DNA of 64,000 nt from a virus (taxonomy: Duplodnaviria; Heunggongvirae; Uroviricota; Caudoviricetes), in the IMG/VR virus record IMGVR_UViG_2636416131_000001, positions 32,831-96,830 of that record; one strand, 5' to 3'. Below are positions 1 to 64,000 of the stretch, piece after piece. Positions within the stretch are counted from its first letter, which is position 1, and the number at the start of each line of letters is the position of its first letter. The position numbers and the translations under genes were made by a program. The notes beneath the pieces were generated by a model. It had not been told where the DNA came from. It worked only from the letters and a program-made list of their open reading frames with translations, and ran no database searches.

Positions 1-147
1 GATGAAAAACTCCAGAACGAACTCTATATGACGCAGGACGAAAAGGAACGCCGGGAGCACCAGCCTTGGGTAATGGCGCGTCAACTTTTCAATAAGGTGG
101 CCCGTCAGCACCGTCATTACGGTAATGCCACATCCGCACGTATCTGA
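1..147 (+). CDS. 3' end of an upstream CDS truncated by the window edge (position fits P1 lpa/gene 10 upstream of pacA; not verified)
   Basis: Frame-1 open from position 1 to TGA at 145-147 (...NATSARI*); no start codon visible in window. Confidence 0.3.
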   Translation, partial: DEKLQNELYMTQDEKERREHQPWVMARQLFNKVARQHRHYGNATSARI

Positions 148-232
148 TTGATTGCTTGCCCGTTCCGGGCCTTTTGACATGTGACTTTCGTTACCCTCGC
201 GTCAAAAAGAGTTTTTACGAAAGGAAGCATAA

Positions 233-1426
233 GTGACCTGGGACGATCACAAGAAGAATTTTGCTCGCCTGGCGCGAGATGGTGGTTACACCATCGCACA
301 GTATGCCGCCGAGTTTAATCTTAACCCTAATACTGCACGTCGTTATCTCCGTGCCTTCAAAGAAGACACCAGGACAGCGGACAGCCGCAAGCCAAATAAG
401 CCAGTCAGGAAGCCACTAAAAAGCATGATCATTGATCACTCTAATGATCAACATGCAGGTGATCACATTGCGGCTGAAATAGCGGAAAAACAAAGGGTTA
501 ATGCCGTTGTCAGTGCCGCAGTCGAGAATGCGAAGCGCCAAAATAAGCGCATAAATGATCGTTCAGATGATCATGACGTGATCACCCGCGCCCACCGGAC
601 CTTACGTGATCGCCTGGAACGCGACACCCTGGATGATGATGGTGAACGCTTTGAATTCGAAGCTGGCGATTACCTGATAGATAACGTTGAAGCGCGGAAG
701 GCCGCGCGCGCTATGTTGCGTCGTTCCGGAGCTGATGTTCTGGAAACCACTCTTCTGGAAAAGTCTCTTTCTCATCTCCTTATGCTGGAGAATGCCAGGG
801 ATACGTGTATTCGCTTGGTGCAGGAAATGCGCGATCAGCAAAAAGAAGATGATGAAGGTACTCCGCCTGAATACCGTATCGCGAGCATGCTAAACAGCTG
901 TTCCGCGCAGATAAGCAGCCTGATCAACACCATTTACAGCATCCGGAATAACTATCGAAAAGAAAGCCGGGAGGCGGAAAAGCACGCTTTGTCTATGGGG
1001 CAAGCTGGCATTGTTAAGCTGGCATACGAACGAAAGCGTGAAAATAACTGGTCAGTGCTGGAAGCAGCTGAATTCATCGAGGCGCATGGCGGGAAAGTGC
1101 CGCCCCTGATGCTGGAGCAAATCAAAGCCGATCTGCGTGCTCCTAAGACCAATACCGATGATGAGGAAAGGCAAACTGCCGTCGGTGGCCCTTCTCTTGA
1201 AGATCTGGACAAAGTTGCGCGAGAACGGGCCGCCAACCGCCGCGCCGATGCCGCATTGTGGATTGAGCAACGTAGGGAAGAAATCGCCGATATCGTTGAT
1301 ACAGGCGGTTATGGAGATGTTGATACTGAAGGTGTATCAAACGAACCATGGCTGGAACAAGACCTGGACGAAGACGAGGAGGAAGACGAAGAAGTTACCC
1401 GCAAGCTATACGGGGATGATGATTAA
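233..1426 (+). CDS. pacA: pacase/terminase subunit PacA
   Basis: 397 aa ORF; contains the pac hexamer cluster near its 5' end; stop overlaps pacB start at 1426. Confidence 0.9.
426..583. other. pac: pac packaging site: two clusters of TGATCA/TGATCG hexamers (4 + 3) within pacA
   Basis: TGATCA at 426, 433, 445, 460; TGATCG at 555; TGATCA at 567, 578; Dam GATC-containing hexamers typical of P1 pac. Confidence 0.8.
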
Positions 1427-2940
1427 TGGCCAGAAGTTGCGTAACGGATCCACGTTGGCGCGAGCTGGTGGCGCTATATCGTTATGACTGGATTGCGGCC
1501 GCTGATGTTTTGTTCGGCAAAACACCTACCTGGCAGCAGGATCTGATTATTGAGTCTGTGCAGGAACAGGGTAGCAAGACATCTGTTTCGTCTGGTCACG
1601 GTACCGGGAAATCAGACATGACTTCTATCATGATCATGTTGTTCATAATCATGTATCCCGGTGCCCGCGCCATTATCGTTGCGAACAAAATTCAGCAGGT
1701 AATGACCGGTATATTCAAGTACATCAAGATAAACTGGGCTACTGCCACCAGCCGTTTTCCATGGCTTGCTGATTATTTTGTTCTGACAGAAACCGCTTTC
1801 TATGAGGTTACTGGTAAAGGTGTATGGACTGTAGTACCGAAGGGCTTTCGTCTGGGAAGTGAAGAAGCTCTCGCCGGTGAACACGCAGATCATCTTCTGT
1901 ATATTATCGATGAAGCCTCCGGTGTCAGTGATAGAGCTTTCGGTATCATCACCGGTGCTCTTACCGGACAGGATAACCGCATCTTATTACTGTCACAGCC
2001 TACACGCCCAAGCGGCTATTTCTACGATACTCACCATAAACTGGCCAAGCGTCCTGGTAACCCTGATGGCGTTTATACGGCGATCACGCTTAACAGTGAG
2101 GAATCACCGCTGGTAACGCCAGCATTTATCAAAATGAAGCTGGCGGAGTACGGCGGGCGCGATAACCCTATGTACATGATTAAGGTACGCGGCCTATTCC
2201 CTAAATCACAGGATGGCTTCCTTCTTGGACGTGATGAGGTTGAACGTGCAACGCGGCGGAAAGTCAAGATTGCCAAAGGATGGGGCTGGCTTGCATGTGT
2301 GGACGTTGCTGGTGGTACGGGAAGGGATAAGTCCGTTATCAATATCATGATGGTGTCCGGCCAGAGAAATAAACGCCGTGTAATCAACTATCGAATGCTG
2401 GAATACACAGACGTTACAGAAACGCAGCTTGCCGCCAAAATTTTCGCAGAATGTAATCCTGAGCGATTCCCAAATATTACCATAGCGATAGACGGCGATG
2501 GCCTGGGTAAAGCAACGGCGGATCTGATGTACGAGTATTATGGTATTACCGTACAGCGTATACGCTGGGGTAAAAAGATGCATAGCCGTGAAGATAAGAG
2601 CCTGTACTTTGATAAACGTGCTTATGCCAACGTTCAAGCCGCAGAGGCCGTAAAATCTGGTCGTATGAGACTGGATAAGGGTAATGAAACTATTGAGGAA
2701 GCGTCGAAAATCCCTGTAGGGATTAACTCCGCAGGTCAATGGAAGGTGATGAGTAAGGAGGATATGAAGAAAAAACTCAACCTGCACTCACCAGACCATT
2801 GGGATACATATTGTTTCGCTATGCTGGCGGATTATGTTCCCCAGGACGAAGTGCTTAGCGTCGAAGACGAAGCGCAGGTTGATGAAGCTCTGGCATGGCT
2901 TAATGAATTAATATTTGCTCTAATAAATTGTGTTTTTTAA
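1426..2940 (+). CDS. pacB: pacase/terminase large subunit PacB
   Basis: 504 aa ORF translationally coupled to pacA; synteny pacA-pacB-c1. Confidence 0.88.
2914..2930 (+). promoter_or_regulatory. C1 operator-like site inside the 3' end of pacB
   Basis: TTTGCTCTAATAAATTG, 15/17 match to P1 operator consensus ATTGCTCTAATAAATTT; about 350 bp upstream of the icd-like ORF, the same spacing as the immI operator to icd. Confidence 0.5.
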
Positions 2941-3061
2941 CTGCCGATGTTACATTGAACCTGACCTCTTGCGCCTTGAGGCATTTTCGGTTTATGCTTA
3001 TCAGGCACCTCAGTAAAACGGGTGCCGGGATTGGAACCCCGGATAATGTCAAAGGCGACAC

Positions 3062-3084
3062 AGACGCCAAAAGCGTCTTTTTTT
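3062..3084 (+). terminator. rho-independent terminator after pacB
   Basis: hairpin agacgc-caaaa-gcgtct followed by T7 run. Confidence 0.55.
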
Positions 3085-3114
3085 GTGTCATGCCATCGCA
3101 CGGCCATACGTAGC

Positions 3115-3235
3115 GTTTAGCTCAGAGATCAATGGTAGTGCTGGCTGGGCTGCCGAAAGGCAGGCCGGTTCCCTTTGACGCCGGTAGTTCCAACCCAGTC
3201 AGTGCTACCGCCATTGAGATTGGAACCTCACGCGG
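3115..3235 (+). ncRNA. c4-like antisense RNA region (bounds approximate)
   Basis: Lies between an operator and an icd-like ORF as c4 does in immI; hairpin ctgcc-gaaa-ggcag; ggtagttccaa is complementary to downstream ttggaac...cggtagc in the icd leader. Confidence 0.3.
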
Positions 3236-3269
3236 TAGCTCCTTAACTTAGTCAAAGGAGGCTGCCATT

Positions 3270-3491
3270 ATGGCTACTATCCCTACCCCAACTCATCCTG
3301 AATTTATCTGGCGCTTTTACTCCTGCCAAAAACGTCACTATCACTTCGTTATTGCACCGACAGAAGATGAGGCCCGCTCTCAGCTTCCTGACGCCCCATG
3401 TATTTTCTCTGCCCGTTTTTCCACTGATTCACGCAATTCTCTCAGTTACTGGTGCCTCCCTGTTAACGCTTCTGTTCAGGAGGGGCTATGA
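3270..3491 (+). CDS. Icd-like protein, paralog of the immI Icd at 49825..50046
   Basis: 73 aa; shares EFIWRFYSC.K.HYHFVIA.TEDEARSQLPD.PCIF.ARFST.SRN.LSYW with the second copy; stop overlaps the downstream ant-like start. Confidence 0.7.
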   Translation: MATIPTPTHPEFIWRFYSCQKRHYHFVIAPTEDEARSQLPDAPCIFSARFSTDSRNSLSYWCLPVNASVQEGL

Positions 3492-4600
3492 GAACGTCAT
3501 TAGTCACCCGTGAAGAGATGATCGAGGCAATTGAACAGCACACTGCCTGTATCAGCACCAGGGATATTCCCAGTGTTATAGCCAACTACTTCATGATCAC
3601 TAAACAACTTTACCGGAGAAAGGACAAGAACGCGGTTCACCGTATCCTGCTGTCTGATATTCGCGAATACCTGCTCGAACAGGGTCATCTGAATTACGCA
3701 ACCGTCGCAGCCGAAGCACGCAAGGAGGCACACAGAATGAAAGCAACTAACGTTAAATCAGAAAAAATTCATGCACCTTCAGTTCAGGAATCGGAGCTGG
3801 TGGTTGTTCAGAATCAGTCTGATGAAATTCCCGTTCTGGAATGGCTGGGAGTGCGTGTAGTGACAACTGAGACTCTTGCTAAAGGGTATGGGACCGATGA
3901 AGCGAATATTCGTAAAAATTTGTCTCGCAACCCCGATCGCTTTGAAGAAGGTAAGCATTACTATCTCTTAACTGGTTCAAAATTAAAGGAATTTAAAAGG
4001 CTAGTGACTATTAGTCACTTGGTTAGCAAATATACAAGTCAGGTAATTCTCTGGGCCGAGCGCGGAGCGGCACGCATGTCTAAGATCGTGGACACAAATG
4101 AAGCATGGGCATTCTTTGAAAAACTGGAAGACAGCTACTTCCGGCAAAAAGAACAGCAACCGGTTGCAATCCCCCAAACATTACCAGAAGCCCTACGCCT
4201 GGCTGCCGAACTGGCTGAAAAAAAGCAGCTTCTGGAACAGAAAGCCCACCAGCTAAATCAGCAGCTGGTAGCCGCCGCTCCTAAGGTCGATTTTGCCGAC
4301 CGGGTATCAGTAGCTAAAGGGATCCTGATTGGGAATTTTGCAAAGGTTGTTGGACTTAAGCAAAACGCGCTGTTTGCCTGGTTACGGGAGAACGGCATCC
4401 TGATAGCGTCCGGTGGACGTAAAAATGTGCCGTTCCAGCAGTACATCAACGCGGGGTATTTCACGGTGAAAGAAGTGGTGCTGGATGATGAAGATGGCTA
4501 CCAGATACGGTTGACGCCTCAATTAACGGGTAAAGGCCAGCAGTGGTTGACGCGTAAACTGCTCGATGCTGGCTTGTTAAAACCGGTGGCGGTTGAATAA
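3488..4600 (+). CDS. Ant-like antirepressor paralog with a different central domain
   Basis: 370 aa; N-terminal ~90 aa and C-terminal ~150 aa (IPQTLPEALRLAAELAE...GKGQQWLTRKLLDAGLLKPVA) homologous to Ant1 at 50043..51086 and to the KilA C-terminus; central ~120 aa unrelated to Ant1. Confidence 0.75.
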   Translation: MRTSLVTREEMIEAIEQHTACISTRDIPSVIANYFMITKQLYRRKDKNAVHRILLSDIREYLLEQGHLNYATVAAEARKEAHRMKATNVKSEKIHAPSVQESELVVVQNQSDEIPVLEWLGVRVVTTETLAKGYGTDEANIRKNLSRNPDRFEEGKHYYLLTGSKLKEFKRLVTISHLVSKYTSQVILWAERGAARMSKIVDTNEAWAFFEKLEDSYFRQKEQQPVAIPQTLPEALRLAAELAEKKQLLEQKAHQLNQQLVAAAPKVDFADRVSVAKGILIGNFAKVVGLKQNALFAWLRENGILIASGGRKNVPFQQYINAGYFTVKEVVLDDEDGYQIRLTPQLTGKGQQWLTRKLLDAGLLKPVAVE

Positions 4601-4607
4601 TGGAAGA

Positions 4608-4629
4608 ATGCCCGGTTGATGCCGGGCAT
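4608..4629. terminator. bidirectional terminator hairpin between convergent ant-like gene and c1
   Basis: atgcccgg-ttgat-gccgggcat perfect 8 bp stem, flanked by A/T runs. Confidence 0.55.
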
Positions 4630-4632
4630 AAT

Positions 4633-5484
4633 TTATTGCGCGCTTTCGGGGTTGTCGTTTACTGGCTGCCCCTTCTTGGTTTTACGGCTGCGCGTAACTG
4701 ATGCGGCTGACTTAACCTTTTTCTCTTCGCGAGTGATGGCAATTTGTTTTTTTACATTTTCAATATCTGCCAGGCGATATATTTTTGCTTGCGGCCAGCG
4801 GTCGCAGATGATCGGTTCTATGGAGTCATAAAGGCTAAATTTTGCTTTTTCGAATTCACCGTTGATGATAATTCCATCACGGAGAGTTTCATCGCAGATA
4901 AACACGCCACACAGTGGCACATGGTAACTAACTGATTTGCCATCATTGTAGTTAGGGCTACTGGAAATGTAGTGGACGCGCAGCATTGTTTCGCTAAAGC
5001 CGTGTACGCGCATACGGAATTTTTCATCCTCCGGGTACTGCTTCATTAGCTCTTTTGTTGCTTCCAGGTTCTCTATGTATTTCGCACTGTGCTCATTGAT
5101 CCCTGCGCTTTTCTGGATGCGAATGTCCTTATCAATCAGATGAATAATGCGACCGGCGGTCATGTTGACGCTGTTCACAGCTTCTGTCTGATAAGTCGTA
5201 ACCTTACGCACACCGCGAAGGATGTTAGGCACTGGATATAAAATAGTCTTTGGGATATTGAGGTCTGGGTACTGTTCCAGTTCCCGCGCCATTAAAGTCC
5301 ATTTATCAATTTCAGCCTGAATGCTGTCAGTTTCTTTGAACGGTAGAACGACAACCGGGCGTACAGGACGACCGTCGCTGGCTGTATCAACGTGTTGGGC
5401 GCGTGCAACAGCTTTTTTTAGAAAGAGATCCCTGAAGCTGACGAACTCCTGGTACAGTTGTTCGCCGTAGACATAATTTATCAT
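4633..5484 (-). CDS. c1: C1 repressor of lytic functions
   Basis: 283 aa ORF beginning MINYVYGEQLYQEF; matches recalled P1 C1 in sequence and length; adjacent coi and operators. Confidence 0.95.
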   Translation of the reverse strand: MINYVYGEQLYQEFVSFRDLFLKKAVARAQHVDTASDGRPVRPVVVLPFKETDSIQAEIDKWTLMARELEQYPDLNIPKTILYPVPNILRGVRKVTTYQTEAVNSVNMTAGRIIHLIDKDIRIQKSAGINEHSAKYIENLEATKELMKQYPEDEKFRMRVHGFSETMLRVHYISSSPNYNDGKSVSYHVPLCGVFICDETLRDGIIINGEFEKAKFSLYDSIEPIICDRWPQAKIYRLADIENVKKQIAITREEKKVKSAASVTRSRKTKKGQPVNDNPESAQ

Positions 5485-5594
5485 TGATCCTCCTCCAGAA
5501 TTGACATGGCCAATAACGCCCGGCTGAGAAAACCGGTCATTACTGACCTATATTATAGAGGGATCAAACAAAAATAATAGATTTATTAGTGCAT

Positions 5595-5804
5595 TTATTG
5601 TGAGTCTAACTGGTTAGTTGCCATGAGATATTCGATTGTGTCAGTGAGGTCATCCAGGTCGTCTTGGGTGATGCGGTACTCCTGATTGGATATCTTTGAG
5701 TAGTGTTCAGCAATGGCGCGGGCAGCGTCGGTTTCGGCAGGGTCTACAGATAAAGCGTTAGAGCAATGTCTAACGTCGTCGATGGTTGGTTGAATGAAAG
5801 CCAT
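5595..5804 (-). CDS. coi: Coi, C1 inactivator
   Basis: 69 aa acidic ORF immediately upstream of c1, same strand. Confidence 0.8.
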   Translation of the reverse strand: MAFIQPTIDDVRHCSNALSVDPAETDAARAIAEHYSKISNQEYRITQDDLDDLTDTIEYLMATNQLDSQ

Positions 5805-6042
5805 AATTATGCCTCACTGTATTGACAACACAGAGCCTGAAGCTCTGACCTACTGTTTCACCCATGATCCATGCTGGGGTAATCTAACAACATTGCGCTG
5901 TGTGTAAGATGAGCAATGCATAGCTGTAATGCCGTTGTATAAGGTTTCCCTGTTTGCTCATTTCCTTCTGAGCCGCTCTACAACGCTGAAGACACATTAA
6001 ATAGTGAATCCAAAGTCGTATTACGTAACGGCGGCAAAACTA

Positions 6043-6059
6043 TAATTTATTAGAGCAAT
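6043..6059 (-). promoter_or_regulatory. C1 operator (Op99-type) upstream of coi/c1
   Basis: reverse complement reads ATTGCTCTAATAAATTA, 16/17 to consensus. Confidence 0.6.
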
Positions 6060-6125
6060 TGTCAAACAACTATGAAAAACAATCCAGTTTTTGGCTGGTG
6101 GAGTGGGATTTTTCTCTCAAAATTT

Positions 6126-6142
6126 ATTGCTCTAATAATTCT
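6126..6142 (+). promoter_or_regulatory. C1 operator-like site between immC and loxP
   Basis: ATTGCTCTAATAATTCT, 15/17 with perfect ATTGCTCTAAT core. Confidence 0.55.
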
Positions 6143-6185
6143 TGATTTTTATGCGCAGCTGGACGTAAACTCCTCTTCGGACCTA

Positions 6186-6219
6186 ATAACTTCGTATAGC
6201 ATACATTATACGAAGTTAT
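6186..6219. other. loxP: loxP site-specific recombination site
   Basis: exact 34 bp ATAACTTCGTATA-GCATACAT-TATACGAAGTTAT. Confidence 0.98.
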
Positions 6220-6408
6220 CTTAAGGGTTATTGAACATGATCAATTTACCTGTAAATCCATACAGTTCAATACCTTATCAGGTCAAATAGTGATCACTTG
6301 ATCATTTGATCAAGGTTGCGCTACGTAAAATCTGTGAAATGTTGGCAGTGTTTGTGCTCCAGATTTCGCGTAGCGCACTTAGCACCACCAATCAATCAGA
6401 GGTGAAAA

Positions 6409-6630
6409 ATGGGATATTCAGCTGCTAAAGTGTCCACTCATCTTGAGCTTGAGAAAAACCGTGGTTACTGGCGGGCAAAAGGGTTTGATCGTGATAGTTG
6501 TCAACTGTCATTATCGCGCGGTGAAGAGAAAATAGAACGCACGCGCGGTCGCTGGCGTTTCTATGACGAGAACCATAAACAGGTAAAGGCAGAGCCGATC
6601 CTGTACACTTTACTTAAAACCATTATCTGA
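6409..6630 (+). CDS. hypothetical 73 aa ORF between loxP and cre
   Basis: strong SD GAGGTGA 6 nt upstream of ATG; basic product; stop 8 nt before the cre ATG. Confidence 0.35.
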   Translation: MGYSAAKVSTHLELEKNRGYWRAKGFDRDSCQLSLSRGEEKIERTRGRWRFYDENHKQVKAEPILYTLLKTII

Positions 6631-6637
6631 GTGTTAA

Positions 6638-7669
6638 ATGTCCAATTTACTGACCGTACACCAAAATTTGCCTGCATTACCGGTCGATGCAACGAGTGAT
6701 GAGGTTCGCAAGAACCTGATGGACATGTTCAGGGATCGCCAGGCGTTTTCTGAGCATACCTGGAAAATGCTTCTGTCCGTTTGCCGGTCGTGGGCGGCAT
6801 GGTGCAAGTTGAATAACCGGAAATGGTTTCCCGCAGAACCTGAAGATGTTCGCGATTATCTTCTATATCTTCAGGCGCGCGGTCTGGCAGTAAAAACTAT
6901 CCAGCAACATTTGGGCCAGCTAAATATGCTTCATCGTCGGTCCGGGCTGCCACGACCAAGTGACAGCAATGCTGTTTCACTGGTCATGCGACGGATCCGA
7001 AAAGAAAACGTTGATGCCGGTGAGCGTGCAAAACAGGCATTGGCGTTCGAACGCACTGATTTCGACCAGGTTCGTTCACTCATGGAAAATAGCGATCGCT
7101 GCCAGGATATACGTAATCTGGCATTTCTTGGGATTGCTTATAATACCCTGCTACGTATAGCAGAAATTGCCAGGATCAGGGTTAAAGATATCTCACGTAC
7201 TGACGGTGGGAGAATGTTAATCCATATTGGCAGAACGAAAACGCTGGTTAGCGCCGCAGGTGTAGAGAAGGCACTTAGCCTGGGGGTAACTAAACTGGTC
7301 GAGCGATGGATTTCTGTCTCTGGTGTAGCTGATGATCCTAATAACTACCTGTTTTGCCGGGTCAGAAAAAATGGTGTTGCCGCGCCATCTGCCACCAGCC
7401 AGCTATCAACTCGCGCCCTGGAAGGGATTTTTGAAGCAACTCATCGATTGATTTACGGCGCTAAGGATGACTCTGGTCAGAGATACCTGGCCTGGTCTGG
7501 ACACAGTGCCCGTGTCGGAGCCGCGCGAGATATGGCCCGCGCTGGAGTTTCAATACCGGAGATCATGCAAGCTGGTGGCTGGACCAATGTAAATATTGTC
7601 ATGAACTATATCCGTAACCTGGATAGTGAAACAGGGGCAATGGTGCGCCTGCTGGAAGATGGCGATTAG
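6638..7669 (+). CDS. cre: Cre tyrosine recombinase
   Basis: 343 aa, MSNLLTVHQNLPALPVDATSDEVRKNLMDMFRDRQAF...; matches recalled Cre; loxP 419 bp upstream. Confidence 0.98.
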   Translation: MSNLLTVHQNLPALPVDATSDEVRKNLMDMFRDRQAFSEHTWKMLLSVCRSWAAWCKLNNRKWFPAEPEDVRDYLLYLQARGLAVKTIQQHLGQLNMLHRRSGLPRPSDSNAVSLVMRRIRKENVDAGERAKQALAFERTDFDQVRSLMENSDRCQDIRNLAFLGIAYNTLLRIAEIARIRVKDISRTDGGRMLIHIGRTKTLVSAAGVEKALSLGVTKLVERWISVSGVADDPNNYLFCRVRKNGVAAPSATSQLSTRALEGIFEATHRLIYGAKDDSGQRYLAWSGHSARVGAARDMARAGVSIPEIMQAGGWTNVNIVMNYIRNLDSETGAMVRLLEDGD

Positions 7670-7686
7670 CCATTAACGCGTAAATG

Positions 7687-7703
7687 ATTGCTCTAATTCT
7701 TTG
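7687..7703 (+). promoter_or_regulatory. C1 operator-like site downstream of cre
   Basis: ATTGCTCTAATTCTTTG, perfect 11 bp core; 17 nt upstream of the next ATG. Confidence 0.5.
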
Positions 7704-7719
7704 ATATTTATGGTGGCAT

Positions 7720-8031
7720 ATGAGAAAGGATTTCAACATCGACGGAAAATATGTAGTGCTGTCTGTAAGCACTAATATTCTGTCACCATCTGTCATTGTC
7801 ACCGTAAAGTTGAGCGATAGGATGCCTGATATCGACTCGATATCTGTTGCGTTCCCCGTTAAAAGCATGCGGAGTGCTGAACATTTTGTGATGAATGCAA
7901 CGGAGGAGGAAGCGCGGCGCGGGCTTACTAGAGTGATGGGGGAATTTGGCGAACTCCTGGGTAAGGTAAACAATGCCCTTTCAATCAGTTCAGCAAGGTC
8001 CAAAGCGTTAACAGCTTCCATGATGAAATAA
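7720..8031 (+). CDS. hypothetical protein in the cra position of the P1 gene order
   Basis: 103 aa ORF directly behind an operator-like site; no recognisable motifs. Confidence 0.45.
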   Translation: MRKDFNIDGKYVVLSVSTNILSPSVIVTVKLSDRMPDIDSISVAFPVKSMRSAEHFVMNATEEEARRGLTRVMGEFGELLGKVNNALSISSARSKALTASMMK

Positions 8032-8035
8032 AAAA

Positions 8036-8060
8036 AAGCCTGGCAAGGAGCCAGGCTGCA
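8036..8060 (-). terminator. hairpin with T-run on the minus strand
   Basis: gcctggc-aagga-gccaggc preceded on the plus strand by A8 (T8 on minus). Confidence 0.4.
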
Positions 8061-8163
8061 CAAAAGAGCGGGTTTGTATTCCGCATCCAATCAATCAAGA
8101 AGGAGTATAGCACACAGGTACTGAAGTGAAAAAATGTGATTCGCGATAAACAAAATATCTGCC

Positions 8164-8193
8164 ATTGCTCTAATTGATTGCTATAATTTAGCC
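8164..8193 (+). promoter_or_regulatory. tandem overlapping C1 operators upstream of ref
   Basis: ATTGCTCTAATTGATTG overlapping ATTGCTATAATTTAGCC. Confidence 0.6.
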
Positions 8194-8278
8194 GCAGTTT
8201 TTGTCAACTACGAAGACGTTGCCATTACTTCACTCCTTGACATCATTGGCGGCCATTAGGCCGCCTTTTTTTTGCCAT

Positions 8279-8839
8279 ATGAAAACAATCGAACAAAAAC
8301 TTGAACAGCGCCGCGAGTGGCAGAAGGCAGCCAGAGAACGAGCGATCGCTCGGCAACGGGAAAAGTTGGCTGACCCCGCCTGGCGAGAATCGCAATATCA
8401 GAAAATGCGGGATTCTATCGACCGCCGTATCGCTAAACAGAAAGAGCGCCCACCAGCCAGCAAAACGCGGAAAAGTGCGGTAAAAATAAAATCTCGTGGC
8501 TTGAAGGGGCGAACACCGACGGCGGAGGAACGGACCATCGCCAATGCTCTTGGCACTCTCCCCTGCATTGCCTGCTACATGCATGGAGTAATATCTGAAG
8601 AGGTGTCTCTGCACCATATCTCCGGTCGTACCGCGCCGGGTTGTCACAAAAAGCAATTGCCCCTTTGCAGATGGCACCACCAGCATGCAGCACCGGCTGA
8701 AGTAAGAGAAAAATACCCTTGGCTGGTCCCCGTTCATGCCGATGGTGTGGTTGGAGGCAAGAAAGAATTCACCTTGCTGAACAAGTCAGAGATGGAATTG
8801 CTGGCTGACGCCTATGAGATGGCAAACATCATGCACTAA
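8279..8839 (+). CDS. ref: Ref recombination enhancement function (HNH-type endonuclease)
   Basis: 186 aa from ATG 8279 (MKTIEQK...); Cys/His cluster CIACYMHG...HH...CHKK...CRWHH; C1 operators upstream; longer track ORF starts further 5'. Confidence 0.8.
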   Translation: MKTIEQKLEQRREWQKAARERAIARQREKLADPAWRESQYQKMRDSIDRRIAKQKERPPASKTRKSAVKIKSRGLKGRTPTAEERTIANALGTLPCIACYMHGVISEEVSLHHISGRTAPGCHKKQLPLCRWHHQHAAPAEVREKYPWLVPVHADGVVGGKKEFTLLNKSEMELLADAYEMANIMH

Positions 8840-9027
8840 TAAATATATTATTTTTAATCTTAAATGATTGACAACTGACAAGTGACTTGAGTCAGAATCA
8901 TCACACGCCCGGTACGGATGGATCCCTTTTCAAATATTCCATGGACGGCACAGTCTGAGTACCGGGCGCTACCTTCAGTTGTATTGCTAAGCCGCCGCTG
9001 GTGGCTTTTCTTTTTTGTAGGGGCGCT

Positions 9028-9669
9028 ATGGATAAGAAAATATGCGTTGTTTCAATGAGCGTCGGCAAACCGGCGTCAATGACTGCTGCATGGATCAACA
9101 ATGAGCTGATAATGGCTGAGCGGACCAGCTACCCTGAACGCCGCCGCGATATGGAACTCCAGCTGCTGCGCGAATTGCGAGAAAAAGAGGAAAAGGGTTT
9201 TATCGTGCTGGTGGAAGAGGAAAACAGCTTTATTACCGGTCGAGTTGGCCAGCGTGTAAGGTTGCGTGATCCCTTCATGAACGGCAGACCGGTACTGATT
9301 GAAGCAATGCAGATTTACAAGGAATTGGAACGCCAGAAAGCGATCAAGTTACCGCGCAAGGAATCCGGCAAATACATCCTTCACCAAAGCATCTTCGATT
9401 CCGAACACGATAAAAAAGGCGATGAATTTTTCAACATCAACTGGAGCGAAATAACGACAGAACATGTTCTGACGTTACTATGTTGCTTTGCGACGGAATA
9501 CAACAACGTTGCCAGCGCCGACTACATCAGGGCAATGGCTGGAGAAGTTGAGGCCCATCAGGAACCATCATTACTAAGTCCCCTGATTAACATAATTCGC
9601 GGAACTCAAACACTAACGCAAAAACAAGTGCCGCAAGGAGAATTAACAGGTAAACAGAACTATTTATAA
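9028..9669 (+). CDS. hypothetical protein (position fits P1 mat; unverified)
   Basis: ATG at 9028 in frame with track ORF 9001..9669; GC content like the phage core. Confidence 0.5.
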   Translation: MDKKICVVSMSVGKPASMTAAWINNELIMAERTSYPERRRDMELQLLRELREKEEKGFIVLVEEENSFITGRVGQRVRLRDPFMNGRPVLIEAMQIYKELERQKAIKLPRKESGKYILHQSIFDSEHDKKGDEFFNINWSEITTEHVLTLLCCFATEYNNVASADYIRAMAGEVEAHQEPSLLSPLINIIRGTQTLTQKQVPQGELTGKQNYL

Positions 9670-9690
9670 TAGTTACGTTAGGTAACATTA

Positions 9691-9717
9691 TGGGTATGTT
9701 TCATTTTCATACCCATT
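9691..9717 (+). terminator. terminator hairpin after 9028..9669
   Basis: atgggtatg-tttcatttt-catacccat 9 bp stem followed by T-rich tract. Confidence 0.5.
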
Positions 9718-9763
9718 GATTTCTAGCTTGATTTGTTATTATATGTAACAACACATTAATCAT

Positions 9764-10903
9764 TTGAACTGGATGTTAGTAATGGGCAGTGAAGTATATC
9801 AAAGCCAAAAATGCGAACTTAAATATTCGAAATCTCAAATAGAAAAAGCAGCCAGAAAAATTAGACATGGTTGTGAGGGCGCAGAGCGAGAAGAAGCAAT
9901 TAAAATGATTCAAAATTTCCGCGAGCTTCATTTATATCCATTGATGCTAATGAAAAATCATCTTGATAGGGCTGCAAAAAAAGTTGATAAAGAGAATAAG
10001 ATTATTGTTGCAAGACGCCTAAAAAGACTTAGCACAATAATTGATAAACTGGAGCGTCCAAGTCTTGACGGCGGCGCAACAAATAATGCAATAGCCCTTA
10101 CTAGAATGCAGGATATTGGCGGATGTAGAGCTATAGTTAGAAACATCGAACAACTAAAGAAACTAAAAGACCGACTAGTTAAAAGTCGCTCCAAGCATAA
10201 AATCTTAAAGGAATATGACTATTTAACTCCAAAGCCAAGCGGATATAGTGGCATTCACCTTGCATATAGTTGTTTTGATGAAGAAAACGGTAACAATCCG
10301 TGGAGTAAAACTAAAATCGAAGTACAACTAAGAACAGAACTCCAACATGCTTGGGCAACAAGTCTGGAGATAATAGATACACTTGAAAATATTAAGCTGA
10401 AAACTTCTAATGAAGGTCACCCTGAGTGGAGAAGATTTTTTTATCTTTCTGGATGCCTAGTTGCTCATGATGAAGGTGCCTGTATTCTTGATGATGAAAC
10501 CATCAAAAATTATCAAACAGAGCTTAAAACATTGGAGGAGGCTTTATCTGTTCGCTCAAAATTAAGTACATATACATTTGCAATGAAGCTGACATCAGAT
10601 GCAAACCTAAAGAAAAGCCTGCCCAAAAACCATAATGGATTCTTTTTGGTGAGGATGAGAAACGCCATAACAAAAAATGGCAAGGATACTGGAAAGTTTC
10701 TTGTTTCTGTGAAACCTTTTAGGAAAAAAGAATCGGAACAAGCCCTCCAGGAACTTAATAAGGATGATGCGGATCCTGAAGTATTAATTGCGGTGCTGCT
10801 TGCCACTAACAACATTAAATCTCTTAAAAAGGCTTATCCTAACTATTTTGGGTCAACAAATCAGTTCGGGAGATTCCTTAGCAGACACATTGATACTGTG
10901 TAA
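9764..10903 (+). CDS. fused toxSAS toxin-antitoxin, CapRel-like (RelA/SpoT-type nucleotidyltransferase domain + C-terminal sensor/antitoxin region)
   Basis: 379 aa; synthetase motifs RRLKRLSTIIDKLER, MQDIGGCRAIV, GYSGIHLAY, EVQLRTELQHAWATSLE; visibly AT-rich versus flanks; sits where P1 carries res/mod. Confidence 0.8.
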   Translation: MNWMLVMGSEVYQSQKCELKYSKSQIEKAARKIRHGCEGAEREEAIKMIQNFRELHLYPLMLMKNHLDRAAKKVDKENKIIVARRLKRLSTIIDKLERPSLDGGATNNAIALTRMQDIGGCRAIVRNIEQLKKLKDRLVKSRSKHKILKEYDYLTPKPSGYSGIHLAYSCFDEENGNNPWSKTKIEVQLRTELQHAWATSLEIIDTLENIKLKTSNEGHPEWRRFFYLSGCLVAHDEGACILDDETIKNYQTELKTLEEALSVRSKLSTYTFAMKLTSDANLKKSLPKNHNGFFLVRMRNAITKNGKDTGKFLVSVKPFRKKESEQALQELNKDDADPEVLIAVLLATNNIKSLKKAYPNYFGSTNQFGRFLSRHIDTV

Positions 10904-10905
10904 AT

Positions 10906-10933
10906 TCCTATGCCTGGCTTAGCCAGGCATAGC
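10906..10933. terminator. bidirectional terminator hairpin between the toxSAS gene and lxc
   Basis: ctatgcctggc-ttagc-caggcatag. Confidence 0.55.
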
Positions 10934-10940
10934 CAAAGAT

Positions 10941-11189
10941 TTAATCAGCATTCAGGAGCAATGCGTTATCTATGATGATCTGCTCCCATTCTTCGAATGC
11001 CCGGTCGCGGACGCCCTGGGGAACGCTGTTAGTTTTGAAATCGACGACCGTACGCCATTTCCCGTCCGGACGGTACATGCGCAGAGCTTTACTTCCCCCT
11101 TCCCTGCGCACCTCAACGTTATGCTTATCAGCAAACTCTTGTAATGCTCGTAGCGTCCCATGCTTTACTGTGTAGTATCGCTTTTTCAA
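10941..11189 (-). CDS. lxc: Lxc (Bof) co-repressor
   Basis: 82 aa ORF downstream of ulx/darB on the same strand; size and synteny as in P1. Confidence 0.75.
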   Translation of the reverse strand: MKKRYYTVKHGTLRALQEFADKHNVEVRREGGSKALRMYRPDGKWRTVVDFKTNSVPQGVRDRAFEEWEQIIIDNALLLNAD

Positions 11190-11626
11190 GTTTTCTCTCC
11201 AGCCTGTGCCAAGGCTTCAACTTCCAAATCGTAAGACTCAAACTCATAGTCCTGGTCGTCAACTTCTTCAGGCACTGGCAGTAAATGCCAGGCTGAGTAT
11301 ATCTGACCATTATCAAAACGCTCCTGGCTGTAGAGCGTCGCGGCTATGAGTGTTAGCGCCGGGCGGTCATAACGGTAAATTTTGCGAACGTCACGGTCAA
11401 CGAGACGACCGAAATTACCATAACCGCGCTCCAGTAATAATTTTTTAATTTCCGGCCAGTATGGACCATAGCTGCGGTACAGGCGGGGATTTTTCAGTAA
11501 TCGCCCGCGTAGCCCTGACAGGAAGAAATCAACGTATTCGTCTTCTGTCTTTCCTAACAACGCTGTACGGAGTACCGCCTCAAGATATGTTTTATTCGGT
11601 TTTATTGTATCAGATAGTGTGGCCAT
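11186..11626 (-). CDS. ulx: Ulx
   Basis: 146 aa; start overlaps... stop overlaps lxc start by 4 nt; synteny darB-ulx-lxc. Confidence 0.7.
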   Translation of the reverse strand: MATLSDTIKPNKTYLEAVLRTALLGKTEDEYVDFFLSGLRGRLLKNPRLYRSYGPYWPEIKKLLLERGYGNFGRLVDRDVRKIYRYDRPALTLIAATLYSQERFDNGQIYSAWHLLPVPEEVDDQDYEFESYDLEVEALAQAGEKT

Positions 11627-11659
11627 ATTATGCGACGCCCGGCGAACCGGGCGCTCCTG

Positions 11660-14600
11660 TTATGCGTATTGTTGGATGACGGCCAGAACGTCCGCCACGT
11701 TGTGTTTTGTCTCGATAATCCACCAGTTACCCGGGAAATCGCTGTTCTTCGCCTTCGCTGGCAGCCAGCGAGCGCCGAATTTCGCCTTGATTGCGTCTTT
11801 CGCACGGAAAAGAACGCCTTTCATGCCTGAGGCTTCCTGAAGCCCAAATACCTCGCCAGCGGCGAATTTTGGTGCGTACATCATCTTCAGGTCGGCGGTG
11901 GATACGCGATAATTCAGACCAAGAGACTGAGCTATGCTGGTGGCATCACCCTGTATTGATGATAACTCTTCTTGTTTCTCGTTTCTGGCGGCAATCTCTT
12001 CCTCCGTGATGTTGCCAAGGGCCAGGTTTATCCGATCAGCGTCGGCCTGTTTCTCTTCATCGGTGCGCCCGGCAAGAACCGTGTTAATTCTCTGCAATAT
12101 CTCCACATGATTCTTGCGCATGCTGAGCAATTCCGGCGTAACCTCGTTAAGATCCACCAGCCCAAGGATGGCAAGGTCGGAAAACATTGATACCAGGTTG
12201 TAGGTCATGCGATAGCTGAGTTGACCATAGGCTGATGGCAACTTCACCGCATCCATTTGATAGGCATCCATAAATTTAGAGCCGTCGTTTACGACATCCG
12301 CTATTGCAGGTGTGATTTTCCCTGTGGTGGCGGCCTCCCTGATTGCTGTTACCCACGATTGAGTCAGCGCGGCGACTGCATGATTCAGATTGGCTTCCCG
12401 TTCTGCTGCGATGCGCGCGCTTGCTGCGTCCATTGCCTGCTTGATCTCGGCTTTATTGCTGTAAATGCCAATGGTGCCAAACTGTGCTGTGGTGATCTCA
12501 TAATCTGACGCCCGGAACTCATTGGTACCGAAAATGGCATTGGTGACTTCAAGTTCAGAATCCCCGTTACGAGTAGCCCCCTGGCTTGTTTTCTCCGGCA
12601 TTCTGGCGATCGCATCCGCTATTTTCTCCTGAATTGCTTCAGGGGATAGCGTATCTCCGTATGACGCGATTACATCGCCATAATTGGAGCCAAACAGTTC
12701 AACCAGGAATGCTTCTGCCGAACGGATCTGGCGGTTATTCCCTTCCGACATCATACCAAGCACCCATTTTGCAATTGACGACTTCAGCGCGCCGTCACGG
12801 CGATCCGGGTAAACCGCATGCTTCAGTGGGTCCGTATAGGTACCAACAAAATCAATGCTATAGCCTGACTCTGTAGTCTGAACGCCGTATGAGTCAGTGA
12901 TTTTGATCATGCCGCGCTGCTGGAAACGGTAGAAATCGTCACAGGAAACGATGTCGTTAATCCCGGCGATGGAGACGCCACCACTGATTTTCTGCATAAC
13001 AGCATCTTCATCGGGAGTTACATCAACCTGTTTATCCAGCGTCTTCACATCCCAGTTACCCGATTTGGTGCCTTTGAAGGTAAAGATGATCTCCACGTCT
13101 GCGCGCTGGCTGTCGAAGTCCAGCGACTTAATGCGAACGATATCACCGGCACAATCATAGTATTGGCCTACACGCCATGAGCGATCGCCGATAACAAGGA
13201 ACTCATTCGCATGGTTAACCAGATCAGGATCAACATCCAGAATGCCTTTATTTATTGCATCCTCCACCAGCGGGCGCAGGCGTTTGATATCCGTCGCGGC
13301 CTTCTGAGTACGGTTCAATAATTTCTCATAGCGGGAGATGGCCTGAGAGATATTAGCCTTGCGCTGAATGGCGCTTTTCAACGACGCGCGATACTGTGCT
13401 AACAACATACGGTCTGTGTGATGGACGCTACCCCAGCGGGCTTTCCAGTCTGCGTTATCAGCTGCTTTGGCCATTACCGCCTGTTTGAATTTGGCGACGT
13501 CGGCGGTGGTCTTTTCAAGTTCCGCTTTGCTTCGCTCCAATTCAGCGGTAAGTACCTCCACATCCTCACCAGCTGCGTGCTGCGCCTTGATGTAGTTCTG
13601 AAGGTCGATAGTAGCCTGTTCTTTCTGGCGAGCGCGTTTCGCAGCTTTCGCCTTATCCATTTGAACCTGCATCATTGCCAGACGTTCGCCGTCATCCTTC
13701 GCGGTATACATCTGCATTTCGATCATATCGTTGGCGTCGGCGTTCTCCATTTCTGACTTATCTGAACGGAGGATATCGGAGATCCAGCCTGCTTTACGCT
13801 TCAGCGTCTTCAGTCGGTATTCATCGAAAGACCCCTTGCCGCAGTAGTAGTGAACGCGAACGCTTGCACGGTTGGAGCCAACTCGGGCACCGCGACCGTT
13901 TCGTTGCGCAATACTGGCTGGAGTCCATGGCAACGTCAGATGATGGATGTCAGTCGTTCCTCGATGCAGGTTGATACCCACCTCTGCCTTTTTGTTGCAG
14001 ATGATGATCGGAGTCCGGCCCTCCTGGAAGTCGGCTGCAATCTTTTCCAGACCGCCCAACGACATTTCATTTTGCTGCGCGATATAGGCGTCATACAGAG
14101 CCATTTGCTCGTTGTATTTCGCTATCTGTGCATCTGTTGGTTCATCCGGTAACTCTTTCGGCGGTTTAACCGCTTTCAGTTTCTTACCGGTTTTACCTGC
14201 CTCGGCAACCGTCTGAGCATTCAGTATCCCCACCTTTGAAGGTTCAAGGTTAAGAGCATTGCAGATAATGCGCTTGAGCTTCTGGTGCTGCGTTTTTTCA
14301 TCGGTGAAGATGATTTGCTTACCTTCCGGGAAAAACTCCTTCAGCGTGGCAATCAGCTTCGCGTATTTGGGCGTAACGGGGTGAGTTACGGTCTGTTCGT
14401 CAATGCCAAACCTGGCCAGGCGCTTATTCACTTCCTGCTCGAACGCTTCCGGAACCTGCAACTGAATAAACTCGCCCTTATCTATCAGGGAGTATTGCGA
14501 TTGCTGCGTGATTGAATCATCACTGTCGTCGTCTTCGCTGGTGGCTTGTTTAGGCAAACTGTCCGCCAGCTGCTGCACCGCATCGGCGTACTCCGGCAGG

Positions 14601-17600
14601 AAACGATAGGTGATCCGGCGATAGTACAGGTCCATGTCAGTACATACGCGGTCCATATCCCTGATTATTGAGAAGATCGGACGGGCTTTCTCGTGCTCAA
14701 TCACGCCGTCTTCATTGACCGAGGTCGTTACGCCATTGTTGGCTTTGGCCGCCGCTTCCGCCTGCTGACGCAATTCTTCATACGCCGCCAGTTGTTCTTC
14801 AGTAAGTGGTGCATCCTGCTGGTGTTCGTCCAGCTCCGGGATCTCCACGGTATCCTTAACGTCTTCCGCCGTTTTAAGCGTTACCCAGCGATGGAATATA
14901 CCGCGCAGCGCATCAAGGTTTTCAAAGCCCACCAGCGCCATTTTTTCTTCAACTTCACCGCTAATTTTCTGTACCGTTTCCAGCCTGGTCTTGCCGAAGA
15001 ATTTAACGAAGTCATCAGGACCGTAGATCCCCATGTTCTGCCAGTATTCCTTCGGCAGAACATGAGAAAGCATGTTGTATGCATCGATCGGGGTGTTAAC
15101 GACTGGCGTTGCAGTCAGGAGAACCGGCCCGCGCCCACCATTCTTTTTCATCAGGTACGCGTTTTTAATTGCCATATCTCGCGCCGATTGCGCCACCGCG
15201 CTGGTGGGCAGATAGGCCAGTTGTGACGCTTCGCGACCATTTTTATAGCTATTGCGGTAGTTGTGACCTTCGTCAGCGATCACACTATCGAAGCCCATAT
15301 CCTCAAAGTACGGATACTTCTCTGCTTTTTCGGTGCCGGTATCTGAATACTCCGACAATACCCGGCGACGCGCGGCCTCTTTGCGGTGGGAGTCGGAGTC
15401 CATTGCGCTGGCTACGCGTCCGGCGGCAACGAAGTCATAAAGCATATCCTGTGCATGCTCATCTACGGTGTCATCACGTAGCGGAATGCGGGCGTATTGT
15501 TCTTTGGTAAACACGACTGCACGGTAATTTGAGTGCGGGATCGCGTTCATCCGCGCCGTGATAGTGGCTTCATCTGCCAGCTTAAGAGCATCGCGCATAA
15601 CTGGAGTGCCATCAGTACCAAGAACAGGTTTACCGTTCTCATCGAGCACCTGCACCTGGCGAATCTGATCGCCATCCATCAGCACATCAAGACCGACGAA
15701 CAGGTAGTTACTGAATGCCTCTTCACTCAGGAATTCTTTTGCTTCGTAATACCAGTTTTCCAGCACTGATTTAGGCACTACATACGCAGTACGGGTGGAG
15801 CGACCGTTCTCATAGTTGAACGCCTCAAGCGCCAGCGCGGTCGTGGTTTTACCCAGCCCGGTGCCGAAGCCCAGGATGCCGCGCCCATCTTCGGACAGTC
15901 GGCGCACCTCGCTATTCTGGTAATCAAATGGCTGGCGCTTACCGCTTAATCCCTTCAACCCAAGCGGATCGCCAGAGTGTTCATACGGGATATTGCTATT
16001 GAACACATCGTTGTATTTAGCAACCAGCTCATCGTAGCGATCGTGCGTCTTGATCCACTTATTGAACTGGTCCTCAAGCAGTGCCATCTGCTCGCGGTAG
16101 CCGTTCGCCGTCGCGCTATCTTTGCCACCGATACGCGCACCATTGAGATACTTTTCCAGCTGTGCCGGGAACCCGGTCGCGTTTTCACCTGATTTACGGT
16201 CCCACTCGTAGCGGATCTCGCCTGTTTCTTTATCCTTACGCTGGACGACACCGTATCGGTGCCCGACGAACAGGCCATCACCACCGTGATAGGTGTCAGA
16301 AACCATTTCGTCGCCTTCCAGCTGCACTGACTGCACATAGCGCAGATCCGGATAGCCGTTTTCCTGCAAAAACTCCAGAATGACGGAACGGTCGAACCAA
16401 CGGCTATTGAGCTTAAAGCGGATATTCTCTGCTGGCGTCTTGATGCGCTTCTCTTCGATCGCTGCCAGCTGATTAAGGACGTTGTTCTTTACTGGACCGT
16501 CGGGGAGCGTGGCGAGGAATTCCTGTTTTGGAGCCACTATCTCGTTAATGTCGCCGCTGGTGGCGCGGGCGAACGGAACAATCCCGCCATACGGTGAAAC
16601 CGCAATGCCAGGGGTGCTGGCCAATAAATTAAGCAACTCGTCATCACTGGCTGGCAGTTCGCCGGTAAACGCAAGGCGGAAATCATCGAGCTGGATTGGA
16701 TCGCGAGTGAGATCACTGTAGAGATAACGCAGGGTGTCCTGATAGCTGGTGGAGTCATAACTGGCGCTGGAATCATGCGTAACCAGTTTTCCTGTCAGCT
16801 CGTCAGAAATAGTGCCATCCAGCTTAATTGCACCACGGAAAGCAAACCAGGCGCGCGCACCGCTCCCCGATAATTTCGCTATCGGACCGCGACCGGGGTT
16901 ACCAAAACGGTCAATCTCTGCCTGCAAACGGAATACCAGAGAAAGGCGCTGCTGTTCGATTTGTTCAGCACTATGCCCGGCGGCCTTCATGTCCTGATAT
17001 TCAATTAACATCCGGCCAATCATCGCCCCGCGATACAAGCGTTCACGGTATTTTTCAGGCTGGCTGTTAATCCAGTCCACCAGCTGCACCATATCGTCGC
17101 TGATTGATGTGGTGTACTTATCGCGGACATTTGCCATCTGGGTAAATGTCATGCCGAGACGGCCTTCTGTTGTAGTCAGGTTACGCTGAAGAGCCTCCCA
17201 GCTATCCGCGCCATAACTGGCAGCATCGATCTTAAGTTCCTTCCCTGCATCAGCTTCAATCCAGCGACCACCAGCATATTTTTGCCATACGCCATTAATC
17301 AGGCGCATTTCCCCTTCACCAACAACGTCTGCGGTCGGTGACGGTTCAGCCATATCGAGCAAAGACCAGTCGATACGGCTTTCGAAACGATGAATCAGCT
17401 TCGCTTTAAGAGCCTGGTTATCAATCTGACCGTCGGCACGAACCTCAATACGCCCCTGGAAGCCCTTTTCCTGGGTGCCATGAACAAACCGGCGGCCGTC
17501 CTTTTCAAACCACTTGCCAGAAATAAACGTTGGCCAAAGCACATTTGCCGATTCGAGAGTGCTTTCATCCACCAGGGGGATTTTCTCAGCCATCTCTGCC

Positions 17601-18427
17601 GGATGTTTGCGCATCAGCACCACATCAACAACTGTACTGGTCCCGTTTGCGTCAAAAGTACCGGTAGGCAAGCGGTGGGCACCAAGAAATTCAGCTTTCC
17701 GTGATAGGCGCAGGCGTAACCGTTTCATGTTTGAACCTGAAACAATGGACGGCGGCACAATCACACACATGAATCCGCCAGGTTTTATCTTGTCCAGCAT
17801 GCGGAGCATGAAGTAAGACCCCATGTCCGTTTCTTCTGCGTAAGGCTTATCGATGTTGCGTGTGTTATCACGACCGCCGAACGGAACGTTACCCACAACA
17901 TGGTCGAATGAATCGTTAGGCGTGTTTATAGCCAGCTGTTCGAACGGGGAAATCTGTACGCTGTCTTCCGGGTGTAACAACTGGTTTATACGACCGGAAA
18001 CACTGCTGATCTCAGTCGCGGTCATCACCGTACCAACCGGTTTTGTCTCATTAAAAACGCCGGTTCCCGCCGATGGTTCCAGAGTGTTACCTACGTCCGC
18101 GCCGTAGAGCTTCATGATCTCCCAGACACCTTCAGCGATAGGCTTTGGTGTGTAATATTCGGAGACGGACCCGCCAATGCCGCCTTCACCAGTGTACCCG
18201 GCCAGGATCTGGCGCTGTTCATCTGTCAGTGTCGCGCCGTCCACCAGCGAATTAAGCAAATCTATCGCCTTCTGATTCGCCTCCCGGCGCAGTCGGTCAT
18301 AGCTTTTGCCTTCCACCTTTTCCACGCCGTATTTAATCGGCGCTCGGTGAGATGTTATTGCCCTAATGTATTTCAATATTTCGCTGACACTTGAACAGCG
18401 AAACACACCAATAGATAGCTTGTTCAT
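11660..18427 (-). CDS. darB: DarB antirestriction protein (N6-adenine methyltransferase-like + SF2 helicase-like domains)
   Basis: 2255 aa; LEPSAGTGVF and GNVPFG methyltransferase-like motifs; GFGTGLGKTT Walker A and ADEGH box. Confidence 0.9.
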   Translation of the reverse strand: MNKLSIGVFRCSSVSEILKYIRAITSHRAPIKYGVEKVEGKSYDRLRREANQKAIDLLNSLVDGATLTDEQRQILAGYTGEGGIGGSVSEYYTPKPIAEGVWEIMKLYGADVGNTLEPSAGTGVFNETKPVGTVMTATEISSVSGRINQLLHPEDSVQISPFEQLAINTPNDSFDHVVGNVPFGGRDNTRNIDKPYAEETDMGSYFMLRMLDKIKPGGFMCVIVPPSIVSGSNMKRLRLRLSRKAEFLGAHRLPTGTFDANGTSTVVDVVLMRKHPAEMAEKIPLVDESTLESANVLWPTFISGKWFEKDGRRFVHGTQEKGFQGRIEVRADGQIDNQALKAKLIHRFESRIDWSLLDMAEPSPTADVVGEGEMRLINGVWQKYAGGRWIEADAGKELKIDAASYGADSWEALQRNLTTTEGRLGMTFTQMANVRDKYTTSISDDMVQLVDWINSQPEKYRERLYRGAMIGRMLIEYQDMKAAGHSAEQIEQQRLSLVFRLQAEIDRFGNPGRGPIAKLSGSGARAWFAFRGAIKLDGTISDELTGKLVTHDSSASYDSTSYQDTLRYLYSDLTRDPIQLDDFRLAFTGELPASDDELLNLLASTPGIAVSPYGGIVPFARATSGDINEIVAPKQEFLATLPDGPVKNNVLNQLAAIEEKRIKTPAENIRFKLNSRWFDRSVILEFLQENGYPDLRYVQSVQLEGDEMVSDTYHGGDGLFVGHRYGVVQRKDKETGEIRYEWDRKSGENATGFPAQLEKYLNGARIGGKDSATANGYREQMALLEDQFNKWIKTHDRYDELVAKYNDVFNSNIPYEHSGDPLGLKGLSGKRQPFDYQNSEVRRLSEDGRGILGFGTGLGKTTTALALEAFNYENGRSTRTAYVVPKSVLENWYYEAKEFLSEEAFSNYLFVGLDVLMDGDQIRQVQVLDENGKPVLGTDGTPVMRDALKLADEATITARMNAIPHSNYRAVVFTKEQYARIPLRDDTVDEHAQDMLYDFVAAGRVASAMDSDSHRKEAARRRVLSEYSDTGTEKAEKYPYFEDMGFDSVIADEGHNYRNSYKNGREASQLAYLPTSAVAQSARDMAIKNAYLMKKNGGRGPVLLTATPVVNTPIDAYNMLSHVLPKEYWQNMGIYGPDDFVKFFGKTRLETVQKISGEVEEKMALVGFENLDALRGIFHRWVTLKTAEDVKDTVEIPELDEHQQDAPLTEEQLAAYEELRQQAEAAAKANNGVTTSVNEDGVIEHEKARPIFSIIRDMDRVCTDMDLYYRRITYRFLPEYADAVQQLADSLPKQATSEDDDSDDSITQQSQYSLIDKGEFIQLQVPEAFEQEVNKRLARFGIDEQTVTHPVTPKYAKLIATLKEFFPEGKQIIFTDEKTQHQKLKRIICNALNLEPSKVGILNAQTVAEAGKTGKKLKAVKPPKELPDEPTDAQIAKYNEQMALYDAYIAQQNEMSLGGLEKIAADFQEGRTPIIICNKKAEVGINLHRGTTDIHHLTLPWTPASIAQRNGRGARVGSNRASVRVHYYCGKGSFDEYRLKTLKRKAGWISDILRSDKSEMENADANDMIEMQMYTAKDDGERLAMMQVQMDKAKAAKRARQKEQATIDLQNYIKAQHAAGEDVEVLTAELERSKAELEKTTADVAKFKQAVMAKAADNADWKARWGSVHHTDRMLLAQYRASLKSAIQRKANISQAISRYEKLLNRTQKAATDIKRLRPLVEDAINKGILDVDPDLVNHANEFLVIGDRSWRVGQYYDCAGDIVRIKSLDFDSQRADVEIIFTFKGTKSGNWDVKTLDKQVDVTPDEDAVMQKISGGVSIAGINDIVSCDDFYRFQQRGMIKITDSYGVQTTESGYSIDFVGTYTDPLKHAVYPDRRDGALKSSIAKWVLGMMSEGNNRQIRSAEAFLVELFGSNYGDVIASYGDTLSPEAIQEKIADAIARMPEKTSQGATRNGDSELEVTNAIFGTNEFRASDYEITTAQFGTIGIYSNKAEIKQAMDAASARIAAEREANLNHAVAALTQSWVTAIREAATTGKITPAIADVVNDGSKFMDAYQMDAVKLPSAYGQLSYRMTYNLVSMFSDLAILGLVDLNEVTPELLSMRKNHVEILQRINTVLAGRTDEEKQADADRINLALGNITEEEIAARNEKQEELSSIQGDATSIAQSLGLNYRVSTADLKMMYAPKFAAGEVFGLQEASGMKGVLFRAKDAIKAKFGARWLPAKAKNSDFPGNWWIIETKHNVADVLAVIQQYA

Positions 18428-18493
18428 TGGTAATCCTTAACAAGTGACTAGTGTTAAATTCCGTTCAAACACGATGCGAATTATTCTAATTAA

Positions 18494-21224
<2,731 letters not shown>

Positions 21225-21236
21225 CCACCAAAAATA

Positions 21237-21257
21237 ACCCCGGCGGCTGCCGGGGTT
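21237..21257. terminator. bidirectional terminator after pro
   Basis: aaccccggc-ggct-gccggggtt. Confidence 0.6.
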
Positions 21258-21268
21258 ATCGTTAACTA

Positions 21269-21523
21269 TTATCGCCTTCGCCTGCGTGCCATATATTTGC
21301 GCACCGCGCGGCGTGGACAATCTGAAGCGGTTTCTTTCTGCTGCATCAATCTTGCAGCCATGCTCAAAAATGTCAGGCACAGTCGAAGCCCAGCATACAA
21401 TAGCGGTTCCAGTGGCCACGTCTCATTGAGCACATATACCGCCATGAAAATCGAGTCGAAAACTATCGCCGCCAGCGATAACTTCATTGTCGAAAGTCGG
21501 CGGAGCTGCCGGAGTTTATTCAT
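21269..21523 (-). CDS. hypothetical small membrane protein distal to lyz
   Basis: 84 aa, hydrophobic core, Arg-rich C-terminus; overlaps lyz stop by 8 nt. Confidence 0.3.
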   Translation of the reverse strand: MNKLRQLRRLSTMKLSLAAIVFDSIFMAVYVLNETWPLEPLLYAGLRLCLTFLSMAARLMQQKETASDCPRRAVRKYMARRRRR

Positions 21524-22073
21524 TGACCAGTCCCGTCAGGCAAAGCTGGCGTTCTTTTTCACGGCGAATCTTTAAACCTCGCAGGGGCACGCCGTTACTG
21601 TTCACGAAATCAGGGAGATGGTTACACATATTCACCCATTCCCCTTTCTGCGCCCACTTGTGGATGGACGTTTCTACTCGCATGCCTCGCGCTTTGCTGT
21701 AGTAGGTCCGTAAGCTATTGCATCCCATATTGAATGCCGCGCTTGTCATTGCACTGAAGGCATTATCGGGCATGTCTTTGCCCCGGAAGTGCTGATTAAT
21801 ACAGCGTTCAGCGATCAGGATATTCTTTTCCCAATCAGCGGCGATTTGCTGGTCGTTTTTTCGCACACCCGGCGTTACCCCGTGTGTATTACCGATCCCG
21901 TCAGTCCATACCCCCGCCGGGCACATGTATGGATCACGTCGGCAACCTTCAGCGTTACCAATCAGCTCAAGCCCCGCCTGGTTGGTTCGCACATTGCCAT
22001 TACCCATCACGATGGTAATCATCACCGCGATAGCGCAAATTGCACCGCCTCCTGCGGCTGTTTTTCCCTTCAT
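21516..22073 (-). CDS. lyz: SAR endolysin (T4 lysozyme family)
   Basis: 185 aa from MKGKTAAGGGAICAIAVMITIV (Gly/Ala-rich SAR helix) with GAGG SD; the track ORF extends 14 codons upstream. Confidence 0.9.
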   Translation of the reverse strand: MKGKTAAGGGAICAIAVMITIVMGNGNVRTNQAGLELIGNAEGCRRDPYMCPAGVWTDGIGNTHGVTPGVRKNDQQIAADWEKNILIAERCINQHFRGKDMPDNAFSAMTSAAFNMGCNSLRTYYSKARGMRVETSIHKWAQKGEWVNMCNHLPDFVNSNGVPLRGLKIRREKERQLCLTGLVNE

Positions 22074-22206
22074 AAAGACCTCATAAGCGAATTTTTTACG
22101 CTCCAGGACAAACACTCATTCACAGCCAATACCGACTGACTCGATCCCTTTAGAAGGCACAGGATAATGCAAATCACTTGTTAGCTACGTTTCAAAGATA
22201 TACATT

Positions 22207-22223
22207 ATTGCTCTAATTAATTT
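22207..22223 (+). promoter_or_regulatory. C1 operator upstream of ssb
   Basis: ATTGCTCTAATTAATTT, 16/17. Confidence 0.65.
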
Positions 22224-22242
22224 ATTTTATTAGGTAAGATAA

Positions 22243-22731
22243 GTGGCACAACGCGGTGTAAACAAAGTCATCCTGATTGGTACCCTGGGGCAAGACCCGG
22301 AGATCAGGTATATACCAAATGGCGGAGCGGTCGGAAGACTCAGCATCGCAACGAATGAATCATGGCGCGACAAGCAAACGGGCCTACAGAAAGAGCAAAC
22401 AGAATGGCATAAAGTCGTTTTGTTCGGAAAACTTGCTGAAATTGCGAGTGAGTATTTACGAAAAGGTTCTCAGGTCTACATCGAAGGGAAACTTAAAACC
22501 CGTAAGTGGACAGATGACGCCGGTGTAGAACGTTACACGACGGAAATTATCGTCAGCCAGGGCGGCACCATGCAAATGATCGGCGCTCGCCGTGACGATT
22601 CACAGTCCTCAAATGGCTGGGGGCAATCAAACCAACCTCAAAACCACCAGCAATACAGTGGTGGCGGTAAACCTCAGAGCAACGCCAATAACGAACCTCC
22701 AATGGACTTTGACGACGATATTCCGTTTTGA
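22243..22731 (+). CDS. ssb: single-stranded DNA-binding protein
   Basis: GTG start with AGGTAAG SD; N-terminal OB-fold sequence, Gly/Gln-rich linker, acidic DFDDDIPF tail. Confidence 0.95.
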
Positions 22732-22928
22732 ATGTGTAAAAAACGACTGAAAGAAAAGCGGTGGTCCAGACGCCGACAAAAGCACGAACTCGCAAACAAA
22801 CGCCAAAGTTGGCAATGGCACACGCTTTTCACGAAAAGAACACCCCGAGATATTGCGTTCGCTGGTGGGAAAACATTCCTGACCCACCTGAAGGCGCAAT
22901 ACATCAGGTTTTAAGCAGAGGAAAGACT

Positions 22929-23606
22929 ATGAATAACATGACAACGAAAGAGCTTTTGACGGCACTTCCAAAATACAAAAGCCATAAAACAGTTCGCGCC
23001 TCAAAAATCAAAGATATCGAAATTATCGCCCTAATGGATGTGGTCCTTTTTTGCAACATCGAAGTCGTTGAGCCAGAAGGGGTAAAAGTCCATGTTGATA
23101 AAATATTTTTGCAAAAACACCGACCAGAAATTGGCGGATATCTGGTCGCTTATGAGGACGGATCTCTGTCCTATTCACCAGAAAAAACATTTGAAGAAGG
23201 CTTTAGTCGGACTAACGACTTCTTCGAAAATGGGGTATCGCTCAGCATTGAAGGTCACAATGGGGTGACATTCATTACAGCCAGGGACGTAACTATTTCT
23301 GCTGGCGGTATCGCTACTCTACAAGAAGAAATCGACCTTGAAGCAGCCGACTTTTCTGACGCGCTGATGTGGCTGAAGGATGGCAAGAAAGTTGCTCGAC
23401 GCGGGTGGAACGGCGAAAACCAATTCTGCTGGCTGGTTCCTGAAGGACAGTACCCGGCACGAATGGAAGCCATTAAGGGATATTTCCCCGGCGACCTCGT
23501 TCCGTATGGTGCTTATTTCGCCTTAAAAAATGCACAAGGTGTAGTTGTTCCGTGGGTTCCTTCTGTAGGCGACTTACTGGCATGTGACTGGTTTGTAGTG
23601 GAGTGA
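22929..23606 (+). CDS. hypothetical protein with C-terminal DUF2829-like module
   Basis: ATG 22929 with AGAGGAAAG SD; C-terminal ALMWLKDGKKVARRGWNG...W motif. Confidence 0.55.
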   Translation: MNNMTTKELLTALPKYKSHKTVRASKIKDIEIIALMDVVLFCNIEVVEPEGVKVHVDKIFLQKHRPEIGGYLVAYEDGSLSYSPEKTFEEGFSRTNDFFENGVSLSIEGHNGVTFITARDVTISAGGIATLQEEIDLEAADFSDALMWLKDGKKVARRGWNGENQFCWLVPEGQYPARMEAIKGYFPGDLVPYGAYFALKNAQGVVVPWVPSVGDLLACDWFVVE

Positions 23607-23612
23607 TTTAAC

Positions 23613-24395
23613 GTGGAAAATACTAAAGCAATTCAATACCGCCTGCGTAATGGCCAGAGTGTCGAAGTGACCATCAATAATGATGGAGTACCTGGCGAAA
23701 AGGTTTCTATCTCTGATCTGGCTATCGAAAAAACCATCATGTGCCACCTTGGCTTTACTGAAGAAGTGAGCAAAAAGCATGGTGTAGCAATCTGGAGCGC
23801 AATGGATACTGGTATGCGCAAATTCATTACTGCTCGTACCCCAGGGATGACCATGATGGACCTCATGCAGATTGCGCCGCTGTTTGAATGTGAGCCTTTA
23901 GATGTATTCAGCAATCCAGCTATCTGCCAGCAGTTATATGGTGAGATGAAACTCGCGGTTACCCCCATTGTGCTGCATGAAGGATCGCTTGCTGGCGTGT
24001 GGAAAGTGGAGCGTATTTCAAGCTACATGCCTTTCCATGTCAACGGCGTAATCACTGGTGAAAATCAACCTGTTTCCGTTATAAAGTCAGACCTCAAGCG
24101 CGCAATTCTTGAAGCAAGTTGTCGAGTTGTCGGCCTGGGCAAACAGTCTTATGTTTCCTTCCCGGCTGGCCCTGAAGGCCCGGCAGAAATTCTGATTATG
24201 GATGCCGATCTGCTCTGGCAAATACAGTTTCTGATTGGCAAAAGCATCATCCGCGCTGAAGAACTCGATCAGTACATTACCTGCACGATGACGGATGAAG
24301 TCAAAAGTGTGGCTATAGCCAATGCCCGGAACCTATGTCGTGCTGCATTAACAGAACTGCAAGAAAACACCACGGAAGAAGTGGAAAGCGATTAA
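23613..24395 (+). CDS. hypothetical protein
   Basis: 260 aa; GTG start with GGAG SD 9 nt upstream; no recognisable motifs. Confidence 0.5.
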   Translation: MENTKAIQYRLRNGQSVEVTINNDGVPGEKVSISDLAIEKTIMCHLGFTEEVSKKHGVAIWSAMDTGMRKFITARTPGMTMMDLMQIAPLFECEPLDVFSNPAICQQLYGEMKLAVTPIVLHEGSLAGVWKVERISSYMPFHVNGVITGENQPVSVIKSDLKRAILEASCRVVGLGKQSYVSFPAGPEGPAEILIMDADLLWQIQFLIGKSIIRAEELDQYITCTMTDEVKSVAIANARNLCRAALTELQENTTEEVESD

Positions 24396-24400
24396 AAAAA

Positions 24401-24420
24401 ATCCCGCCGATTGGCGGGAT
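24401..24420. terminator. bidirectional terminator
   Basis: atcccgcc-gatt-ggcgggat flanked by A8 and T-rich tract. Confidence 0.65.
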
Positions 24421-24424
24421 TTCT

Positions 24425-24736
24425 TCAATATACGATCTGGTCTACATGATCACCAAAATCATCGTCGTCGTCGTCCTCATCGCCACCATCTACTGCTGGC
24501 CAATCAACAAACCAGCCAGCGTAAAGATGCAGCGTTCGGAGAACATCACTTGCGGGAGCATCAAGGGTGTTAACGAATCCCATATAGCTATTGGGATTTG
24601 CCCCAGCTATGGCTTCAGCGATCATGTCCTCGGTAATGTCACCGGAGATAATGCTTAAACGCCCGGAAACTTCTTCATTATCATCAAATTCGATAATGGC
24701 ATCTCCGCCTAATGGCGCTGCGATTTTAATCTGCAT
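24425..24736 (-). CDS. small highly acidic protein with poly-Asp tract, distal gene of the dar operon
   Basis: 103 aa; DGGDEDDDDDDFGDH tract; very few basic residues; overlaps ddrB stop by 11 nt. Confidence 0.55.
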   Translation of the reverse strand: MQIKIAAPLGGDAIIEFDDNEEVSGRLSIISGDITEDMIAEAIAGANPNSYMGFVNTLDAPASDVLRTLHLYAGWFVDWPAVDGGDEDDDDDDFGDHVDQIVY

Positions 24737-27713
24737 TATTTAGCTCCTTTGCCACACCTAATAACAGTTCCAGCAATCCGTCACCATTCATCAGTGATGC
24801 GGCAGCGGCCTCTTTGTCATGATACAACTGAAGAGCCATAGAGAATACTTCCGTTGCTGACGTTTTGGAAATAGTCGGTGATTTCTGCCGAATTTTCCCG
24901 GTGTTACTTACTGAGGCTGGCGGGTATACCTTCGCCATATAAATATTACTCAATCGAGATCTGAAGCACCATTCAGGCTTGCCACGCCCACCGATATTAA
25001 CGAAAGATGGCTTATCCCCTTCAACATTGGCCTTCAGGAATGACCGGGCTTTCTCTAACAAACCAGGGTTACTGTACTCAAGATGATGACCCAGCTCGTG
25101 CCACAGTGCACTTGCATTTTCATCGTTCAAATTGACAGCAACAACACCATTAATATTTGCATATGCCCTTCCCTGGTGGTGAACCACCTTTGATAAGGTC
25201 GAAATTTTACCGCCGGTCAGGCGATAAATATCAGCAAGTTCCTTGCGCAGGTCTATCCCACCATTCTGTCCAGCGCGGGCTTCTTCCACTTCTTCCGTGA
25301 TAAAAGAGTCGGCCCACTCAAGAGCTTTTTCTTCAGATACGGATGAGTTGGCGATCGCACTGTTCATGGCAGATAACACTTTCTCGTGGACCGAACCCAT
25401 ACTTTGCTGATTCATTTGCCAGCGTGTCTGCGGGTTATATGAGAATCGCTTAAGTAGTTGGTCAAGATGCTCAAGTTCTTCTTCGCTGACATACTTTTTA
25501 GCCTCACCAATAATGCCGGGGAGAATATTGCCGTTAGGATTAAACGCTCGCGAAAGGAAGAGTTTCAGCGCCCCCATGCCCTCCGATGCTTCAATATCAC
25601 CAATAACACGGTTAACAATGGCCGCACTCTTCGGATTAGCATCCGCCAACGCTCTGGCTACGATTTGCAGGGACGATACGACCTCACGCTGCATATCAGT
25701 CCTGATCTCATCAATAAACTCTGGCGTTATGCCGTGCTCTTTAAGGATATCCCTGCCTTCCGCCGTTACCCCATCGATATCACCGACATGTTTATTAACC
25801 TGACTTTGCAATGCCTTAAATGCCCTCAGAATTCCACGGGCATCATCAGCTTTACTAACGGCCTTCCTGAATGCTGGCAAGAAGTCAGAGTTAACCTCAT
25901 TTTGTTGATCGGCCCACTGAATGGAGGCTTCTTTCATCTCGTCCAGAGTCAAATCACCCAACGCGGTATGGTCTGTGAATATGAGCGACAACCTCTGAAC
26001 CATTTCTGCCAATGGTGATGCCGAATGCGCCGCGCTAAGGAATGCTTTCACCCTGGTTGGGCGAATGGAAAACCAGTCAATAGCTGGTGGCATATCTCCG
26101 TTTTTTATCGCCTGCGCTATCTCGTCAAAGCCATCGCGCCCAAGGGAGGATGCGTGATTTAACAAGCCGCGAAGTAACGAATTGCTGATACCGAATAATC
26201 GGCACCATTTTTTCACGTCGGCAACAGGCATTCGAACAAAATGCGCAAGCACTTGTACAAGCTGTTCATCCTGGGGATCTGTACGGGAAAGCAGCCTGAT
26301 CAGATGAATAATGTCTTTGATGCCGGATGCCCGATGTAATAGCAAACTGGTATATGGAGCAACACCATTGTAACTACCGCCGGAAACGGACTCGAAAAGA
26401 CCGCCGGATATCCCTTGCATGCCTTCGTTTTCCAGTTCCTGAGACACCTGGCGAAGGATATCCTGTAACGACACATCACCACCGCCAAACATATCCCCCA
26501 GCGCCTGGCCCTGGTGCTGTAACTCATCATTGATACGTTGAGCCATCAACTTAAAGGCGGAGGCCATACGCTTCGCGCTACGGTTATTCGCGACGATGAA
26601 CAACGCGAGTGCTTTCACTTCCGGGGCCGTTTCGCTGAACATATCCCCCTGAGCAATAACATCGGTAATATGCTGGCCTGACTCCTTCGATTGCCTTACC
26701 AGGTCTACCGCATCTTTCAATGCCGCCAGCGCCTTTTTATCGAGGCTATCCGCTGTCTCAATGCCATCAACAATAGTTGTCACAGCCTGCTTGTGCGCTT
26801 CTCCTGATAAAGCCTGCATCTGGACAAAATCATTGGCTGCCGCATTAAGCGCCGTCAGAACATTACGCATGTCCGGATCAGGTTCTTCTGCAACCATCCT
26901 TACCAGGCGCGCATCCTTATATGCCTTGGCAAAGATCGCGTTTTGTATACGGTCTACAAGTTGCCGTGTTGGTCGCCCATCTTCAGTTACAAGGCCAGCC
27001 GCCTGTGTGGCACCAACTTGCGTCATAAATCCGCGAATAAACGCGTCATTACTGCGGCTAAGCAGATCTCCGCTTTCTGACGGGTTAAAAAGCGCCATCA
27101 TCGCCGGTGTTATGCTGTCGGCATCAACAAAAGCCTTTTCACTGGCTGCCATTTCCTGAAGATCAGAAATATTTGAGTCCTTGGCAAACTGAACGCGGTC
27201 AACCTTGGTTAACCGGCGGCGCACCAGTACCGGAGCCGTCATTGATTCAACCTTTTCAGGTCGTATGCCGAATTCGGTCGCATGATCAATCAGGTACTCA
27301 CGATACCGATCCGCATTGCCGTCCTGATAGGCTTTGATGATCCCCATGGTCCGTCCATTACCTGACTCAACGGCATTGTCCTCACCAATTATCGGCGCAC
27401 CATGGCTGGATAAACCGGAATCAGTAAGCTGAGCAGGCCGCAAATCTTTGGATATCTGGTTAACCTGAAGAAGGCTGGATGCGCGGGTCCGGTCGCGCGG
27501 CTGAAGTTCCTGGGGATAGTCAGGATTAATTTTCCCATCCAGAGTATTGGATACCAAAAGAGCTGAGGCATCGACGATATCAAACGCTGTTTTTACCTCG
27601 TCTCCCTTCGCTGTCACCACATACGAAACCCGCCCATAACCGGGCAGGTTCTTTAGCAGCTCGATCAGCGTTTCTATGCTGGTGGCCATTACCACCTGAT
27701 CGCTTAAGCTCAT
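24726..27713 (-). CDS. ddrB: DdrB, dar operon large protein
   Basis: 995 aa; synteny darA-ddrA-ddrB. Confidence 0.75.
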   Translation of the reverse strand: MSLSDQVVMATSIETLIELLKNLPGYGRVSYVVTAKGDEVKTAFDIVDASALLVSNTLDGKINPDYPQELQPRDRTRASSLLQVNQISKDLRPAQLTDSGLSSHGAPIIGEDNAVESGNGRTMGIIKAYQDGNADRYREYLIDHATEFGIRPEKVESMTAPVLVRRRLTKVDRVQFAKDSNISDLQEMAASEKAFVDADSITPAMMALFNPSESGDLLSRSNDAFIRGFMTQVGATQAAGLVTEDGRPTRQLVDRIQNAIFAKAYKDARLVRMVAEEPDPDMRNVLTALNAAANDFVQMQALSGEAHKQAVTTIVDGIETADSLDKKALAALKDAVDLVRQSKESGQHITDVIAQGDMFSETAPEVKALALFIVANNRSAKRMASAFKLMAQRINDELQHQGQALGDMFGGGDVSLQDILRQVSQELENEGMQGISGGLFESVSGGSYNGVAPYTSLLLHRASGIKDIIHLIRLLSRTDPQDEQLVQVLAHFVRMPVADVKKWCRLFGISNSLLRGLLNHASSLGRDGFDEIAQAIKNGDMPPAIDWFSIRPTRVKAFLSAAHSASPLAEMVQRLSLIFTDHTALGDLTLDEMKEASIQWADQQNEVNSDFLPAFRKAVSKADDARGILRAFKALQSQVNKHVGDIDGVTAEGRDILKEHGITPEFIDEIRTDMQREVVSSLQIVARALADANPKSAAIVNRVIGDIEASEGMGALKLFLSRAFNPNGNILPGIIGEAKKYVSEEELEHLDQLLKRFSYNPQTRWQMNQQSMGSVHEKVLSAMNSAIANSSVSEEKALEWADSFITEEVEEARAGQNGGIDLRKELADIYRLTGGKISTLSKVVHHQGRAYANINGVVAVNLNDENASALWHELGHHLEYSNPGLLEKARSFLKANVEGDKPSFVNIGGRGKPEWCFRSRLSNIYMAKVYPPASVSNTGKIRQKSPTISKTSATEVFSMALQLYHDKEAAAASLMNGDGLLELLLGVAKELNNAD

Positions 27714-27725
27714 CCCTGTTACGCC

Positions 27726-28091
27726 TTATGCTGCCTCTTTAATGTTGGCGGCTATCCATGCCGCCGTGTGCTGTTTAACCTGGTCCAGGTCGATGTATGT
27801 GCCAACATATTGACTCAAATCCTGCAAGGTACCGATAAATGCATCGGTGCTCTGATCGACGAATTTATCAGCCAGGAAATCAGCAACCAGTTTTGGCACA
27901 CCATCATGTACCGAAGGTTGTTTTTCCTCGCCACTACTGCCGCCGGACACACCGTACCCCATCTGTTGCATGATCTGGTCAATTTCATCGCTGATATCCA
28001 GCAACTCCATGCCACTCGCGGTAGCCGCTTTGGACATCAAAGCATCCAACTTATCGCTGAGATCCATTAACTCAATAGCTGATAGTGTCAT
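27726..28091 (-). CDS. ddrA: DdrA
   Basis: 121 aa acidic protein between darA and ddrB. Confidence 0.65.
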   Translation of the reverse strand: MTLSAIELMDLSDKLDALMSKAATASGMELLDISDEIDQIMQQMGYGVSGGSSGEEKQPSVHDGVPKLVADFLADKFVDQSTDAFIGTLQDLSQYVGTYIDLDQVKQHTAAWIAANIKEAA

Positions 28092-30007
28092 GCCGCTACC
28101 CCCGCTTTCTGGATTGCTACCAGCAGATCAGCCAAGTGGCGAGCAGCGCCATTAACCAGCTCTTCGTTTTCCTCAAAACGCCCGGCAGCCTGAAGGGCTG
28201 CAATCGCTTCCCGGACATTACCCCGGGCGTTACGGATCTCCGCCATGTCAGTGCTTTGCATATCCATCACGTTATTGAGATATTCAATGGCTTTATTAGC
28301 CTCTGCATCTGCTTCGCTAACCGTTTCATCAGGCTGTGCCGGGGCAGGTTCTGGCTGAGTAATCTCACCGACTTCGGCCTGCAATGCATTGATCATGCTC
28401 TGCACCATTTTCTCGGTGCCAGCGCCCCCCGGAAACGCAATATTGGGGAAAGTTTTTTGAAACTGAGTTTTCAGCATTACGCGGAACTCGTCTGGTGAGC
28501 TGGTGGCCAGCTCCAGAGCTTTTTGTGCATATTTGCCAAACGGACCATTAGTAAGTGTCTTCGCCAAGAAGTCGAAAGAATCCTCGCGAGGCAATAACTT
28601 CAGGTCGTACTCACTCATTTGCTGATCAGAAAGCGGGGTATCGTAAGTAGCAATGCCGTAGCGTGCATATTCATAATACGGGTCACCTTCATCAGGGCGC
28701 GGCAGAATTGCTTTGTTACCTTCAGGTATTGCGCCAGGGGCCGCCGGACGCATTTGCAGGGCATATCGATATGCACCTACAGAGATTTCTGGTTCAGGCG
28801 AAGAGCTACCGGTATCCTCCGCTGGTTCAGGTTCGACGTTTTCCGGTTTATGTTCTTCTGGTTGGACCAGGTATTCCGATACATTACCCGCTTTATAGGC
28901 TTTAAACAGCTTGCCGATCGCATCTGCCATGTCCACACCCTGTATGGATTTAGCCTTGATCATGTACACGCTGCCATCCGAATCGGTTAACTGGATATAC
29001 CCTTCACCGTCCTCAATGAATTGCTTCATTGATGCACCATTACTGAGCGTCACTTCCCCGTTCATATGCATACGATTTTTGATACTTGCAAGGCGATCCG
29101 TCATCGCGCGAGAGTGTCCACCAGTCATCCCCGCAGGAGCAATGGTTTCGCGCCCACCAGTTCGATTGAGCTGATCAATCTCCGTCTGCAAACGCTCATT
29201 CTCTTCATAAAGAGAATCCGCTTCCGATGCAACAGCGTTAATTTTCTGCTCCAGATCTACCTTCTGCCCTTCTACCGCTGCCACCTGATCCGCGAGGTCG
29301 CTCATGGCATCCTCTTTCTGGTCACTGTCAGCCTGTAGTTGGGTTATTTCATCAACCAGGGCTTTTTTCTTCTTCTGCGCACGCTGGAATTTTGCCGAGT
29401 TTTTCTCTGCAAGGTTGGCAAGTTTCATGGTGACCTGCGCCAGCGTCATATCACGTCCACTCATCGGAGCAACGGTATGAGTAACGTCTTTTTTATTCAG
29501 TAAGAACTGGAAAGCAATCAGCGTATCGCTATTGGTGATCCGGTTTTCCGCTGTCGGGCTATGAAACAGAATGCTGATAGTCTGACCATCACTGAGCGGA
29601 ATAATGGCTGGCAGGACCGGCAGCCCGTTAACGTTACGTGCCCGGCCAATTTCAGCCCCGCCGATCGCGCGTGCACCGTTCTGGGCCACATCCCCCGTTT
29701 TATCACTCCCCGCAGAGATTCCGGTACCATTCAGCTTCTGGTTCAATGCCCGGACAAATGCCTGCATGGTCCGGTGTAGCTGCAAACGAGTAGAACTAAT
29801 CGCCTCCAGTAAATCCGTAGCACACCAGTGGATCGGCGTGTCATAGAAGAACGTAGCCTCGATTTCCTCCAGGGTGTTGGATTCCGTCATCAGATAGCGG
29901 TCCTCACCGGCCATTAATGCGCGATATTCATCATCAGTCACTGGCGGGGGAAGCACGTCAAGCCCAGGTTTGATCGTCACCCCTTTATTGATATTGAACT
30001 GTTCCAT
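28088..30007 (-). CDS. darA: DarA antirestriction/head protein
   Basis: 639 aa; size and operon position as in P1. Confidence 0.8.
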   Translation of the reverse strand: MEQFNINKGVTIKPGLDVLPPPVTDDEYRALMAGEDRYLMTESNTLEEIEATFFYDTPIHWCATDLLEAISSTRLQLHRTMQAFVRALNQKLNGTGISAGSDKTGDVAQNGARAIGGAEIGRARNVNGLPVLPAIIPLSDGQTISILFHSPTAENRITNSDTLIAFQFLLNKKDVTHTVAPMSGRDMTLAQVTMKLANLAEKNSAKFQRAQKKKKALVDEITQLQADSDQKEDAMSDLADQVAAVEGQKVDLEQKINAVASEADSLYEENERLQTEIDQLNRTGGRETIAPAGMTGGHSRAMTDRLASIKNRMHMNGEVTLSNGASMKQFIEDGEGYIQLTDSDGSVYMIKAKSIQGVDMADAIGKLFKAYKAGNVSEYLVQPEEHKPENVEPEPAEDTGSSSPEPEISVGAYRYALQMRPAAPGAIPEGNKAILPRPDEGDPYYEYARYGIATYDTPLSDQQMSEYDLKLLPREDSFDFLAKTLTNGPFGKYAQKALELATSSPDEFRVMLKTQFQKTFPNIAFPGGAGTEKMVQSMINALQAEVGEITQPEPAPAQPDETVSEADAEANKAIEYLNNVMDMQSTDMAEIRNARGNVREAIAALQAAGRFEENEELVNGAARHLADLLVAIQKAGVAA

Positions 30008-30008
30008 G

Positions 30009-30620
30009 TTAATTTCCTGCTTTCAGTTGCTTAAGACGGCGTTTGAGTTCGCCATTTCGGGCCTTTTCGTTATTGAGTCGGCCTGTCTCCTTATCCAGCT
30101 TCGCCCGCAAATCAGTGATCTGCTGTTGATTGAAAGACACCGAGTTCTGCGCTGATTTATAAGCGGCAACCACCTGAGCATTCCGCTGTTTTGCCTCTTG
30201 CAGGCGCTGAAAGTTGGATTTTACTGCCGGTTTCTTGTCTACCGGATTGGCAACACGTTTCGCTTTGGCGATCAGTGATTTCTGGAATTTTGCGGAGTTT
30301 TTGCGGGCCGCTTGCCCCATGACGGTACCAAGCGTCTTGATATCCGGCGACTGAGCGTTAGGAATAGCTTTTCCATTCAGCCTCACAGACGATATATCGC
30401 CAGTATCGTTTACCTGTATGGCAAGAATTTGTCCGTCGTTAAGAACCAGCTTTGCGGTTTTAACTTTAACGCCATCTTTCGTTGTTGCGCGGTTGCTGGA
30501 GTCAACCTCAATTACCGTAACACCGGTTTTATTGATCGCCGCGATAAGGGATTTCAGCCCCTTTTCATTAACCTGGTCAAAATCGACCGTTGCATACTTA
30601 TTTTTCGTCATCTGACACAT
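30009..30620 (-). CDS. hdf: Hdf-like protein
   Basis: 203 aa basic/coiled-coil protein upstream of darA. Confidence 0.5.
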   Translation of the reverse strand: MCQMTKNKYATVDFDQVNEKGLKSLIAAINKTGVTVIEVDSSNRATTKDGVKVKTAKLVLNDGQILAIQVNDTGDISSVRLNGKAIPNAQSPDIKTLGTVMGQAARKNSAKFQKSLIAKAKRVANPVDKKPAVKSNFQRLQEAKQRNAQVVAAYKSAQNSVSFNQQQITDLRAKLDKETGRLNNEKARNGELKRRLKQLKAGN

Positions 30621-31041
30621 CCTGTGCGAGATTTATTACGTAACTTCTGCGGATTTGCTGAGTAACAGGGAAAATGCGATACAACGGGTTAATGAACGAG
30701 TCGCCATGCGTAACCATGACGTTGAAATGCCACAGTCGCTCTCCTTTACCCATATATTCAGTGGGTATGTACAACCATTCACTGTTTTCGCCCTGTTCAG
30801 CCGACGTCAGACAACGTTGTTCACCTTCAATCACTGTCGTCGGCTTCTGAACATCGCGGATCCAATATCTGACCGTTGCGCCGCGCAAAAACGGGAATTT
30901 AGACCGGTACTTGAACGGCACCCGGATGAAACCCGGTTTAATTTCCACATCACCAAGTTCTAAATGCGTGATGTCCTTGCGTTTTAGCAAATAGCGATCG
31001 GCTAAGGCTAACGCAAGAACGCATACACCCCAGCCAATCAT
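30598..31041 (-). CDS. lydB: LydB antiholin-like protein
   Basis: 147 aa with N-terminal hydrophobic segment; follows lydA. Confidence 0.55.
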   Translation of the reverse strand: MIGWGVCVLALALADRYLLKRKDITHLELGDVEIKPGFIRVPFKYRSKFPFLRGATVRYWIRDVQKPTTVIEGEQRCLTSAEQGENSEWLYIPTEYMGKGERLWHFNVMVTHGDSFINPLYRIFPVTQQIRRSYVINLAQDVSDDEK

Positions 31042-31367
31042 TTCCCGCCTCCCTTTTTCACCAAACTTGTAAGAACATTCAGAATGCTATCGATATTCAC
31101 TCGTTTCATCCCTGAAATCACCTCATGACCGTTATTGCTGGCTATCGTTACCATTAAGTACGTAATTGATAACTCCCAGCCCTCGTGTTGCCCCAATAGG
31201 TACGCCACCGCGCCAGCTGTCACTGCAACAAAGATCTCCGTAACCAATCCCAACAAATTGCCAGACTGGCGACCGTCTCGGACATCCATCAGGAACGTGC
31301 CTATCCCACCAATTACTGAAAGCAGGAGCGCAATAGCAACTGGAGCTAATTCCTGTGTGTCAAGCAC
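31038..31367 (-). CDS. lydA: LydA holin
   Basis: 109 aa, multiple hydrophobic helices, charged C-terminus KKGGGK. Confidence 0.6.
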   Translation of the reverse strand: MLDTQELAPVAIALLLSVIGGIGTFLMDVRDGRQSGNLLGLVTEIFVAVTAGAVAYLLGQHEGWELSITYLMVTIASNNGHEVISGMKRVNIDSILNVLTSLVKKGGGK

Positions 31368-31434
31368 AAGTTCCCTCCTACGTTGTCAGGAGGTAATGGT
31401 ATGCAAAGTAACTTCTCAACCGGTCATTTGTTGC

Positions 31435-31716
31435 TTAAGAGGCATTTCTATTGAGGTACGAATCGATAATCCTTTGTAACTTTTCAAGAATGAGCCTGTT
31501 ATTGATGCTGCAAATAATAGTCACGCAATTCTGAAGACTTTCATCCATACCCTTATATTCCGCGAAATACATGCCTATAAAGCCTGCAAGTACGGCAGCA
31601 ATACACTCGGCCATCAATTGCCTGCATGACGCTTCGTAACGTTTTTCACGAACCCCATTCAGAAACGAATGCACCCCGCCAAGGATGGAGAGGAACATTA
31701 TTGTGTAATCAAACAT
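31435..31716 (-). CDS. holin-like small membrane protein
   Basis: 93 aa, two hydrophobic helices; heads the lysis/dar transcription unit. Confidence 0.45.
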   Translation of the reverse strand: MFDYTIMFLSILGGVHSFLNGVREKRYEASCRQLMAECIAAVLAGFIGMYFAEYKGMDESLQNCVTIICSINNRLILEKLQRIIDSYLNRNAS

Positions 31717-31843
31717 AACTATTTCCTCAATAGTGAATTAAATCTCTTTGGGAAACGGTATGTACTTTGTGATTTCCACACACACAGGTTTTTGTTAATT
31801 AAAATCCGCAGCTTGCTATAAATAACGATAGTGAGCAGAAAAT

Positions 31844-32404
31844 ATGCTAATAGGCTATGTACGCGTATCAACAAATGAACAAAACACTGCTTTACAACGA
31901 AACGCTCTTGAAAGCGCAGGATGTGAGCTAATTTTTGAGGACAAGGCGAGCGGCAAAAAGGCTGAGCGCCCTGGGTTAAAAAAGGTACTCCGTATGCTTT
32001 CCAGAGGTGATACCCTGGTCGTATGGAAGTTAGACCGTCTTGGGCGCAGCATGCGTCACTTAGTTGTGCTGGTGGAAGAGCTGCGTGACAGAGGCATTAA
32101 CTTCCGGAGTCTCACTGACTCCATCGACACCAGTACACCAATGGGGCGCTTTTTCTTTCACGTAATGGGGGCGCTGGCAGAAATGGAACGTGAGCTTATC
32201 GTTGAACGTACACGCGCTGGACTTGATGCAGCTCGCGCAGAAGGTCGTATAGGTGGGCGTCGACCTAAATACCAAGAAGAAACATGGCAGCAAATGCGGC
32301 GATTGCTGGAGAATGGCATCCCCCGTAAGCAGGTTGCAATCATCTATGATGTGGCTGTTTCCACGCTTTATAAGAAGTTTCCGGCGTCATCCTTTCAATC
32401 CTAA
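31844..32404 (+). CDS. cin: Cin serine DNA invertase
   Basis: 186 aa MLIGYVRVSTNEQNTALQRNALE...; resolvase/invertase family; abuts the cix site. Confidence 0.95.
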   Translation: MLIGYVRVSTNEQNTALQRNALESAGCELIFEDKASGKKAERPGLKKVLRMLSRGDTLVVWKLDRLGRSMRHLVVLVEELRDRGINFRSLTDSIDTSTPMGRFFFHVMGALAEMERELIVERTRAGLDAARAEGRIGGRRPKYQEETWQQMRRLLENGIPRKQVAIIYDVAVSTLYKKFPASSFQS

Positions 32405-32421
32405 ACCTTGGTTTAAGAGAA
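32396..32421. other. cixL crossover site
   Basis: caatcctaaacc-tt-ggtttaagagaa; right half-site is the exact reverse complement of the cixR left half-site. Confidence 0.7.
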
Positions 32422-32451
32422 CTCGGTACCAGTGGTGAAAAGATCCCCCTG

Positions 32452-44400: not shown

Positions 44401-44819
44401 CCTTTTTGACCGAACATTTCGCGAGCGTGTTCGGCTGCTTCGGTCCGTTGCGCCTTTACATCCTCTGGTATAGCCTTCCTGCGTCGTTTTTTACCATTTG
44501 GTGTGGTTGATTTGGCCCGCTGTTCCTGTTGAGCAACATCTTCCTGAACTACACGAGAAACGTCCCCTAAATTAAGCCGTTTCATTGCGTCAACAATAGG
44601 GTCTACTGATGGCGCTTTGGCCACAAAGTCAGGCCGGGAATTTTCGATTGTGTGATTTAATGCCGACACGCTGCGAGAGACAGGATCAACAGTAGCAACT
44701 CGCCCACCTTTCAAATCTTCAACAGCTTCCCGGATACCAGCAAGCTCTTCCAGCTCTTTTGCGCTGGCGGTTTCAACTGTCCTTATAACATCGTCAATGT
44801 TGGCGTTTTTTCTTTCCAT
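41445..44819 (-). CDS. sit: Sit, injected lytic transglycosylase / tape-measure-like protein
   Basis: 1124 aa; SLT-domain motifs (AVASAESSAGQRTG, GAFQITKGT, AYHAGMGHV); Gly/Ala/Lys-rich central repeats. Confidence 0.85.
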   Translation of the reverse strand: MERKNANIDDVIRTVETASAKELEELAGIREAVEDLKGGRVATVDPVSRSVSALNHTIENSRPDFVAKAPSVDPIVDAMKRLNLGDVSRVVQEDVAQQEQRAKSTTPNGKKRRRKAIPEDVKAQRTEAAEHAREMFGQKGGAQKSQNQRDARGRFIGKSGSKAAAEDARAERAEKARRKEDDERLNAESGLLKKLSKVAEGIGNPSETRAVDALGYAVAGPLWAAGKELGGISKEVGGSLNGARKSIADVIRGNDDNSRRKGFFRRKSQNSADVVQVNTQKRTVQELQDQTSEIKEGNDKILSALDQIAKNTGKKKGGLLSKLFSLLGKGAGGVASLLMGRGMLKKAGALAFGALGAKKLVGMLRGGGKKTLAHEGGDLAARAAGKLGLKAVGKGALRAIPLVGTVAGGIYDAVTGWNDTEAQRRAFGLKSGQDPSFQQKAAYTLANVLDLGGLVSGISSAIGDVLKSLGFEDIGNMLQSFSTESIAQAIDSGITNLETYISNLGDTISTKFDDYTAKIGDAVSAWFSDTSNKLLEKLDAIKDFFTVDNLKQVFSDAIDSAIDFIKNPGKHIKEAASNIWDGVKNLPGKALDAAVDAVKNTPAAMIVSKIPNPIGEANAKEITPELKAPVNSQQGTSDSKAESDAKQTNIAARVINAALDMAKDSNKTVKETANQIINANAVETGNKAAQTIDAALGQSATGKEEALSAYEIDKRRFNNGKDVSLPKLNAAGYQWISDNADYFDELERKYGLEKGILSAVASAESSAGQRTGNPVDKNGNKLSSALGAFQITKGTREDLGLSDADAMDTRKAADGAARYLSILMNRYNGDQGRAIAAYHAGMGHVDKGRVVAGTGEYVTRVRGYQQMLNNGAVYGSKVDHSAPAIHEKIPDNAVIDQSTGLAFTPGDSPFEKGGLVDKIGNAVGVNDLVNKFMNGRGMRREVVQGTLEERARGKGTATAAGNVYVDTPMPVEEARPVASNSSYFDQLGAQMGIDGLFDKLRNSPGMRKNNVPEPASTSQVTTAANDLQQPTGRMQIDGQVISDLGGSGAKPTMQLADNTVSLDGETKRLFAQMTSLLARIEEHTKDSAKGQGTVVKVSTPQPGVMRTVPLSIDDPLMNDYARVD

Positions 44820-44900
44820 GATCTTATCGCCTACCGTTTCGGTTTAAGTTTTTCTTCCAGTTTCTCCAACAGGAAAAACGCATAGGATTCAGTGAGCCTT

Positions 44901-45782
44901 TCAGCGTCCTGAATCGGTATACCCCCATACAAAACCAGGTTGGACACTAAGGTCTGATAGCTTTTCAATCCCCACCTGTGGAATGAAGTCGGTAGCCCGA
45001 AAGGGCACCCACAGACGGGTATACGCACCCTCTGTGGACTCCTTTTTATCCTGGTTTGGGCATTTATGCGGCGGGAGACGAAGACGCATTTCACCTTTAT
45101 CGATGTAGCACGGTAAACCATGTTCGAGCTTTTCATGAGCCAGTCGGATGTGTGCCGCCAGCTTCATAAATTCAGTATCAATGGCCATCCGTTTAATCGT
45201 TTCATAACGACGCTCAGCCTGATCTTCACGAGTACCGCTAACATCGTTATAAAGCTCACACTGATAAGCGAATTCCCAAAAACGCAAATCAACGATCGCT
45301 TCTTTGAATTCCGCGTCGTCTTCAGGTGGCAATGCTGCACGGCGCATCTCCAGCATTTCCATTGCCCAACCATCAAGCGGCACGATACGCCATTGATAAG
45401 GCACTCCCTCTACAGACACCTCAATATCGTCAATGAAAGGTTCCACTTCCAGGACCTGGATATCTTCAGCCAGAGCATTCATATCGCAATCGTAATAATG
45501 CTCTTTACCGCAATGTTTACAGGTGTAGGTGAATGTCTCGACCGGTGTTTCACGGGAGCCGGTAAATATCCACCATAACGCGGTAATCCGGTCCTGCGCC
45601 GTCCATGTCAGGGGATCATGTTTCGCGGGTTCAGCCAGCAAGGCTTTTAAATATGCCGTTGTCTGTTGTTCTTGTTCCTCCGGTGTTATCGAGTTGAAAC
45701 GCATCGCATCCGCAATATTTGGCTGACGGAACTGGATCAATTCAGTTGGCCGCGATGGTAGCGGGAAAAGGGGTAAAAGCAT
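44901..45782 (-). CDS. tail/baseplate assembly protein with Cys cluster
   Basis: 293 aa; CKHCGKEHYYDCD motif; morphogenesis cluster. Confidence 0.45.
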   Translation of the reverse strand: MLLPLFPLPSRPTELIQFRQPNIADAMRFNSITPEEQEQQTTAYLKALLAEPAKHDPLTWTAQDRITALWWIFTGSRETPVETFTYTCKHCGKEHYYDCDMNALAEDIQVLEVEPFIDDIEVSVEGVPYQWRIVPLDGWAMEMLEMRRAALPPEDDAEFKEAIVDLRFWEFAYQCELYNDVSGTREDQAERRYETIKRMAIDTEFMKLAAHIRLAHEKLEHGLPCYIDKGEMRLRLPPHKCPNQDKKESTEGAYTRLWVPFRATDFIPQVGIEKLSDLSVQPGFVWGYTDSGR

Positions 45783-45796
45783 CCTTGCTCCTTAAT

Positions 45797-46408
45797 TCAA
45801 AGAGAAAAACTAAAGCCCAGAAGGGAAGCCAAAGAACTTGAGGATTGGTTAAACGTGCTGTGCAATGCGAAGGTCATTGGGAATGACTTAAATTCCGTGA
45901 CCTGATCCCGCGCATAGGTGACATCGCCGGTAGTAACCGGGAATACCGTCATCTCATTTTCCAGTTTGGTTAAACCGGAAGACAGCAACCGATAAATACG
46001 CACATTGAGCAAATATTTAGACGGTATGTTCACGGTGCCGTCAGGATTGATCACCCGACTTTTTGCCGTCTTAAACCAGTCCAAAACGAGGCCATCACCG
46101 GTATCCCTGACCATCATTGTTATCTGCCCAGGCGAACGCTCCGTTGGCTGAAGGATATTCCCTCCGCCGATTTTAATCGTTTCATATTCGATGCTGTAAT
46201 CGTGGTAGGTAATGTCTTTGGCAAAGAAGTCTGCCCCCTCCAGCCCATCAACTTCGACAGAGAACTGCCATCCTTGCGCGAACAGCATTTTGTTCATGAT
46301 GATTGACGTCAGCTTACCAACTTCCCGCTCACCAACGCCGGAGCCAAATAATGTCGTCGTTAATGCCGAAGATATATAAGACTTTACTGATGCAACATTA
46401 AGTCCCAT
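45797..46408 (-). CDS. virion morphogenesis protein
   Basis: 203 aa; synteny only. Confidence 0.4.
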   Translation of the reverse strand: MGLNVASVKSYISSALTTTLFGSGVGEREVGKLTSIIMNKMLFAQGWQFSVEVDGLEGADFFAKDITYHDYSIEYETIKIGGGNILQPTERSPGQITMMVRDTGDGLVLDWFKTAKSRVINPDGTVNIPSKYLLNVRIYRLLSSGLTKLENEMTVFPVTTGDVTYARDQVTEFKSFPMTFALHSTFNQSSSSLASLLGFSFSL

Positions 46409-46418
46409 ATCAACGACC

Positions 46419-47009
<591 letters not shown>

Positions 47010-47139
47010 TTAACCGATTCTACGAGTTGTCATTTGTTACCGGTCAGTCTACACATTTCAGATACTACGTTAAAACAACTCAAGTGCTTCAAGTAGCACA
47101 TCGTCATCAACACCCAATCCGAAGATGCGGAGATAAAAT

Positions 47140-48324
47140 TCAAGCCTTAAGAGGCTTTGTGTATGTTCGTGTAATCCAACCAGTAATAAACTCATCCCCT
47201 GATTTAACCTGCACGTAAAGCCATTGACGATCTTTCTTATCTAAAATAGCAACAATTGTGTTTTTGCCAATGCATTCAATCACTTCACTATTTAAAGAAG
47301 GACTGACATGTAATCTTACGTTATCACCAGTTATAAACCTAAAACCATTGAGATCTTCCCACTTAATTTCTGTGTTTTCTTTAATTAATTTTTGTTTTGA
47401 TATTGGTGCATCCTCATATAGGGATACAGAATATGATTCTGTCTTGTGTATTTGCGATAAGATTTGTTCTTTTGCATAATCAGCAATAGCGCCAAGCACC
47501 ACTTCTGTTAAAAGCCACATAATAATAAACTGAAGCGGGTGAGGGAGCGACTTAAATGAATCAATGAACGTCGAACTGGATTTATTTAATCCTTTGTCTT
47601 GAACATCACTTTCGTTGTGAGATGTTTCAATAGCACCTTCGACATAAGCCTGTGCAATTGATGAAAGACTTTGCTCCATTATTTGATGTAATGAAGCCTT
47701 TTGCGCTAGGGTATATTGTTTTAATGATTCTTTTATTTCATTGTTTAAATCTATCTTATGACTTACATTTTGTCGCAATTCATTAAGTATTGCTTGCATG
47801 TTATTTAAACCAGCTTGCTTATTAAGCATCTCGAACTGGTTTCGTAACGGCATAGCAATTTCTGCCTGCTTCCTTAGCATTTGAATGTATTTATTTGCAT
47901 CATGCGGGGGATAAACCTTGGCCTGTTTCTGTAGAATTTCAAGAAATTCACGATGCTTGCTATTTATTCTTCTCAAGCTCGTCATGTTCGCAAGCTGTTT
48001 TTTAACAGAATCACTAAGTAACGATTGCAAATTCAATCTTGCTATTTGTTCTTGAGCTAGCCGCCCTATTCTTAACTGTTCTTGCAAGTTTGCCATATGT
48101 TCTCTATACGATGGAATGATTGCGTTTTTTTGCAGTTCTGCCAACTGTCTAACCAAATTATTAGAAGCATATTCTGATTTTAATAAATCACTTGCCGATG
48201 TATATCCTGGCATTTTGATTTTACTTAAATTATCACGCCAGGTAATATTTGAATCTCTATTATAGAGATCGCTTACTGAGCCAAGTGCAAGTTTTTTAAT
48301 ATCCTTCACTTTATTCACCGTCAT
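47140..48324 (-). CDS. bitopic membrane protein: N-terminal coiled coil, single TM helix, C-terminal SH3b-like domain
   Basis: 394 aa; Gln/Leu-rich heptads; TM FIIMWLLTEVVLGAIADYA; C-terminal WEDLNGFRFITGDNVRLHVSPS...GWITRTY; AT-rich; start overlaps upstream gene stop by 14 nt. Confidence 0.6.
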   Translation of the reverse strand: MTVNKVKDIKKLALGSVSDLYNRDSNITWRDNLSKIKMPGYTSASDLLKSEYASNNLVRQLAELQKNAIIPSYREHMANLQEQLRIGRLAQEQIARLNLQSLLSDSVKKQLANMTSLRRINSKHREFLEILQKQAKVYPPHDANKYIQMLRKQAEIAMPLRNQFEMLNKQAGLNNMQAILNELRQNVSHKIDLNNEIKESLKQYTLAQKASLHQIMEQSLSSIAQAYVEGAIETSHNESDVQDKGLNKSSSTFIDSFKSLPHPLQFIIMWLLTEVVLGAIADYAKEQILSQIHKTESYSVSLYEDAPISKQKLIKENTEIKWEDLNGFRFITGDNVRLHVSPSLNSEVIECIGKNTIVAILDKKDRQWLYVQVKSGDEFITGWITRTYTKPLKA

Positions 48325-48817
48325 CTTGCTTTAAACATCCATCATTTTTAGCTTCCTTGTAAATACTTGAAATTCCATCAAGAGAGAATGATGTAATTCG
48401 ACGCGATCCGATATATACATCCATGTTTTTTTCTTTTGTGGCTGACGCTGACTTCCAAAAAGAATACCATTCCCTACGATTTGGAGCAGTGTTTTGCGTA
48501 CCAATATTAAAGCTATCCGAACCAACAATTAAGGTAATTACATCAGCTTTACGAGAAATTGTGTCGCGTGTAGAAAAATCAGCATTCTCTTTCCCTCCAC
48601 TTACATACAAATTTCTTCCAGCTATATGATCTTCGGAACCTTCCCTTGCTCCAGCATCACAAGAAAAGTTAATTGTATAACCATCGTCATTGGTTGCAGA
48701 GATTTCTCTCCACCCTTGCTCACCTCCTACCGTCCAAACGGTAGAACCTGCCATTGCTGATAATGGCAGAAAAGAGGACATTAATAAAAAGCTATACAAT
48801 GACTTATATAATTTCAT
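48311..48817 (-). CDS. secreted protein, operon partner of 47140..48324
   Basis: 168 aa; Sec signal peptide MKLYKSLYSFLLMSSFLPLSAMA; TATAAT-like -10 upstream; AT-rich. Confidence 0.6.
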   Translation of the reverse strand: MKLYKSLYSFLLMSSFLPLSAMAGSTVWTVGGEQGWREISATNDDGYTINFSCDAGAREGSEDHIAGRNLYVSGGKENADFSTRDTISRKADVITLIVGSDSFNIGTQNTAPNRREWYSFWKSASATKEKNMDVYIGSRRITSFSLDGISSIYKEAKNDGCLKQDDGE

Positions 48818-48905
48818 ATTTTTATCCTTTTTGTTTTAGATATTATAGGCATAGTCCATATTGTTAGATCCACTATGCCCAGAGAATTTAATATTATTCA
48901 TTAAA

Positions 48906-49397
48906 TTATGGAGCTACACCCGGCCCCCTGGCTCGTTCTTCAAGCGTACCCTGCACGTTTTGATGGCGCATTCCTGGGGCATTTCTGATTGAGTCAATGC
49001 CATTTCTTCCAACATCTTCTTTATTAACGGCATTGCTCGCCACCAGCACACCCCAGCTAGGGATAGCAAAATCAGGAGCTGTTTCGCATGCCTTTACCAT
49101 ATAATCGAAAGTGCTTCGATTGATCTCATTTGCATCGGGGTTTAATAGGCGAGAATATTGGTATTTAGCATTTGCGTTGGTTGAGACTTTATACAGTTCC
49201 TGCTGCACCATCGCTTCAGAAAGTTTAAGGCGCTTCATATCTGACAGTAACTTCTTGCGCATGGATTCGTCTTCACTGACAGCAAATCCGTAAACGTGCC
49301 CAAGGTATTTCGTATAATCGGTACAAATCTCCTTTACGCTTGATGCTGCATTAACAGTCCCAGCCATAAATAATAACGGTAGTAATAGTTTTCTCAT
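48906..49397 (-). CDS. secreted protein with Sit-like C-terminal motif (occupies the sim position)
   Basis: 163 aa from ATG 49397 (AGGTGAGG SD); signal peptide MRKLLLPLLFMAGTVNA; C-terminal GMRHQNVQGTLEERARG matches Sit GMRREVVQGTLEERARG. Confidence 0.6.
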   Translation of the reverse strand: MRKLLLPLLFMAGTVNAASSVKEICTDYTKYLGHVYGFAVSEDESMRKKLLSDMKRLKLSEAMVQQELYKVSTNANAKYQYSRLLNPDANEINRSTFDYMVKACETAPDFAIPSWGVLVASNAVNKEDVGRNGIDSIRNAPGMRHQNVQGTLEERARGPGVAP

Positions 49398-49493
49398 TAT
49401 AACCTCACCTGCCTTATAACTCATTTAGGGTACATATTTTCGCCTTTAAAAAAAAGAGGTTATTAGATCCAATTGTGCATTTATTAAACAAAC

Positions 49494-49510
49494 AATGCTC
49501 TAATAAATTT
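49494..49510 (+). promoter_or_regulatory. C1 operator (Op51-type) upstream of c4
   Basis: AATGCTCTAATAAATTT, 16/17. Confidence 0.65.
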
Positions 49511-49689
49511 GTATTTTTAAGTCACGAATGCTATCTTTTCGCATCATATTGACCTTTTAATCGTTCAGGCTTATAGTTCCGCCGTCGTAGCAAATTCTGC
49601 GACCAGGTTTGACAGCCTGAATGATTGTGCGGACAACCGCAGATTTCCGATATTGCGGTATTTTTGTGTCCGTTAAACCGCGTTACGCC

Positions 49690-49790
49690 CAAATTATGGT
49701 GGGGCGTGATGGGGAGGCTTCGGCCTGCTGGTTTCACAATCGCCAGTCTGTCAACCCTGTCACGTCCTGCCACCTGTTTGACAGCGGGTA
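49690..49790 (+). ncRNA. c4: c4 antisense repressor RNA region (bounds approximate)
   Basis: between operator and icd; UUCG-loop hairpin aggc-ttcg-gcct; segments complementary to the icd leader. Confidence 0.4.
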
Positions 49791-49824
49791 GCAGGTTGTT
49801 AAACCTGATTGTGAGGCCGTAACT

Positions 49825-50046
49825 ATGGTTAATGCCAATCCTTGCGCACGCCAAGAATTCATCTGGCGTTTCTATTCCTGTAAAAAACACCACTATCACT
49901 TCGTTATCGCAGCAACAGAAGACGAAGCACGCTCTCAATTGCCTGACGGCCCCTGCATTTTTACTGCCCGTTTTTCAACTAACTCGCGCAATCCACTTAG
50001 TTACTGGAGCCTCCCCTTCTCTGCCGACGTTCAGGGGGGTTTATGA
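49825..50046 (+). CDS. icd: Icd, cell-division inhibitor
   Basis: 73 aa; stop overlaps ant1 start; immI synteny. Confidence 0.8.
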   Translation: MVNANPCARQEFIWRFYSCKKHHYHFVIAATEDEARSQLPDGPCIFTARFSTNSRNPLSYWSLPFSADVQGGL

Positions 50047-51086
50047 AAAAACCTCTCGTCACCCGTAATGACATAGCCGAAGCGATCGCCCTGCATACTG
50101 CCTGTATGCCGACACGGGAGATCCCCGGCGCAATTGCCAACTATTTCATGATAACCAGACGTTTTTATACCCGAACAGATAAGGCTGTGATCAACAAGCT
50201 ACTGATAGCCGAGATCAGGGATTATTTGATTGAACAAGGACGTCTACGTTACGCAACAGTGGCAGCAGAAATGAGAAAGGAGGCACATAGAATGACCGGT
50301 AATAATTTGAATGTTGAAAAAACAGCACCTGTTACGTCAGCTACGCCAGCACCAGCCGTGAATATCATCCCCAACACCGGAGACACAATCGACAGCCTGA
50401 CACTGTTAAAGATGGTCAATGAAGCGCGTAAGTTATGTGGGGAACCAGAGGTTCGGAACAACAAATTCATCGAAAAAATACTCGACGAATTAGAAGGTGA
50501 GGACGGTTACACAAAAAGTGCAACCGTGCCGCCAGGTGGCGGTACGCCTATGGTTGTCATAACCATGACCTACAAACAAGCCCTGCGAGTCGCCGCACGC
50601 GAATCAAAAGCCGTCCGCCGTTCGCTGATCGACAAACTGGAAGAATTGCAGCAGGCAAACTCCCCTACCCCATCGATCCCCCAAACATTACCAGAAGCTC
50701 TACGCCTGGCTGCCGAGTTAGCAGAACAGAAAATGCAGCTGGAACAACAGCTGGTGGCCGCTGCCCCTAAAGTCGATTTTGCCGACCGGGTATCAGTGGC
50801 TAATGGAATCCTGATCGGGAACTTTGCAAAGGTCGTTGGACTTAAGCAAAACGCCCTTTTCTCATGGTTGCGCCAGAATGGCATTCTCATGGCTTTTGGA
50901 GCGCGCAAAAACGTACCGCGCCAACAGTACATCAACGCCGGGTATTTCACGGTGAAAGAAGTGGTGCTGGATGATGAAAATGGCTACCAGATACGGCTGA
51001 CGCCCCAATTAACGGGTAAAGGCCAGCAGTGGTTAACTCGCAAGCTACTTGATGCTGGTTTGTTAAAACCAGTAGCAATAGGTTAA
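50043..51086 (+). CDS. ant1: Ant1 antirepressor (Ant2 expected from an internal in-frame start)
   Basis: 347 aa; C-terminal antirepressor domain shared with KilA and the ant-like paralog. Confidence 0.88.
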   Translation: MKKPLVTRNDIAEAIALHTACMPTREIPGAIANYFMITRRFYTRTDKAVINKLLIAEIRDYLIEQGRLRYATVAAEMRKEAHRMTGNNLNVEKTAPVTSATPAPAVNIIPNTGDTIDSLTLLKMVNEARKLCGEPEVRNNKFIEKILDELEGEDGYTKSATVPPGGGTPMVVITMTYKQALRVAARESKAVRRSLIDKLEELQQANSPTPSIPQTLPEALRLAAELAEQKMQLEQQLVAAAPKVDFADRVSVANGILIGNFAKVVGLKQNALFSWLRQNGILMAFGARKNVPRQQYINAGYFTVKEVVLDDENGYQIRLTPQLTGKGQQWLTRKLLDAGLLKPVAIG

Positions 51087-51164
51087 CAAAAGAAAAAAAC
51101 CTGCCAGCAAACTGGCAGGTTTCTGAGCAGATCGTCCAACCCGATCTGGATCGAGTTAGAAAAA

Positions 51165-51181
51165 TTTGCTCTAATAAATTT
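51165..51181 (+). promoter_or_regulatory. C1 operator (Op53-type) upstream of kilA-repL
   Basis: TTTGCTCTAATAAATTT, 16/17. Confidence 0.65.
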
Positions 51182-51250
51182 CGTTTTCTAAGTGCAAAGA
51201 ATCACCATTTCGAGCTGGTGATTGAAGGTTGATGCAAATTTGGAGAAAAA

Positions 51251-52051
51251 ATGCAACAAACATTCAATGCGGATATGAATATATCAAACCTTCATCAAAA
51301 TGTCGATCCTTCAACCACTCTGCCCGTTATTTGTGGTGTTGAAATTACGACCGACCGCGCTGGCCGTTACAACCTTAATGCTCTACACAGAGCGAGCGGA
51401 CTCGGTGCCCATAAAGCGCCAGCTCAATGGCTAAGAACGCTGTCAGCCAAACAGCTCATCGAAGAGCTTGAAAAAGAAACTATGCAGAATTGCATAGTTT
51501 CGTTCGAAGGCCGTGGCGGCGGCACTTTTGCCCATGAATTGCTCGCAGTGGAGTACGCAGGCTGGATTTCTCCCGCGTTTCGGCTGAAGGTAAACCAGAC
51601 ATTTATCGACTATCGAGCCGGAAGATTACAACCTGCTATTCCGAAGAGCCTCCCAGAAGCTCTCCGTTTGGCTGCTGACCTGGCAGAGCAAAAGCAACGG
51701 CTGGAGCAAAAAATGCTGATGGATGCACCTAAAGTCGAATTCGCCGAACGCGTTGCTACCGCCAGCGGGGTTCTAATCGGCAACTATGCCAAAGTGCTCG
51801 GCCTGGGCCAAAACTATCTCTTCACCTGGTTGCGTGATAACGGAATTCTGATCGCAACCGGTGAACGCAGGAACGTCCCCAAACAAGAATACATATCCCG
51901 TGGGTATTTCACCCTTAAAGAAACCGTGATCGATACAAGCAATGGAAGCAGGATTTCTTTCACGACTCGTATAACCGGCAAAGGTCAGCAGTGGCTGATG
52001 AAGCGATTGCTTGATGCTGGTGTGCTGGTACCTGTCGCGGCAACGCGCTAA
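51251..52051 (+). CDS. kilA: KilA
   Basis: 266 aa; N-terminal KilA-N-like region, C-terminus homologous to Ant. Confidence 0.85.
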   Translation: MQQTFNADMNISNLHQNVDPSTTLPVICGVEITTDRAGRYNLNALHRASGLGAHKAPAQWLRTLSAKQLIEELEKETMQNCIVSFEGRGGGTFAHELLAVEYAGWISPAFRLKVNQTFIDYRAGRLQPAIPKSLPEALRLAADLAEQKQRLEQKMLMDAPKVEFAERVATASGVLIGNYAKVLGLGQNYLFTWLRDNGILIATGERRNVPKQEYISRGYFTLKETVIDTSNGSRISFTTRITGKGQQWLMKRLLDAGVLVPVAATR

Positions 52052-52080
52052 CAGACGTAGTAAGAACCACCAGCATTGTA

Positions 52081-52926
52081 ATGCTGGCTAAAGTCACTTT
52101 CCTGAGCTGTATAACGATGAGCGATTTTACTTTTTCTGGCTATGAATTGGCCTGCTTTGTAACACACTCCGGTCTATCCCGTAGCGCCGGGCATATCCTG
52201 TCGCAATGTGCAAATCTCGCGGCAACAACCAGTGAATACTTCATTCACAAGCCTCACCGCCTGATCGCGGCAGAAACTGGTTATAGCCAATCAACCGTCG
52301 TTCGTGCATTCCGTGAAGCTGTAAACAAAGGAATTCTGTCTGTAGAGATTGTTATCGGCGATCACCGTGAACGTCGCGCTAACCTGTACCGGTTTACACC
52401 ATCCTTTTTGGCCTTCGCACAACAAGCCAAAAATGCGCTGATTGAAAGCAAATTAAAGATCTCTTCAGCGGCAACCAAGGTTAAAGCTGTTCTCGCTAAG
52501 ACATTGGCTTTATTTAATTTTTTATCCACACCCCCATGTCAAAATGATACCCCCTCCCCCTGTCAGGATGACGTGGCAATAAAGAATAAGAAGTCACAAG
52601 TTAAAAAAACAAAAAGATCAGTTTCCGGCGGTGCCGGAACGACCAGACTCAAAAAATTGACTTCATGGATCGCTGAGGCAAAAGCAAAGGCTGACAATCT
52701 GCGGTTATCCAAAAAACGCACTCAAAAACATGAGTTCAAGCAGAAGGTAGAGGCGGCAGCGCGGAAATATGCTTACCTGAAGAACAAGCGTTCTCCTGAT
52801 ATTGGCGGGGTATCAAACTTCGATAATCTGCCGCATTGCATGACGGTAAACGAAGCTCTTAATGCGGTTTTAGCCAAAAATAAAGATAACGAACAATGGG
52901 GTATACCGGCAGGATTCAGAGGGTGA
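52081..52926 (+). CDS. repL: RepL lytic replication initiator
   Basis: 281 aa following kilA under the same operator. Confidence 0.85.
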   Translation: MLAKVTFLSCITMSDFTFSGYELACFVTHSGLSRSAGHILSQCANLAATTSEYFIHKPHRLIAAETGYSQSTVVRAFREAVNKGILSVEIVIGDHRERRANLYRFTPSFLAFAQQAKNALIESKLKISSAATKVKAVLAKTLALFNFLSTPPCQNDTPSPCQDDVAIKNKKSQVKKTKRSVSGGAGTTRLKKLTSWIAEAKAKADNLRLSKKRTQKHEFKQKVEAAARKYAYLKNKRSPDIGGVSNFDNLPHCMTVNEALNAVLAKNKDNEQWGIPAGFRG

Positions 52927-52929
52927 TAG

Positions 52930-52946
52930 ATTGCTCTAATCTGGAG
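52930..52946 (+). promoter_or_regulatory. weak C1 operator-like site (core only)
   Basis: ATTGCTCTAATCTGGAG, perfect 11 bp core, degenerate 3' part. Confidence 0.35.
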
Positions 52947-52976
52947 TCACCTGGCGTTTTCAGTTTGAGGTCGGAG

Positions 52977-53222
52977 ATGCAATCTGATTTTTTACAGTTA
53001 GCGATCGCTTTTGCAGGATATGTTTGTATTGGCTTCTGTGTATACATGTTCAGCCGAAAAATGCTTGTCGATATCGACCGCAAAGAACAAGCAGAGGAGA
53101 TCTTAGTATGGATTTTCTTTGGCGCGGTCTGGCCATTAGGGATCATGTTTGCTGCAACATTTCTTCTGATGTGGATATTCACCCTTCCAGGTGATTTCTA
53201 TAGAAAAAAAGCCAGACATTGA
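52977..53222 (+). CDS. small two-TM membrane protein
   Basis: 81 aa from ATG 52977 (GAGGTCGGAG upstream); two hydrophobic helices. Confidence 0.45.
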   Translation: MQSDFLQLAIAFAGYVCIGFCVYMFSRKMLVDIDRKEQAEEILVWIFFGAVWPLGIMFAATFLLMWIFTLPGDFYRKKARH

Positions 53223-53345
53223 TACAATCGTTGCGGGTGCTTGAGGCTATCTGCTTCAGGCATTACCCGAAAAGCAGATAGAAGAAAGCCCCAGATAACA
53301 TTACGCGTCCTGCAAGACGCTTAACATTAATCTGAGGCCATATCT

Positions 53346-53552
53346 ATGCTTAGCATACGTAGATTAGCCTCTTACCGACCAAAAGGTCAAGGAGAAGCAG
53401 GCTATGAAGCAGCAAAAAGCGATGTTAATCGCTCTGATCGTCATCTGTTTAACCGTCATTGTGACGGCACTGGTAACGAGGAAAGACCTCTGCGAGGTAC
53501 GAATCCGAACCGGCCAGACGGAGGTCACTGTCTTCACAGCCTACGAATCTGA
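53346..53552 (+). CDS. mok-like overlapping reading frame of the hok locus
   Basis: 68 aa ORF starting upstream of and overlapping hok in another frame. Confidence 0.35.
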   Translation: MLSIRRLASYRPKGQGEAGYEAAKSDVNRSDRHLFNRHCDGTGNEERPLRGTNPNRPDGGHCLHSLRI

Positions 53553-53559
53553 AAGGTAA
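53404..53559 (+). CDS. hok: Hok/Gef-family type I toxin
   Basis: 51 aa MKQQKAMLIALIVICLTVIVTALVTRKDLCEVRIRTGQTEVTVFTAYESER; AAGGAG SD 9 nt upstream; below the ORF-track length cutoff. Confidence 0.8.
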   Translation: MKQQKAMLIALIVICLTVIVTALVTRKDLCEVRIRTGQTEVTVFTAYESER

Positions 53560-53638
53560 GAGACCTGGCGGGGAGAGATCCTCGCCACTCTTCGTGTGTC
53601 AGGTATCCTCAATGCACCCTTTCCTCTCCAAATAAAAA

Positions 53639-53654
53639 AGCTCCCGCAGGAGCT
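53639..53654. terminator. terminator hairpin after the hok locus
   Basis: agctcc-cgc-aggagct flanked by A6 and T-rich sequence. Confidence 0.5.
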
Positions 53655-53675
53655 TTAAAATACAAGGGATGACTC

Positions 53676-54185
53676 TTAATCCCACTCAATCCAGTTGTAG
53701 ACGATACGAAGTGACGGGCGCACAGCGGCAGTCACATCTTCGGTACTAAAGTCGATTGCATCACTGTAGATTTTGCAGTCCAACATTTCAATTGTTGTAG
53801 CAGCTTTTGTCACAGCGTTAACCCCGGAAGATTTGGATTCAGGGGTAGCAGCCATCGTGATATCAACGTAGTCCTTCGCCGCAATGCGATCCTTGATGAA
53901 CTGAAGAATATCGCCTTCGATAGTCTCCACGCACTGGACCTGGATTTCCCCAGAGTTTCGAATTGGTCCGTGCTGGTTGAACTTCACACCATTCGGACCA
54001 TAGTCCTCCACATCCTCGCGGGTCATTTCAGGAATTTGCGACGTGCGAACCAGTACGCTGATATCTTCATGGCCTGCAAAAGTGAGCTGGAATTCAGAAG
54101 ATACCAGTCGTTCGCCTTTGGCCGCGTTGGCAGTATAGCGGCCCTTAATAAATTTACGGTTTCCCTTAGTGTTATTGTGCCCCAT
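53676..54185 (-). CDS. virion structural protein (tail tube-like candidate)
   Basis: 169 aa; last gene of a minus-strand structural operon. Confidence 0.4.
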   Translation of the reverse strand: MGHNNTKGNRKFIKGRYTANAAKGERLVSSEFQLTFAGHEDISVLVRTSQIPEMTREDVEDYGPNGVKFNQHGPIRNSGEIQVQCVETIEGDILQFIKDRIAAKDYVDITMAATPESKSSGVNAVTKAATTIEMLDCKIYSDAIDFSTEDVTAAVRPSLRIVYNWIEWD

Positions 54186-54196
54186 ATAAAATCCTT

Positions 54197-54778
54197 TTAC
54201 TGGAACGCCCGAACAATATCGGAGCTGTTATATATCGAAGAACCGGTCAACTGGAGGTTGACGGTGTTTTTCAGGAAATGCCCATTGCTGTCCCTGGGCG
54301 CATCGAGATCGAAACTTATGTCCTGGATAGCGACATCAATGATGTTGATCCGGCGACCAATGTTTAGCGTCACACGCTCCGGGATTCGACCACCAATACT
54401 GGCATCTTTGAGTTCCGGGCTAATCATCGCTGACAATGCGGCGATAGCTCCTGAAACCTCCGTGAATGGGTCAAACAAAGCGATGAAAGTTACTGGCAGC
54501 GTGAAAGTCGGCGGTGTTCCCCCTTCCCAAACCATTAAGCTGTTCCAACGAGCAACAGACGTTGTTTCAGTACCAACCTGCGCAAAACCACTGAAGGCAC
54601 CAGCAACAGAACCCATGGACATACCAGTAAAAGGTGCTTCCCAATTCTGGGCCATGTTCATTGCCGCCCCCTGGCTGATATATCCGGTAACCTGGTACTG
54701 AGAGTTCGTTAAAGTAACTTTCAGAAATGGCGATACACCGTCAGCCTGGCTGTAAACCCCATAAGGTATAGGTGCCAT
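54197..54778 (-). CDS. virion structural protein
   Basis: 193 aa; synteny only. Confidence 0.4.
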   Translation of the reverse strand: MAPIPYGVYSQADGVSPFLKVTLTNSQYQVTGYISQGAAMNMAQNWEAPFTGMSMGSVAGAFSGFAQVGTETTSVARWNSLMVWEGGTPPTFTLPVTFIALFDPFTEVSGAIAALSAMISPELKDASIGGRIPERVTLNIGRRINIIDVAIQDISFDLDAPRDSNGHFLKNTVNLQLTGSSIYNSSDIVRAFQ

Positions 54779-54813
54779 TCAAGTTAAAGGCCGGAGTTCT
54801 CCGGCCTCCTCCT

Positions 54814-55629
54814 TTAGCCGAGGCGCTTACGGCGCAGTTTCATTGACTTTTTGCGGGCCAGTTTTGCCGCGCCGGTCTGGGCTTTACGGCGTGCTTTTTT
54901 CAGCGCCGATTTTTGAGCCGCAGTCAGACGTTTTTTACGCAGGCGTTTACGGATGAGTTTGATCTCACCATTACGAACAACCTTCTTAAATGCTTCAGTC
55001 AGCATTTCATCAGAAGTTCCAGCAACAACGAACGCCGCTTCCAGTTCGTCGCGGTCGTCGCTATCCAAACCAGCGATAGCGGAACCAACATCAGCAGCTG
55101 CGTCGTCGTCTTCATCGTCGGCCAGTGCTTCGATCAGGTCATCATCTACACCGCATGCTGCGAGGAAGTCAGCAACATTTGCCCATGCTTCGTTATAGGC
55201 ATCGTCCTGTTCTTCTGTAACTTCGGTGTCGTCGTCGTCAGAGATACCCGCGATAGCCTGAACGAAACCATCAAGGGAGTCGAAAGTCAGATCACCGCTA
55301 TCAGCCCAGGCGAAAACGGCGTCGGCCGCATCACTCAACGCATTCTGCATAGCACTTCGATTTGCAGCTTCCAGAATCATCTGGTGCGCCTGTTCAACGG
55401 TCCATTCTTTACCTTCTTTCCCTTCCAGGATTTGCTCAGGAGCCTGGTCAGGTGGAACGTTCTCGTTAATCTGTGCCGCCGGTTCCGGATTATTATTAAT
55501 AATCGGATCTGCTGGCGGTTGTGCGCTTGCTCGGGCAGACTCCATCAGCTGCACAGGATCAGAGTTCAAAGCGAAACGGGACAGTCCATTCCCCAAAAAT
55601 GCCCCGGATTGAAAAAAGTTTTTGCTCAT
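54814..55629 (-). CDS. acidic structural/scaffold-like protein with basic C-terminal tail
   Basis: 271 aa; Asp/Glu-rich body, KRLRKKRLTAAQKSALKKARRK tail; competing antisense ORF 54913..55818 judged spurious. Confidence 0.45.
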   Translation of the reverse strand: MSKNFFQSGAFLGNGLSRFALNSDPVQLMESARASAQPPADPIINNNPEPAAQINENVPPDQAPEQILEGKEGKEWTVEQAHQMILEAANRSAMQNALSDAADAVFAWADSGDLTFDSLDGFVQAIAGISDDDDTEVTEEQDDAYNEAWANVADFLAACGVDDDLIEALADDEDDDAAADVGSAIAGLDSDDRDELEAAFVVAGTSDEMLTEAFKKVVRNGEIKLIRKRLRKKRLTAAQKSALKKARRKAQTGAAKLARKKSMKLRRKRLG

Positions 55630-55638
55630 TGTATTCCC

Positions 55639-57228
55639 TTACTTAATAAGCAGCGGTACGCCCTGGATACGACGGGCTACGCCAGTCGGGCAGCAGGCCC
55701 AGACTACTTCCCATTTATCGAATTCCGCCTGCGTAACTTTCAGCACATACGGTTCTGTACCGTCAGCATCAGGATCACGAGGAGCCACCAGAGCGCCGGA
55801 GGCGACAAAGCGATCTAAAAGTTTGGTCATCCCTTTAGTCAGGCCAACCGCAGTAATACCGTCCGGGCTATGCTTCATCTGTCGGGCTAACTGGACAAAG
55901 AAACGGCTGATTGCATTCATCAGGGATGGGACGTGCTGGAAGTGCAGATAGTTATCCTGCGTGCAGCAAGTTAAAGCATCATCGATGATCATCTGGCCCG
56001 AAGTACCTACAGATACTTTATTGAGTCGGCCCTTGACCATAGCTTCTTCGTCCGGGGTGTCTTCAGGATACAGCGGCTGAAGTGATGCACGAGCAATGAC
56101 GGCACGTTCTTCACCAGCCGGTGAGTAATGCCAACCGCCGACATCGGAGTTTTTCTTAACGCCACGAGCTTTCGCCGCATACGCCGCGCCAGACAGACCG
56201 AAGACAACACGGGATTGGGTCCATTTGTCTTTGCAGGAGAACGGGAAGTGATAGACAGCACAGCTTACATAATCGGTACCAAGTAAACCGGTATCTTCAA
56301 CAGCAGAGATCGCTTCCGTGTACGTCAATGTCGGTTTGACATCAAAGAAGCCATCAATCAGGCGATCAGAACAGATATTACCTAACGCGGTGATCGCCGC
56401 ATTGTCATAGCAACCCAGGCCGAGAACAGCGGTGTACATGTACGGCGCATTGTTCAGCACCTTAACCGCACGCAGGTAGGCTTCGGTGGAGATTTTCGAC
56501 TGATCGCCGTTGGTACCGCCAGTGAACGCCAACGATTTTTTGTTTGTTACTTTCGCCGTCGAAATCAGCTCTTCATTAACAACCGCGCGCAGATATTTAG
56601 AACGGGCTTCCAGAGCCGTAGGCAGATAACACAAGCGGCCCATGTCATCTTTCGCTTCTTCCGCCAAAGACACAGTGTGTGTCTCCAGGGTCGTTACCAC
56701 GCCGAGCGAAGTCGTCTGGGTCAGTTTTAAGAGGAAGCGTTCATTACCCGCGCTGTCCGCTGTTGCCGTTTCGATGGTTAACTCACGGGTAGGTGAAATA
56801 CACGGATCACCATCATCAACGTAGATAGCAAAGGCTTCGCCACTATCAAGTTCAATTTCAGAACCGTATGGCAACGCACTGTAAGCCGGTTCGCCTGATT
56901 CATCGAACATAATAATCGGGAACTTCGCATCATCCGGAACAGCGCGAACAACATAACCAGACGTTTGCTGAATAGCTTCGTATACATGGCGAATTGGTTC
57001 GAACTGTGGGCCGGAAGACGGCTTCAGCGGTTCGCCGAGAACATCTTCGTAATTGGACTCAGTAACCGCAAGAACAGTAAACGGCTTGCCACGCGCAAAT
57101 ACGCCAATACCAGCCCACAAGCTGCTATTTAATGCAACACCGGTAGATAACGTCGCATCGGCATTGATCGGGCTAACCGCGACGCCGGATGCATTACCTA
57201 ATGACTGTTGAATTGAATATTGAGACAT
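55639..57228 (-). CDS. contractile tail sheath protein
   Basis: 529 aa; ATG with AGGGA SD; size and position of P1 gene 22. Confidence 0.6.
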   Translation of the reverse strand: MSQYSIQQSLGNASGVAVSPINADATLSTGVALNSSLWAGIGVFARGKPFTVLAVTESNYEDVLGEPLKPSSGPQFEPIRHVYEAIQQTSGYVVRAVPDDAKFPIIMFDESGEPAYSALPYGSEIELDSGEAFAIYVDDGDPCISPTRELTIETATADSAGNERFLLKLTQTTSLGVVTTLETHTVSLAEEAKDDMGRLCYLPTALEARSKYLRAVVNEELISTAKVTNKKSLAFTGGTNGDQSKISTEAYLRAVKVLNNAPYMYTAVLGLGCYDNAAITALGNICSDRLIDGFFDVKPTLTYTEAISAVEDTGLLGTDYVSCAVYHFPFSCKDKWTQSRVVFGLSGAAYAAKARGVKKNSDVGGWHYSPAGEERAVIARASLQPLYPEDTPDEEAMVKGRLNKVSVGTSGQMIIDDALTCCTQDNYLHFQHVPSLMNAISRFFVQLARQMKHSPDGITAVGLTKGMTKLLDRFVASGALVAPRDPDADGTEPYVLKVTQAEFDKWEVVWACCPTGVARRIQGVPLLIK

Positions 57229-57288
57229 AACTTTCCCTGTTATGCGCCCCGCACGGGGGCGCTATGTTAAACGGAGAACTTCCCCTGA

Positions 57289-58995
57289 TTACTCAGAGTC
57301 ACCGGCATCAATCGTGTCGCCGCTTATGAAGTTAAGCCCGCCTTTTTTGGCCATTGTCAGCGTTACACGAGTGAAGTAATCAGCGCCGTTGCGTGGGTGC
57401 ATATCGTTGATAGCCGAACCCCACAGCGTGGTACGGTTGACCAGCGCCGGAGTGGTCGGATGCTGGAACGGGATGGCCGGGACAGCATCACCAGTCACGA
57501 AGCCTGCTTTACCCGGATTTTCATCACGGACGTAGCACAGCACATCCATCGAGCTGAACTGAATGTTCTCTGTCGTTAAGTTCTTACAAATACCAGCAGG
57601 TACTTCGTACACTTTCACGTTACCGAACAGGGTACCGATGAAGTGAACATACGGAGTCTGGATATAGTCTTCGGCTGGCTGGAAGAAATCCTTCGGCAAC
57701 TGTTTGAAGAAAGATGCTGCATCAGCACCAGCAAACATCCCCATCGCACCAGAAGATTTAACGCGCTCAATAATGTCGCGATATACAGTCTGGAATTTGC
57801 CACGAATGATGGTTGCCCATACATCAAAGGACTGGTTAACCGGCAGAGCGATGTCAAAGGTGTCGGTCGCAAGAGTACGCCAGATCATGATGCGAAGACG
57901 CAGCATATCCTGTTCATGAGACAGGTATTCCTTCAGGGTGCGGAACTGTAGGGAACCCAGGTCCAGACCAAATTCACGCTGTGCTTCATACGCCGCCTGT
58001 ACCGTGTGCTCAGCCGCGATAACGAACTGGCTTGGGAACAGGGTGTATTTCTTCATTTCGTGGTTGATCAGCGGGATCAGCTCAGGAGCGGCTTCAATAT
58101 TGATTTCCGTCTCAATTGCGATCTCAGTGCCTTTATCCGGCGCTTTGGAGAACGACAGGGCAATCTGACCAATGTTGTAGTTCAGAGAGCAGGTAACAGT
58201 GATTTGCTCACCAGCAGCATTAGTAAACGAGTGAAGTAGGCTGCCGGAACCGTTATCAACAACAGACTTAATACGGTTAACGTAGATGTTAGTACGACCT
58301 TTTCGGATTGGTACATTCTGGCCTTCGAAGTCTTCCATCTTGAAGGTTGCGGTTTTGCTGGTGCCATCGGAGCTTGCCACCAGCACATAGCGGCGGCGTA
58401 ACTGGCTGTACACCCCGACGGATTGCATGTCCAGAACATCACCAGCAGCATAAGAACCAAAAGAGGAACCTGCCACGTTAAAGACTTCATAGATGTCTGA
58501 CTGGTCACGCGTAACCGGAATGAAGGTACACGCATCAGCGGTAGCGGCCCCCAACTGAACAGGCAGGATCATCGCGAGGAATAAAGGCAGACGCATAACA
58601 CCGTCAGAAACGCTCATCATCTCTGCTGCGACGGATTCCAGCATCGCTTTATTAGTGGCATCCATGCTATTGCGGGTGGACTCAATCAGGCAGTTTTCCA
58701 GCGTCTGGTGGCAGGAGGCCAGAATTTCCGGACGCGGCATAGATTTATGTGCTGCGGCGTAGTCAGCCAGTGCACTTGCCCACGCTGTAGCGATTTGAGC
58801 GGTGGCATTATCAGAGATACCCGCAAAAACCGGGTCTTTACGTGCAGCTTCAAGGATAGATGCGGCACGCGCGGCATCATCTTTAATGAATTGGTTATCA
58901 GTACCGAACTGCGCAGTGCTTGCCCAGCCAAGCACAGCTTTAGAGCGTTTTGCGATATCTGCAATACGATTCTGGTATTCGCGTAAGTTACTCAA
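57289..58995 (-). CDS. major head protein candidate (gene 23 position)
   Basis: track ORF has no ATG; likely TTG start at 58995 (MSNLREYQ...) preceded by AAGGAAG; adjacent to parB as in P1. Confidence 0.55.
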   Translation of the reverse strand: MSNLREYQNRIADIAKRSKAVLGWASTAQFGTDNQFIKDDAARAASILEAARKDPVFAGISDNATAQIATAWASALADYAAAHKSMPRPEILASCHQTLENCLIESTRNSMDATNKAMLESVAAEMMSVSDGVMRLPLFLAMILPVQLGAATADACTFIPVTRDQSDIYEVFNVAGSSFGSYAAGDVLDMQSVGVYSQLRRRYVLVASSDGTSKTATFKMEDFEGQNVPIRKGRTNIYVNRIKSVVDNGSGSLLHSFTNAAGEQITVTCSLNYNIGQIALSFSKAPDKGTEIAIETEINIEAAPELIPLINHEMKKYTLFPSQFVIAAEHTVQAAYEAQREFGLDLGSLQFRTLKEYLSHEQDMLRLRIMIWRTLATDTFDIALPVNQSFDVWATIIRGKFQTVYRDIIERVKSSGAMGMFAGADAASFFKQLPKDFFQPAEDYIQTPYVHFIGTLFGNVKVYEVPAGICKNLTTENIQFSSMDVLCYVRDENPGKAGFVTGDAVPAIPFQHPTTPALVNRTTLWGSAINDMHPRNGADYFTRVTLTMAKKGGLNFISGDTIDAGDSE

Positions 58996-59132
58996 TTTAC
59001 TCTTCCTTAAACACAAGGCACTTGTGTGAATCCCTTTTCGGAAGAGATTTTATTGAAAGTCACTTGTTGACTTTCTCGTGACAAGCAATTTTTTTATTTT
59101 TTTCGGGAGTAGGGGCGGAAGGTAAAATCCAA

Positions 59133-59216
59133 GGTGAAATCGTGGCGATTTCACCTTGAAATTTTAGATGGATTTACTTTAAAAACAGTAGGTTAATAGT
59201 GAAATTTGAATGGCGA
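59133..59216. other. parS: parS partition site
   Basis: reverse complement contains TCGCCA hexamers and ATTTCAC heptamers around an AT-rich IHF-like core; immediately downstream of parB. Confidence 0.8.
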
Positions 59217-59220
59217 AAGT

Positions 59221-60222
59221 TTAAGGCTTCGGCTTTTTATCGAGGCTCTTTCTAAGGATATGCCCAATCATCCTGTCGAGTTCTTCCTGTAGCTCTTTTG
59301 AAAGTCGATTAAACTCATAAGAAAATGCACGGCCTTTCACGCGCTTCCTTGCAAAGCGATCCTTGTCCTCAAATTTCCATAATTCAGTAACTACGGACTT
59401 ATCTTTAGAACCTTTATCCGTGAGTAGTGAGGCTTCCTTTGTTATCAAGCGCAGGATTTTATTTTTAACTTCATCTTCGGCCATTTCTTCAATGGATAAG
59501 ATGTCGTTTATTTCCGGGGATATGTTTTGAATAAGCTGATCAAACTCTAAATTCTTGTTCCCCATTTCGTCGCCAACAGCACAAAGCGTTTTGTAGTCCG
59601 AAAAGGTTAATTCCGACTGCACAGGGAAAAGGGCGACTAATTCTTCCGGAGCACTCGCTGCCTGGAGAGCACGCGTGACCTTCGCCTGAGACAGCCCTTC
59701 TTTGGCTGCAATATCCTTCTGACTCATCCCATCATTTTTCATTCGCATCAAACGCAGACCTATTTCTCGAATGCTGTGCTGCAATGCTGTCTGAACGTCT
59801 TTCGCTAAATTTTGCGCTTCCTGAACGCTGATCTCCTGGTCCGTGACTAAAACCCGCAACCCTACGTTCTCTAAGATGGCAGAAGCTCGACGCCGGGAAC
59901 CATCCAAAATTTCAATTTTCCCTGTAGCCCGTCTAACACCTATTGCAGGGTAAAATTGCTGATGCTTAATAGTGCTTCGGATACTTTTTAATGATTTTGG
60001 CGTAAGAGATGCCTGGTCACGCCCGTTGTTATGCTGATCAACAAAGGTATCGCTTTCTACCTGGTTCGGAGGTATTACCTCTTCAATAAATGTGGCCTGG
60101 CGACCAGTTGATAACTTGAATACCTGCTCGACTCGATCGCCAGAGGCTGAAGAACTATCAAATCCGCTTAATATTGAAGGATTAAGGGTTCGCCCAATTG
60201 TTGGTCTGTTTTTCTTTGACAT
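59221..60222 (-). CDS. parB: ParB partition protein
   Basis: 333 aa; HTH region; synteny parA-parB-parS. Confidence 0.9.
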   Translation of the reverse strand: MSKKNRPTIGRTLNPSILSGFDSSSASGDRVEQVFKLSTGRQATFIEEVIPPNQVESDTFVDQHNNGRDQASLTPKSLKSIRSTIKHQQFYPAIGVRRATGKIEILDGSRRRASAILENVGLRVLVTDQEISVQEAQNLAKDVQTALQHSIREIGLRLMRMKNDGMSQKDIAAKEGLSQAKVTRALQAASAPEELVALFPVQSELTFSDYKTLCAVGDEMGNKNLEFDQLIQNISPEINDILSIEEMAEDEVKNKILRLITKEASLLTDKGSKDKSVVTELWKFEDKDRFARKRVKGRAFSYEFNRLSKELQEELDRMIGHILRKSLDKKPKP

Positions 60223-60238
60223 GGGGGGTTCTTACTCC

Positions 60239-61435
60239 TCAGTTAGATCTGATAAATTCAATACGGTCAAAAACTGCTTTAGCAAAATCTTCCGCGGCAA
60301 TTCGCGCGTTCTTCAATGCATCAGCACTACCAACATACGTTGCCGGGTTAGCTGAAATAACAGTGTCAAAAGACTCGCCGCAACGTTCAAAACCGTCAAG
60401 GCGAGGGAGGACGACATCGAGCATATCCCCACCGAACACTTCTTTAGCCAGGCTATGGCAATACTTATGATCTGCCTTGTTACTCAACTTGGACATAAAA
60501 CCAATGTTAGTCGCAAGCTGGCACTCGCAGCCTTCATCCGAAATGAGTTTTACCAACTCAGGAAGGCGGGCAACGTATTTAAGCGATGAGTGGAAATCGA
60601 CAGTTGCTGGCGGCAGAGGTGTAAACAGTATATTGGCCGAGGCCAAAGCATTTTTCAGGAAGGCGTCAAGGTGAGGACCACTATCAACGAGGATAAAGTC
60701 ATAATCGCTCTTCAGCTTATCAATCACATTTTCTTTCAGGACAGCATGGATGTTCTGACCCGGTAGATGCTCATTGCACAGCTCTCTCCAATCGGATGCA
60801 ATAAAGGCATCGTCAATCGACGCAGGCATAACGTCAACCCCAGGTACAACAGAAGGAACAATAAACTCCTCTAACAGCTCTTCACGGCTTACATTCTGCA
60901 ACATAGCCTGTGCAGATGTTGCGTTTACGATACCAATAGAGTGTTTATGGCTTAAAAACATCGTTGCGGAAGATTGCGGATCAAGGTCAATAACCAGAAT
61001 CCTTAAATCCTCCATAAGAAGATGAGGGTGAGCACGCATTGCATGCGCCAGAGAAACCGTCGATACAGTTTTTGACACACCGCCTTTAAGATTGGAGATG
61101 AAAATCACATACGCTTCGCTGTAGCGATCCCGGTATTTTGGCACTCCGCGATGTTCATATATGTCAATGATGTTCTGAATTGACATCGCATATTTCATTG
61201 AAGAGCCAGCAGGGCGTTTATCGAAAACATAACCCTTTTCTTCCATTTCACTTACGGCATAGTCAACGTTCGCTCGAGTCAGTAGAGGCAATTTTGCCAG
61301 TGCCGCTTTCGCATAGACCTGGTAAAACTCGTTCGCGTGTAGCTCATCCTTTTGCAACTGTACTTGTTCAGTCAGAACATTGAGCATTCTGTTTGCTCTT
61401 TGAGCAACCTTGTGAAGCTGGCTGGAATCACTCAT
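60239..61435 (-). CDS. parA: ParA partition ATPase
   Basis: 398 aa; deviant Walker A KGGVSKTVS. Confidence 0.9.
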   Translation of the reverse strand: MSDSSQLHKVAQRANRMLNVLTEQVQLQKDELHANEFYQVYAKAALAKLPLLTRANVDYAVSEMEEKGYVFDKRPAGSSMKYAMSIQNIIDIYEHRGVPKYRDRYSEAYVIFISNLKGGVSKTVSTVSLAHAMRAHPHLLMEDLRILVIDLDPQSSATMFLSHKHSIGIVNATSAQAMLQNVSREELLEEFIVPSVVPGVDVMPASIDDAFIASDWRELCNEHLPGQNIHAVLKENVIDKLKSDYDFILVDSGPHLDAFLKNALASANILFTPLPPATVDFHSSLKYVARLPELVKLISDEGCECQLATNIGFMSKLSNKADHKYCHSLAKEVFGGDMLDVVLPRLDGFERCGESFDTVISANPATYVGSADALKNARIAAEDFAKAVFDRIEFIRSN

Positions 61436-61708
61436 CGAAAGTCATCCTTTATGCTGTATTTTTGAATTTAATTAAAAATGCTGCATAAAATAATAATGTA
61501 TGCGTAGATGCTTGTACATAGCATTCTCTGCATGCTTACTCCTTTGCCAAGTGTGTCACAACATGCTTTGGCATCCTCCACGCATAAAGGACGCGGATTT
61601 CTTCTACGTTCAGGTTGTAGCCTGAATCATTTTGGTGATTTCCTGCTTCAATGGGCAGCCAAGCTTCACTCTCTATCAACTGGTGAGAACGGCTTGCCCG
61701 GCAGCTTC

Positions 61709-61993
61709 GATGTGTGCTGGAGGGAGAATAAAAGTCTAAGATGTGCGATAGAGGGAAGTCGCATTGAATTATGTGCTGTGGAGGGATCGCTGGTATCAAA
61801 TATGTGTGCTGGAGGGAAAGGCAGAGAATTACATGTGCACTGGAGGGAAAAGCGGATGGACAGATGTGTGCTGGAGGGAAAGTCTGGGCAAACTGAGGGG
61901 CGTTCCCCTCCAGCGCACATCAAAAACAGGAAATTGGACAAGCCTTCCCGGCAGCACACATCTTTTTAATGCGGTTTCCCTCCAGCACACACT
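61709..61993. repeat. incA iteron array (9 RepA-binding iterons, mixed orientation)
   Basis: nine copies of ~19 bp GATGTGTGCTGGAGGGAAA-like repeats, six forward and three reversed, downstream of repA. Confidence 0.85.
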
Positions 61994-62853
61994 TATTCGG
62001 GGAGTTTCAGCTTAGGATTGCGAGAATGGACGATTACAAAACTTTCCCGGCCTTTCTTCTCAATAGAACAGTCGAGATAGCCGATTGTTTTAAGCTGTTC
62101 TATCGCTTTCTTAATGATACGGTTTTGCTCGCCAACAGCTGACTGCAAAGCCAGGCGCTCACGGATTCGCGCGAACGATAGCGGCAACGGGTTCTGCGGA
62201 AGGCTTTCGATGAAAGTGTAAATGGCTTGTGCAGCTTCTTTCTTCGGAAGGGCACGCAAGGCGTGGTGTTGCAACAGAACGCGATAATCAAGCTGGAACA
62301 GCTCCCACAACTTCGAATCAGCCTCCAGCTCTATCAGATCAAGGTCAGCATCAAAACGCCCGACCTTCAGCAGACCAGTCTGATAGCCGCCTTTAGCATC
62401 TTTTCCGCGCTTAAAAGCGATACCCTTGTTACGCAAGCGTCCAAGTGATTCATGAATGGTTAAACGCAGTTTCGCATCCAGACGTTTTGAGGGGAAACCA
62501 CAGGCTTTAGCGAATTCCTGAAACGATAACTGGATGGTGTTTGAGGACAAGCCGTATTTGCTGAACGCGTAGATGACACCGATCCACGTTTTGAAATCAG
62601 TATCCATATCGAGTCGAGGACCGGTGATTTTAATATCATCGTAACCCTCGGCTTTAGCTATCTCCAGCTGGGAAAACGCTTTGGTGGCATCAATCTCTTT
62701 ACTTTCTCCTTTGCTCTTTGATGGCTTCGGCACGAATACCCCCAAGCGCATCAACGCTACAGGCTGCACAGTGTTGTTTGAATTAACTGTTAGTTCTTTT
62801 GCCTTACTTTCAATGTCTGCGTAAAGAATATCGGAGATAAATGATTGATTCAT
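61993..62853 (-). CDS. repA: RepA plasmid replication initiator
   Basis: 286 aa flanked by incC and incA iterons. Confidence 0.92.
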   Translation of the reverse strand: MNQSFISDILYADIESKAKELTVNSNNTVQPVALMRLGVFVPKPSKSKGESKEIDATKAFSQLEIAKAEGYDDIKITGPRLDMDTDFKTWIGVIYAFSKYGLSSNTIQLSFQEFAKACGFPSKRLDAKLRLTIHESLGRLRNKGIAFKRGKDAKGGYQTGLLKVGRFDADLDLIELEADSKLWELFQLDYRVLLQHHALRALPKKEAAQAIYTFIESLPQNPLPLSFARIRERLALQSAVGEQNRIIKKAIEQLKTIGYLDCSIEKKGRESFVIVHSRNPKLKLPE

Positions 62854-62910
62854 ATTACTTTTTCCGAATTGTGTGGATAGTTTTTATAAGTGGTGATAAC
62901 TACCCAGGCT

Positions 62911-63013
62911 TTCCCGTCAGCACACATCCTATATCCCGCCAGCACACATTAGCAACCCGTCAGCACACATTTTTATCCCTCCAGCACACATCGTTTTCCC
63001 TCCAGCACACATC
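62911..63013. repeat. incC iterons (5 direct repeats) of the plasmid origin
   Basis: five tandem ...cc(g/t)(c/t)cagcacacat(c/t) repeats at ~21-22 bp spacing upstream of repA. Confidence 0.85.
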
Positions 63014-63039
63014 GCGATACACTTCTAAGCCAGACGTGG

Positions 63040-63135
63040 CGCGGCCTGCAACGATCAGGGATCTATATGGATCTAATTGGGATCTGTATGGACCTGATTA
63101 TTGGATCTATCCAGTGGATAATGTGGATAAGTGAA
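63040..63135. other. oriR: oriR core: GATC cluster and DnaA boxes
   Basis: five GATC sites within ~60 bp; TGTGGATAA DnaA box at 63123..63131 plus a one-mismatch copy. Confidence 0.75.
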
Positions 63136-63375
63136 AAACCGGCCAACGTAGCCGGTTGGAAGGGAGTCGTATTATTCTACGCTTTCGATGAGAAGACCAT
63201 GTTCACGTATAGGAAATTGAAAAACCAGACGATACCGCTGTCCACGCCTTATGCCACGTGAGCCTTTCTGCTTTTCCCTCCACTCCGGTGGTTTCTCTCT
63301 CTGCATGGTCGATTTTTATACCGTAACAGGCTGTTTTTTATACCTGCACCGATTCCCGGGCACACTTAGCCTGTG

Positions 63376-64000
63376 TCAGGCCGGCATATACCTCAGCAGA
63401 CTGATATCCCGCGCGTTTTTCTTCAGCCCTGATACATTCAGCCCCGCAATGGCCCGGCGGTATACCATCCGGCCGCCACACAGCACGCATTCGAACGGGT
63501 CACGACTCAGGAACTGTTTCACCATTTGTGCATAGCACACTTTCGCCACTGGTTCCGGCTTATCCATCCCCAGAGCACGGTACACCTGCGGCAGCTTCTC
63601 TCCACACACCCGGTTGGCAAGGAACCCGAAGTATCTCACCATCTTAAAAAACTTCTCCGGGATGTGCTGTTTCAGCCTCGCGACCAGCTCCCGCTGTGTC
63701 AGCGTTTCCGTCGCCGTTTCTCCCGTTTTGTGGTCCAGGTAACGGAAGCTCAGACTCGCTCCTCCGTTGTAATGCGCCAGCCGGGAAGCCGCTATTGGTG
63801 GCTTCTTCAGATAACGACCCAGGTAGCGTGCCGTATTCCGCCCTCCGGCTGTCTTCTTCGACATGTACACATGCCAGTATTTTCCGCCGGCTTTCAGCAC
63901 CAGGCTTCTCCACTGTGATTCCGTCGTGATATGTGACAACGATTCCGGCATCGCCAGACCTTCTGACCACGCTTTCAGAAGCAGCTGCCGCATATTCCAC
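63376..64000 (-). mobile_element. IS91-family-like (HUH Y2) transposase gene fragment, 5' end probably outside the window
   Basis: ORF reaches the window edge; YLGRYLKKPPIAASRL and HIPEKFFKMVRYFGFLANR resemble recalled IS91-family C-terminal motifs. Confidence 0.45.

Follow-up and report, generated by a model that had tools for sequence, protein, structure and literature searches.

A second, probably functional antirepressor switch under antisense-RNA control, with its own RNA address, between pacB and c1 of a P1-like phage-plasmid

In phage P1, pacB and c1 are separated by a 24-bp spacer. In the P1-like phage-plasmid studied here, of which a stretch of 64,000 nucleotides (the window) was analysed, this junction holds a 1.7-kb module instead (2909-4633). 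The module comprises, in order, a C1 operator, two promoters, an IsrK-type leader, a c4 antisense RNA, the target sites a2 and b2, an icd-like gene, nested ant1/ant2-like genes and a terminator. It is a second complete antisense-RNA-controlled antirepressor switch with an RNA "address" of its own and, as judged from its sequence, is probably functional. An earlier note on this DNA had described an operator, a c4-like RNA, icd and ant between pacB and c1; all four lie where it placed them and form a complete immI-like unit, and a check of the icd-like and ant-like ORFs for disabling mutations found none disrupted. The IsrK-type leader with a1, b1 and its terminator, the constitutive promoter and the hairpin at 4608-4629 had been missed. 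The features are the following.

2914-2930, plus strand: C1 operator-like 17-mer TTTGCTCTAATAAATTG, two mismatches to the consensus ATTGCTCTAATAAATTT
2928-2956, plus strand: putative C1-controlled promoter, placed by eye from a collinear alignment with P1 Oc4/P2c4
2969-2998, plus strand: promoter of the IsrK-type leader, at the same place relative to the leader in 98 of 98 loci
3005-3083, plus strand: IsrK-type leader RNA (Rfam isrK RF01394, 61.9 bits against a gathering score of 50)
3128-3215, plus strand: c4-type antisense RNA (Rfam C4 RF01695, 77.1 bits against a gathering score of 45)
3219-3260, plus strand: target sites a2 and b2 in the icd leader, from complementarity to c4
3270-3491, plus strand: icd-like gene, 73 aa (WP_001515201.1 in pEC6030_3; NCBIfam phage_ICD_like, 49.8 bits against 25)
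3488-4600, plus strand: ant1-like gene, 370 aa (WP_032332870.1; PHROG 63 'anti-repressor Ant', E 3.8e-131)
3737-4600, plus strand: ant2-like nested in-frame start at Met84, with Shine-Dalgarno AAGGAGG at 3724-3730, as in P1 ant2
3880-4120, plus strand: hypervariable patch in the ORF6N domain, about residues 135-195 (nucleotide identity 45-72% to P1-context cassettes)
4608-4629, no strand assigned: GC-rich hairpin, possible two-way terminator (terminator scan; 9 pairs, 6 GC)
4633-5484, minus strand: c1 repressor gene (ORF list; P1, RCS47 and RefSeq annotation)
49494-51086, plus strand: resident immI, with operator 49494-49510, a1b1 leader 49571-49623, c4 49692-49777, icd 49825-50046 and ant1 50043-51086

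The cassette is widespread. It is found in about 46% of the informative P1-like plasmids in PLSDB (269 occupied versus 314 empty junctions), in 250 of 5,426 complete E. coli genomes and in the phages RCS47, JL22 and 673R5, and is absent from P1 and P7. The resident immI is retained in all three sequenced cassette phages, where its a and b alleles differ from those of the cassette. Plasmid pEC6030_3 carries an identical cassette with both proteins annotated. The cassette is already on record at the gene level, as RefSeq names the Icd-like and antirepressor proteins and Venturini et al. 2019 (PMC6906374) state that the pacB/c1 junction carries an insertion of an ant gene together with two short ORFs, 'as in RCS47'. 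In plasmid p13C1065T-3, which has a single ant-like match, resistance regions replace the P1 backbone, so that it says nothing on whether the cassette could take the place of immI.

The operator-like 17-mer, confirmed with its two mismatches, begins 4 nt past the stop codon that pacB uses in relatives, and the -35 element of the first promoter lies partly within it. Six C1 operator sites with at most two mismatches were detected in the window (0.00 expected from 100 shuffles), and those compared with P1 (all except 22207-22223) lie at or near annotated P1 operators (the imm C/cre region, Oc4 and OrepL). The operator core TTGCTCTAAT[A/G]AATTG is kept in 28 of 28 P1-context cassettes, and positions 2910-2944 are 86% identical to the P1 OrepL/PkilA region. 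C1, encoded next to the cassette, is the presumed operator binder and Ant target.

A consensus promoter scan of 2900-3010 returned nothing at its thresholds, and the promoters were placed instead by position and by conservation over 98 loci (those with a parseable IsrK 5' end among 100 unique related sequences). The putative C1-controlled promoter, assigned by eye and apparently weak, would consist of a -35 TTGTGT (2928-2933), a 17-nt spacer, a TG (2948-2949) and a -10 TACATT (2951-2956), and sits where P1 has P2c4/P51a. The leader promoter (-35 TTGCGC at 2969-2974, 18-nt spacer, -10 TATGCT at 2993-2998, +1 at 3005) occupies the place of P1c4/P51b. The pattern TTGnnn-17/18-TAnnnT ends exactly 6 nt ahead of the 5' G of IsrK in 98 of 98 loci, with varying hexamers. 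At the opposite end, the hairpin lies between the convergent ant-like and c1 genes, and 4600-4659 is 100% conserved among the compared cassettes.

The isrK match covers model positions 1-77. It contains a1 (ATTGGAAC, 3030-3037) in a hairpin loop and b1 (GTCAAAGG, 3048-3055), and ends in an intrinsic terminator recognized by the terminator scan (stem 3062-3078, followed by a T run). The structured leader that the earlier note likened to c4 is matched by the C4 model over its full length (positions 1-87) and outscores the resident c4 (68.4 bits). Its predicted fold (-46.5 kcal/mol) has the P1 c4 architecture, with a mature form predicted at about 3134-3212, b' (CCTTTGAC, 3172-3179) in the loop of hairpin 2 and a' (GTTCCAA, 3187-3193) in a single-stranded linker. 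The pairing with the icd-like leader that had been put forward for checking was borne out in the sequence: a' and b' are perfect complements, over 7 and 8 nt, of a2 (ATTGGAAC, 3219-3226) and b2 (GTCAAAGG, 3251-3258). The b2 site reaches into the Shine-Dalgarno sequence AAGGAGG (3254-3260), which lies 9 nt ahead of the icd-like ATG at 3270. At each of a1, a2, b1 and b2 the cognate pairing comprises 7-8 contiguous base pairs. In the predicted minimum-energy fold of the full leader, a1 and b1 pair with c4 in cis and the c4 stem is broken, which makes the amount of free c4 uncertain.

RefSeq calls the c4 RNA gene an "ash family protein" CDS. The translation of 3132-3251 matches the Ash profile (Pfam PF10554) with 32.2 bits against 26 at profile positions 49-86 only, and profile positions 6-34 match a different frame, over isrK. 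As the ORF lies exactly on the c4 gene and the partial profile match is split between frames, the annotated CDS is most likely a translated RNA gene and a probable mis-annotation.

The pairing sites show covariation. The 98 unique loci carry 14 a alleles and 28 b alleles in 35 combinations, and within each locus the three copies of a site change together. Homologous cassettes that share a locus differ in their a and b alleles, which are always matched within one cassette. In an alignment-free test over the 98 loci, contiguous pairing of at least 7 was found in 99-100% of cognate sets versus 1-31% of non-cognate sets. On a MAFFT alignment made without fitting to the structure, the a1-a' helix shows 99.2% pairing across the 35 allele types, with both sides changed in 5 of 7 pairs. 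The a'-a2 and b'-b2 helices covary across loci, and 0 of 500 shuffles reach the observed score for either structure. It is the alignment-free test, and that test only, that bears out the b1-b' helix, which is 43% paired on the MAFFT alignment because its register shifts. The exact allele pair of the window (a of the GGAA type, b GTCAAAGG) is also found outside the pacB context, in four loci; of these, at least L015 and L124 have D6-type upstream sequence.

The resident immI combines P1-type a sites with P7-type b sites. Cognate duplexes of the cassette have energies of -8.8 kcal/mol at a2 and -12.7 kcal/mol at b2 (overall range -8.8 to -13.4), while cross pairing between cassette and resident immI gives -4.1 to -8.7 kcal/mol, the level of the shuffled controls (means -5.9 to -7.7). 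A search of the 64 kb for the bipartite a-b motif found no occurrence outside the cassette. Cross-regulation between the two c4 RNAs was therefore rejected, and the two switches, whose a and b sites are wholly different, are predicted to be independent. The earlier note had regarded the cassette as a paralogous copy of the resident immI. This does not hold: phage D6 has an IsrK-type module to which positions 2961-3418 (leader, c4 and the 5' part of icd) are 84% identical, and the regulatory regions of the cassette and of the resident immI, when aligned, share little identity. Simple duplication was likewise rejected, since P1-like sequence is confined to the two ends of ant (70% and 81% nucleotide identity).

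The 73-aa Icd homologue is 81% identical to the resident Icd over 63 aligned residues, and its stop codon overlaps the ant-like start in an ATGA at 3488-3491. The Ant-like protein consists of an Ant1-type N terminus, an ORF6N domain, a linker and a KilAC/ANT domain. Overall it is 55% identical to Ant1, with 51/86 identities in the N-terminal, 21/95 in the central and 123/144 in the C-terminal segment, in agreement with the earlier description of Ant1-like ends around a different centre. This centre is a Pfam ORF6N domain (residues 117-200, E 9e-17; 61.6 bits against a cut-off of 27.8), and the ANT domain scores 109.7 against 25.3. The Ant1 centre has no Pfam ORF6N match even at E<=10; Ant1 and the Ant-like protein nevertheless hit the same region of the PHROG 1726 profile, so the Ant1 centre may be a distant homologue of the ORF6N domain. 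The domain is matched by 351 phage records, mostly annotated as antirepressors. ORF6N with KilAC is thus a common architecture, and the domain shuffling proposed in the earlier note would draw on a standard pool. Some records label the Ant-like protein 'DNA binding protein Roi'. A PDB sequence search with this protein gave only chance-level matches to ribosomal protein L9, and NCBIfam has no model for it. The internal start is conserved, the ant2-type start region reading AAGGAGGCACACAGAATG in the cassette and AAGGAGGCACATAGAATG in the resident ant.

Of the 23 P1-context loci with a contig that covers ant completely, about 20 encode the full Ant-like protein (364-372 aa); the few others are truncated (254-257 aa) or split. 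The ends of the protein (its first 110 and its last 165 residues) resemble P1 Ant1 and hardly vary (96-100% conserved). Between them, the hypervariable patch (about 60 aa) occurs in seven protein types with pairwise identities of 52-82%, and its flanks are mostly 85-100% identical at the nucleotide level among P1-context cassettes. The adjacent C1 is identical at 281-283 of 283 residues in all loci with a complete c1 except one (274/283). The earlier note had seen here a possible antirepressor of altered specificity; since the patch varies while C1 does not, the central domain is not tuned to C1 variants. As this domain also differs from that of Ant1, C1 may not be the only target of the Ant-like protein, or may not be its target at all.

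In P1, c4 is cut from its precursor by RNase P, and Ant1/Ant2 bind and inactivate C1. On balance, and with moderate confidence, we favour the view that the cassette works as an accessory immunity module, of the P1 immI or IsrK-c4 kind, joined to the P1 circuit through its C1 operator. The constitutive promoter would produce a leader that mostly ends at the IsrK terminator, and read-through transcripts would contain the c4-type RNA, excised as in P1. Its b' loop and a' linker would pair with b2 and a2 and cover the icd ribosome-binding site; because the ant start lies within the icd stop, a block of icd translation would also stop synthesis of the Ant1/Ant2-like proteins. By analogy with IsrK in Gifsy-1, the leader with a1 and b1 probably captures c4 as a decoy, whether in cis or in the form of a free small RNA, and so sets the threshold. 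A drop in C1 would add transcription from the operator-controlled upstream promoter. A lysogen with two c4 RNAs would silence incoming phages of either address, and the antirepressor of an infecting phage would escape silencing by a resident prophage that has only the other address. Whereas the sequence elements, their complementarity and covariation, the intact genes and the predicted lack of cross-pairing are read from the sequences, RNA processing, the decoy role and inactivation of C1 by the Ant-like protein are proposed.

Could the cassette be an inert leftover of recombination with a D6-like phage, with no present function? P1, P7 and about half of the P1-like plasmids lack it, so it is dispensable, and a few copies have a truncated or split ant. 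We consider this very improbable, and a decayed remnant was rejected, given the compensatory changes at three sites among cassettes of the same locus, the conserved operator and promoters, and ORFs that are intact in most copies, with nearly identical Ant ends. A somewhat unlikely alternative is that the c4-type RNA is the main selected product, a trans-acting immunity determinant silencing the antirepressor of incoming D6-like or other IsrK-type phages of the same address, with icd and ant carried along as its ancestral target. This is compatible with the module we favour, and is supported by the presence of the window's exact allele pair outside the pacB context and by the IsrK-type module of D6 with its similar RNA part. 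A pure RNA immunity gene, however, would not need an Ant ORF that is full-length with strongly conserved ends in most loci, and the covariation of a2 and b2 with c4 inside the cassette shows selection on self-regulation.

The RNA control could also operate as described with the Ant-like protein acting elsewhere than on C1: on the repressors of other prophages (D6-like plasmids, lambdoid phages), or in a DNA-binding or host-killing role of the Roi/KilA type. The module would then mediate cross-talk among mobile elements and not P1's own lysis-lysogeny switch. The seven patch types beside an invariant C1 fit this reading, as do the frequency of ORF6N and KilAC antirepressors in Stx, other lambdoid and Gram-positive phages, the Roi label, and the KilAC domain of P1 KilA, which is not a known C1 antagonist. 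On the other hand, the nearly invariant P1-Ant1-like ends are absent from D6 antirepressors, the nested Ant1/Ant2 start is retained, and the C1 operator and c1 neighbourhood are found in 28 of 28 loci. We regard a target other than C1 as unlikely.

In E. coli and Salmonella, P1-like phage-plasmids are widespread vehicles of resistance genes, and their coexistence, exclusion and mutual induction depend on immunity specificity, which in P1 and P7 is set by the c4 RNA and not by the repressor. If about half of the P1-like elements have a second, independent and multi-allelic c4/antirepressor switch, the classical two-type heteroimmunity of P1 and P7 is too simple, and prediction of superinfection and co-residence needs the RNA address of both modules. 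A 2025 review treats IsrK and c4 in separate entries and draws no connection between them; our analysis joins the two RNAs, flags the probable mis-annotation of c4 and points to a sharply bounded hypervariable patch in the antirepressor.

We tentatively raise the possibility that the IsrK/c4 module serves as a combinatorial address system, used by many lambdoid prophages as well as by phage-plasmids of the P1-like and D6-like kinds. Immunity groups would be defined by a pair of short RNA sites (at least 14 x 28 alleles), and a genome would stack two or more modules that do not cross-react, as here and in D6, where they lie at separate loci, or as in L023 and L104, where they lie in tandem. With such a stack, a phage would evade silencing by prophages already in the cell and could itself silence more kinds of intruder. 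The ORF6N patch would be a second, protein-level specificity that diversifies independently of C1 and of the RNA code, and the pacB/c1 cassette would be one front of a frequency-dependent arms race among co-circulating phage-plasmids.

The cassette belongs to a known kind of system. It has every element of P1/P7 immI in the same order: an operator over the first -35, the C4 fold, in which the hairpin-2 loop contains b' and the linker a', a'/b' complementarity with b2 over the icd ribosome-binding site, the a1/b1 copy, and coupled, overlapping icd and ant with the nested ant2 start. Icd is 81% identical, and the N and C termini of Ant are 59% and 85% identical. In contrast, immI lies between sim and kilA, its leader is of the c4-a1b1 family where that of the cassette is Rfam isrK, and its Ant lacks the ORF6N centre. 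Nucleotide similarity of the RNA part to the resident immI is low, and the a/b sequences are unrelated (TTGGAAC/GTCAAAGG in the cassette versus TTGACAG/GATTGTGA).

The leader, c4 and 5' icd are 84-92% identical to those of the phage D6 module (orf83/orf82) and of D6-like plasmid prophages, and D6-like contigs share the allele series (a GAGA or GGAA, b GCAAAAGG or GTCAAAGG). The D6 module, however, has no C1 operator upstream and a different genomic position, and the 313-aa D6 antirepressor has an unrelated N terminus and is weakly related elsewhere (D6 antirepressors have 13/83 and 36/140 identities to the cassette Ant ends).

In the Gifsy-1 isrK-orf45-anrP locus (Hershko-Shalev et al. 2016, PMC4825925), IsrK has its own terminator with partial read-through, the antirepressor is translationally coupled, and a downstream processed RNA region of about 80 nt is complementary to the middle of IsrK. 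The cassette leader likewise has isrK sequence and structure with an intrinsic terminator, and its middle is complementary to a downstream segment preceding the antirepressor gene. IsrK supplied in trans pairs with this region and thereby raises antirepressor translation about 140-fold; this activation and Hfq binding are described for Gifsy-1 only (PMC4825925). The paper takes the c4 position as coding orf45 and describes no separate icd gene; that orf45 is c4 is our inference and not the paper's. In an Rfam scan of eight related isrK loci, C4 lies directly 3' of isrK in all eight. The Gifsy-1 locus differs in having no C1 operator and an antirepressor that targets a lambdoid-type repressor. 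Finally, the cassette Ant contains both domains of the ORF6N and KilAC (ANT) antirepressors (PF10543 and PF03374), above the Pfam cut-offs, and adds an Ant1-specific N-terminal region of about 110 aa and an internal Ant2-type start, both of which are found, among the antirepressors at the loci compared, in P1-context genes only.

The first 8 kb of the window contains pacA and pacB, followed by the convergent c1 and coi and then by cre, an order identical to that of P1. The cassette, an immI-like module, lies between pacB and c1. It is absent from P1, the comparison suggested by the earlier note, where the stop codons of the two genes are separated by a spacer of 24 bp. Homology to P1 ends at window position 2908 and restarts at 4634, and therefore the 1,725 bp at 2909-4633 replace the P1 spacer. 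We did not find repeats or transposase genes flanking this segment, and its G+C content (48.4%) is similar to that of the surroundings. Plasmid pEC6030_3 of E. coli EC6030 (NZ_CP183340.1) is identical to the window over 1200-6241, except for one base at 2909. The window has T at this position and pEC6030_3 has G, which changes the pacB stop codon from TGA to TTA and lengthens PacB by 10 codons, across the C1 operator, up to the TAA at 2938-2940; the stop at this position is TGA or TAA in all 28 other P1-context loci (IMG/VR loci at pacB/c1). Elsewhere in the window, a full-length sok antitoxin RNA (53235-53409, Rfam RF01794, 114.9 bits) indicates a putative hok/sok-type toxin-antitoxin locus on the plasmid.

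The earlier note had described a C1 operator-like 17-mer at 2914-2930, a c4-like structured RNA, a 73 aa Icd relative and an Ant relative that keeps the ends of Ant1 and differs in its center. All four are borne out by the features of the cassette, in which a1/b1 are sites in the leader, a'/b' their complements in c4, and a2/b2 the targets in the icd leader.

Features of the cassette (window positions)
2914-2930, putative C1 operator TTTGCTCTAATAAATTG, two mismatches to the C1 operator consensus
2928-2933 (TTGTGT) and 2948-2956 (TG-n-TACATT), putative weaker promoter, candidate counterpart of the C1-controlled P51a, -35 overlapping the operator
2969-2974 (TTGCGC) and 2993-2998 (TATGCT), predicted leader promoter, counterpart of P1 P51b, position conserved over 98 loci
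3005-3083, IsrK RNA (Rfam, 61.9 bits versus 50), ending in an intrinsic terminator
3030-3037, a1 ATTGGAAC, in a hairpin loop of the IsrK leader
3048-3055, b1 GTCAAAGG, within the IsrK leader
3062-3078, stem of the IsrK intrinsic terminator, followed by T7
3128-3215, full-length C4 antisense RNA (Rfam, 77.1 bits versus a gathering score of 45)
3172-3179, b' CCTTTGAC, loop of the second c4 hairpin
3187-3193, a' GTTCCAA, linker after the second c4 hairpin
3219-3226, a2, downstream of c4
3251-3258, b2, overlapping the icd Shine-Dalgarno sequence
3270-3491, icd-like ORF, 73 aa, 81% identity to resident Icd
3488-4600, ant-like ORF, 370 aa, aligned with Ant1 over its whole length at 55% identity
4608-4629, GC-rich hairpin from the terminator scan, between the ant-like gene and convergent c1

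The C4 match confirms the c4-like RNA, and its score is higher than that of the c4 of the resident immI, the canonical P1-type module of the same window (49692-49777, 68.4 bits). The IsrK RNA, which the earlier note had missed, occupies the position of the a1/b1 leader in P1 immI, and the a' and b' complements of P1 c4 sit in the same places as those of the cassette c4. The note had also proposed folding the region and looking for pairing with the icd leader: a'/b' are complementary to a2/b2, with b2 over the icd Shine-Dalgarno sequence, and the minimum-energy fold of 3005-3290 pairs a1/b1 with a'/b' in cis. In RefSeq, a CDS for a 39-aa 'ash family protein' (3132-3251) is placed exactly over the c4-type RNA gene. 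The translation of 3132-3251 matches Pfam Phage_ASH (PF10554) with 32.2 bits at profile positions 49-86, and an ORF over isrK (2928-3113) matches weakly at positions 6-34; judged from these matches, the proteins of the 'Ash' family seem to be translated isrK-c4 RNA region.

Recognition sites vary among cassettes of the same locus, and the three copies of each site change together. RCS47 has ATTGAGAC at a1/a2, GTCTCAA at a' and the b sites of the window; JL22, and likewise phage D6, combine the same a sites (ATTGAGAC, a' GTCTCAA) with b sites GCAAAAGG / CCTTTTGC; and 673R5 has third alleles of both a and b. When IMG/VR was scanned with the invariant IsrK core, 120 loci were detected, of which 98 were unique and parseable; these encode 14 a alleles and 28 b alleles in 35 combinations (five combinations in the P1-context cassettes alone, the window counted). 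Cognate a1, a2, b1 and b2 sites pair over at least 7 contiguous bp in 99-100% of cases, versus 1-31% for non-cognate combinations. When one sequence per allele combination was aligned with MAFFT, the a1-a' helix was 99.2% paired and showed two-sided changes at five of its seven pairs, and the covariation score was reached by 0 of 500 shuffles for both the a1/b1-c4 and the c4-a2/b2 structures. The b1-b' helix scores poorly on this alignment because of register shifts, and its support comes from the alignment-free test only. These patterns are evidence that the RNA logic of the cassette is under selection.

The resident immI uses other sites. Its a site (TTGACAG / CTGTCAA) is of P1 type and its b site (GATTGTGA / TCACAATC) of P7 type, both unrelated to those of the cassette; the module (49571-49830) is thus a P1/P7 hybrid, as is that of JL22. 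Further b alleles of the classical immI occur in 673R5 and D6, and therefore the classical immI is multi-allelic too. Cognate duplexes have energies of -8.8 to -15.1 kcal/mol, whereas cross duplexes (-4.1 to -8.7) are at the level of shuffled controls, and the bipartite target motif was not found in the window outside the cassette. The two modules are predicted to be independent, without cross-reaction.

The earlier note regarded the cassette as a paralog of immI. We rejected a copy of the resident immI as its source, as the cassette is a mosaic whose IsrK-type RNA half is D6-like: the leader, c4 and 5' icd (2961-3418) are 84% identical to the IsrK-type module of D6, while P1 icd/ant is matched at 70% identity by 3297-3740 and at 81% by 4169-4590, and the operator region is similar to OrepL. 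A resident immI with other alleles is retained in RCS47, JL22 and 673R5. D6 itself carries a P1-type module with an a1b1 leader beside repL and a separate IsrK-type module, both of c4-icd-antirepressor organization (D6 module coordinates: L005, 2502-2712; L131, 2508-2714); for a D6-like prophage, a second region with c4 and icd is on record (PMC6799933). Two IMG/VR loci have tandem isrK-C4-isrK-C4 arrangements (L023, 3165-3716; L104, 7631-8294), and the two parsed modules of L104 differ in their a/b alleles. Module stacking is thus recurrent. In about 30 isrK-C4 loci (e.g., L010, L016 and L021), a short ORF starting MANRKQQRAY follows instead of icd, with no long ORF within 2.6 kb; these are probably a different kind of element sharing the same RNA switch.

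Six operator-like sites with the mismatch quality of the cassette operator were detected in the window versus none in 100 shuffles, and five coincide with or lie close to annotated operators of P1, a comparison covering all but the sixth (22207-22223). The predicted operator is kept in 28 of 28 P1-context loci and is absent from D6; this conserved, predicted site links the module with the repressor of P1. A consensus promoter scan of 2900-3010 reported none. However, TTGnnn, 17-18 nt and TAnnnT ending exactly 6 nt 5' of the IsrK 5' G are present, with varying hexamers, in 98 of the 98 related loci whose IsrK 5' end could be parsed. From position only, we infer that the weaker, operator-overlapping promoter is the P51a equivalent. 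The ant-like operon and c1 (4633-5484) converge on one hairpin (4608-4629) with weak T runs on both strands, and read-through out of a de-repressed cassette would be antisense to c1, which may be a reinforcing interference.

In P1 immI, as drawn from the P1 annotation and general knowledge, c4 blocks translation of icd and hence the coupled synthesis of Ant, which inactivates C1. By analogy, c4 of the cassette would pair with a2/b2 and block icd translation, and Ant-like synthesis would be blocked in turn via translational coupling; icd ends and ant begins within a shared ATGA. In Gifsy-1, the IsrK terminator is partially read through, and short IsrK supplied in trans increases translation of the antirepressor about 140-fold through its pairing with the downstream region 'orf45', which is conserved in nucleotides and not in amino acids and is the source of a processed RNA of about 80 nt (PMC4825925). 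Given these data and an Rfam C4 directly 3' of isrK in eight of eight related loci scanned, we take 'orf45' to correspond to c4, and the IsrK leader may be a decoy bearing a1/b1. If the two modules are independent, a lysogen is predicted to silence intruders with either address, and the antirepressor of an infecting phage would escape a prophage with only the other address, assuming that the Ant-like protein acts on C1.

Once made, the Ant-like protein would inactivate C1, as Ant does in P1. Its identity to Ant1 is 59% over residues 1-86 and 85% over 227-370, and only 22% over 111-205; Pfam detects ORF6N in the center and KilAC/ANT at the C terminus, and of these two domains Ant1 has the latter only. 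An internal Shine-Dalgarno sequence and ATG at codon 84 reproduce the P1 ant2 start. Residues 1-110 and 206-370 are 96-100% identical among the 16 unique full-length proteins of the P1-context loci, whereas about 60 residues within ORF6N vary, with seven types that share only 52-82% identity. This patch is sharp-edged in DNA (45-72% identity, flanks mostly 85-100%). The adjacent C1 is identical at 281-283 of 283 residues in all loci but one, and ORF6N type and c4 allele reassort independently; therefore, variation in the patch tracks neither C1 nor the RNA code. Chiefly on this ground, the protein may have a target other than C1, or one in addition to it.

The same insertion is found in RCS47, JL22 and vB_EcoM-673R5, and hundreds of public records hold the cassette. 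In PLSDB, 269 plasmids carry it (one continuous match over at least 80% of 2700-4800) versus 314 with an uninterrupted P1-type junction, an occupancy of about 46%; it is also present in 250 of 5,426 complete E. coli genomes. The possibility raised in the earlier note, that the cassette is a universal, already annotated part of P1-like genomes, holds for annotation and not for universality, as it is missing from P1 and from the other informative PLSDB plasmids. RefSeq names an Icd-like protein and a 'phage antirepressor KilAC domain-containing protein', the RCS47 record annotates 'ant', and Venturini et al. note the pacB/c1 insertion at the gene level, likening it to RCS47 (PMC6906374). Our literature search did not find the RNA genes, specificity or function of the pacB/c1 cassette described. 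Relative to the searchable literature, three points appear to be new: the full RNA anatomy together with the prediction that the cassette is independent of the resident immI, the multi-allelic a/b code and its three-way covariation, and the hypervariable ORF6N patch. The cassette is collinear with P1 immI along the whole unit and has all sequence-testable defining features of the P1-type immI operon, the IsrK family and the ORF6N-KilAC antirepressors. It is best classified as an additional c4/IsrK-controlled antirepressor module, which occupies a second locus in a P1-like genome.

Follow-up and report, generated by a model that had tools for sequence, protein, structure and literature searches.

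A gene encoding a protein identical to CapRel-SJ46 in the mat–lxc interval of a P1-like phage-plasmid

Introduction

The already known family of fused CapRel proteins has as its type member CapRel-SJ46 of Salmonella phage SJ46, the structure of which (PDB 7ZTB) was reported by Zhang et al. in Nature in 2022 under the title 'Direct activation of a bacterial innate immune system by a viral capsid protein' (data-availability statement, PMC9712102). The structure of its complex with Gp54 of Bas11 (9ERV) followed in Nature in 2024 (data-availability statement, PMC11578894). The N-terminal fragment of CapRel-SJ46 is toxic when produced alone, and the C-terminal fragment rescues the cells in trans (PMC9712102, Fig. 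1b). Expressed from its native promoter, CapRel-SJ46 cuts the efficiency of plating of T2, T4, T6, RB69, and SECΦ27 10- to 1,000-fold, and the Y155A substitution abolishes this defence (PMC9712102). Protection is limited to low multiplicities of infection, a sign of abortive infection (PMC9712102).

Gp57 of SECΦ27, the major capsid protein, is required for, and suffices for, the activation of CapRel-SJ46, to which it binds directly, and phage mutants that escape carry L114P or I115F in Gp57 (PMC9712102). Once activated, the enzyme pyrophosphorylates tRNAs in vitro and inhibits translation (PMC9712102, Fig. 3i-k); the modified site is the 3' end of the tRNAs (PMC11578894). CapRel-SJ46 also responds to Gp54 of Bas11, a trigger unrelated to Gp57 that binds to an overlapping surface of the protein (PMC11578894), and the published model of activation does not involve proteolysis of the antitoxin.

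In the analysis described here, a gene in a window of 64,000 nucleotides from a tailed-phage genome, which an initial annotation had assigned to the CapRel-type toxSAS toxin–antitoxins on sequence motifs, is compared with these systems.

Identity and Limits of the Gene

The open reading frame listed by the program at 9764..10903 on the plus strand, 379 aa long, is real and is the single ORF between mat and lxc; however, its first codon is a TTG that lies in frame 18 nt upstream of an ATG at 9782, and the latter is the start both of the CDS in the SJ46 GenBank record and of the crystallised protein. Since the protein of known structure and the SJ46 CDS begin at that ATG, the capRel gene is placed at 9782..10903 (+), with 373 codons followed by a stop. 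As the initial annotation had noted, the gene is AT-rich, the ORF having a GC content of 36.9% versus 47.9% for the whole window.

A phmmer search against the PDB aligned the product with 7ZTB_A over 373 of 373 identical residues (E=1.6e-250) and with 9ERV_A over 372 of 372, which bears out the reading as a CapRel-type fused toxSAS. At the DNA level, window positions 9600-11000 are 99.9% identical to phage SJ46 (KU760857), the sole difference over 1401 nt being a synonymous one at 9817 (A here, G in SJ46), and several P1-like plasmids of E. coli share the segment at 100% identity. The SJ46 record holds a CDS of the same limits, J46_0058 (AMR59976.1), which is labelled 'RelA/SpoT family protein' and located between the 'maturation control protein' and lxc. 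The protein is also matched over its full length by the PADLOC family PDC-S33 (5e-87) and by phrog_4773 (1e-144). The gene almost certainly encodes CapRel-SJ46, a toxSAS toxin–antitoxin fused in a single polypeptide, so that a P1-like phage-plasmid carries an anti-phage abortive-infection system; nothing in the analysis contradicts this identification.

Domain Architecture and Functional Residues

The four motifs from which the RelA/SpoT signature had been recognised, RRLKRLSTIIDKLER, DIGGCRAIV, GYSGIHLAY, and EVQLRTELQHAWATSLE, are all present in the translation, and the similarity is recovered by a profile search, in which Pfam PF04607 (RelA_SpoT) matches residues 85-199 of the 379-aa ORF with E=3.1e-13 and a score of 50.4 bits (cut-off 27). 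In the numbering of the 373-aa protein, this match covers residues 79-193 and marks the core of the toxSYNTH domain, a RelA/SpoT nucleotidyl/pyrophosphotransferase domain encoded at 10016..10360 (+). The core contains R79 and R116, which coordinate ATP/adenine in CapRel-SJ46, and Y155, the catalytic tyrosine of the G-loop (PMC9712102); a script places the Y155 codon at 10244-10246.

The C-terminal antitoxin and sensor region, which comprises anchors and the pseudo-zinc-finger domain (pseudo-ZFD), is encoded at 10499..10900 (+), corresponding to residues of about 240-373 according to the hydrogen–deuterium exchange (HDX) data and the structure description in PMC9712102. The expectation of a C-terminal sensor of some 150 aa devoid of enzyme motifs held in that the Pfam search of the ORF found no match beyond residue 199, but the length required adjustment to about 130 aa, since the HDX-protected regions of CapRel-SJ46 are residues 240-268 and 288-366 (PMC9712102). 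The trigger-binding residues L280 and L307 are present in this region, and the YxxY neutralisation motif is found as YPNY at residues 352-355 (10835-10846), each located by script. The pseudo-ZFD antitoxin is contained in the same ORF as the toxin, exactly as in the crystallised protein. Sequence identity, domain content, the published functional residues, and genomic context are observations made on this gene itself.

The GenBank and RefSeq labels 'GTP pyrophosphokinase' and '(p)ppGpp synthetase' would instead make the gene an ordinary small alarmone synthetase that tunes the stringent response of the host, and they are echoed by weak matches to the structures of RelQ, RelP, and YjbM (E=1e-7 to 2e-4) and by a match to the NCBIfam model GTPPhKinYjbM (NF053588). 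The score of the latter, however, is 39.4 bits versus an equivalog cut-off of 320, the protein possesses an autoinhibitory C-terminal domain of roughly 130 aa that housekeeping small alarmone synthetases do not have, and the identical protein, once activated, has been shown to modify tRNAs and to stop translation. An alarmone synthetase is therefore given a negligible chance, and the gene is treated as CapRel-SJ46 in what follows.

Proposed Mechanism

Toxicity, trigger, biochemistry, and structure are taken from the literature on the identical protein; indeed, N-terminal toxicity with C-terminal rescue, a phage panel, and capsid escape mutants are already published for this exact protein. In the mechanism that would follow for the present element, the C-terminal pseudo-zinc-finger domain would be folded back on the N-terminal RelA/SpoT-type toxSYNTH domain in the uninfected cell, and in this closed state, as described for CapRel-SJ46, the YxxY motif would block the ATP-binding site. 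Upon infection by a sensitive phage, a newly made phage protein, either a major capsid protein (Gp57 of SECΦ27 or its homologues in Bas5 and Bas8) or the small Gp54 of Bas11, would bind directly to the C-terminal domain and keep the enzyme open. The open enzyme would then move pyrophosphate from ATP onto tRNAs, translation would halt, and few or no progeny would be released from the infected cell.

Candidate Promoter and Flanking Hairpins

A consensus scan located a sigma-70 promoter-like site, TTAACA-16-TATAAT, matching at 11 of 12 positions, at 9643..9670 (+), where it overlaps the stop codon of mat. Its perfect -10 element (TATAAT) has no counterpart at the same position in RCS47, P1, or 673R5, and the junction of the cassette across the mat stop codon may therefore create a capRel promoter. 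A fragment of 100-200 bp upstream of the gene gave native expression of CapRel-SJ46 (PMC9712102), and the promoter-like site lies inside that distance from capRel. Since the 182 nt upstream of capRel are identical to those of SJ46, the 'native promoter' fragment of that study is present here as well. The site at 9643-9670 is accordingly a candidate for the native capRel promoter, from which, we infer, the gene would be expressed in this element.

Two terminator hairpins had been proposed to bracket the gene, and stable stems do exist on both sides; the label 'terminator', however, is only plausible, as neither hairpin was called in a scan for terminator-like structures, neither having a proper T-run. 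The upstream hairpin, found by a repeat search at 9690..9716 (+) in the leader between mat and capRel, has a 9-bp stem, ATGGGTATG/CATACCCAT, and a 9-nt loop; its folding energy is -13.5 kcal/mol (z=-2.5), and the 673R5 allele lacks a conserved counterpart. The downstream element, likewise from the repeat search, is a perfect palindrome of 12 bp, CTATGCCTGGCT/AGCCAGGCATAG, at 10908..10932, where capRel and lxc converge; it folds with about -20 kcal/mol whichever strand is taken (z=-4.0 on the plus and -3.4 on the minus strand), and its role may be to stop transcription from both sides or to stabilise transcripts. When positions 9400-11300 were searched with Rfam (E<=1) for antisense RNAs or a structured leader, no family matched.

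The mat–lxc Interval as a Defence Slot

The gene is embedded in a P1-type backbone, in which cre (6638..7669), c8 (7720..8031), ref (8201..8839; Pfam RecA_dep_nuc, 1e-49), and mat (9028..9669) precede it, and lxc (10941..11189, minus strand), ulx (11186..11626, minus strand; 'Ulx-like anti-restriction' in PHROGs), and darB (11660..18427, minus strand) follow it, in agreement with the gene order first described for this locus. The darB gene forms one ORF of 2255 aa in the window, whereas the SJ46 record annotates it as two CDSs. Homology of the backbone to P1, RCS47, and 673R5 stops just past the mat stop codon and restarts roughly 10 nt short of the lxc stop codon, which delimits a low-GC accessory cassette at 9670..10940 (GC 36.6% versus 47.9% for the window).

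The content of this interval varies among related elements. P1 (NC_005856) carries the EcoP1I res and mod genes there (L002:2716-9998), as the initial annotation had stated; however, the IS1 that it placed beside them is absent, no IS1 being annotated in the first 12 kb of the P1 reference, including the mat–lxc interval, and the insertion sequence present is an IS5 within mod, representing the laboratory allele mod749::IS5. The slot is empty in RCS47, where about 40 bp separate mat from lxc (L004:2826-3755), and in vB_EcoM-673R5 (ON470615.2) it is occupied by a diverged CapRel allele (L005:5847-6990). According to a 2025 preprint, the defence cargo of P1-like phage-plasmids comprises CapRel, type III restriction–modification, dGTPase, and PrrC. 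The mat–lxc interval of P1-like elements is an exchangeable slot for defence cargo.

This distribution also bears on the function of capRel, which as a toxin–antitoxin on a low-copy plasmid prophage could chiefly serve addiction, i.e., stabilise the phage-plasmid by post-segregational killing, with phage defence as a side effect. Low-copy plasmid prophages commonly carry addiction modules. Nevertheless, the SJ46 allele is found in only 21 of 596 PLSDB plasmid records and 14 of 577 complete E. coli genomes that match window positions 9600-11000, most of them through the lxc-side flank only; with so few matching records carrying the gene and the slot of RCS47 empty, capRel is dispensable for maintenance. 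Moreover, toxin and antitoxin form one polypeptide, in which differential decay cannot arise simply, and activation in the published model requires no degradation of the antitoxin. Addiction as the main role is thus considered very improbable, and phage defence by abortive infection is retained as the function of the gene.

The Resident Capsid Gene and Self-Sensing

The capsid gene of the resident phage had been placed at 57289..58995, and this assignment stands: the gene, on the minus strand, encodes a gp23 homologue that is 99.6% identical to gp23 of P1, is annotated as the major head or capsid protein in RCS47 and JL22, and adjoins the tail sheath gene. Database labels for this protein are inconsistent or wrong, since it appears as 'putative baseplate protein' in SJ46 records, as 'mobile element protein' in three P1-type records, and as 'unknown function' in PHROGs (phrog_1014).

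For comparison with the known capsid trigger, Gp57 was located in the unannotated SECΦ27 genome (LT961732) as an ORF of 323 aa at 27099..28070, in which F113-L114-I115 occur as published and Pfam Major_capside is matched at 3e-53. BLASTP of the resident gp23 against SECΦ27 Gp57 gave E=2 and hence no detectable similarity, so that the hint in the initial annotation that the resident capsid gene might matter to CapRel finds no support in the sequence. The text of PMC9712102 is silent on P1 within its panel of 12 phages. Given the lack of detectable similarity to SECΦ27 Gp57, the resident gp23 would, on the simplest reading, escape sensing by CapRel.

Self-sensing of the resident phage is nonetheless conceivable from the sequence, since CapRel-SJ46 senses two unrelated proteins; that CapRel senses its own phage, or that a dedicated self-immunity or expression switch operates during lytic growth, is regarded as unlikely. 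Such a switch might be formed by the leader hairpin and the promoter-like site that overlaps the end of mat. If true, a self-immunity or expression mechanism would add a new regulatory layer to a known system.

Significance

As a discovery, the gene is of little value, considering that the structure of its product has been solved both alone and with Gp54 of Bas11, and that two Nature papers address its trigger and mechanism. The analysis validates the recognition of a toxSAS protein from motifs in raw sequence, corrects the database labels of capRel and gp23, and documents the mat–lxc interval as an exchangeable defence slot in P1-like elements. In PADLOC-DB v2.0.0, the capRel protein is known only as the candidate family PDC-S33. 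This label, together with '(p)ppGpp synthetase' and 'GTP pyrophosphokinase', is behind the published tRNA-pyrophosphorylating function.

Comparison with Known Systems

The closest system is CapRel-SJ46 of Salmonella phage SJ46 itself; the present locus encodes the same protein within the same CDS limits, is likewise flanked by mat and lxc, and is preceded by the same 182 nt. The two elements differ in ref, the 3' end of which is truncated in SJ46 by a Tn1721-type tnpR/tnpA insertion, while ref is intact in the window (window 8700-8840 compared with L001:836-4400 of SJ46). The possibility that the window represents SJ46 was ruled out by the absence of this insertion, and the best 15-kb matches of the window are to E. 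coli plasmids, at 99.1-99.3%. The window derives from a related P1-like phage-plasmid, and given this difference at ref, the regulatory context could differ slightly from that of SJ46.

CapRel-Ebc of Enterobacter chengduensis shares the fused toxSYNTH and pseudo-ZFD architecture and the YxxY motif; its overall identity of 70% falls to 47% in the C-terminal region, and it defends against T7 and not against SECΦ27 (PMC9712102). The 673R5 allele likewise has the same fused architecture and YxxY motif and occupies the same mat–lxc slot, with about 74% nucleotide identity to capRel and amino acid identities of 80% in the N-terminal and 71% in the C-terminal part. In the deposited record, this allele contains two frameshifts and is consequently annotated as two ORFs, with YPNY kept in another frame; given that this record also splits mat, the frameshifts are probably assembly indels.

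Among the two-gene systems, PhRel/ATphRel of mycobacteriophage Phrann has a homologous toxSAS toxin and an antitoxin homologous to CapRel's C-terminal part, while the bicistronic FaRel2 and PhRel2 share the homologous toxin domain and also pyrophosphorylate tRNA; unlike in CapRel, toxin and antitoxin are encoded by separate genes in all three, the likeness being drawn from PMC9712102. RelQ, RelP, and YjbM (PDB 5DEC, 2BE3, and 6EWZ) share the RelA/SpoT synthetase fold, as reflected in the weak matches reported above and in the superposition of toxSYNTH on RelQ 5DEC (PMC9712102), but they have no fused antitoxin and use GDP/GTP as substrate, whereas CapRel uses tRNA. Finally, the EcoP1I type III res/mod genes of P1 are analogous to capRel in that they occupy the same mat–lxc slot and are likewise anti-phage cargo; their proteins and mechanism are unrelated to those of CapRel, and the insert measures about 6 kb (more with IS5) versus 1.3 kb in the present element.

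What the first reader, a model, noticed from the sequence alone, without database searches (positions are those of the whole stretch)
47140..48817. AT-rich two-gene envelope operon (secreted protein + SH3b-domain membrane protein) in the superinfection-exclusion slot
Between the tail/baseplate operon and immI, where P1 carries its sim genes, there is a compositionally distinct, visibly AT-rich pair of minus-strand genes. Stop and start overlap by 14 nt (48311..48324), implying translational coupling, and a TATAAT-like -10 sits upstream of the first gene. Gene 1 (48311..48817) encodes a 168 aa protein with a textbook Sec signal peptide. Gene 2 (47140..48324) encodes ~230 aa of Gln/Leu-rich coiled coil, one transmembrane helix and a ~100 aa C-terminal module resembling a bacterial SH3 domain. 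A periplasmic factor plus an envelope-spanning partner, acquired horizontally at a known immunity hotspot, is what one expects of an exclusion or abortive-infection module. I do not recognise the pair as any named system.
Basis: partly seen in the sequence, partly recalled or inferred. Interest (0 to 1): 0.8.

Follow-up and report, generated by a model that had tools for sequence, protein, structure and literature searches.

The report
Envelope-protein cassette in P1 sim slot
A P1-like phage-plasmid carries, where phage P1 keeps its superinfection-exclusion (sim) genes, a swapped-in AT-rich set of untested secreted and membrane proteins that probably protect the lysogen's envelope against incoming phages.

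Summary
Two minus-strand genes, g2 (47140..48324) and g1 (48311..48817), form the most AT-rich 1.9 kb of the window. They lie between the pmgC/LPsit backbone and c4-icd-ant, replacing P1 simB/simC.

g1 is a Sec-exported member of the uncharacterised YfjT/YkfB family (Pfam PF27224). g2 has a fast-evolving N-terminal helical repeat region, one transmembrane helix and a near-invariant C-terminal SH3b domain.

The interpretation needs three corrections:
- The unit has three genes. Upstream g3 (48906..49397) is a secreted SimA-family protein whose C-terminus copies a motif of the phage's own Sit protein.
- g1 and g2 are not an obligate pair. YfjT-like genes occur in 177 plasmids and the SH3 gene in 64, and distant g2 relatives stand alone.
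- The 14-nt overlap depends on the start codon chosen.

No known defence family matches. The case for an exclusion or defence role rests on context only. g2 relatives sit in the P2 gpA-gpQ (old/tin) hotspot, beside a DSR1 gene, and in a conjugative element. Every alternative cargo of this slot examined is envelope-targeted.

The function is untested. This is a reasonable candidate, not a surprise.

The parts
47140..48324 (-). g2: bitopic inner-membrane protein, 394 aa (389 aa if the GTG at 48309 is the start). PGAP calls it 'SH3 domain-containing protein'; it falls in phrog_7086.
   Evidence: ORF. Identical or nearly identical in 16 PLSDB plasmids, and 64 plasmids hold the family. 47 clusters at 90% identity. 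382 representatives at 50% identity in the exhaustive search.
47545..48324 (-). g2 residues 1-260: predicted cytoplasmic helical region built of degenerate L-x-K-Q-A-type repeats. It is the hypervariable part of the cassette.
   Evidence: Motif spacing of 16-27 aa. Relatives have clear tandem repeats with variable copy number. Mosaic identity falls to 20-70% here while the flanks stay at 90-100%. dN/dS is 0.24-0.8 (0.4-0.8 in five of the six comparisons), against about 0.08 in g1.
47473..47538 (-). g2 residues 263-284: single transmembrane helix, preceded by the conserved F-x-x-L-P-x-x-x-Q juxtamembrane motif.
   Evidence: KD19 = 1.83. F257, L260 and P261 are nearly invariant. The hydrophobic segment lies 110-120 residues before the C-terminal GW..R.YT motif in the representatives inspected; 91 of 144 distant representatives share this architecture.
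47161..47325 (-). g2 residues 334-388: bacterial SH3 (SH3_3) domain, predicted periplasmic. It is the near-invariant part of the protein (GWITRTYTKP).
   Evidence: Pfam SH3_3 at 26.0 bits against a gathering score of 27. 36/36 and 50/50 relatives match. Invariant columns. The fold was not confirmed by structure prediction.
48311..48817 (-). g1: secreted 168-aa protein of the YfjT/YkfB family (PF27224; phrog_3429). Signal peptide at residues 1-23 (48749..48817). Two family-conserved cysteines, C53 and C161.
   Evidence: Precomputed PF27224.1 on the identical protein P0048. 27% identity to K-12 YfjT, E 2.5e-5. A profile search retrieves YfjT/YkfB. dN/dS about 0.08. AF2 pLDDT 72, pTM 0.70, with no solved structural relative.
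48906..49397 (-). g3: secreted SimA-family protein, 163 aa from the ATG that follows the GGTGAGG Shine-Dalgarno sequence (ORF listing gives 172 aa from 49424). Signal peptide at 49347..49397. It is a C-terminally shortened form of a 215-aa family (phrog_3933).
   Evidence: P1 SimA matches its first 42 residues at 90% identity. dN/dS about 0.07.
48912..49034 (-). g3 residues 122-162: a motif shared with the C-terminal part of the window's own Sit protein (Sit residues 921-957, encoded at 41949..42062).
   Evidence: BLASTP 51% identity over 41 residues, E 9e-8. tblastn against the window, E 2.7e-6. Independent phrog_2533 hit, E 1.8e-5.
49462..49488 (-). Counterpart of P1's predicted sigma-70 promoter PsimA, the likely promoter for g3-g1-g2. 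The C1 operator Oc4 lies next to it at 49494..49510 (+).
   Evidence: Sequence comparison with the annotated P1 record. The promoter is only predicted in P1 as well.
48842..48847 (-). TATAAT hexamer 25 nt upstream of the g1 start. It has no recognisable -35.
   Evidence: Not reported by the promoter scan.
47017..47035 (-). Late promoter LPsit of the conserved backbone. The foreign block begins just upstream of it, where backbone homology ends at 47038-47046.
47142..47157 (-). Weak terminator-like hairpin overlapping the g2 stop codon.
   Evidence: Three such sites were found against 2.1 expected by chance, so this is not significant.

Best explanation
The locus is a horizontally exchanged accessory cassette in variable region 4 (the sim slot) of a P1-like phage-plasmid. 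It encodes three envelope proteins.
- g3 is a periplasmic SimA-family protein that carries a motif of the phage's own injected Sit protein.
- g1 is a periplasmic YfjT/YkfB-family protein.
- g2 is an inner-membrane protein with a fast-evolving cytoplasmic helical repeat region, one transmembrane helix and a conserved periplasmic SH3b domain.

Most likely the three genes are transcribed in the lysogen from the conserved PsimA-like promoter and replace SimB/SimC as an envelope-level barrier to incoming phage, that is, superinfection exclusion or defence.

Proposed steps, all inferred:
1. g3 and g1 are exported by Sec and each forms one disulfide bond.
2. g2 inserts N-in/C-out and its SH3b domain binds peptidoglycan or a periplasmic partner.
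3. When a phage penetrates the envelope, the periplasmic components interfere with the ejected tape-measure/transglycosylase or with DNA passage. g3 may do this as a competitor of the Sit C-terminus.
4. The variable cytoplasmic part of g2 sets specificity or is a loosely constrained spacer.

g1 and g2 are separable modules that often travel together, not an obligate pair.
For: Shown:
- The cassette replaces simB/simC between LPsit and c4.
- It is the lowest-GC stretch of the window.
- All three genes are under purifying selection.
- Two signal peptides, one transmembrane helix and an SH3_3 domain are present.
- The five cargo types examined in this slot are all envelope-targeted: SimB/SimC with signal peptides, P7 Upf50.0 and the lipoprotein Upf50.5, a 116-aa multi-TM protein, YfjT-like proteins and SimA-family proteins.
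- Sim is reported to keep superinfecting P1 DNA out of the cytoplasm (PMC8546580), and simABC are dispensable for lytic growth (PMC10695390).

Context of g2 relatives:
- One lies between gpA and the portal gene gpQ of a P2-like phage (L047). This is the published old/tin defence hotspot (PMC9122126).
- One is the convergent neighbour of a DSR1 sirtuin defence gene in a YfjJ-type island (L022).
- One follows gpD of a P2-like prophage (L045).
- One is in a conjugative element (L021).

g3 shares a Sit motif at E 9e-8. The g2 N-terminal region is a recombination mosaic with raised dN/dS.
Against: - No experiment exists, and there is no homology to any known exclusion or defence protein (PADLOC; NCBIfam; SimB/SimC).
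- The context evidence rests on a handful of loci, not on an enrichment test.
- dN/dS in the g2 N-terminus is below 1 (0.24-0.8), so relaxed constraint explains it as well as an arms race does.
- A hypervariable cytoplasmic domain is not what a purely periplasmic exclusion mechanism predicts.
- The promoter is a prediction carried over from P1.
- Topology and peptidoglycan binding are inferred.
- The g2 structure could not be modelled.
- The K-12 YfjT/YkfB homologues sit in non-phage islands and have no known phenotype.
Confidence: 0.45

Rival explanations
1. Abortive-infection or sensor type of defence rather than exclusion. g2 would be the active protein. Its variable cytoplasmic repeats would recognise a phage product, or its peptidoglycan-tethered SH3b end would sense envelope breach. 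Its transmembrane helix, which carries a conserved polar residue, would then oligomerise and collapse the membrane potential. g1 and g3 would be independent or modulatory.
For: - The conserved module (TM, linker, SH3b) is joined to N-terminal regions that vary in sequence and repeat number across at least 91 distant representatives.
- A mid-helix E/Q/S/T is conserved.
- g2 relatives stand alone in defence hotspots without any YfjT-like gene.
- The N-terminus is mosaic and evolves fast.
Against: - No recognisable effector or sensor domain was found.
- dN/dS is below 1.
- No toxicity or phage data exist.
- Single-pass proteins with long coiled-coil spacers commonly show this kind of variability without any recognition role.
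Confidence: 0.17
2. Lysogenic-conversion morons that change the host envelope for reasons unrelated to phages, such as stress tolerance, serum or bile resistance, or colonisation, in the manner of lambda bor/lom.
For: - AT-rich, self-contained envelope genes at the edge of a late operon are the classic moron pattern.
- YfjT/YkfB homologues lie in the K-12 islands CP4-57 and CP4-6, next to inner-membrane lipoprotein genes, with no phage phenotype known.
- The carriers are mostly animal and human E. coli isolates, including STEC.
Against: - The slot is the known exclusion slot of P1.
- g3 carries a motif of the phage's own Sit protein.
- g2 relatives lie in phage defence hotspots.
- No virulence-type domain is detected.
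Confidence: 0.2
3. An accessory role in the phage's own lytic cycle: lysis timing or lysis inhibition (a periplasmic factor plus a membrane protein with a periplasmic domain, as in T4 RI/T), or help with tail assembly or cell-wall passage.
For: - The cassette lies directly upstream of the tail/Sit operon.
- SH3b domains are typical of endolysins: phrog_1794 amidase is matched by 39 of 50 relatives.
- There are weak sub-threshold hits to tail-fibre assembly proteins (Caudo_TAP E 0.009).
- g3 shares a motif with Sit.
Against: - The genes lie upstream of, not behind, the late promoter LPsit.
- Only about 13% of P1-like plasmids carry g2 (64 of 485), and none of 50,697 phage records does.
- P1's own cargo in this slot is dispensable for lytic growth.
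- The tail-fibre hits are below threshold and fall in coiled-coil-like sequence.
Confidence: 0.1

Closest known systems
P1 SimABC (SimC superinfection exclusion, 'superimmunity')
   Same: Identical genomic slot between LPsit/pmgC and c4, same orientation, low GC, and secreted products. The first 42 residues of g3 are 90% identical to P1 SimA and the upstream promoter region is conserved.
   Different: No sequence similarity of g1 or g2 to SimB or SimC. P1 SimA is only the N-terminal remnant of the g3 family and lacks the Sit-like motif. No phenotype is known for this cassette.
E. coli K-12 YfjT (CP4-57) and YkfB (CP4-6); Pfam PF27224
   Same: g1 is a member. It has the same length class, a signal peptide, the two conserved cysteines and the W-x-x-F motif. 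It is 27% identical to YfjT.
   Different: The K-12 genes lie in integrative islands after a small TM protein and an inner-membrane lipoprotein (ypjK-yfjS-yfjT), not beside an SH3 protein. The family has no known function, so membership explains nothing about mechanism.
Envelope-level exclusion proteins of other phages (T4 Imm and Sp, HK97 gp15, P22 SieA, Streptococcus phage TP-J34 Ltp); comparison from general knowledge
   Same: Small prophage- or phage-encoded periplasmic or membrane proteins that stop DNA entry after adsorption. Ltp and Sp act on the incoming phage's tape-measure or lysozyme component, which resembles the g3-Sit decoy idea.
   Different: No homology was detected, and none of them has the repeat-TM-SH3b architecture. 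The likeness is functional and hypothetical only.
Cargo of the P2 gpA-gpQ hotspot (old, tin and other anti-phage systems; PMC9122126)
   Same: A distant g2 relative (348 aa, SH3_3 E 4.7e-10) lies in exactly this hotspot in a P2-like viral contig. Both are variable cargo loci of temperate coliphages.
   Different: g2 is not homologous to Old, Tin or any PADLOC model. The published hotspot papers searched do not mention an SH3 protein.
E. coli YgiM-type 'SH3 domain plus membrane anchor' proteins (from general knowledge)
   Same: A bacterial SH3 domain combined with a single membrane-spanning segment in a Gram-negative envelope.
   Different: YgiM has an N-terminal signal peptide, then SH3, then a C-terminal anchor. 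g2 has the reverse order, with a long cytoplasmic N-terminus. No NCBIfam model matched g2.

Membership tests
P1 Sim superinfection-exclusion system | Homology to SimC, the processed periplasmic exclusion protein, and to SimB | tested here: not met
   BLASTP of g1, g2 and g3 against P1 SimC and SimB gave nothing below E 0.1. tblastn of SimB/SimC against the window gave no hit.
P1 Sim superinfection-exclusion system | Location between pmgC/LPsit and c4, transcribed away from c4 | tested here: met
   Backbone homology to P1, P7 and Ro157c2YLVW ends at 47038-47046 and resumes at 49258 (P1) or 49496 (P7). LPsit, the PsimA-like promoter and the Oc4 operator are conserved.
P1 Sim superinfection-exclusion system | Exclusion of superinfecting P1 after adsorption | not testable with these tools
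   This needs plating, adsorption and DNA-entry assays.
YfjT/YkfB family (Pfam PF27224) - g1 | Significant match to the family model or profile | tested here: met
   The identical protein P0048 carries a precomputed PF27224.1 hit. A profile built with g1 retrieves YfjT/YkfB proteins at E down to 1e-55. Pairwise comparison to K-12 YfjT gives E 2.5e-5. The local Pfam copy lacks this model, since K-12 YfjT itself gives no hit, so the negative result is uninformative.
YfjT/YkfB family (Pfam PF27224) - g1 | Signal peptide plus conserved Cys pair and W..F core motif | tested here: met
   Alignments A1 and A2: C53 and W28 are invariant, W117 and F120 are at least 90% conserved, and the C-terminal Cys is present in all members shown.
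Bacterial SH3 domain (Pfam SH3_3, PF08239) - g2 C-terminus | Match to the SH3_3 model at or above the gathering score | tested here: inconclusive
   The window protein scores 26.0 bits against a cut-off of 27. All 36 close and all 50 distant relatives match, with best E-values of 1.3e-9 and 6.3e-13, so the family-level assignment is sound.
Bacterial SH3 domain (Pfam SH3_3, PF08239) - g2 C-terminus | SH3-like beta-barrel fold | tested here: inconclusive
   The AF2 model of g2 has mean pLDDT 39.9 and about 30 in the SH3 region, so no fold search was meaningful.
Known anti-phage defence systems (PADLOC-DB 2.0) | Match of any of the three proteins to a defence-system model | tested here: not met
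   There is no hit below E 0.1 for g1, g2 or g3. Newer model sets such as DefenseFinder and DefensePredictor were not available.
Obligate two-gene system (g1 + g2) | Conserved co-occurrence and co-divergence of the two genes | tested here: not met
   Within Escherichia P1-like elements every g2 with at least 53% identity has a YfjT-like gene directly upstream, wherever the upstream DNA is present in the locus. Against that: 177 plasmids hold YfjT-like genes and only 64 hold g2. Eight distant g2 relatives lack a YfjT-like gene, though three of those loci are truncated. The partner g1 alleles are 28% identical while the g2 alleles are 68% identical.

The most novel reading that the evidence does not exclude
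The repeat-TM-SH3b proteins (g2 and at least 382 family representatives at 50% identity) would be an unrecognised, widespread family of anti-phage proteins carried by mobile elements. They would work as peptidoglycan-tethered transmembrane sensors whose hypervariable cytoplasmic tandem repeats recognise phage products. In the P1 cassette they would act alongside a periplasmic decoy of the injected Sit protein (g3) and a YfjT-family factor (g1). This would also give the YfjT/YkfB y-genes of E. coli K-12 their first function.
Probability: 0.2. Interest if true: 0.75.

Novelty: new variant of a known kind. Interest (0 to 1): 0.45.

Why it matters
P1-like phage-plasmids are common in clinical and livestock E. 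coli, and they spread resistance genes. What they carry in the sim slot decides which phages, including other P1-like elements, can enter a lysogen.

If the cassette is an exclusion or defence module, three things follow:
- It adds a new protein architecture to the envelope-level defences.
- It gives a testable function to the orphan YfjT/YkfB family.
- It suggests a simple mechanism for SimA-family proteins, namely mimicry of the Sit C-terminus.

If the cassette has no phage phenotype, it is one more uncharacterised moron.

Tried and rejected
- AlphaFold2 of g2 with a 36-sequence alignment failed (pLDDT 39.9). No fold search was run on it, and both prediction jobs were then spent.
- Foldseek against BFVD returned only a family member from a Serratia jumbo phage. 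The afdb50 library was unavailable.
- PADLOC, NCBIfam and the local Pfam copy gave nothing for g1. The local Pfam copy lacks PF27224.
- A profile of the g2 family against PDB sequences hit only helical repeat and designed proteins at E > 0.1.
- Weak hits of g2 residues 52-108 to tail-fibre assembly proteins (Caudo_TAP E 0.009; phrog_3792 and phrog_188) were judged to be coiled-coil noise.
- There is no DNA-level tandem repeat in the window's g2.
- tblastn of g2 found no match in 50,697 phage records.
- The genome scan returned only 5 loci, so no enrichment statistics could be computed.
- Literature searches found no functional study of YfjT/YkfB or of an SH3 exclusion protein.
Full report
**1. 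The observation**

The window is a P1-like phage-plasmid (Punavirus). Around the finding it is 95-98% identical to P1, P7 and related records, except for the finding itself.

GC is 0.350 for g2 and 0.379 for g1, against 0.479 for the window. The block 47047..48917 is the single lowest-GC 1.87-kb stretch in all 64 kb (0.356; mean 0.478, sd 0.033).

On one side lies the conserved pmgC-tub-pmgB-sit operon with its late promoter LPsit (47017..47035). On the other lie the C1 operator Oc4 (49494), the c4 antisense RNA (49692..49777), icd and ant1. This is the position of simC-simB-simA in P1. It is also variable region 4 of the eight low-GC variable regions described for P1-like phage-plasmids (PMC9603915).

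**2. The proteins**

*g2.* It has one hydrophobic segment (residues 263-284, KD19 1.83) and a C-terminal SH3_3 match (residues 334-388, 26.0 bits against a cut-off of 27). All 36 close and all 50 distant relatives match SH3_3, so the domain assignment is sound at family level. Structure prediction failed (pLDDT 40).

With no signal peptide and about 260 residues before the helix, the expected topology is N-in, C-out. This is inferred.

**3. A third gene belongs to the cassette**

Upstream lies g3 (48906..49397, 163 aa from the ATG behind a GGTGAGG Shine-Dalgarno; signal peptide MRKLLLPLLFMAGTVNA|AS). PGAP calls it 'simA domain protein'.

P1 SimA (52 aa) matches the first 42 residues of this family at 90% identity, with P1 homology starting at 49258. 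In phage Ro157c2YLVW the protein is 215 aa long. In the window it ends at residue 163, at the junction (48918) where the AT-rich g1-g2 block begins. g3 has GC 0.445, close to the backbone.

The predicted P1 promoter PsimA is conserved at 49462..49488. g3-g1-g2 is therefore probably one transcription unit, with g1-g2 a later insertion into it.

The 14-nt overlap holds for the ATG at 48324. A GTG at 48309 behind GGTGA, 1 nt after the g1 stop, is an equally good start, and PGAP uses it in several records.

**4. Distribution, and whether g1 and g2 are a pair**

| Quantity | Count |
|---|---|
| PLSDB plasmids matching the region | 485 |
| Of these, holding the full cassette at 80% coverage or more | 35 |
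| Complete E. coli genomes holding the full cassette | 32 of 5,426 |
| Plasmids with g2 (tblastn) | 64 |
| Plasmids with YfjT-like proteins (tblastn) | 177 |
| Deposited phage genomes with g2 | 0 of 50,697 |

The slot holds several cassette types:

| Type | Content |
|---|---|
| A (window) | SimA-family 163 aa + YfjT-like 168 aa + SH3 357-394 aa |
| B | 116-aa multi-TM protein + YfjT-like 158 aa + SH3 344 aa, with a 74-nt gap between the last two |
| Ro157c2YLVW and Cronobacter phage JK004 | SimA-family + YfjT-like, no SH3 gene |
| P1 | SimA remnant + SimB + SimC |
| P7 | lipoprotein + DUF5384 |

Within Escherichia elements, every g2 with at least 53% identity has a YfjT-like gene directly upstream where the DNA is available. 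Eight distant relatives (45% identity or less) have none, and three of those loci are truncated. The YfjT-like partners of types A and B are 28% identical, while the SH3 proteins are 68% identical. So g1 and g2 often travel together here but are shuffled independently. They do not pass the test for an obligate pair.

**5. How the genes evolve**

Alignment of six type-A cassettes shows a mosaic. g3, g1, the SH3 end of g2 and the backbone are 87-100% identical. The stretch 48330..47560, which is the g2 N-terminal region, drops to 20-70% with sharp boundaries and an indel of 37 codons.

| Region | dN/dS |
|---|---|
| g3 | about 0.07 |
| g1 | about 0.08 |
| g2 SH3 part | 0.1-0.27 |
| g2 TM-linker | 0.3-0.45 |
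| g2 N-terminal 260 residues | 0.24-0.8 (0.4-0.8 in five of six comparisons) |

All three genes are therefore functional. The cytoplasmic part of g2 is either loosely constrained or diversifying. The data do not separate these.

**6. The wider g2 family**

The word-indexed search found only 47 clusters, almost all on contigs of about 95 kb. The exhaustive profile search found 382 representatives at 50% identity, 125 of them at E 1e-10 or better.

At least 91 of the 144 distant representatives inspected share the same layout:
- a conserved module of about 130 residues (F..LP...Q, a TM helix, a linker of roughly 50 residues, an SH3b domain, and a C-terminal GW..R.YT motif);
- preceded by N-terminal regions of very different length.

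Many of these N-terminal regions are obvious tandem repeats of 13-40 residues whose copy number varies even within one 90% cluster (Klebsiella, 241-456 aa). Members are annotated only as 'SH3 domain-containing protein' in Serratia, Brenneria, Citrobacter, Pantoea, Klebsiella, Kluyvera and Alloalcanivorax.

**7. Context of the relatives**

- Kluyvera chromosome (L022): the 398-aa relative is the convergent neighbour of a SIR2-DUF4020 protein that matches PADLOC Dsr1 at 1e-65, inside an island with a YagK/YfjJ gene.
- A P2-like viral contig (L047): a 348-aa relative lies between replication gene A and the portal gene. This is the locus shown to be the P2 defence hotspot that holds old and tin (PMC9122126).
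- Another P2-like prophage (L045): a 525-aa relative follows gpD at the end of the tail operon.
- A Scandinavium contig (L021): a relative lies among conjugation genes.
- Citrobacter (L010): the gene is elsewhere in a P1-related element.

This is the distribution expected of anti-phage cargo. It rests on a handful of loci and not on an enrichment test.

**8.

Residues 122-162 of g3 (NAVNKEDVGRNGIDSIRNAPGMRHQNVQGTLEERARGPGVA) are 51% identical to residues 921-957 of the window's own Sit protein. Sit is the SLT-domain, tape-measure-like protein encoded at 41445..44819. A second, shorter copy of the PGMR motif lies at Sit residues 997-1011 (E 9e-8; E 2.7e-6 against the window; independent phrog_2533 hit).

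The truncation of g3 in this cassette falls immediately after the motif. A periplasmic protein that displays a piece of the injected protein's C-terminus could compete with an incoming phage for whatever that piece binds. This is inference only, but it gives the cassette a concrete and testable exclusion mechanism.

**9. Most likely function**

I commit to an envelope-level barrier against incoming phage, expressed in the lysogen, which functionally replaces SimB/SimC (confidence 0.45). The shown steps are the position, the envelope targeting, purifying selection, the mosaic exchange, the Sit motif and the hotspot contexts. The inferred steps are the promoter and its timing, the topology, peptidoglycan binding, and any effect on phage.

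Rivals:
- an abortive-infection or sensor role centred on g2 (0.17);
- phage-unrelated lysogenic conversion (0.20);
- an accessory lytic-cycle role (0.10).

P1's own genes in this slot are dispensable for lytic growth (PMC10695390). Sim is reported to keep superinfecting DNA out of the cytoplasm (PMC8546580).

**10. Comparison with what is known, and novelty**

The cassette is not a Sim system by homology and not any PADLOC system. g1 is a plain member of the named but uncharacterised YfjT/YkfB family. g2 belongs to an unnamed family with an SH3b domain.

The sequences are already in hundreds of public records as hypothetical proteins. The kind of thing, exchangeable envelope cargo at a temperate phage's immunity-adjacent hotspot, is well known. 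I rate it a new variant of a known kind, with interest 0.45: a good candidate for a bench test, not a surprise.

The most novel reading not excluded is that the repeat-TM-SH3b family is a new and widespread anti-phage family, and that SimA-family proteins act as Sit decoys (probability about 0.2).

Noticed in passing
window 48912-49034 (g3) versus 41949-42062 and 41787-41831 (sit): The C-terminus of the secreted SimA-family protein shares a 41-residue motif (51% identity, E 9e-8) with the C-terminal part of the phage's own Sit (SLT-domain tape-measure-like) protein. It may act as a decoy or competitor.
   Followed up: partly
window 48906-49397; junctions at 48918 and 49258: g3 is a shortened form (163 aa) of a 215-aa family, and P1 SimA (52 aa) is an even shorter remnant of the same gene. 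Successive cassette swaps in this slot appear to have cut the 3' end of the first gene each time.
   Followed up: yes
window 48906-49397; L001 2673-3320; L014 2877-3446: Three SimA-family proteins each give a just-sub-threshold Pfam hit to PTPlike_phytase (22-27 bits against a cut-off of 27, profile positions about 46-132 of 158). No CX5R catalytic motif is visible.
   Followed up: no
sim slot of P1 (L002), P7 (L003), L006, L001, L014: The five cargo types examined in this slot all encode secreted, lipoprotein or membrane proteins (SimB/SimC, Upf50.0/Upf50.5, a 116-aa multi-TM protein, YfjT-like, SimA-family). The slot seems reserved for envelope functions.
   Followed up: partly
L022 7839-9035 and 9438-12950 (Kluyvera sp. 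chromosome): A 398-aa g2 relative is the convergent neighbour of a DSR1-type SIR2-DUF4020 defence gene in an island with a YagK/YfjJ gene. A GGDEF gene and an LprI-like gene lie nearby.
   Followed up: partly
L047 6380-7426 (P2-like viral contig): A 348-aa g2 relative lies between gpA and the portal gene, which is the published P2 old/tin defence hotspot. Three unannotated genes sit beside it.
   Followed up: partly
window 3005-3215: A second C4-type antisense RNA (RF01695, 77 bits) lies directly after an isrK-like sRNA (RF01394), far from the immI c4 copy at 49692-49777.
   Followed up: no
window 53235-53409: A sok antitoxin RNA (RF01794, 115 bits) lies downstream of repL, implying a hok/sok addiction module in the rlf variable region.
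   Followed up: no
window about 9000-11300: This is the only other stretch of the window with GC below 0.40. It covers ORFs 9001..9669 and 9764..10903 and is probably another foreign cargo block.
   Followed up: no
Klebsiella pneumoniae cluster of P0185: Members of one 90%-identity cluster of g2 relatives range from 241 to 456 aa, partly through different numbers of a tandem repeat of about 29 residues. Some of the shorter entries are partial sequences. This is copy-number variation in a predicted cytoplasmic domain.
   Followed up: no
phage records MW394391 (Klebsiella FBKp24) and ON287372 (Serratia Totoro): YfjT-like proteins also occur in virulent jumbo phages (25-28% identity to g1), so the family is not restricted to temperate elements.
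   Followed up: no

Follow-up and report, generated by a model that had tools for sequence, protein, structure and literature searches.

The 64,000-nucleotide stretch of DNA analysed here (the window) derives from a P1-like phage-plasmid: an E. coli plasmid matches the C-terminal query from its Sit protein at 100% identity, and its sim/immI region is ~96% identical to that of P1 over the aligned parts. The features identified are listed in Table 1. The simA-family gene lies between pmgC and the c4/icd/ant (immI) operon, the site that simA also occupies in P1, Ro157, JK004, and seven divergent P1-like contigs. A sequence-only reading of this DNA had placed the gene at the sim position beside the immI operator, and the presence of an identical Oc4 confirms this placement. 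Both simA and sit are encoded on the minus strand, a point on which that reading was silent. The open reading frame around simA spans 48906..49424 (172 aa); no Shine-Dalgarno sequence or other ribosome-binding site was seen for the ATG at 49424, and the start at 49397 (MRKLLL..., 163 aa) is preceded by the Shine-Dalgarno sequence AGGTGAGG at 49403-49410. The 163-aa product is matched by phrog_3933 ('simA domain protein') over aa 1-162 (E=1.9e-113), and 29 SimA homologs with identities of 53-98% were compared. The counterpart of the P1 promoter PsimA was absent from the list returned by a consensus promoter scan of the window.

Table 1. Features of the sim and sit regions in the window
Feature	Position	Strand	Remarks
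sit, tape-measure protein with SLT lytic transglycosylase domain (1124 aa)	41445..44819	minus	phrog_2533, full length
Sit motif copy 2, first half only, aa 999-1011: KLRNSPGMRKNNV	41787..41825	minus	in ~45-aa partial tandem duplication
Sit motif copy 1, aa 931-955: KFMNGRGMRREVVQGTLEERARGKG	41955..42029	minus	~85 aa after SLT domain
SLT catalytic domain of Sit, aa 742-847	42279..42596	minus	PF01464, E=2.3e-14
394-aa protein (phrog_7086), optional third cassette gene	47140..48324	minus	one hydrophobic span (~aa 263-285) and C-terminal SH3_3
Secreted YfjT-like protein (168 aa, phrog_3429)	48311..48817	minus	downstream partner of full-length simA; PF27224 YfjT on orthologs
Full-length simA-family gene (163 aa, phrog_3933)	48906..49397	minus	ORF and translation, profile match
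SimA copy of shared motif, aa 136-160: SIRNAPGMRHQNVQGTLEERARGPG	48918..48992	minus	BLASTP, PHROG profiles
Predicted Sec signal peptide of SimA: MRKLLLPLLFMAGTVNA	49347..49397	minus	cleavage after VNA, mature start ASS...; judged by eye
Counterpart of P1 predicted sigma-70 promoter PsimA	49462..49488	minus	2 mismatches to P1 feature; prediction only in P1
C1 repressor operator Oc4: AATGCTCTAATAAATTT	49494..49510	plus	identical to annotated P1 operator; between simA and divergent c4-icd-ant operon

The annotated SimA of P1 has 52 aa, of which residues 1-45 are identical to the N-terminus of the window SimA. Identity between the two genes stops at about codon 45, with the junction near AATCCATGCG, and the P1 sequence then runs into simB (compared stretches: window 49230-49424 and L001 2790-3110). 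Judged from this alignment, P1 simA is the 5' stub of a larger gene of 163-246 aa, whose full-length form is present in the window. The sequence-only reading had pointed to P1 Sim for comparison; the common locus and the orthology with simA were borne out, but the gene is not an ortholog of the exclusion gene (SimC). In the GenBank record of P1, SimC is labelled 'superimmunity' and SimA merely 'putative accessory', and the database labels for SimA are 'hypothetical' or 'simA domain protein'. Neither full-length SimA nor a motif common to SimA and Sit is mentioned in the literature searched on sim, Sit, and tape-measure mimicry. The GC content of the sim region is 33-42% versus 47-50% in the flanks, in agreement with published work in which the sim region of P1-like plasmids is variable and GC-poor (PMC9603915, PMC6906374); simA is an accessory, low-GC cargo gene.

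The window's own locus was surveyed together with loci from IMG/VR, GenBank, and metagenome assemblies. In 52 of the 55 loci with full-length simA, the YfjT-like gene lies directly downstream. Every locus with truncated simA has simB, either alone or together with simC, and none has the YfjT-like gene; simB and simC are absent from the window, where no similarity to either was found. Because full-length simA with the YfjT-like gene and simB-simC never occur together, they represent alternative cassettes at one site. The products SimA, SimB, SimC, and YfjT-like all start with a signal-peptide-like sequence, and on this gene content the sim locus is occupied by one of two mutually exclusive cassettes of predicted secreted proteins.

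The gene for the 394-aa protein, which overlaps the upstream gene by 14 nt, is present in 14 of the 55 loci with full-length simA and also in locus L013 of the E. coli plasmid NZ_LR890336.1. Its product has a long N-terminal region ahead of the hydrophobic span and may be a membrane-anchored wall-binding protein; the SH3_3 match scores 26.0 bits against a cut-off of 27, and the SH3_3 region also matches the C-terminal portion of a phage amidase family, with a score below the threshold. Some sim loci, such as L013 (10204-10554), encode an additional multi-span membrane protein of 116 aa between simA and the YfjT-like gene. PADLOC-DB and NCBIfam gave no match for any of the three cassette proteins (SimA, YfjT-like, and 394-aa), and a search for copies of virion proteins in SimB, SimC, the YfjT-like protein, and the 394-aa protein found none. 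In PLSDB, the Sit C-terminus was detected in 477 plasmids, some form of simA in 267, and full-length simA in 126, i.e. in about a quarter of the P1-like plasmids. The window allele of simA belongs to a cluster of 153 sequences and was found in 22 plasmids at an identity of at least 99%. A scan of species-representative genomes revealed no SimA outside P1-like or contaminant contigs.

SimA begins with MRK as the n-region, followed by a hydrophobic core and by VNA immediately ahead of the predicted cleavage. The protein therefore looks exported by inspection of its sequence, as the sequence-only reading had claimed in proposing a cleavable signal peptide. No lipobox (L-x-x-C) is present, and no 19-residue window exceeds a Kyte-Doolittle value of 1.6, i.e. 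no membrane span was detected. C25 and C104 are invariant across the SimA family and would fit a periplasmic disulfide. We infer that SimA is periplasmic. In the AlphaFold2 (AF2) model, aa 19-125 form a helical domain with pLDDT above 90, followed by a tail with pLDDT of 54-60 that is strongly basic (pI 11.4). This predicted arrangement of a helical domain and a flexible tail suits peptide display. Fold searches detected no relative of the helical domain. A match to PF14566 (PTP-like phytase) at aa 25-109, scoring 25.4 bits against a cut-off of 27, was rejected as spurious, because fold searches gave it no support; the same sub-threshold match is precomputed for many SimA homologs.

Members of the SimA family share a conserved domain (aa 1-130), which is followed by a near-universal N-[AS]-[PR]-G-M-R-[HQ]-Q. 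Beyond this core, they continue either with x-V-[EQK]-G-[TS]-[LM]-x-x-R-A-R-G-x-G or with an unrelated Cys-containing tail, the latter replacing the second half of the motif in five lineages. The second half is degraded in one SimA (GALERRALG), whose companion Sit has an intact motif; another SimA (P0028) matches the longer Sit form through ...GTSTAMGN. Four database variants of 205 aa (P0004, P0007, P0008, and P0016) show a frame shift at or just after the motif (e.g. ...NAPECAIKTCRV...) and then a common alternative tail; these are either assembly errors or real frameshift alleles.

Sit is the tape-measure protein of P1 (PMC9024508, PMC12810830), and its SLT domain is thought to do in P1 what the gp5 lysozyme does in T4 (PMC9024508). 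The window Sit shows the characteristics of this family, namely an SLT domain, a length of ~1100 aa, and a gene position between pmgB and the baseplate genes. The ~45-aa partial tandem duplication that gave rise to the second motif copy is specific to the E. coli P1 lineage. In all divergent Sit proteins, including those in which a different version of the SLT domain has been swapped in, this domain is followed by K-F-[ML]-N-x-x-G-M-R-x-x-x-V-Q-G-T-L-A-E-R-A-Y-G-x-G-T-T-T-x-M-G-N, and the E. coli P1-lineage proteins have EERARG where the divergent ones have AERAYG. In P0159, a Sit that is 36% identical over the C-terminal part, the motif stands out as an island of conservation (NAPGMRHQVATGSMADRAYGMGT). 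A still more distant tape-measure protein from Citrobacter contains two diverged tandem copies, LIRNAEGNRHQVSA and KIANAEGLRHQASA. The motif was found in the Sit of all 59 readable loci, regardless of whether simA is full-length, truncated, or absent. This makes the motif a Sit element and SimA the protein that copies it.

The Citrobacter protein has 1171 aa, with the cores NAEGNRHQ and NAEGLRHQ, and is encoded on the Citrobacter freundii plasmid NZ_CP145667.1 (L087 6737-10252), which is not among the SimA tblastn matches; a DUF1778/GNAT toxin-antitoxin pair lies near the gene. Among P1-like elements, the SLT domain of Sit exists in two distinct versions, with or without a DKNGN insertion (42279-42596 compared with L003-L009), and the segment after it is conserved; this alternation indicates that the catalytic module of the tape-measure gene has been exchanged in a mosaic fashion. 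The lengths of 1124, 1223, 1231, 1240, and 1257 aa seen among close relatives (P0036, P0051, and P0061) suggest insertions or repeats upstream of the C-terminal 430 aa, possibly reflecting different tail lengths. A protein search with full-length Sit returned only near-identical proteins among the matches listed, and a 145-aa Sit fragment searched against a set of 5.8 billion proteins returned frameshifted fragments only. An AF2 model of the last 430 aa of Sit (7 sequences, a shallow alignment) has a mean pLDDT of 50; the SLT domain is moderately folded, and the motif region and everything after it fall below 50. Single-chain AF2 models of SimA and Sit, likewise from shallow alignments, gave no confident contact for the motif, a result that speaks neither for nor against its docking on the SLT domain.

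The SimA product ends in ...SIRNAPGMRHQNVQGTLEERARGPGVAP, and the corresponding residues of Sit are GRGMRREVVQGTLEERARGKG (aa 935-955, at 41955..42017) and LRNSPGMRKNNV (aa 1000-1011, at 41787..41822). In the sequence-only reading, the Sit motif was placed at 41961..42011, with a second copy nearer the C-terminus; both copies are present, and the former extends over the range given here. The run of ten identical residues reported there (QGTLEERARG) is also present and is in fact one of 11 (VQGTLEERARG). BLASTP aligned SimA aa 122-162 with Sit aa 921-957 (21/41 identities, E=9e-8) and SimA aa 134-148 with the second site of Sit at aa 997-1011 (E=0.002). When SimA was compared with all 505 six-frame ORFs of the window, Sit was the sole non-self match (E=3.9e-6), and simple patterns of the motif occurred nowhere else in the window except for one chance N..GMR. 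The PHROG profiles matched reciprocally, with the Sit family hitting SimA aa 127-162 and the SimA family hitting Sit aa 923-964. The full motif is [FIL]-x-N-[AS]-[PR]-G-M-R-[HQ]-Q, often followed by V-x-G-T-L-x-x-R-A-x-G. Within the SimA family, the first half (N-x-x-G-M-R-H/Q-Q) is near-universal and the QGTLEERARG half occurs in a subset only.

An HMMER search of 1.84 billion representative proteins with a 40-position profile built from the Sit and SimA families gave 10 matches (E<=0.001): three Sit clusters, three SimA clusters, their fragments, and a repeat protein judged to be spurious. A scan of 2.9 million viral contigs for the back-translated exact core NAPGMRHQ located 37 stretches, all on P1-like contigs. 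The sequence-only reading had judged the match to be far beyond chance and would have abandoned its interpretation if the motif were a common or low-complexity signal; because the motif is private to Sit and SimA among the 1.84 billion proteins, that judgement holds. The motif has the properties of a short linear motif, being short, predicted with low pLDDT in both proteins, forming an island of conservation, and limited to Sit and SimA. The copies in the two proteins look homologous rather than convergent.

Over 57 nt, the simA and sit motif copies in the window share 70% of their nucleotides; of the 15 residues identical between them, 9 are specified by different codons. A 94-kb contig of a distant lineage contains both genes, with NAPGMRHQAVKGSMAERARGDGT in SimA and NAPGMRHQVATGSMADRAYGMGT in Sit; here, 17 of 23 residues are identical, and 11 of the 17 use different codons. 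The claim that the peptide, and not a recent recombination tract, has been conserved is thus upheld in both lineages, and recent gene conversion between sit and simA was ruled out, the DNA having diverged at synonymous positions. Each family uses 2-6 codons for each of the invariant residues N, G, R, and Q; in SimA, for example, there are six for Arg and four for Gly. This diversity of synonymous codons at invariant residues argues that the peptide, not the DNA, is maintained, and the codon pattern is that of purifying selection on the motif peptide over a long divergence. Some lineage-specific states are common to SimA and Sit of the same genome: in the E. coli lineage both have EERARG, and in the distant lineage (UViG_2871745582) both have GSMA. 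In a permutation test of cognate pairing with six full-motif pairs, only 10 of 720 permutations were as good as the observed pairing, and the first half of the motif in 11 pairs gave p=0.17, phylogeny being uncontrolled in both. The co-variation of SimA and Sit at the sequence level is only suggestive.

SimA is a candidate exclusion protein. The reading that we favour, tentatively and as one that falls a little short of probable, is that motif-bearing exported SimA interferes with the Sit-dependent entry of superinfecting P1-like phage. SimA would be a periplasmic accessory protein composed of a compact disulfide-bonded helical domain and a flexible basic tail that displays the motif. The Sit motif, old, conserved, repeat-prone, and located just after the SLT domain, would lie in a segment that enters the periplasm early upon tail contraction; by analogy with other contractile tails, this segment may leave the tail early and work in the periplasm. 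The SimA tail would then occupy the binding site normally used by the Sit motif. Candidate sites are a host envelope component, peptidoglycan, Sit itself, or a different part of the incoming tail tip. In a genome-wide loss-of-function screen of E. coli, LPS genes and dnaJ were the only ones reported for P1 (PMC7553319), i.e. no non-essential envelope factor beyond LPS; this points mildly towards a partner that is essential, structural, or carried by the phage. The resident phage would be spared, since it produces and assembles its Sit in the cytoplasm, away from SimA in the periplasm. The context of the locus (the sim site beside Oc4, low GC content, alternative cassettes, and signal-peptide-like starts) fits an exclusion role, and the binding of T4 Imm to its tape-measure protein provides a precedent for targeting a protein of this kind (bioRxiv 10.64898/2026.03.06.709160). 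The YfjT-like neighbour may be part of the mechanism. Against interference, P1 itself has only the 52-aa SimA stub and it is SimC, not SimA, that is labelled superimmunity; moreover, universality within the SimA family is limited to the first half of the motif, and the co-variation is weak. No PADLOC, NCBIfam, or structural match pointed to a defence role of SimA. In its most specific form, which is somewhat doubtful, SimA would be the first superinfection-exclusion protein to display a docking-peptide copy of the invader's tape-measure protein, its periplasmic tail saturating the site for the Sit motif and keeping incoming P1-like genomes from crossing the inner membrane. If this is true, N-x-x-G-M-R-H-Q is an entry-critical contact of P1-family tape-measure proteins.

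Such a decoy, which the sequence-only reading had proposed as competition for a host envelope receptor or partner, is plausible, and direct poisoning of Sit or a shared envelope-binding module fits the observations equally well. SimA might inhibit incoming Sit directly, either by blocking the SLT domain as Spackle does with the gp5 lysozyme or by dominant-negative co-assembly with the motif region. The position of the motif directly after the SLT domain points in this direction, as does its repetition within tape-measure proteins, which would suit self-association or multivalent contacts; known exclusion proteins bind tape-measure proteins directly, P1 entry has no known non-essential host partner, and the suggestive cognate matching of SimA and Sit also fits. 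We nevertheless regard direct inhibition as unlikely; AF2 (with shallow alignments) docked the motif neither on the SLT domain nor on the SimA domain, and SimA does not resemble Spackle, Ivy/MliC-type inhibitors, Ltp, or Imm in sequence or fold. It is less likely still that the motif is a shared module for anchoring to the envelope, i.e. to peptidoglycan or an abundant periplasmic component, and that SimA has no exclusion role but serves, for example, in lysogenic conversion together with the YfjT-like protein. A general motif of this kind would be expected in other envelope proteins but was found in none of the 1.84e9 representatives, and the locus is the known exclusion locus of P1, even though the basic SimA tail, the peptidoglycan-cleaving domain adjoining the Sit motif, the tight coupling of SimA to the secreted YfjT-like protein, and the SH3_3 of the optional third cassette gene would all accord with anchoring.

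The tail of simA could also be a historical relic that arose from sit by duplication or gene conversion and has been kept without a function of its own. The two genes lie 4-7 kb apart in the same orientation, lineage-specific variants are common to sit and simA of one genome, the tails beyond the motif are mosaic (so that recombination breakpoints may cluster there), and Sit itself duplicates the motif segment. Synonymous sites are, however, near saturation while the residues remain fixed across lineages down to ~40% identity, and the window allele stops 5 residues after the motif yet is widespread; a relic is accordingly very improbable. The shortness of the match is all that speaks for a chance or compositional resemblance, and the private, reciprocal, profile-level matches already refute it, leaving a probability that is negligible for practical purposes.

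In contractile-tailed temperate phages such as P1, the passage of DNA across the periplasm and the inner membrane is largely unexplained, and Sit is not resolved in recent P1 virion structures (PMC12810830). The present analysis identifies a peptide of ~25 residues that is present in conserved form in all P1-family tape-measure proteins examined and is copied by a predicted exported accessory protein at an exclusion locus. This shared peptide offers a precise mutational target in simA and sit and a ready peptide probe for the partner. In addition, P1 simA is redefined as a stub and the sim locus as the site of two alternative secreted-protein cassettes. The full-length simA carried by 126 of the 477 P1-like PLSDB plasmids may affect cross-exclusion, and so the spread of resistance-bearing phage-plasmids.

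As a phage envelope protein at an exclusion locus, SimA is of a known kind; the proposed device, in which the target's own peptide is copied, would be new. A close comparison is with the sim operon of P1 (SimA, SimB, and SimC). The locus, the promoter region, the C1 operator, and the first 45 simA codons are the same, whereas the P1 SimA stub lacks the domain and the motif, and the window lacks simB and simC. Work by Kliem and Dreiseikelmann in 1989 and by Maillou and Dreiseikelmann in 1990 is said to have identified P1 Sim as a processed, exported protein that blocks P1 after adsorption. T4 Spackle (Sp) is likewise small, exported, and helical, and acts in the periplasm on the tail lysozyme gp5. 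It has no sequence or fold similarity to SimA and, to our knowledge, copies no peptide of its target. Homology of SimA to SimC, SimB, or Spackle was not found.

Like T4 Imm, TP-J34 Ltp and HK97 gp15 are phage envelope proteins that stop genome entry via the tape-measure protein. Ltp, gp15, and T4 Imm are membrane proteins or lipoproteins, whereas SimA has neither a lipobox nor a membrane span and no detectable homology to them, and SimA, unlike these proteins, would act through a copied peptide of the target. The case also resembles the short-linear-motif mimicry of viruses, in that a short conserved peptide, placed in a flexible region with variable flanks, is found in two otherwise unrelated proteins; here, however, the copied motif comes from the phage's own virion protein and not from a host protein.

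What the first reader, a model, noticed from the sequence alone, without database searches (positions are those of the whole stretch)
53280..53660. Unannotated hok/mok-type type I toxin locus between repL and the structural genes
A 51 aa ORF (53404..53559) absent from the ORF track encodes MKQQKAMLIALIVICLTVIVTALVTRKDLCEVRIRTGQTEVTVFTAYESER, a close match to recalled Hok/Gef/RelF-family membrane toxins. It has an AAGGAG SD, an overlapping upstream frame (53346..53552) in the mok position, a 5' inverted repeat (53252..53288) and a 3' terminator hairpin. A sok-like antisense RNA would be expected on the minus strand around 53290..53350. This gives the plasmid prophage a post-segregational killing module.
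Basis: partly seen in the sequence, partly recalled or inferred. Interest (0 to 1): 0.5.

Follow-up and report, generated by a model that had tools for sequence, protein, structure and literature searches.

The report
Ordinary hok/sok toxin-antitoxin locus in P1-like prophage
The short gene is a complete hok/mok/sok toxin–antisense-RNA cassette sitting in a variable slot of a P1-like plasmid prophage, but it is a well-known kind of module that public databases already label hokD in hundreds of identical plasmids.

Summary
The ORF at 53404-53559 (+) encodes the quoted 51-aa peptide, and it matches Pfam Hok/Gef (E 2.4e-22). The leader at 53235-53409 matches Rfam RF01794 "sok" (114.9 bits; gathering score 59).

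Every named part of the R1 hok/sok model is present and intact:
- a hok promoter, and a 5' tac element that pairs with a 3' fbi element;
- ucb, and a mok SD and ORF (68 aa);
- a hok SD, and the 3' stem-loop;
- a convergent Sok gene on the minus strand (about 53355 to 53280).

The window is a P1-like phage-plasmid. The cassette, together with a 108-aa membrane ORF, replaces P1's rlfA-rlfB-pmgF between repL and bplB.

The same arrangement occurs in 262 PLSDB plasmids and in 235 of 5,426 complete E. coli genomes. NCBI's annotation calls the toxin gene hokD there.

The closest studied relative is hokW-sokW of Stx phage Sp5 (Hok 92% identical). [quoted passage not shown]

The post-segregational-killing role is inferred, not shown, and a role in helping lysis is a live rival. 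Novelty and interest are low.

The parts
53201..53228 (+). hok (mok-hok mRNA) promoter: TAGAAA, 16 nt spacer, TG-n-TACAAT (extended -10). The predicted transcription start is G53235.
   Evidence: It is the only sigma-70-like site found in 52700-53240. The -10 lies 7 nt before the first base of the Rfam model match. Homology to other hok loci begins at the -10, at 53223.
53235..53622 (+). Predicted full-length mok-hok mRNA, about 388 nt. The 3' end is inferred by analogy, and transcription could instead run on to the hairpin at 53637-53656.
   Evidence: The MFE is -154.7 kcal/mol, z = -7.6 against shuffles. Hok-family homology spans 53223-53619 in 36 or more independent loci.
53235..53246 (+). 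tac (translational activator) element at the mRNA 5' end, GGGUGCUUGAGG.
   Evidence: It pairs with 53607-53619 in the full-length MFE structure. It pairs with ucb in the fold of the first 80 nt and in the Rfam consensus structure. It is identical between the consensus sequences of the P1-type and lambdoid-type groups, and all tac/ucb pairs are kept in 65 of 65 variants.
53247..53281 (+). 5' stem-loop inside the tac stem.
   Evidence: There are compensatory changes across relatives at 53249/53279 (A-T to G-C) and at 53255/53273 (C-G to T-A, specific to the P1-type group).
53286..53292 (+). ucb (anti-SD) box AAGCCCC. It pairs either with tac or with the mok SD.
   Evidence: In the full-length and the 357-nt folds it pairs with the mok SD region 53334-53338. 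In the nascent fold it pairs with tac. Both sets of pairs are kept in 65 of 65 variants.
53346..53552 (+). mok leader ORF (68 aa), with its SD GAGG at 53334-53337. It reads through the hok SD and start codon in the +1 frame.
   Evidence: The 58-nt offset to hok matches R1 numbering in PMC9841398 (mok ATG 116-118, hok ATG 174-176). Lambdoid relatives have a 57-nt, in-frame offset.
53404..53559 (+). hok toxin gene (51 aa, one N-terminal transmembrane helix), with its SD AAGGAG at 53389-53394.
   Evidence: Pfam PF01848 E 2.4e-22 over the full model. It is 92% identical to HokW and 42% identical to R1-type Hok. RefSeq names it hokD.
53280..53355 (-). Predicted Sok antisense RNA, about 70-76 nt: a 5' tail of about 16 nt, a long hairpin (53339-53287), then UUUCUUCU.
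   Evidence: Fold energy is -30.6 kcal/mol, z = -4.7. It aligns with the annotated sokW of 933W. It lies inside the Rfam RF01794 match.
53361..53390 (-). Predicted Sok promoter: -35 TTGACC (53390-53385), 18-nt spacer, -10 TAATCT (53366-53361).
   Evidence: It aligns with the sokW -10, TAACCT. I inferred from a primer sequence (YO-421) that this hexamer is what the promoter-less construct of PMC8621323 mutated, a construct that lost antitoxin activity. It did not pass the generic promoter scan, because the -10 matches only 3 of 6 positions.
53568..53587 (+). 3' stem-loop (GGCGGGGA-GAGA-UCCUCGCC). It corresponds to the terminal hairpin that protects the truncated, active hok mRNA.
   Evidence: It forms in both MFE structures. 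It aligns with the R1-type hairpin GGCGGGC..GCCCGCC. The stem is kept through sequence changes among relatives (alignment, judged by eye).
53607..53619 (+). fbi (fold-back inhibition) element, CCUCAAUGCACCC.
   Evidence: It forms 12 pairs with tac, with a duplex energy of -20.6 kcal/mol. Only 5 of 5000 shuffles of the 3' UTR reach that energy. Family homology ends exactly here.
53637..53656 (.). Hairpin of the P1 backbone, 17 nt after fbi. It scores as the bplB terminator on the minus strand and may also stop hok transcription.
   Evidence: P1 homology resumes at 53634.
52896..53222 (+). A 108-aa ORF (81 aa in RefSeq) of unknown function, with hydrophobic stretches that look like transmembrane helices. 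It travels with the hok cassette in this P1 sublineage. Its 3' end carries the hok -35.
   Evidence: It has no Pfam or NCBIfam family. Relatives were found only in P1-like elements. RefSeq annotates it as hypothetical.

Best explanation
This is an intact hok/mok/sok type I toxin-antitoxin cassette of the HokD/HokW subgroup. It sits in the variable repL-bplB slot of a P1-like plasmid prophage.

**Proposed mechanism**
1. A constitutive promoter (53201-53228) makes a stable mok-hok mRNA that starts at about 53235.
2. In the full-length mRNA the 5' tac element pairs with the 3' fbi element. The mok SD is held by the ucb box, so nothing is translated and Sok cannot bind.
3. Slow 3' trimming back to the hairpin at 53568-53587 removes fbi. 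The tac element then pairs with ucb, and the mok start region is freed.
4. While the element is present, the short-lived Sok RNA (minus strand, about 53355 to 53280) pairs with that region and blocks mok translation, and therefore hok translation. In R1 the duplex is cut by RNase III.
5. If Sok synthesis stops, Sok decays. This could happen through loss of the plasmid prophage, or perhaps through transcription changes on induction.
6. mok and then hok are translated, and the 51-aa Hok peptide inserts into the inner membrane and kills the cell.

**Most likely role** (my subjective estimates): stabilising the low-copy plasmid prophage by post-segregational killing, about 0.55. Helping lysis or phage release on induction is about 0.25. 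Exclusion of other phages, or no role that matters, makes up the rest.

**Shown versus inferred**: the sequence and fold anatomy, the homology and the distribution are shown here. RNA half-lives, processing, toxicity and the biological role are inferred.
For: **Toxin and leader RNA**
- The toxin matches Pfam PF01848 over the full model, E 2.4e-22.
- It is 92% identical to HokW, which is experimentally toxic and is neutralised by sokW (PMC8621323).
- The leader matches Rfam RF01794 at 114.9 bits over the whole model. The same model hits the R1-type locus and the 933W locus.

**Regulatory anatomy**
- tac pairs with fbi in the MFE structure (12 bp). Only 5 of 5000 shuffles reach that duplex energy, and the full-length fold has z = -7.6.
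- The mok SD pairs with ucb in the full-length fold. tac pairs with ucb in the nascent fold, and these pairs are kept in 65 of 65 variants.
- Compensatory changes occur in the 5' hairpin.
- The Sok candidate folds as a tail plus a terminator hairpin, z = -4.7.
- The hok promoter lies 7 nt upstream of the model start.
- The offsets from the predicted start (mok ATG at +112, hok ATG at +170) compare with +116 and +174 in R1 (PMC9841398).

**Signs that it is kept intact**
- None of the 11 distinct P1-type variants has a stop or frameshift in hok or mok.
- The arrangement is at least 99% conserved in 262 plasmids and in 235 complete E. coli genomes.

**Context**: the element is a P1-like (IncY) plasmid prophage.
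Against: - There is no expression, toxicity or plasmid-loss data for this locus.
- The Sok promoter has a weak -10 (TAATCT) and an 18-nt spacer, and it failed the generic promoter scan.
- The MFE fold of the 357-nt truncated form did not give the published open tac/ucb conformation.
- No plus-strand intrinsic terminator is predicted after fbi.
- P1-like elements already have phd/doc for addiction; it is present in the 99%-identical MH422554. It lies outside this window.
- Sister phages 673R5 and RCS47 have lost the hok coding sequence, so the module is dispensable.
- The closest tested homologue was linked to phage release, not to retention.
Confidence: 0.85

Rival explanations
1. The cassette mainly serves the lytic cycle. 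On induction Sok disappears, and Hok damages the inner membrane before holin and endolysin act. This advances or boosts phage release, as shown for hokW-sokW in Stx phage Sp5. Plasmid retention would be left to phd/doc and the par system.
For: - HokW is 92% identical to this Hok, and the loci are 86.5% identical in DNA.
- In Sp5, sokW RNA vanishes after mitomycin C, HokW appears in a RecA-dependent way, and deleting the locus halves phage release (PMC8621323).
- Here the cassette lies directly downstream of, and in the same direction as, the kilA-repL lytic operon, which the P1 record describes as controlled by the C1 repressor. Only a weak terminator-like site lies between them (53179-53194). 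Read-through on induction would run head-on into the Sok promoter.
- The left half of a C1 operator (ATTGCTCTAAT) survives at 52929-52939.
Against: - How Sok is lost in Sp5 is unknown.
- P1 induction and host shut-off differ from those of lambdoid phages.
- No data exist for any P1-like element.
- Hok/sok on low-copy plasmids is the textbook post-segregational-killing system.
- The two roles are not mutually exclusive.
Confidence: 0.25
2. The cassette acts as an abortive-infection or exclusion device against other phages. Host transcription shut-off by an infecting phage depletes Sok, and Hok kills the cell before that phage completes its cycle.
For: The R1 hok/sok system on a high-copy plasmid reduced T4 plating efficiency and plaque size, as cited in the discussion of PMC8621323. 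Variable slots in prophages often carry defence cargo; that is general knowledge and was not tested here.
Against: The reported effect was modest and depended on high copy number. Nothing in the window links the locus to a defence island. I did not run a PADLOC search.
Confidence: 0.07
3. The locus is an inactive relic, like most chromosomal hok loci of E. coli K-12, and has no present function.
For: Some sister P1-like phages carry only a truncated remnant. The Sok promoter has a 1-nt insertion relative to lambdoid relatives. The status of the K-12 loci is my recollection of the literature and was not checked here.
Against: - All parts are intact and in register.
- tac, fbi, the Sok hairpin and the hok SD are 92-100% conserved between groups.
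- None of the 11 distinct P1-type variants has a disabling mutation.
- The 1-nt insertion improves the -35 to TTGACC and recreates the R1-type mok frame.
Confidence: 0.05

Closest known systems
hokW-sokW of Stx2 phage Sp5 / 933W (lambdoid prophages), and the chromosomal hokD-type loci of E. coli
   Same: - The Hok proteins are 92% identical, and DNA is 86.5% identical from the hok -10 to the end of fbi.
- The order of parts is the same.
- tac, fbi, the Sok hairpin and the hok SD are 92-100% identical between the two groups.
- RefSeq gives the window's gene the hokD name.
   Different: - The carrier is a P1-like plasmid prophage, not an integrated lambdoid prophage.
- A 1-nt insertion (T at 53387) shifts mok to 58 nt upstream and out of frame with hok. 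It gives a TTGACC -35 with an 18-nt spacer, where the lambdoid type has TTGCCT with 17 nt.
- The Sok 5' tail / mok start region is the most diverged of the named functional elements, 68% against 88% overall. This may limit cross-talk with chromosomal copies.
- The C-terminus differs (TVFTAYESER versus AVFVDYESEK).
hok/sok (parB) of plasmid R1, the type system. It was compared through an IncFII plasmid locus whose Hok is 100% identical to the R1 Hok sequence I supplied from memory.
   Same: - All named parts are present in the same order and at similar distances. These are tac, ucb, the mok SD and ATG, a Sok promoter inside mok, the hok SD, the 3' hairpin and fbi.
- The out-of-frame 58-nt mok-to-hok offset matches R1.
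- Both match Rfam RF01794.
- Both sit on low-copy plasmids.
   Different: - The Hok proteins are only 42% identical.
- The leader carries a 19-nt longer Sok hairpin and a shorter 5' hairpin loop.
- The tac and fbi sequences differ on both sides (GGCGC and GCGCC in R1, GGGUGC and GCACCC here), and complementarity is preserved.
phd/doc, the classical addiction module of P1
   Same: It has the same proposed biological role, killing or arresting cells that lose the plasmid prophage. It is present in the 99%-identical relative MH422554.
   Different: It is unrelated in sequence and mechanism: a type II protein antitoxin with a Fic-family kinase toxin (from the literature, not tested here). It lies elsewhere on the genome, outside this window.

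Membership tests
hok/sok type I toxin-antitoxin family | A toxin of about 50 aa with an N-terminal transmembrane helix, matching the Hok/Gef profile | tested here: met
   Pfam PF01848 scores 78.7 bits against a cut-off of 22, covering model positions 1-42 of 42. The NCBIfam Hok models also hit, but below their curated cut-offs (49.5 bits against 73).
hok/sok type I toxin-antitoxin family | A mok leader ORF with its own SD, starting upstream of hok and translated across the hok SD and start codon | tested here: met
   The ORF at 53346-53552 has GAGG 8 nt upstream and passes the hok ATG at 53404. An ATG at this position is found in 65 of 66 variants.
hok/sok type I toxin-antitoxin family | A conserved hok mRNA leader structure (tac stem, Sok target hairpin), that is, a match to Rfam RF01794 | tested here: met
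   114.9 bits against a gathering score of 59, full-length match. Positive controls: 933W at 113.5 bits and the R1-type locus at 87.2 bits.
hok/sok type I toxin-antitoxin family | Pairing between the mRNA 5' end (tac) and 3' end (fbi) | tested here: met
   12 bp form in the MFE structure. The duplex energy is -20.6 kcal/mol, reached by 5 of 5000 shuffles. Pairs are kept in at least 65 of 66 variants. This is computational evidence only.
hok/sok type I toxin-antitoxin family | A cis-encoded Sok antisense RNA with its own promoter inside mok and an intrinsic terminator | tested here: inconclusive
   The hairpin and U-tract are well supported (z = -4.7). The position is homologous to the annotated sokW and to its -10, which I inferred from a primer to be the hexamer mutated in PMC8621323. 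The promoter hexamers do not pass the generic scan, and no transcript data exist.
hok/sok type I toxin-antitoxin family | Hok is toxic, and Sok neutralises it | not testable with these tools
   This is shown only for the homologue HokW/sokW, 92% identical (PMC8621323).
Post-segregational killing (addiction) modules | A stable toxin mRNA, an unstable antitoxin RNA, and killing of plasmid-free segregants | not testable with these tools
   This is inferred from the R1 model (PMC9841398) and from the plasmid lifestyle of the carrier (IncY).
P1-like phage-plasmids (Punavirus) | Collinear kilA-repL and bplB-pmgG-21-22 blocks with high identity to P1 | tested here: met
   The flanks are 97-99% identical to P1 and P7. 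The interval 52941-53633 is not P1 sequence.

The most novel reading that the evidence does not exclude
In this P1 sublineage the hok/sok cassette may be wired into the lysis-lysogeny switch. It lies downstream of, and in the same direction as, the C1-repressed kilA-repL-orf108 transcription unit, with no strong terminator in between. Derepression on induction would then send transcription head-on into the Sok promoter, silence Sok and release Hok. One cassette would act both as an addiction module during lysogeny and as a timed helper of lysis during induction.
Probability: 0.12. Interest if true: 0.45.

Novelty: already known. Interest (0 to 1): 0.15.

Why it matters
Very little is new. The locus is a textbook type I toxin-antitoxin system, and its toxin gene is already named in RefSeq copies of the same plasmid family.

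The practical points are modest:
- Canonical P1 lacks this cassette, so a large share of natural P1-like plasmids carry a second killing module besides phd/doc. In PLSDB, 262 of the 707 plasmid records that match any part of the 901-bp query hold the full arrangement. These plasmids often carry resistance genes, and the extra module could make them harder to cure.
- Annotation covers only the toxin gene. mok and Sok are not marked, one phage record calls the hok gene 'MokW', and the Rfam 'sok' model hits the sense strand.
- The P1-like system would be a convenient place to test whether a phage-borne hok/sok serves retention or lysis.

Tried and rejected
- **NCBIfam.** The Hok models hit but stayed below their curated cut-offs. 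The RefSeq name 'HokD' therefore does not follow from those HMMs, and I rely on Pfam and Rfam instead.
- **Promoter scan.** The generic scan did not find the Sok promoter. I placed it by homology to sokW instead.
- **Truncated-mRNA fold.** The MFE fold of the 357-nt form gave the 'metastable' 5' hairpin rather than the published open tac/ucb form. Only the 80-nt nascent fold and the Rfam consensus show tac/ucb.
- **Counting error.** My first tac/ucb pair count used a register one base off and is void.
- **Limited covariation.** Covariation for tac/fbi cannot be shown within the close family, because both elements are almost invariant. Only the comparison with the R1-type locus shows changes on both sides.
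- **Literature.** Four searches for hok in P1-like or IncY phage-plasmids found no paper that discusses it. A fifth search was rejected because one term was too short. The hits concerned other plasmids.
- **Missing supplement.** The supplement of PMC9841398 that holds the R1 cassette sequence is not held. I used an IncFII plasmid locus instead, whose leader differs slightly from R1.
- **phd/doc.** It was looked for and lies outside the window.
- **Rejected idea.** The hairpin at 53637-53656 is not part of the hok family unit. It is P1 backbone sequence.

Full report
**1. Observation**

The sequence at 53000-53900 and the mechanical ORF list confirm the 51-aa ORF at 53404-53559 (+) with exactly the quoted translation. 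AAGGAG lies at 53389-53394. The overlapping 68-aa ATG frame runs from 53346 to 53552.

The peptide matches Pfam PF01848 (Hok/Gef) over the whole model, E 2.4e-22, 78.7 bits against a cut-off of 22. The region 53235-53409 matches Rfam RF01794 ('sok') end to end, 114.9 bits against a gathering score of 59, E 6.3e-27. It is the only such hit in the 64-kb window. This is not a chance ORF.

**2. Context**

The window is a P1-like phage-plasmid. KilA (51251-52051; KilA-N and ANT domains) and RepL (52081-52926) lie upstream. BplB (53676-54185, minus strand), PmgG, gp21 and gp22 lie downstream. The flanks are 97-99% identical to P1, P7 and relatives.

Homology to canonical P1 stops at 52940 and resumes at 53634. 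P1 has rlfA, rlfB and pmgF in that interval. P7, RCS47, SJ46 and 673R5 each carry something different, so repL-bplB is a variable slot.

In this window the slot holds a 108-aa ORF with hydrophobic, membrane-like stretches (52896-53222) and the hok cassette. The ORF has no family assignment, and its relatives were found only in P1-like elements.

**3. Limits of the cassette**

I compared the window with 89 fetched loci: lambdoid prophages, P1-like elements and an R1-type plasmid. The shared hok unit runs from 53223 or 53232 to 53619 in most of them. That span goes from the hok -10 hexamer to the last base of fbi.

**4. Anatomy**

- **hok promoter.** TAGAAA, 16 nt, TG-n-TACAAT at 53201-53228. 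It is the only promoter-like site in 52700-53240. It places the transcription start at about G53235, the first base of the Rfam match.
- **tac and fbi.** In the MFE structure of 53235-53622, bases 53235-53246 (tac) pair with 53607-53619 (fbi), 12 bp with one bulge. The duplex energy is -20.6 kcal/mol and is reached by 5 of 5000 shuffles of the 3' UTR. The whole fold has z = -7.6.
- **ucb and the mok SD.** In the same fold the mok SD (GAGG, 53334-53337) pairs with 53288-53292 (ucb). In a fold of the first 80 nt, tac instead pairs with 53286-53292, which reproduces the Rfam consensus tac stem. Both sets of pairs are kept in all 65 close variants.
- **5' hairpin.** The inner hairpin (53247-53281) shows compensatory changes at two pairs. 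One of them (C-G to T-A at 53255/53273) is specific to the P1-type group.
- **Distances.** Counted from the predicted start, the mok ATG is at +112 and the hok ATG at +170. In R1 they are at +116 and +174 (PMC9841398).
- **3' stem-loop.** The stem-loop at 53568-53587 aligns with the R1-type terminal hairpin of the truncated, active mRNA.
- **Sok.** On the minus strand, TTGACC (53390-53385), an 18-nt spacer and TAATCT (53366-53361) align with the sokW promoter. From the sequence of primer YO-421 I inferred that the sokW -10, TAACCT, is the hexamer mutated in the promoter-less construct that lost antitoxin activity (PMC8621323). The predicted RNA, from about 53355 to about 53280, has a 5' tail of about 16 nt, a 53-nt hairpin and UUUCUUCU. 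Its fold energy is -30.6 kcal/mol, z = -4.7. It coincides with the annotated sokW of 933W when that is mapped onto the window.

**5.

- The inverted repeat is 53236-53256 / 53272-53292, a few bases from the stated coordinates.
- The hairpin at 53637-53656 is P1 backbone sequence and scores as a minus-strand terminator for bplB. It lies 17 nt after fbi. The R1-type locus has a hairpin about 8 nt after its fbi, so this one may still end hok transcription. That is inference.
- The Rfam 'sok' model hits the hok-sense strand here, in 933W and in the R1-type locus. The real Sok gene is on the opposite strand.

**6. Variation inside the family**

Among 66 distinct variants, 53 have mok 57 nt upstream of hok and in frame with it. 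All 11 P1-type variants have a 58-nt, out-of-frame offset as in R1. This is due to one extra T (53387), which also turns the Sok -35 into TTGACC and lengthens the spacer to 18 nt. No P1-type variant has a stop or frameshift in hok or mok.

Between the P1-type and lambdoid-type consensus sequences, identity differs by segment:

| Segment | Identity |
|---|---|
| tac | 100% |
| hok SD to ATG | 100% |
| Sok hairpin | 98% |
| fbi | 92% |
| Sok 5' tail / mok start region (53340-53358) | 68% |
| Whole unit | 88% |

The low identity at the Sok recognition segment is what one would expect if recognition specificity has drifted away from the chromosomal copies. That is inference.

**7. How common and how well known**

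The 901-bp segment 52850-53750 is at least 80% covered in 262 PLSDB plasmids, mostly non-mobilizable Escherichia plasmids; one that I opened is typed IncY. It is also at least 80% covered in 235 of 5,426 complete E. coli genomes. There the toxin gene is annotated 'hokD: type I toxin-antitoxin system toxin HokD'.

Six records in the phage collection carry the segment. One labels the hok ORF 'MokW', and another leaves it unannotated. mok and Sok are not annotated in the P1-like records I opened.

I found no paper in the held library that discusses hok/sok in P1-like elements.

**8. Function**

The mechanism is taken from R1 (PMC9841398). A stable mRNA is locked by end-pairing. Slow 3' processing activates it. 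An unstable Sok RNA blocks mok translation, and therefore hok translation. Hok is made when Sok is no longer supplied.

For the closest relative, hokW-sokW of Sp5 (Hok 92% identical), several things are shown experimentally. These are toxicity, neutralisation by sokW, partial dependence on RNase III and Hfq, loss of sokW on induction, and a two-fold contribution to phage release (PMC8621323).

For a low-copy plasmid prophage, post-segregational killing is the most economical role. It is not shown here. P1-like elements already have phd/doc, which is present in the 99%-identical MH422554 and lies outside this window. Sister phages 673R5 and RCS47 have lost the hok coding sequence.

The lysis-helper role is therefore a serious rival. 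The cassette's position directly downstream of the C1-controlled kilA-repL operon, with only a weak terminator-like site between them, makes a link to induction conceivable.

**9. Verdict**

The feature is a standard, intact member of a thoroughly characterised family, already annotated in public records of the same plasmid lineage. Interest is low.

Noticed in passing
L005 (phage vB_EcoM-673R5) 951-2316 and L006 (phage RCS47) 3244-3503; corresponds to window 53107-53369: Two sister P1-like phages keep the hok promoter, tac, ucb, the Sok body, the mok start and the Sok -10. Homology breaks right after the -10, at window 53366-53369. The Sok -35, the hok gene and fbi are replaced by an unrelated minus-strand gene (171 or 198 aa, no Pfam family). 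This looks like a recombination scar showing that the cassette is older than these variants.
   Followed up: partly
window 53235-53409 (+); L002 1504-1678; L009 282-453: The Rfam RF01794 'sok' model matches the hok-mRNA sense strand over about 175 nt in all three loci. That includes 933W, where sokW is annotated on the opposite strand. Automated annotation from this model would place 'sok' on the wrong strand and make it too long.
   Followed up: yes
window 53385-53390 and 53346-53404: A single extra T in all P1-type copies makes mok out of frame with hok (58-nt offset, as in R1). Most lambdoid copies have an in-frame 57-nt offset. The same T turns the Sok -35 into TTGACC with an 18-nt spacer.
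   Followed up: yes
window 52896-53222 (+): A 108-aa ORF (RefSeq calls an 81-aa version) with hydrophobic, membrane-like stretches and no family assignment. Its relatives were found only in P1-like elements, including distant ones (44-49% identity) in SJ46 and E. albertii plasmids. It overlaps the end of repL by 31 nt, it has no promoter-like site of its own, and its 3' end carries the hok -35.
   Followed up: partly
window 52929-52939: The left half of P1's C1 operator Op55/Orlf (ATTGCTCTAAT) is retained just after the repL stop, although the rlf genes it precedes in P1 are gone. Homology to P1 ends inside the operator.
   Followed up: partly
window 3005-3215 and 49571-49777 (+): There are two separate C4 antisense RNA matches (77.1 and 68.4 bits). 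One is preceded by an isrK match and the other by the a1/b1 target element. The window therefore seems to hold two c4-type immunity RNA loci.
   Followed up: no
window 1-8011 versus MH422554 (L090 34356-40668): The pacA-side start of the window is only 88.6% identical to the otherwise 99%-identical relative. Window 2909-4618 has no match there, so there is a second variable region near the immunity and c1 end.
   Followed up: no
window 53232-53242 and 53638-53648: There is an 11-nt, 91% complementarity between the hok 5' end and the left arm of the P1-backbone hairpin. It could be chance, or it could act as a second fold-back partner if transcripts extend that far.
   Followed up: no
PLSDB hits H104-H111 (e.g. 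L007, NZ_AP027589.1): In several larger or rearranged P1-derived plasmids the near-identical hok segment ends at window 53581, before fbi, and other DNA follows. In L007 there is about 1.4 kb between hok and bplB, and an IS1 nearby. Those copies would lack the fold-back lock.
   Followed up: no
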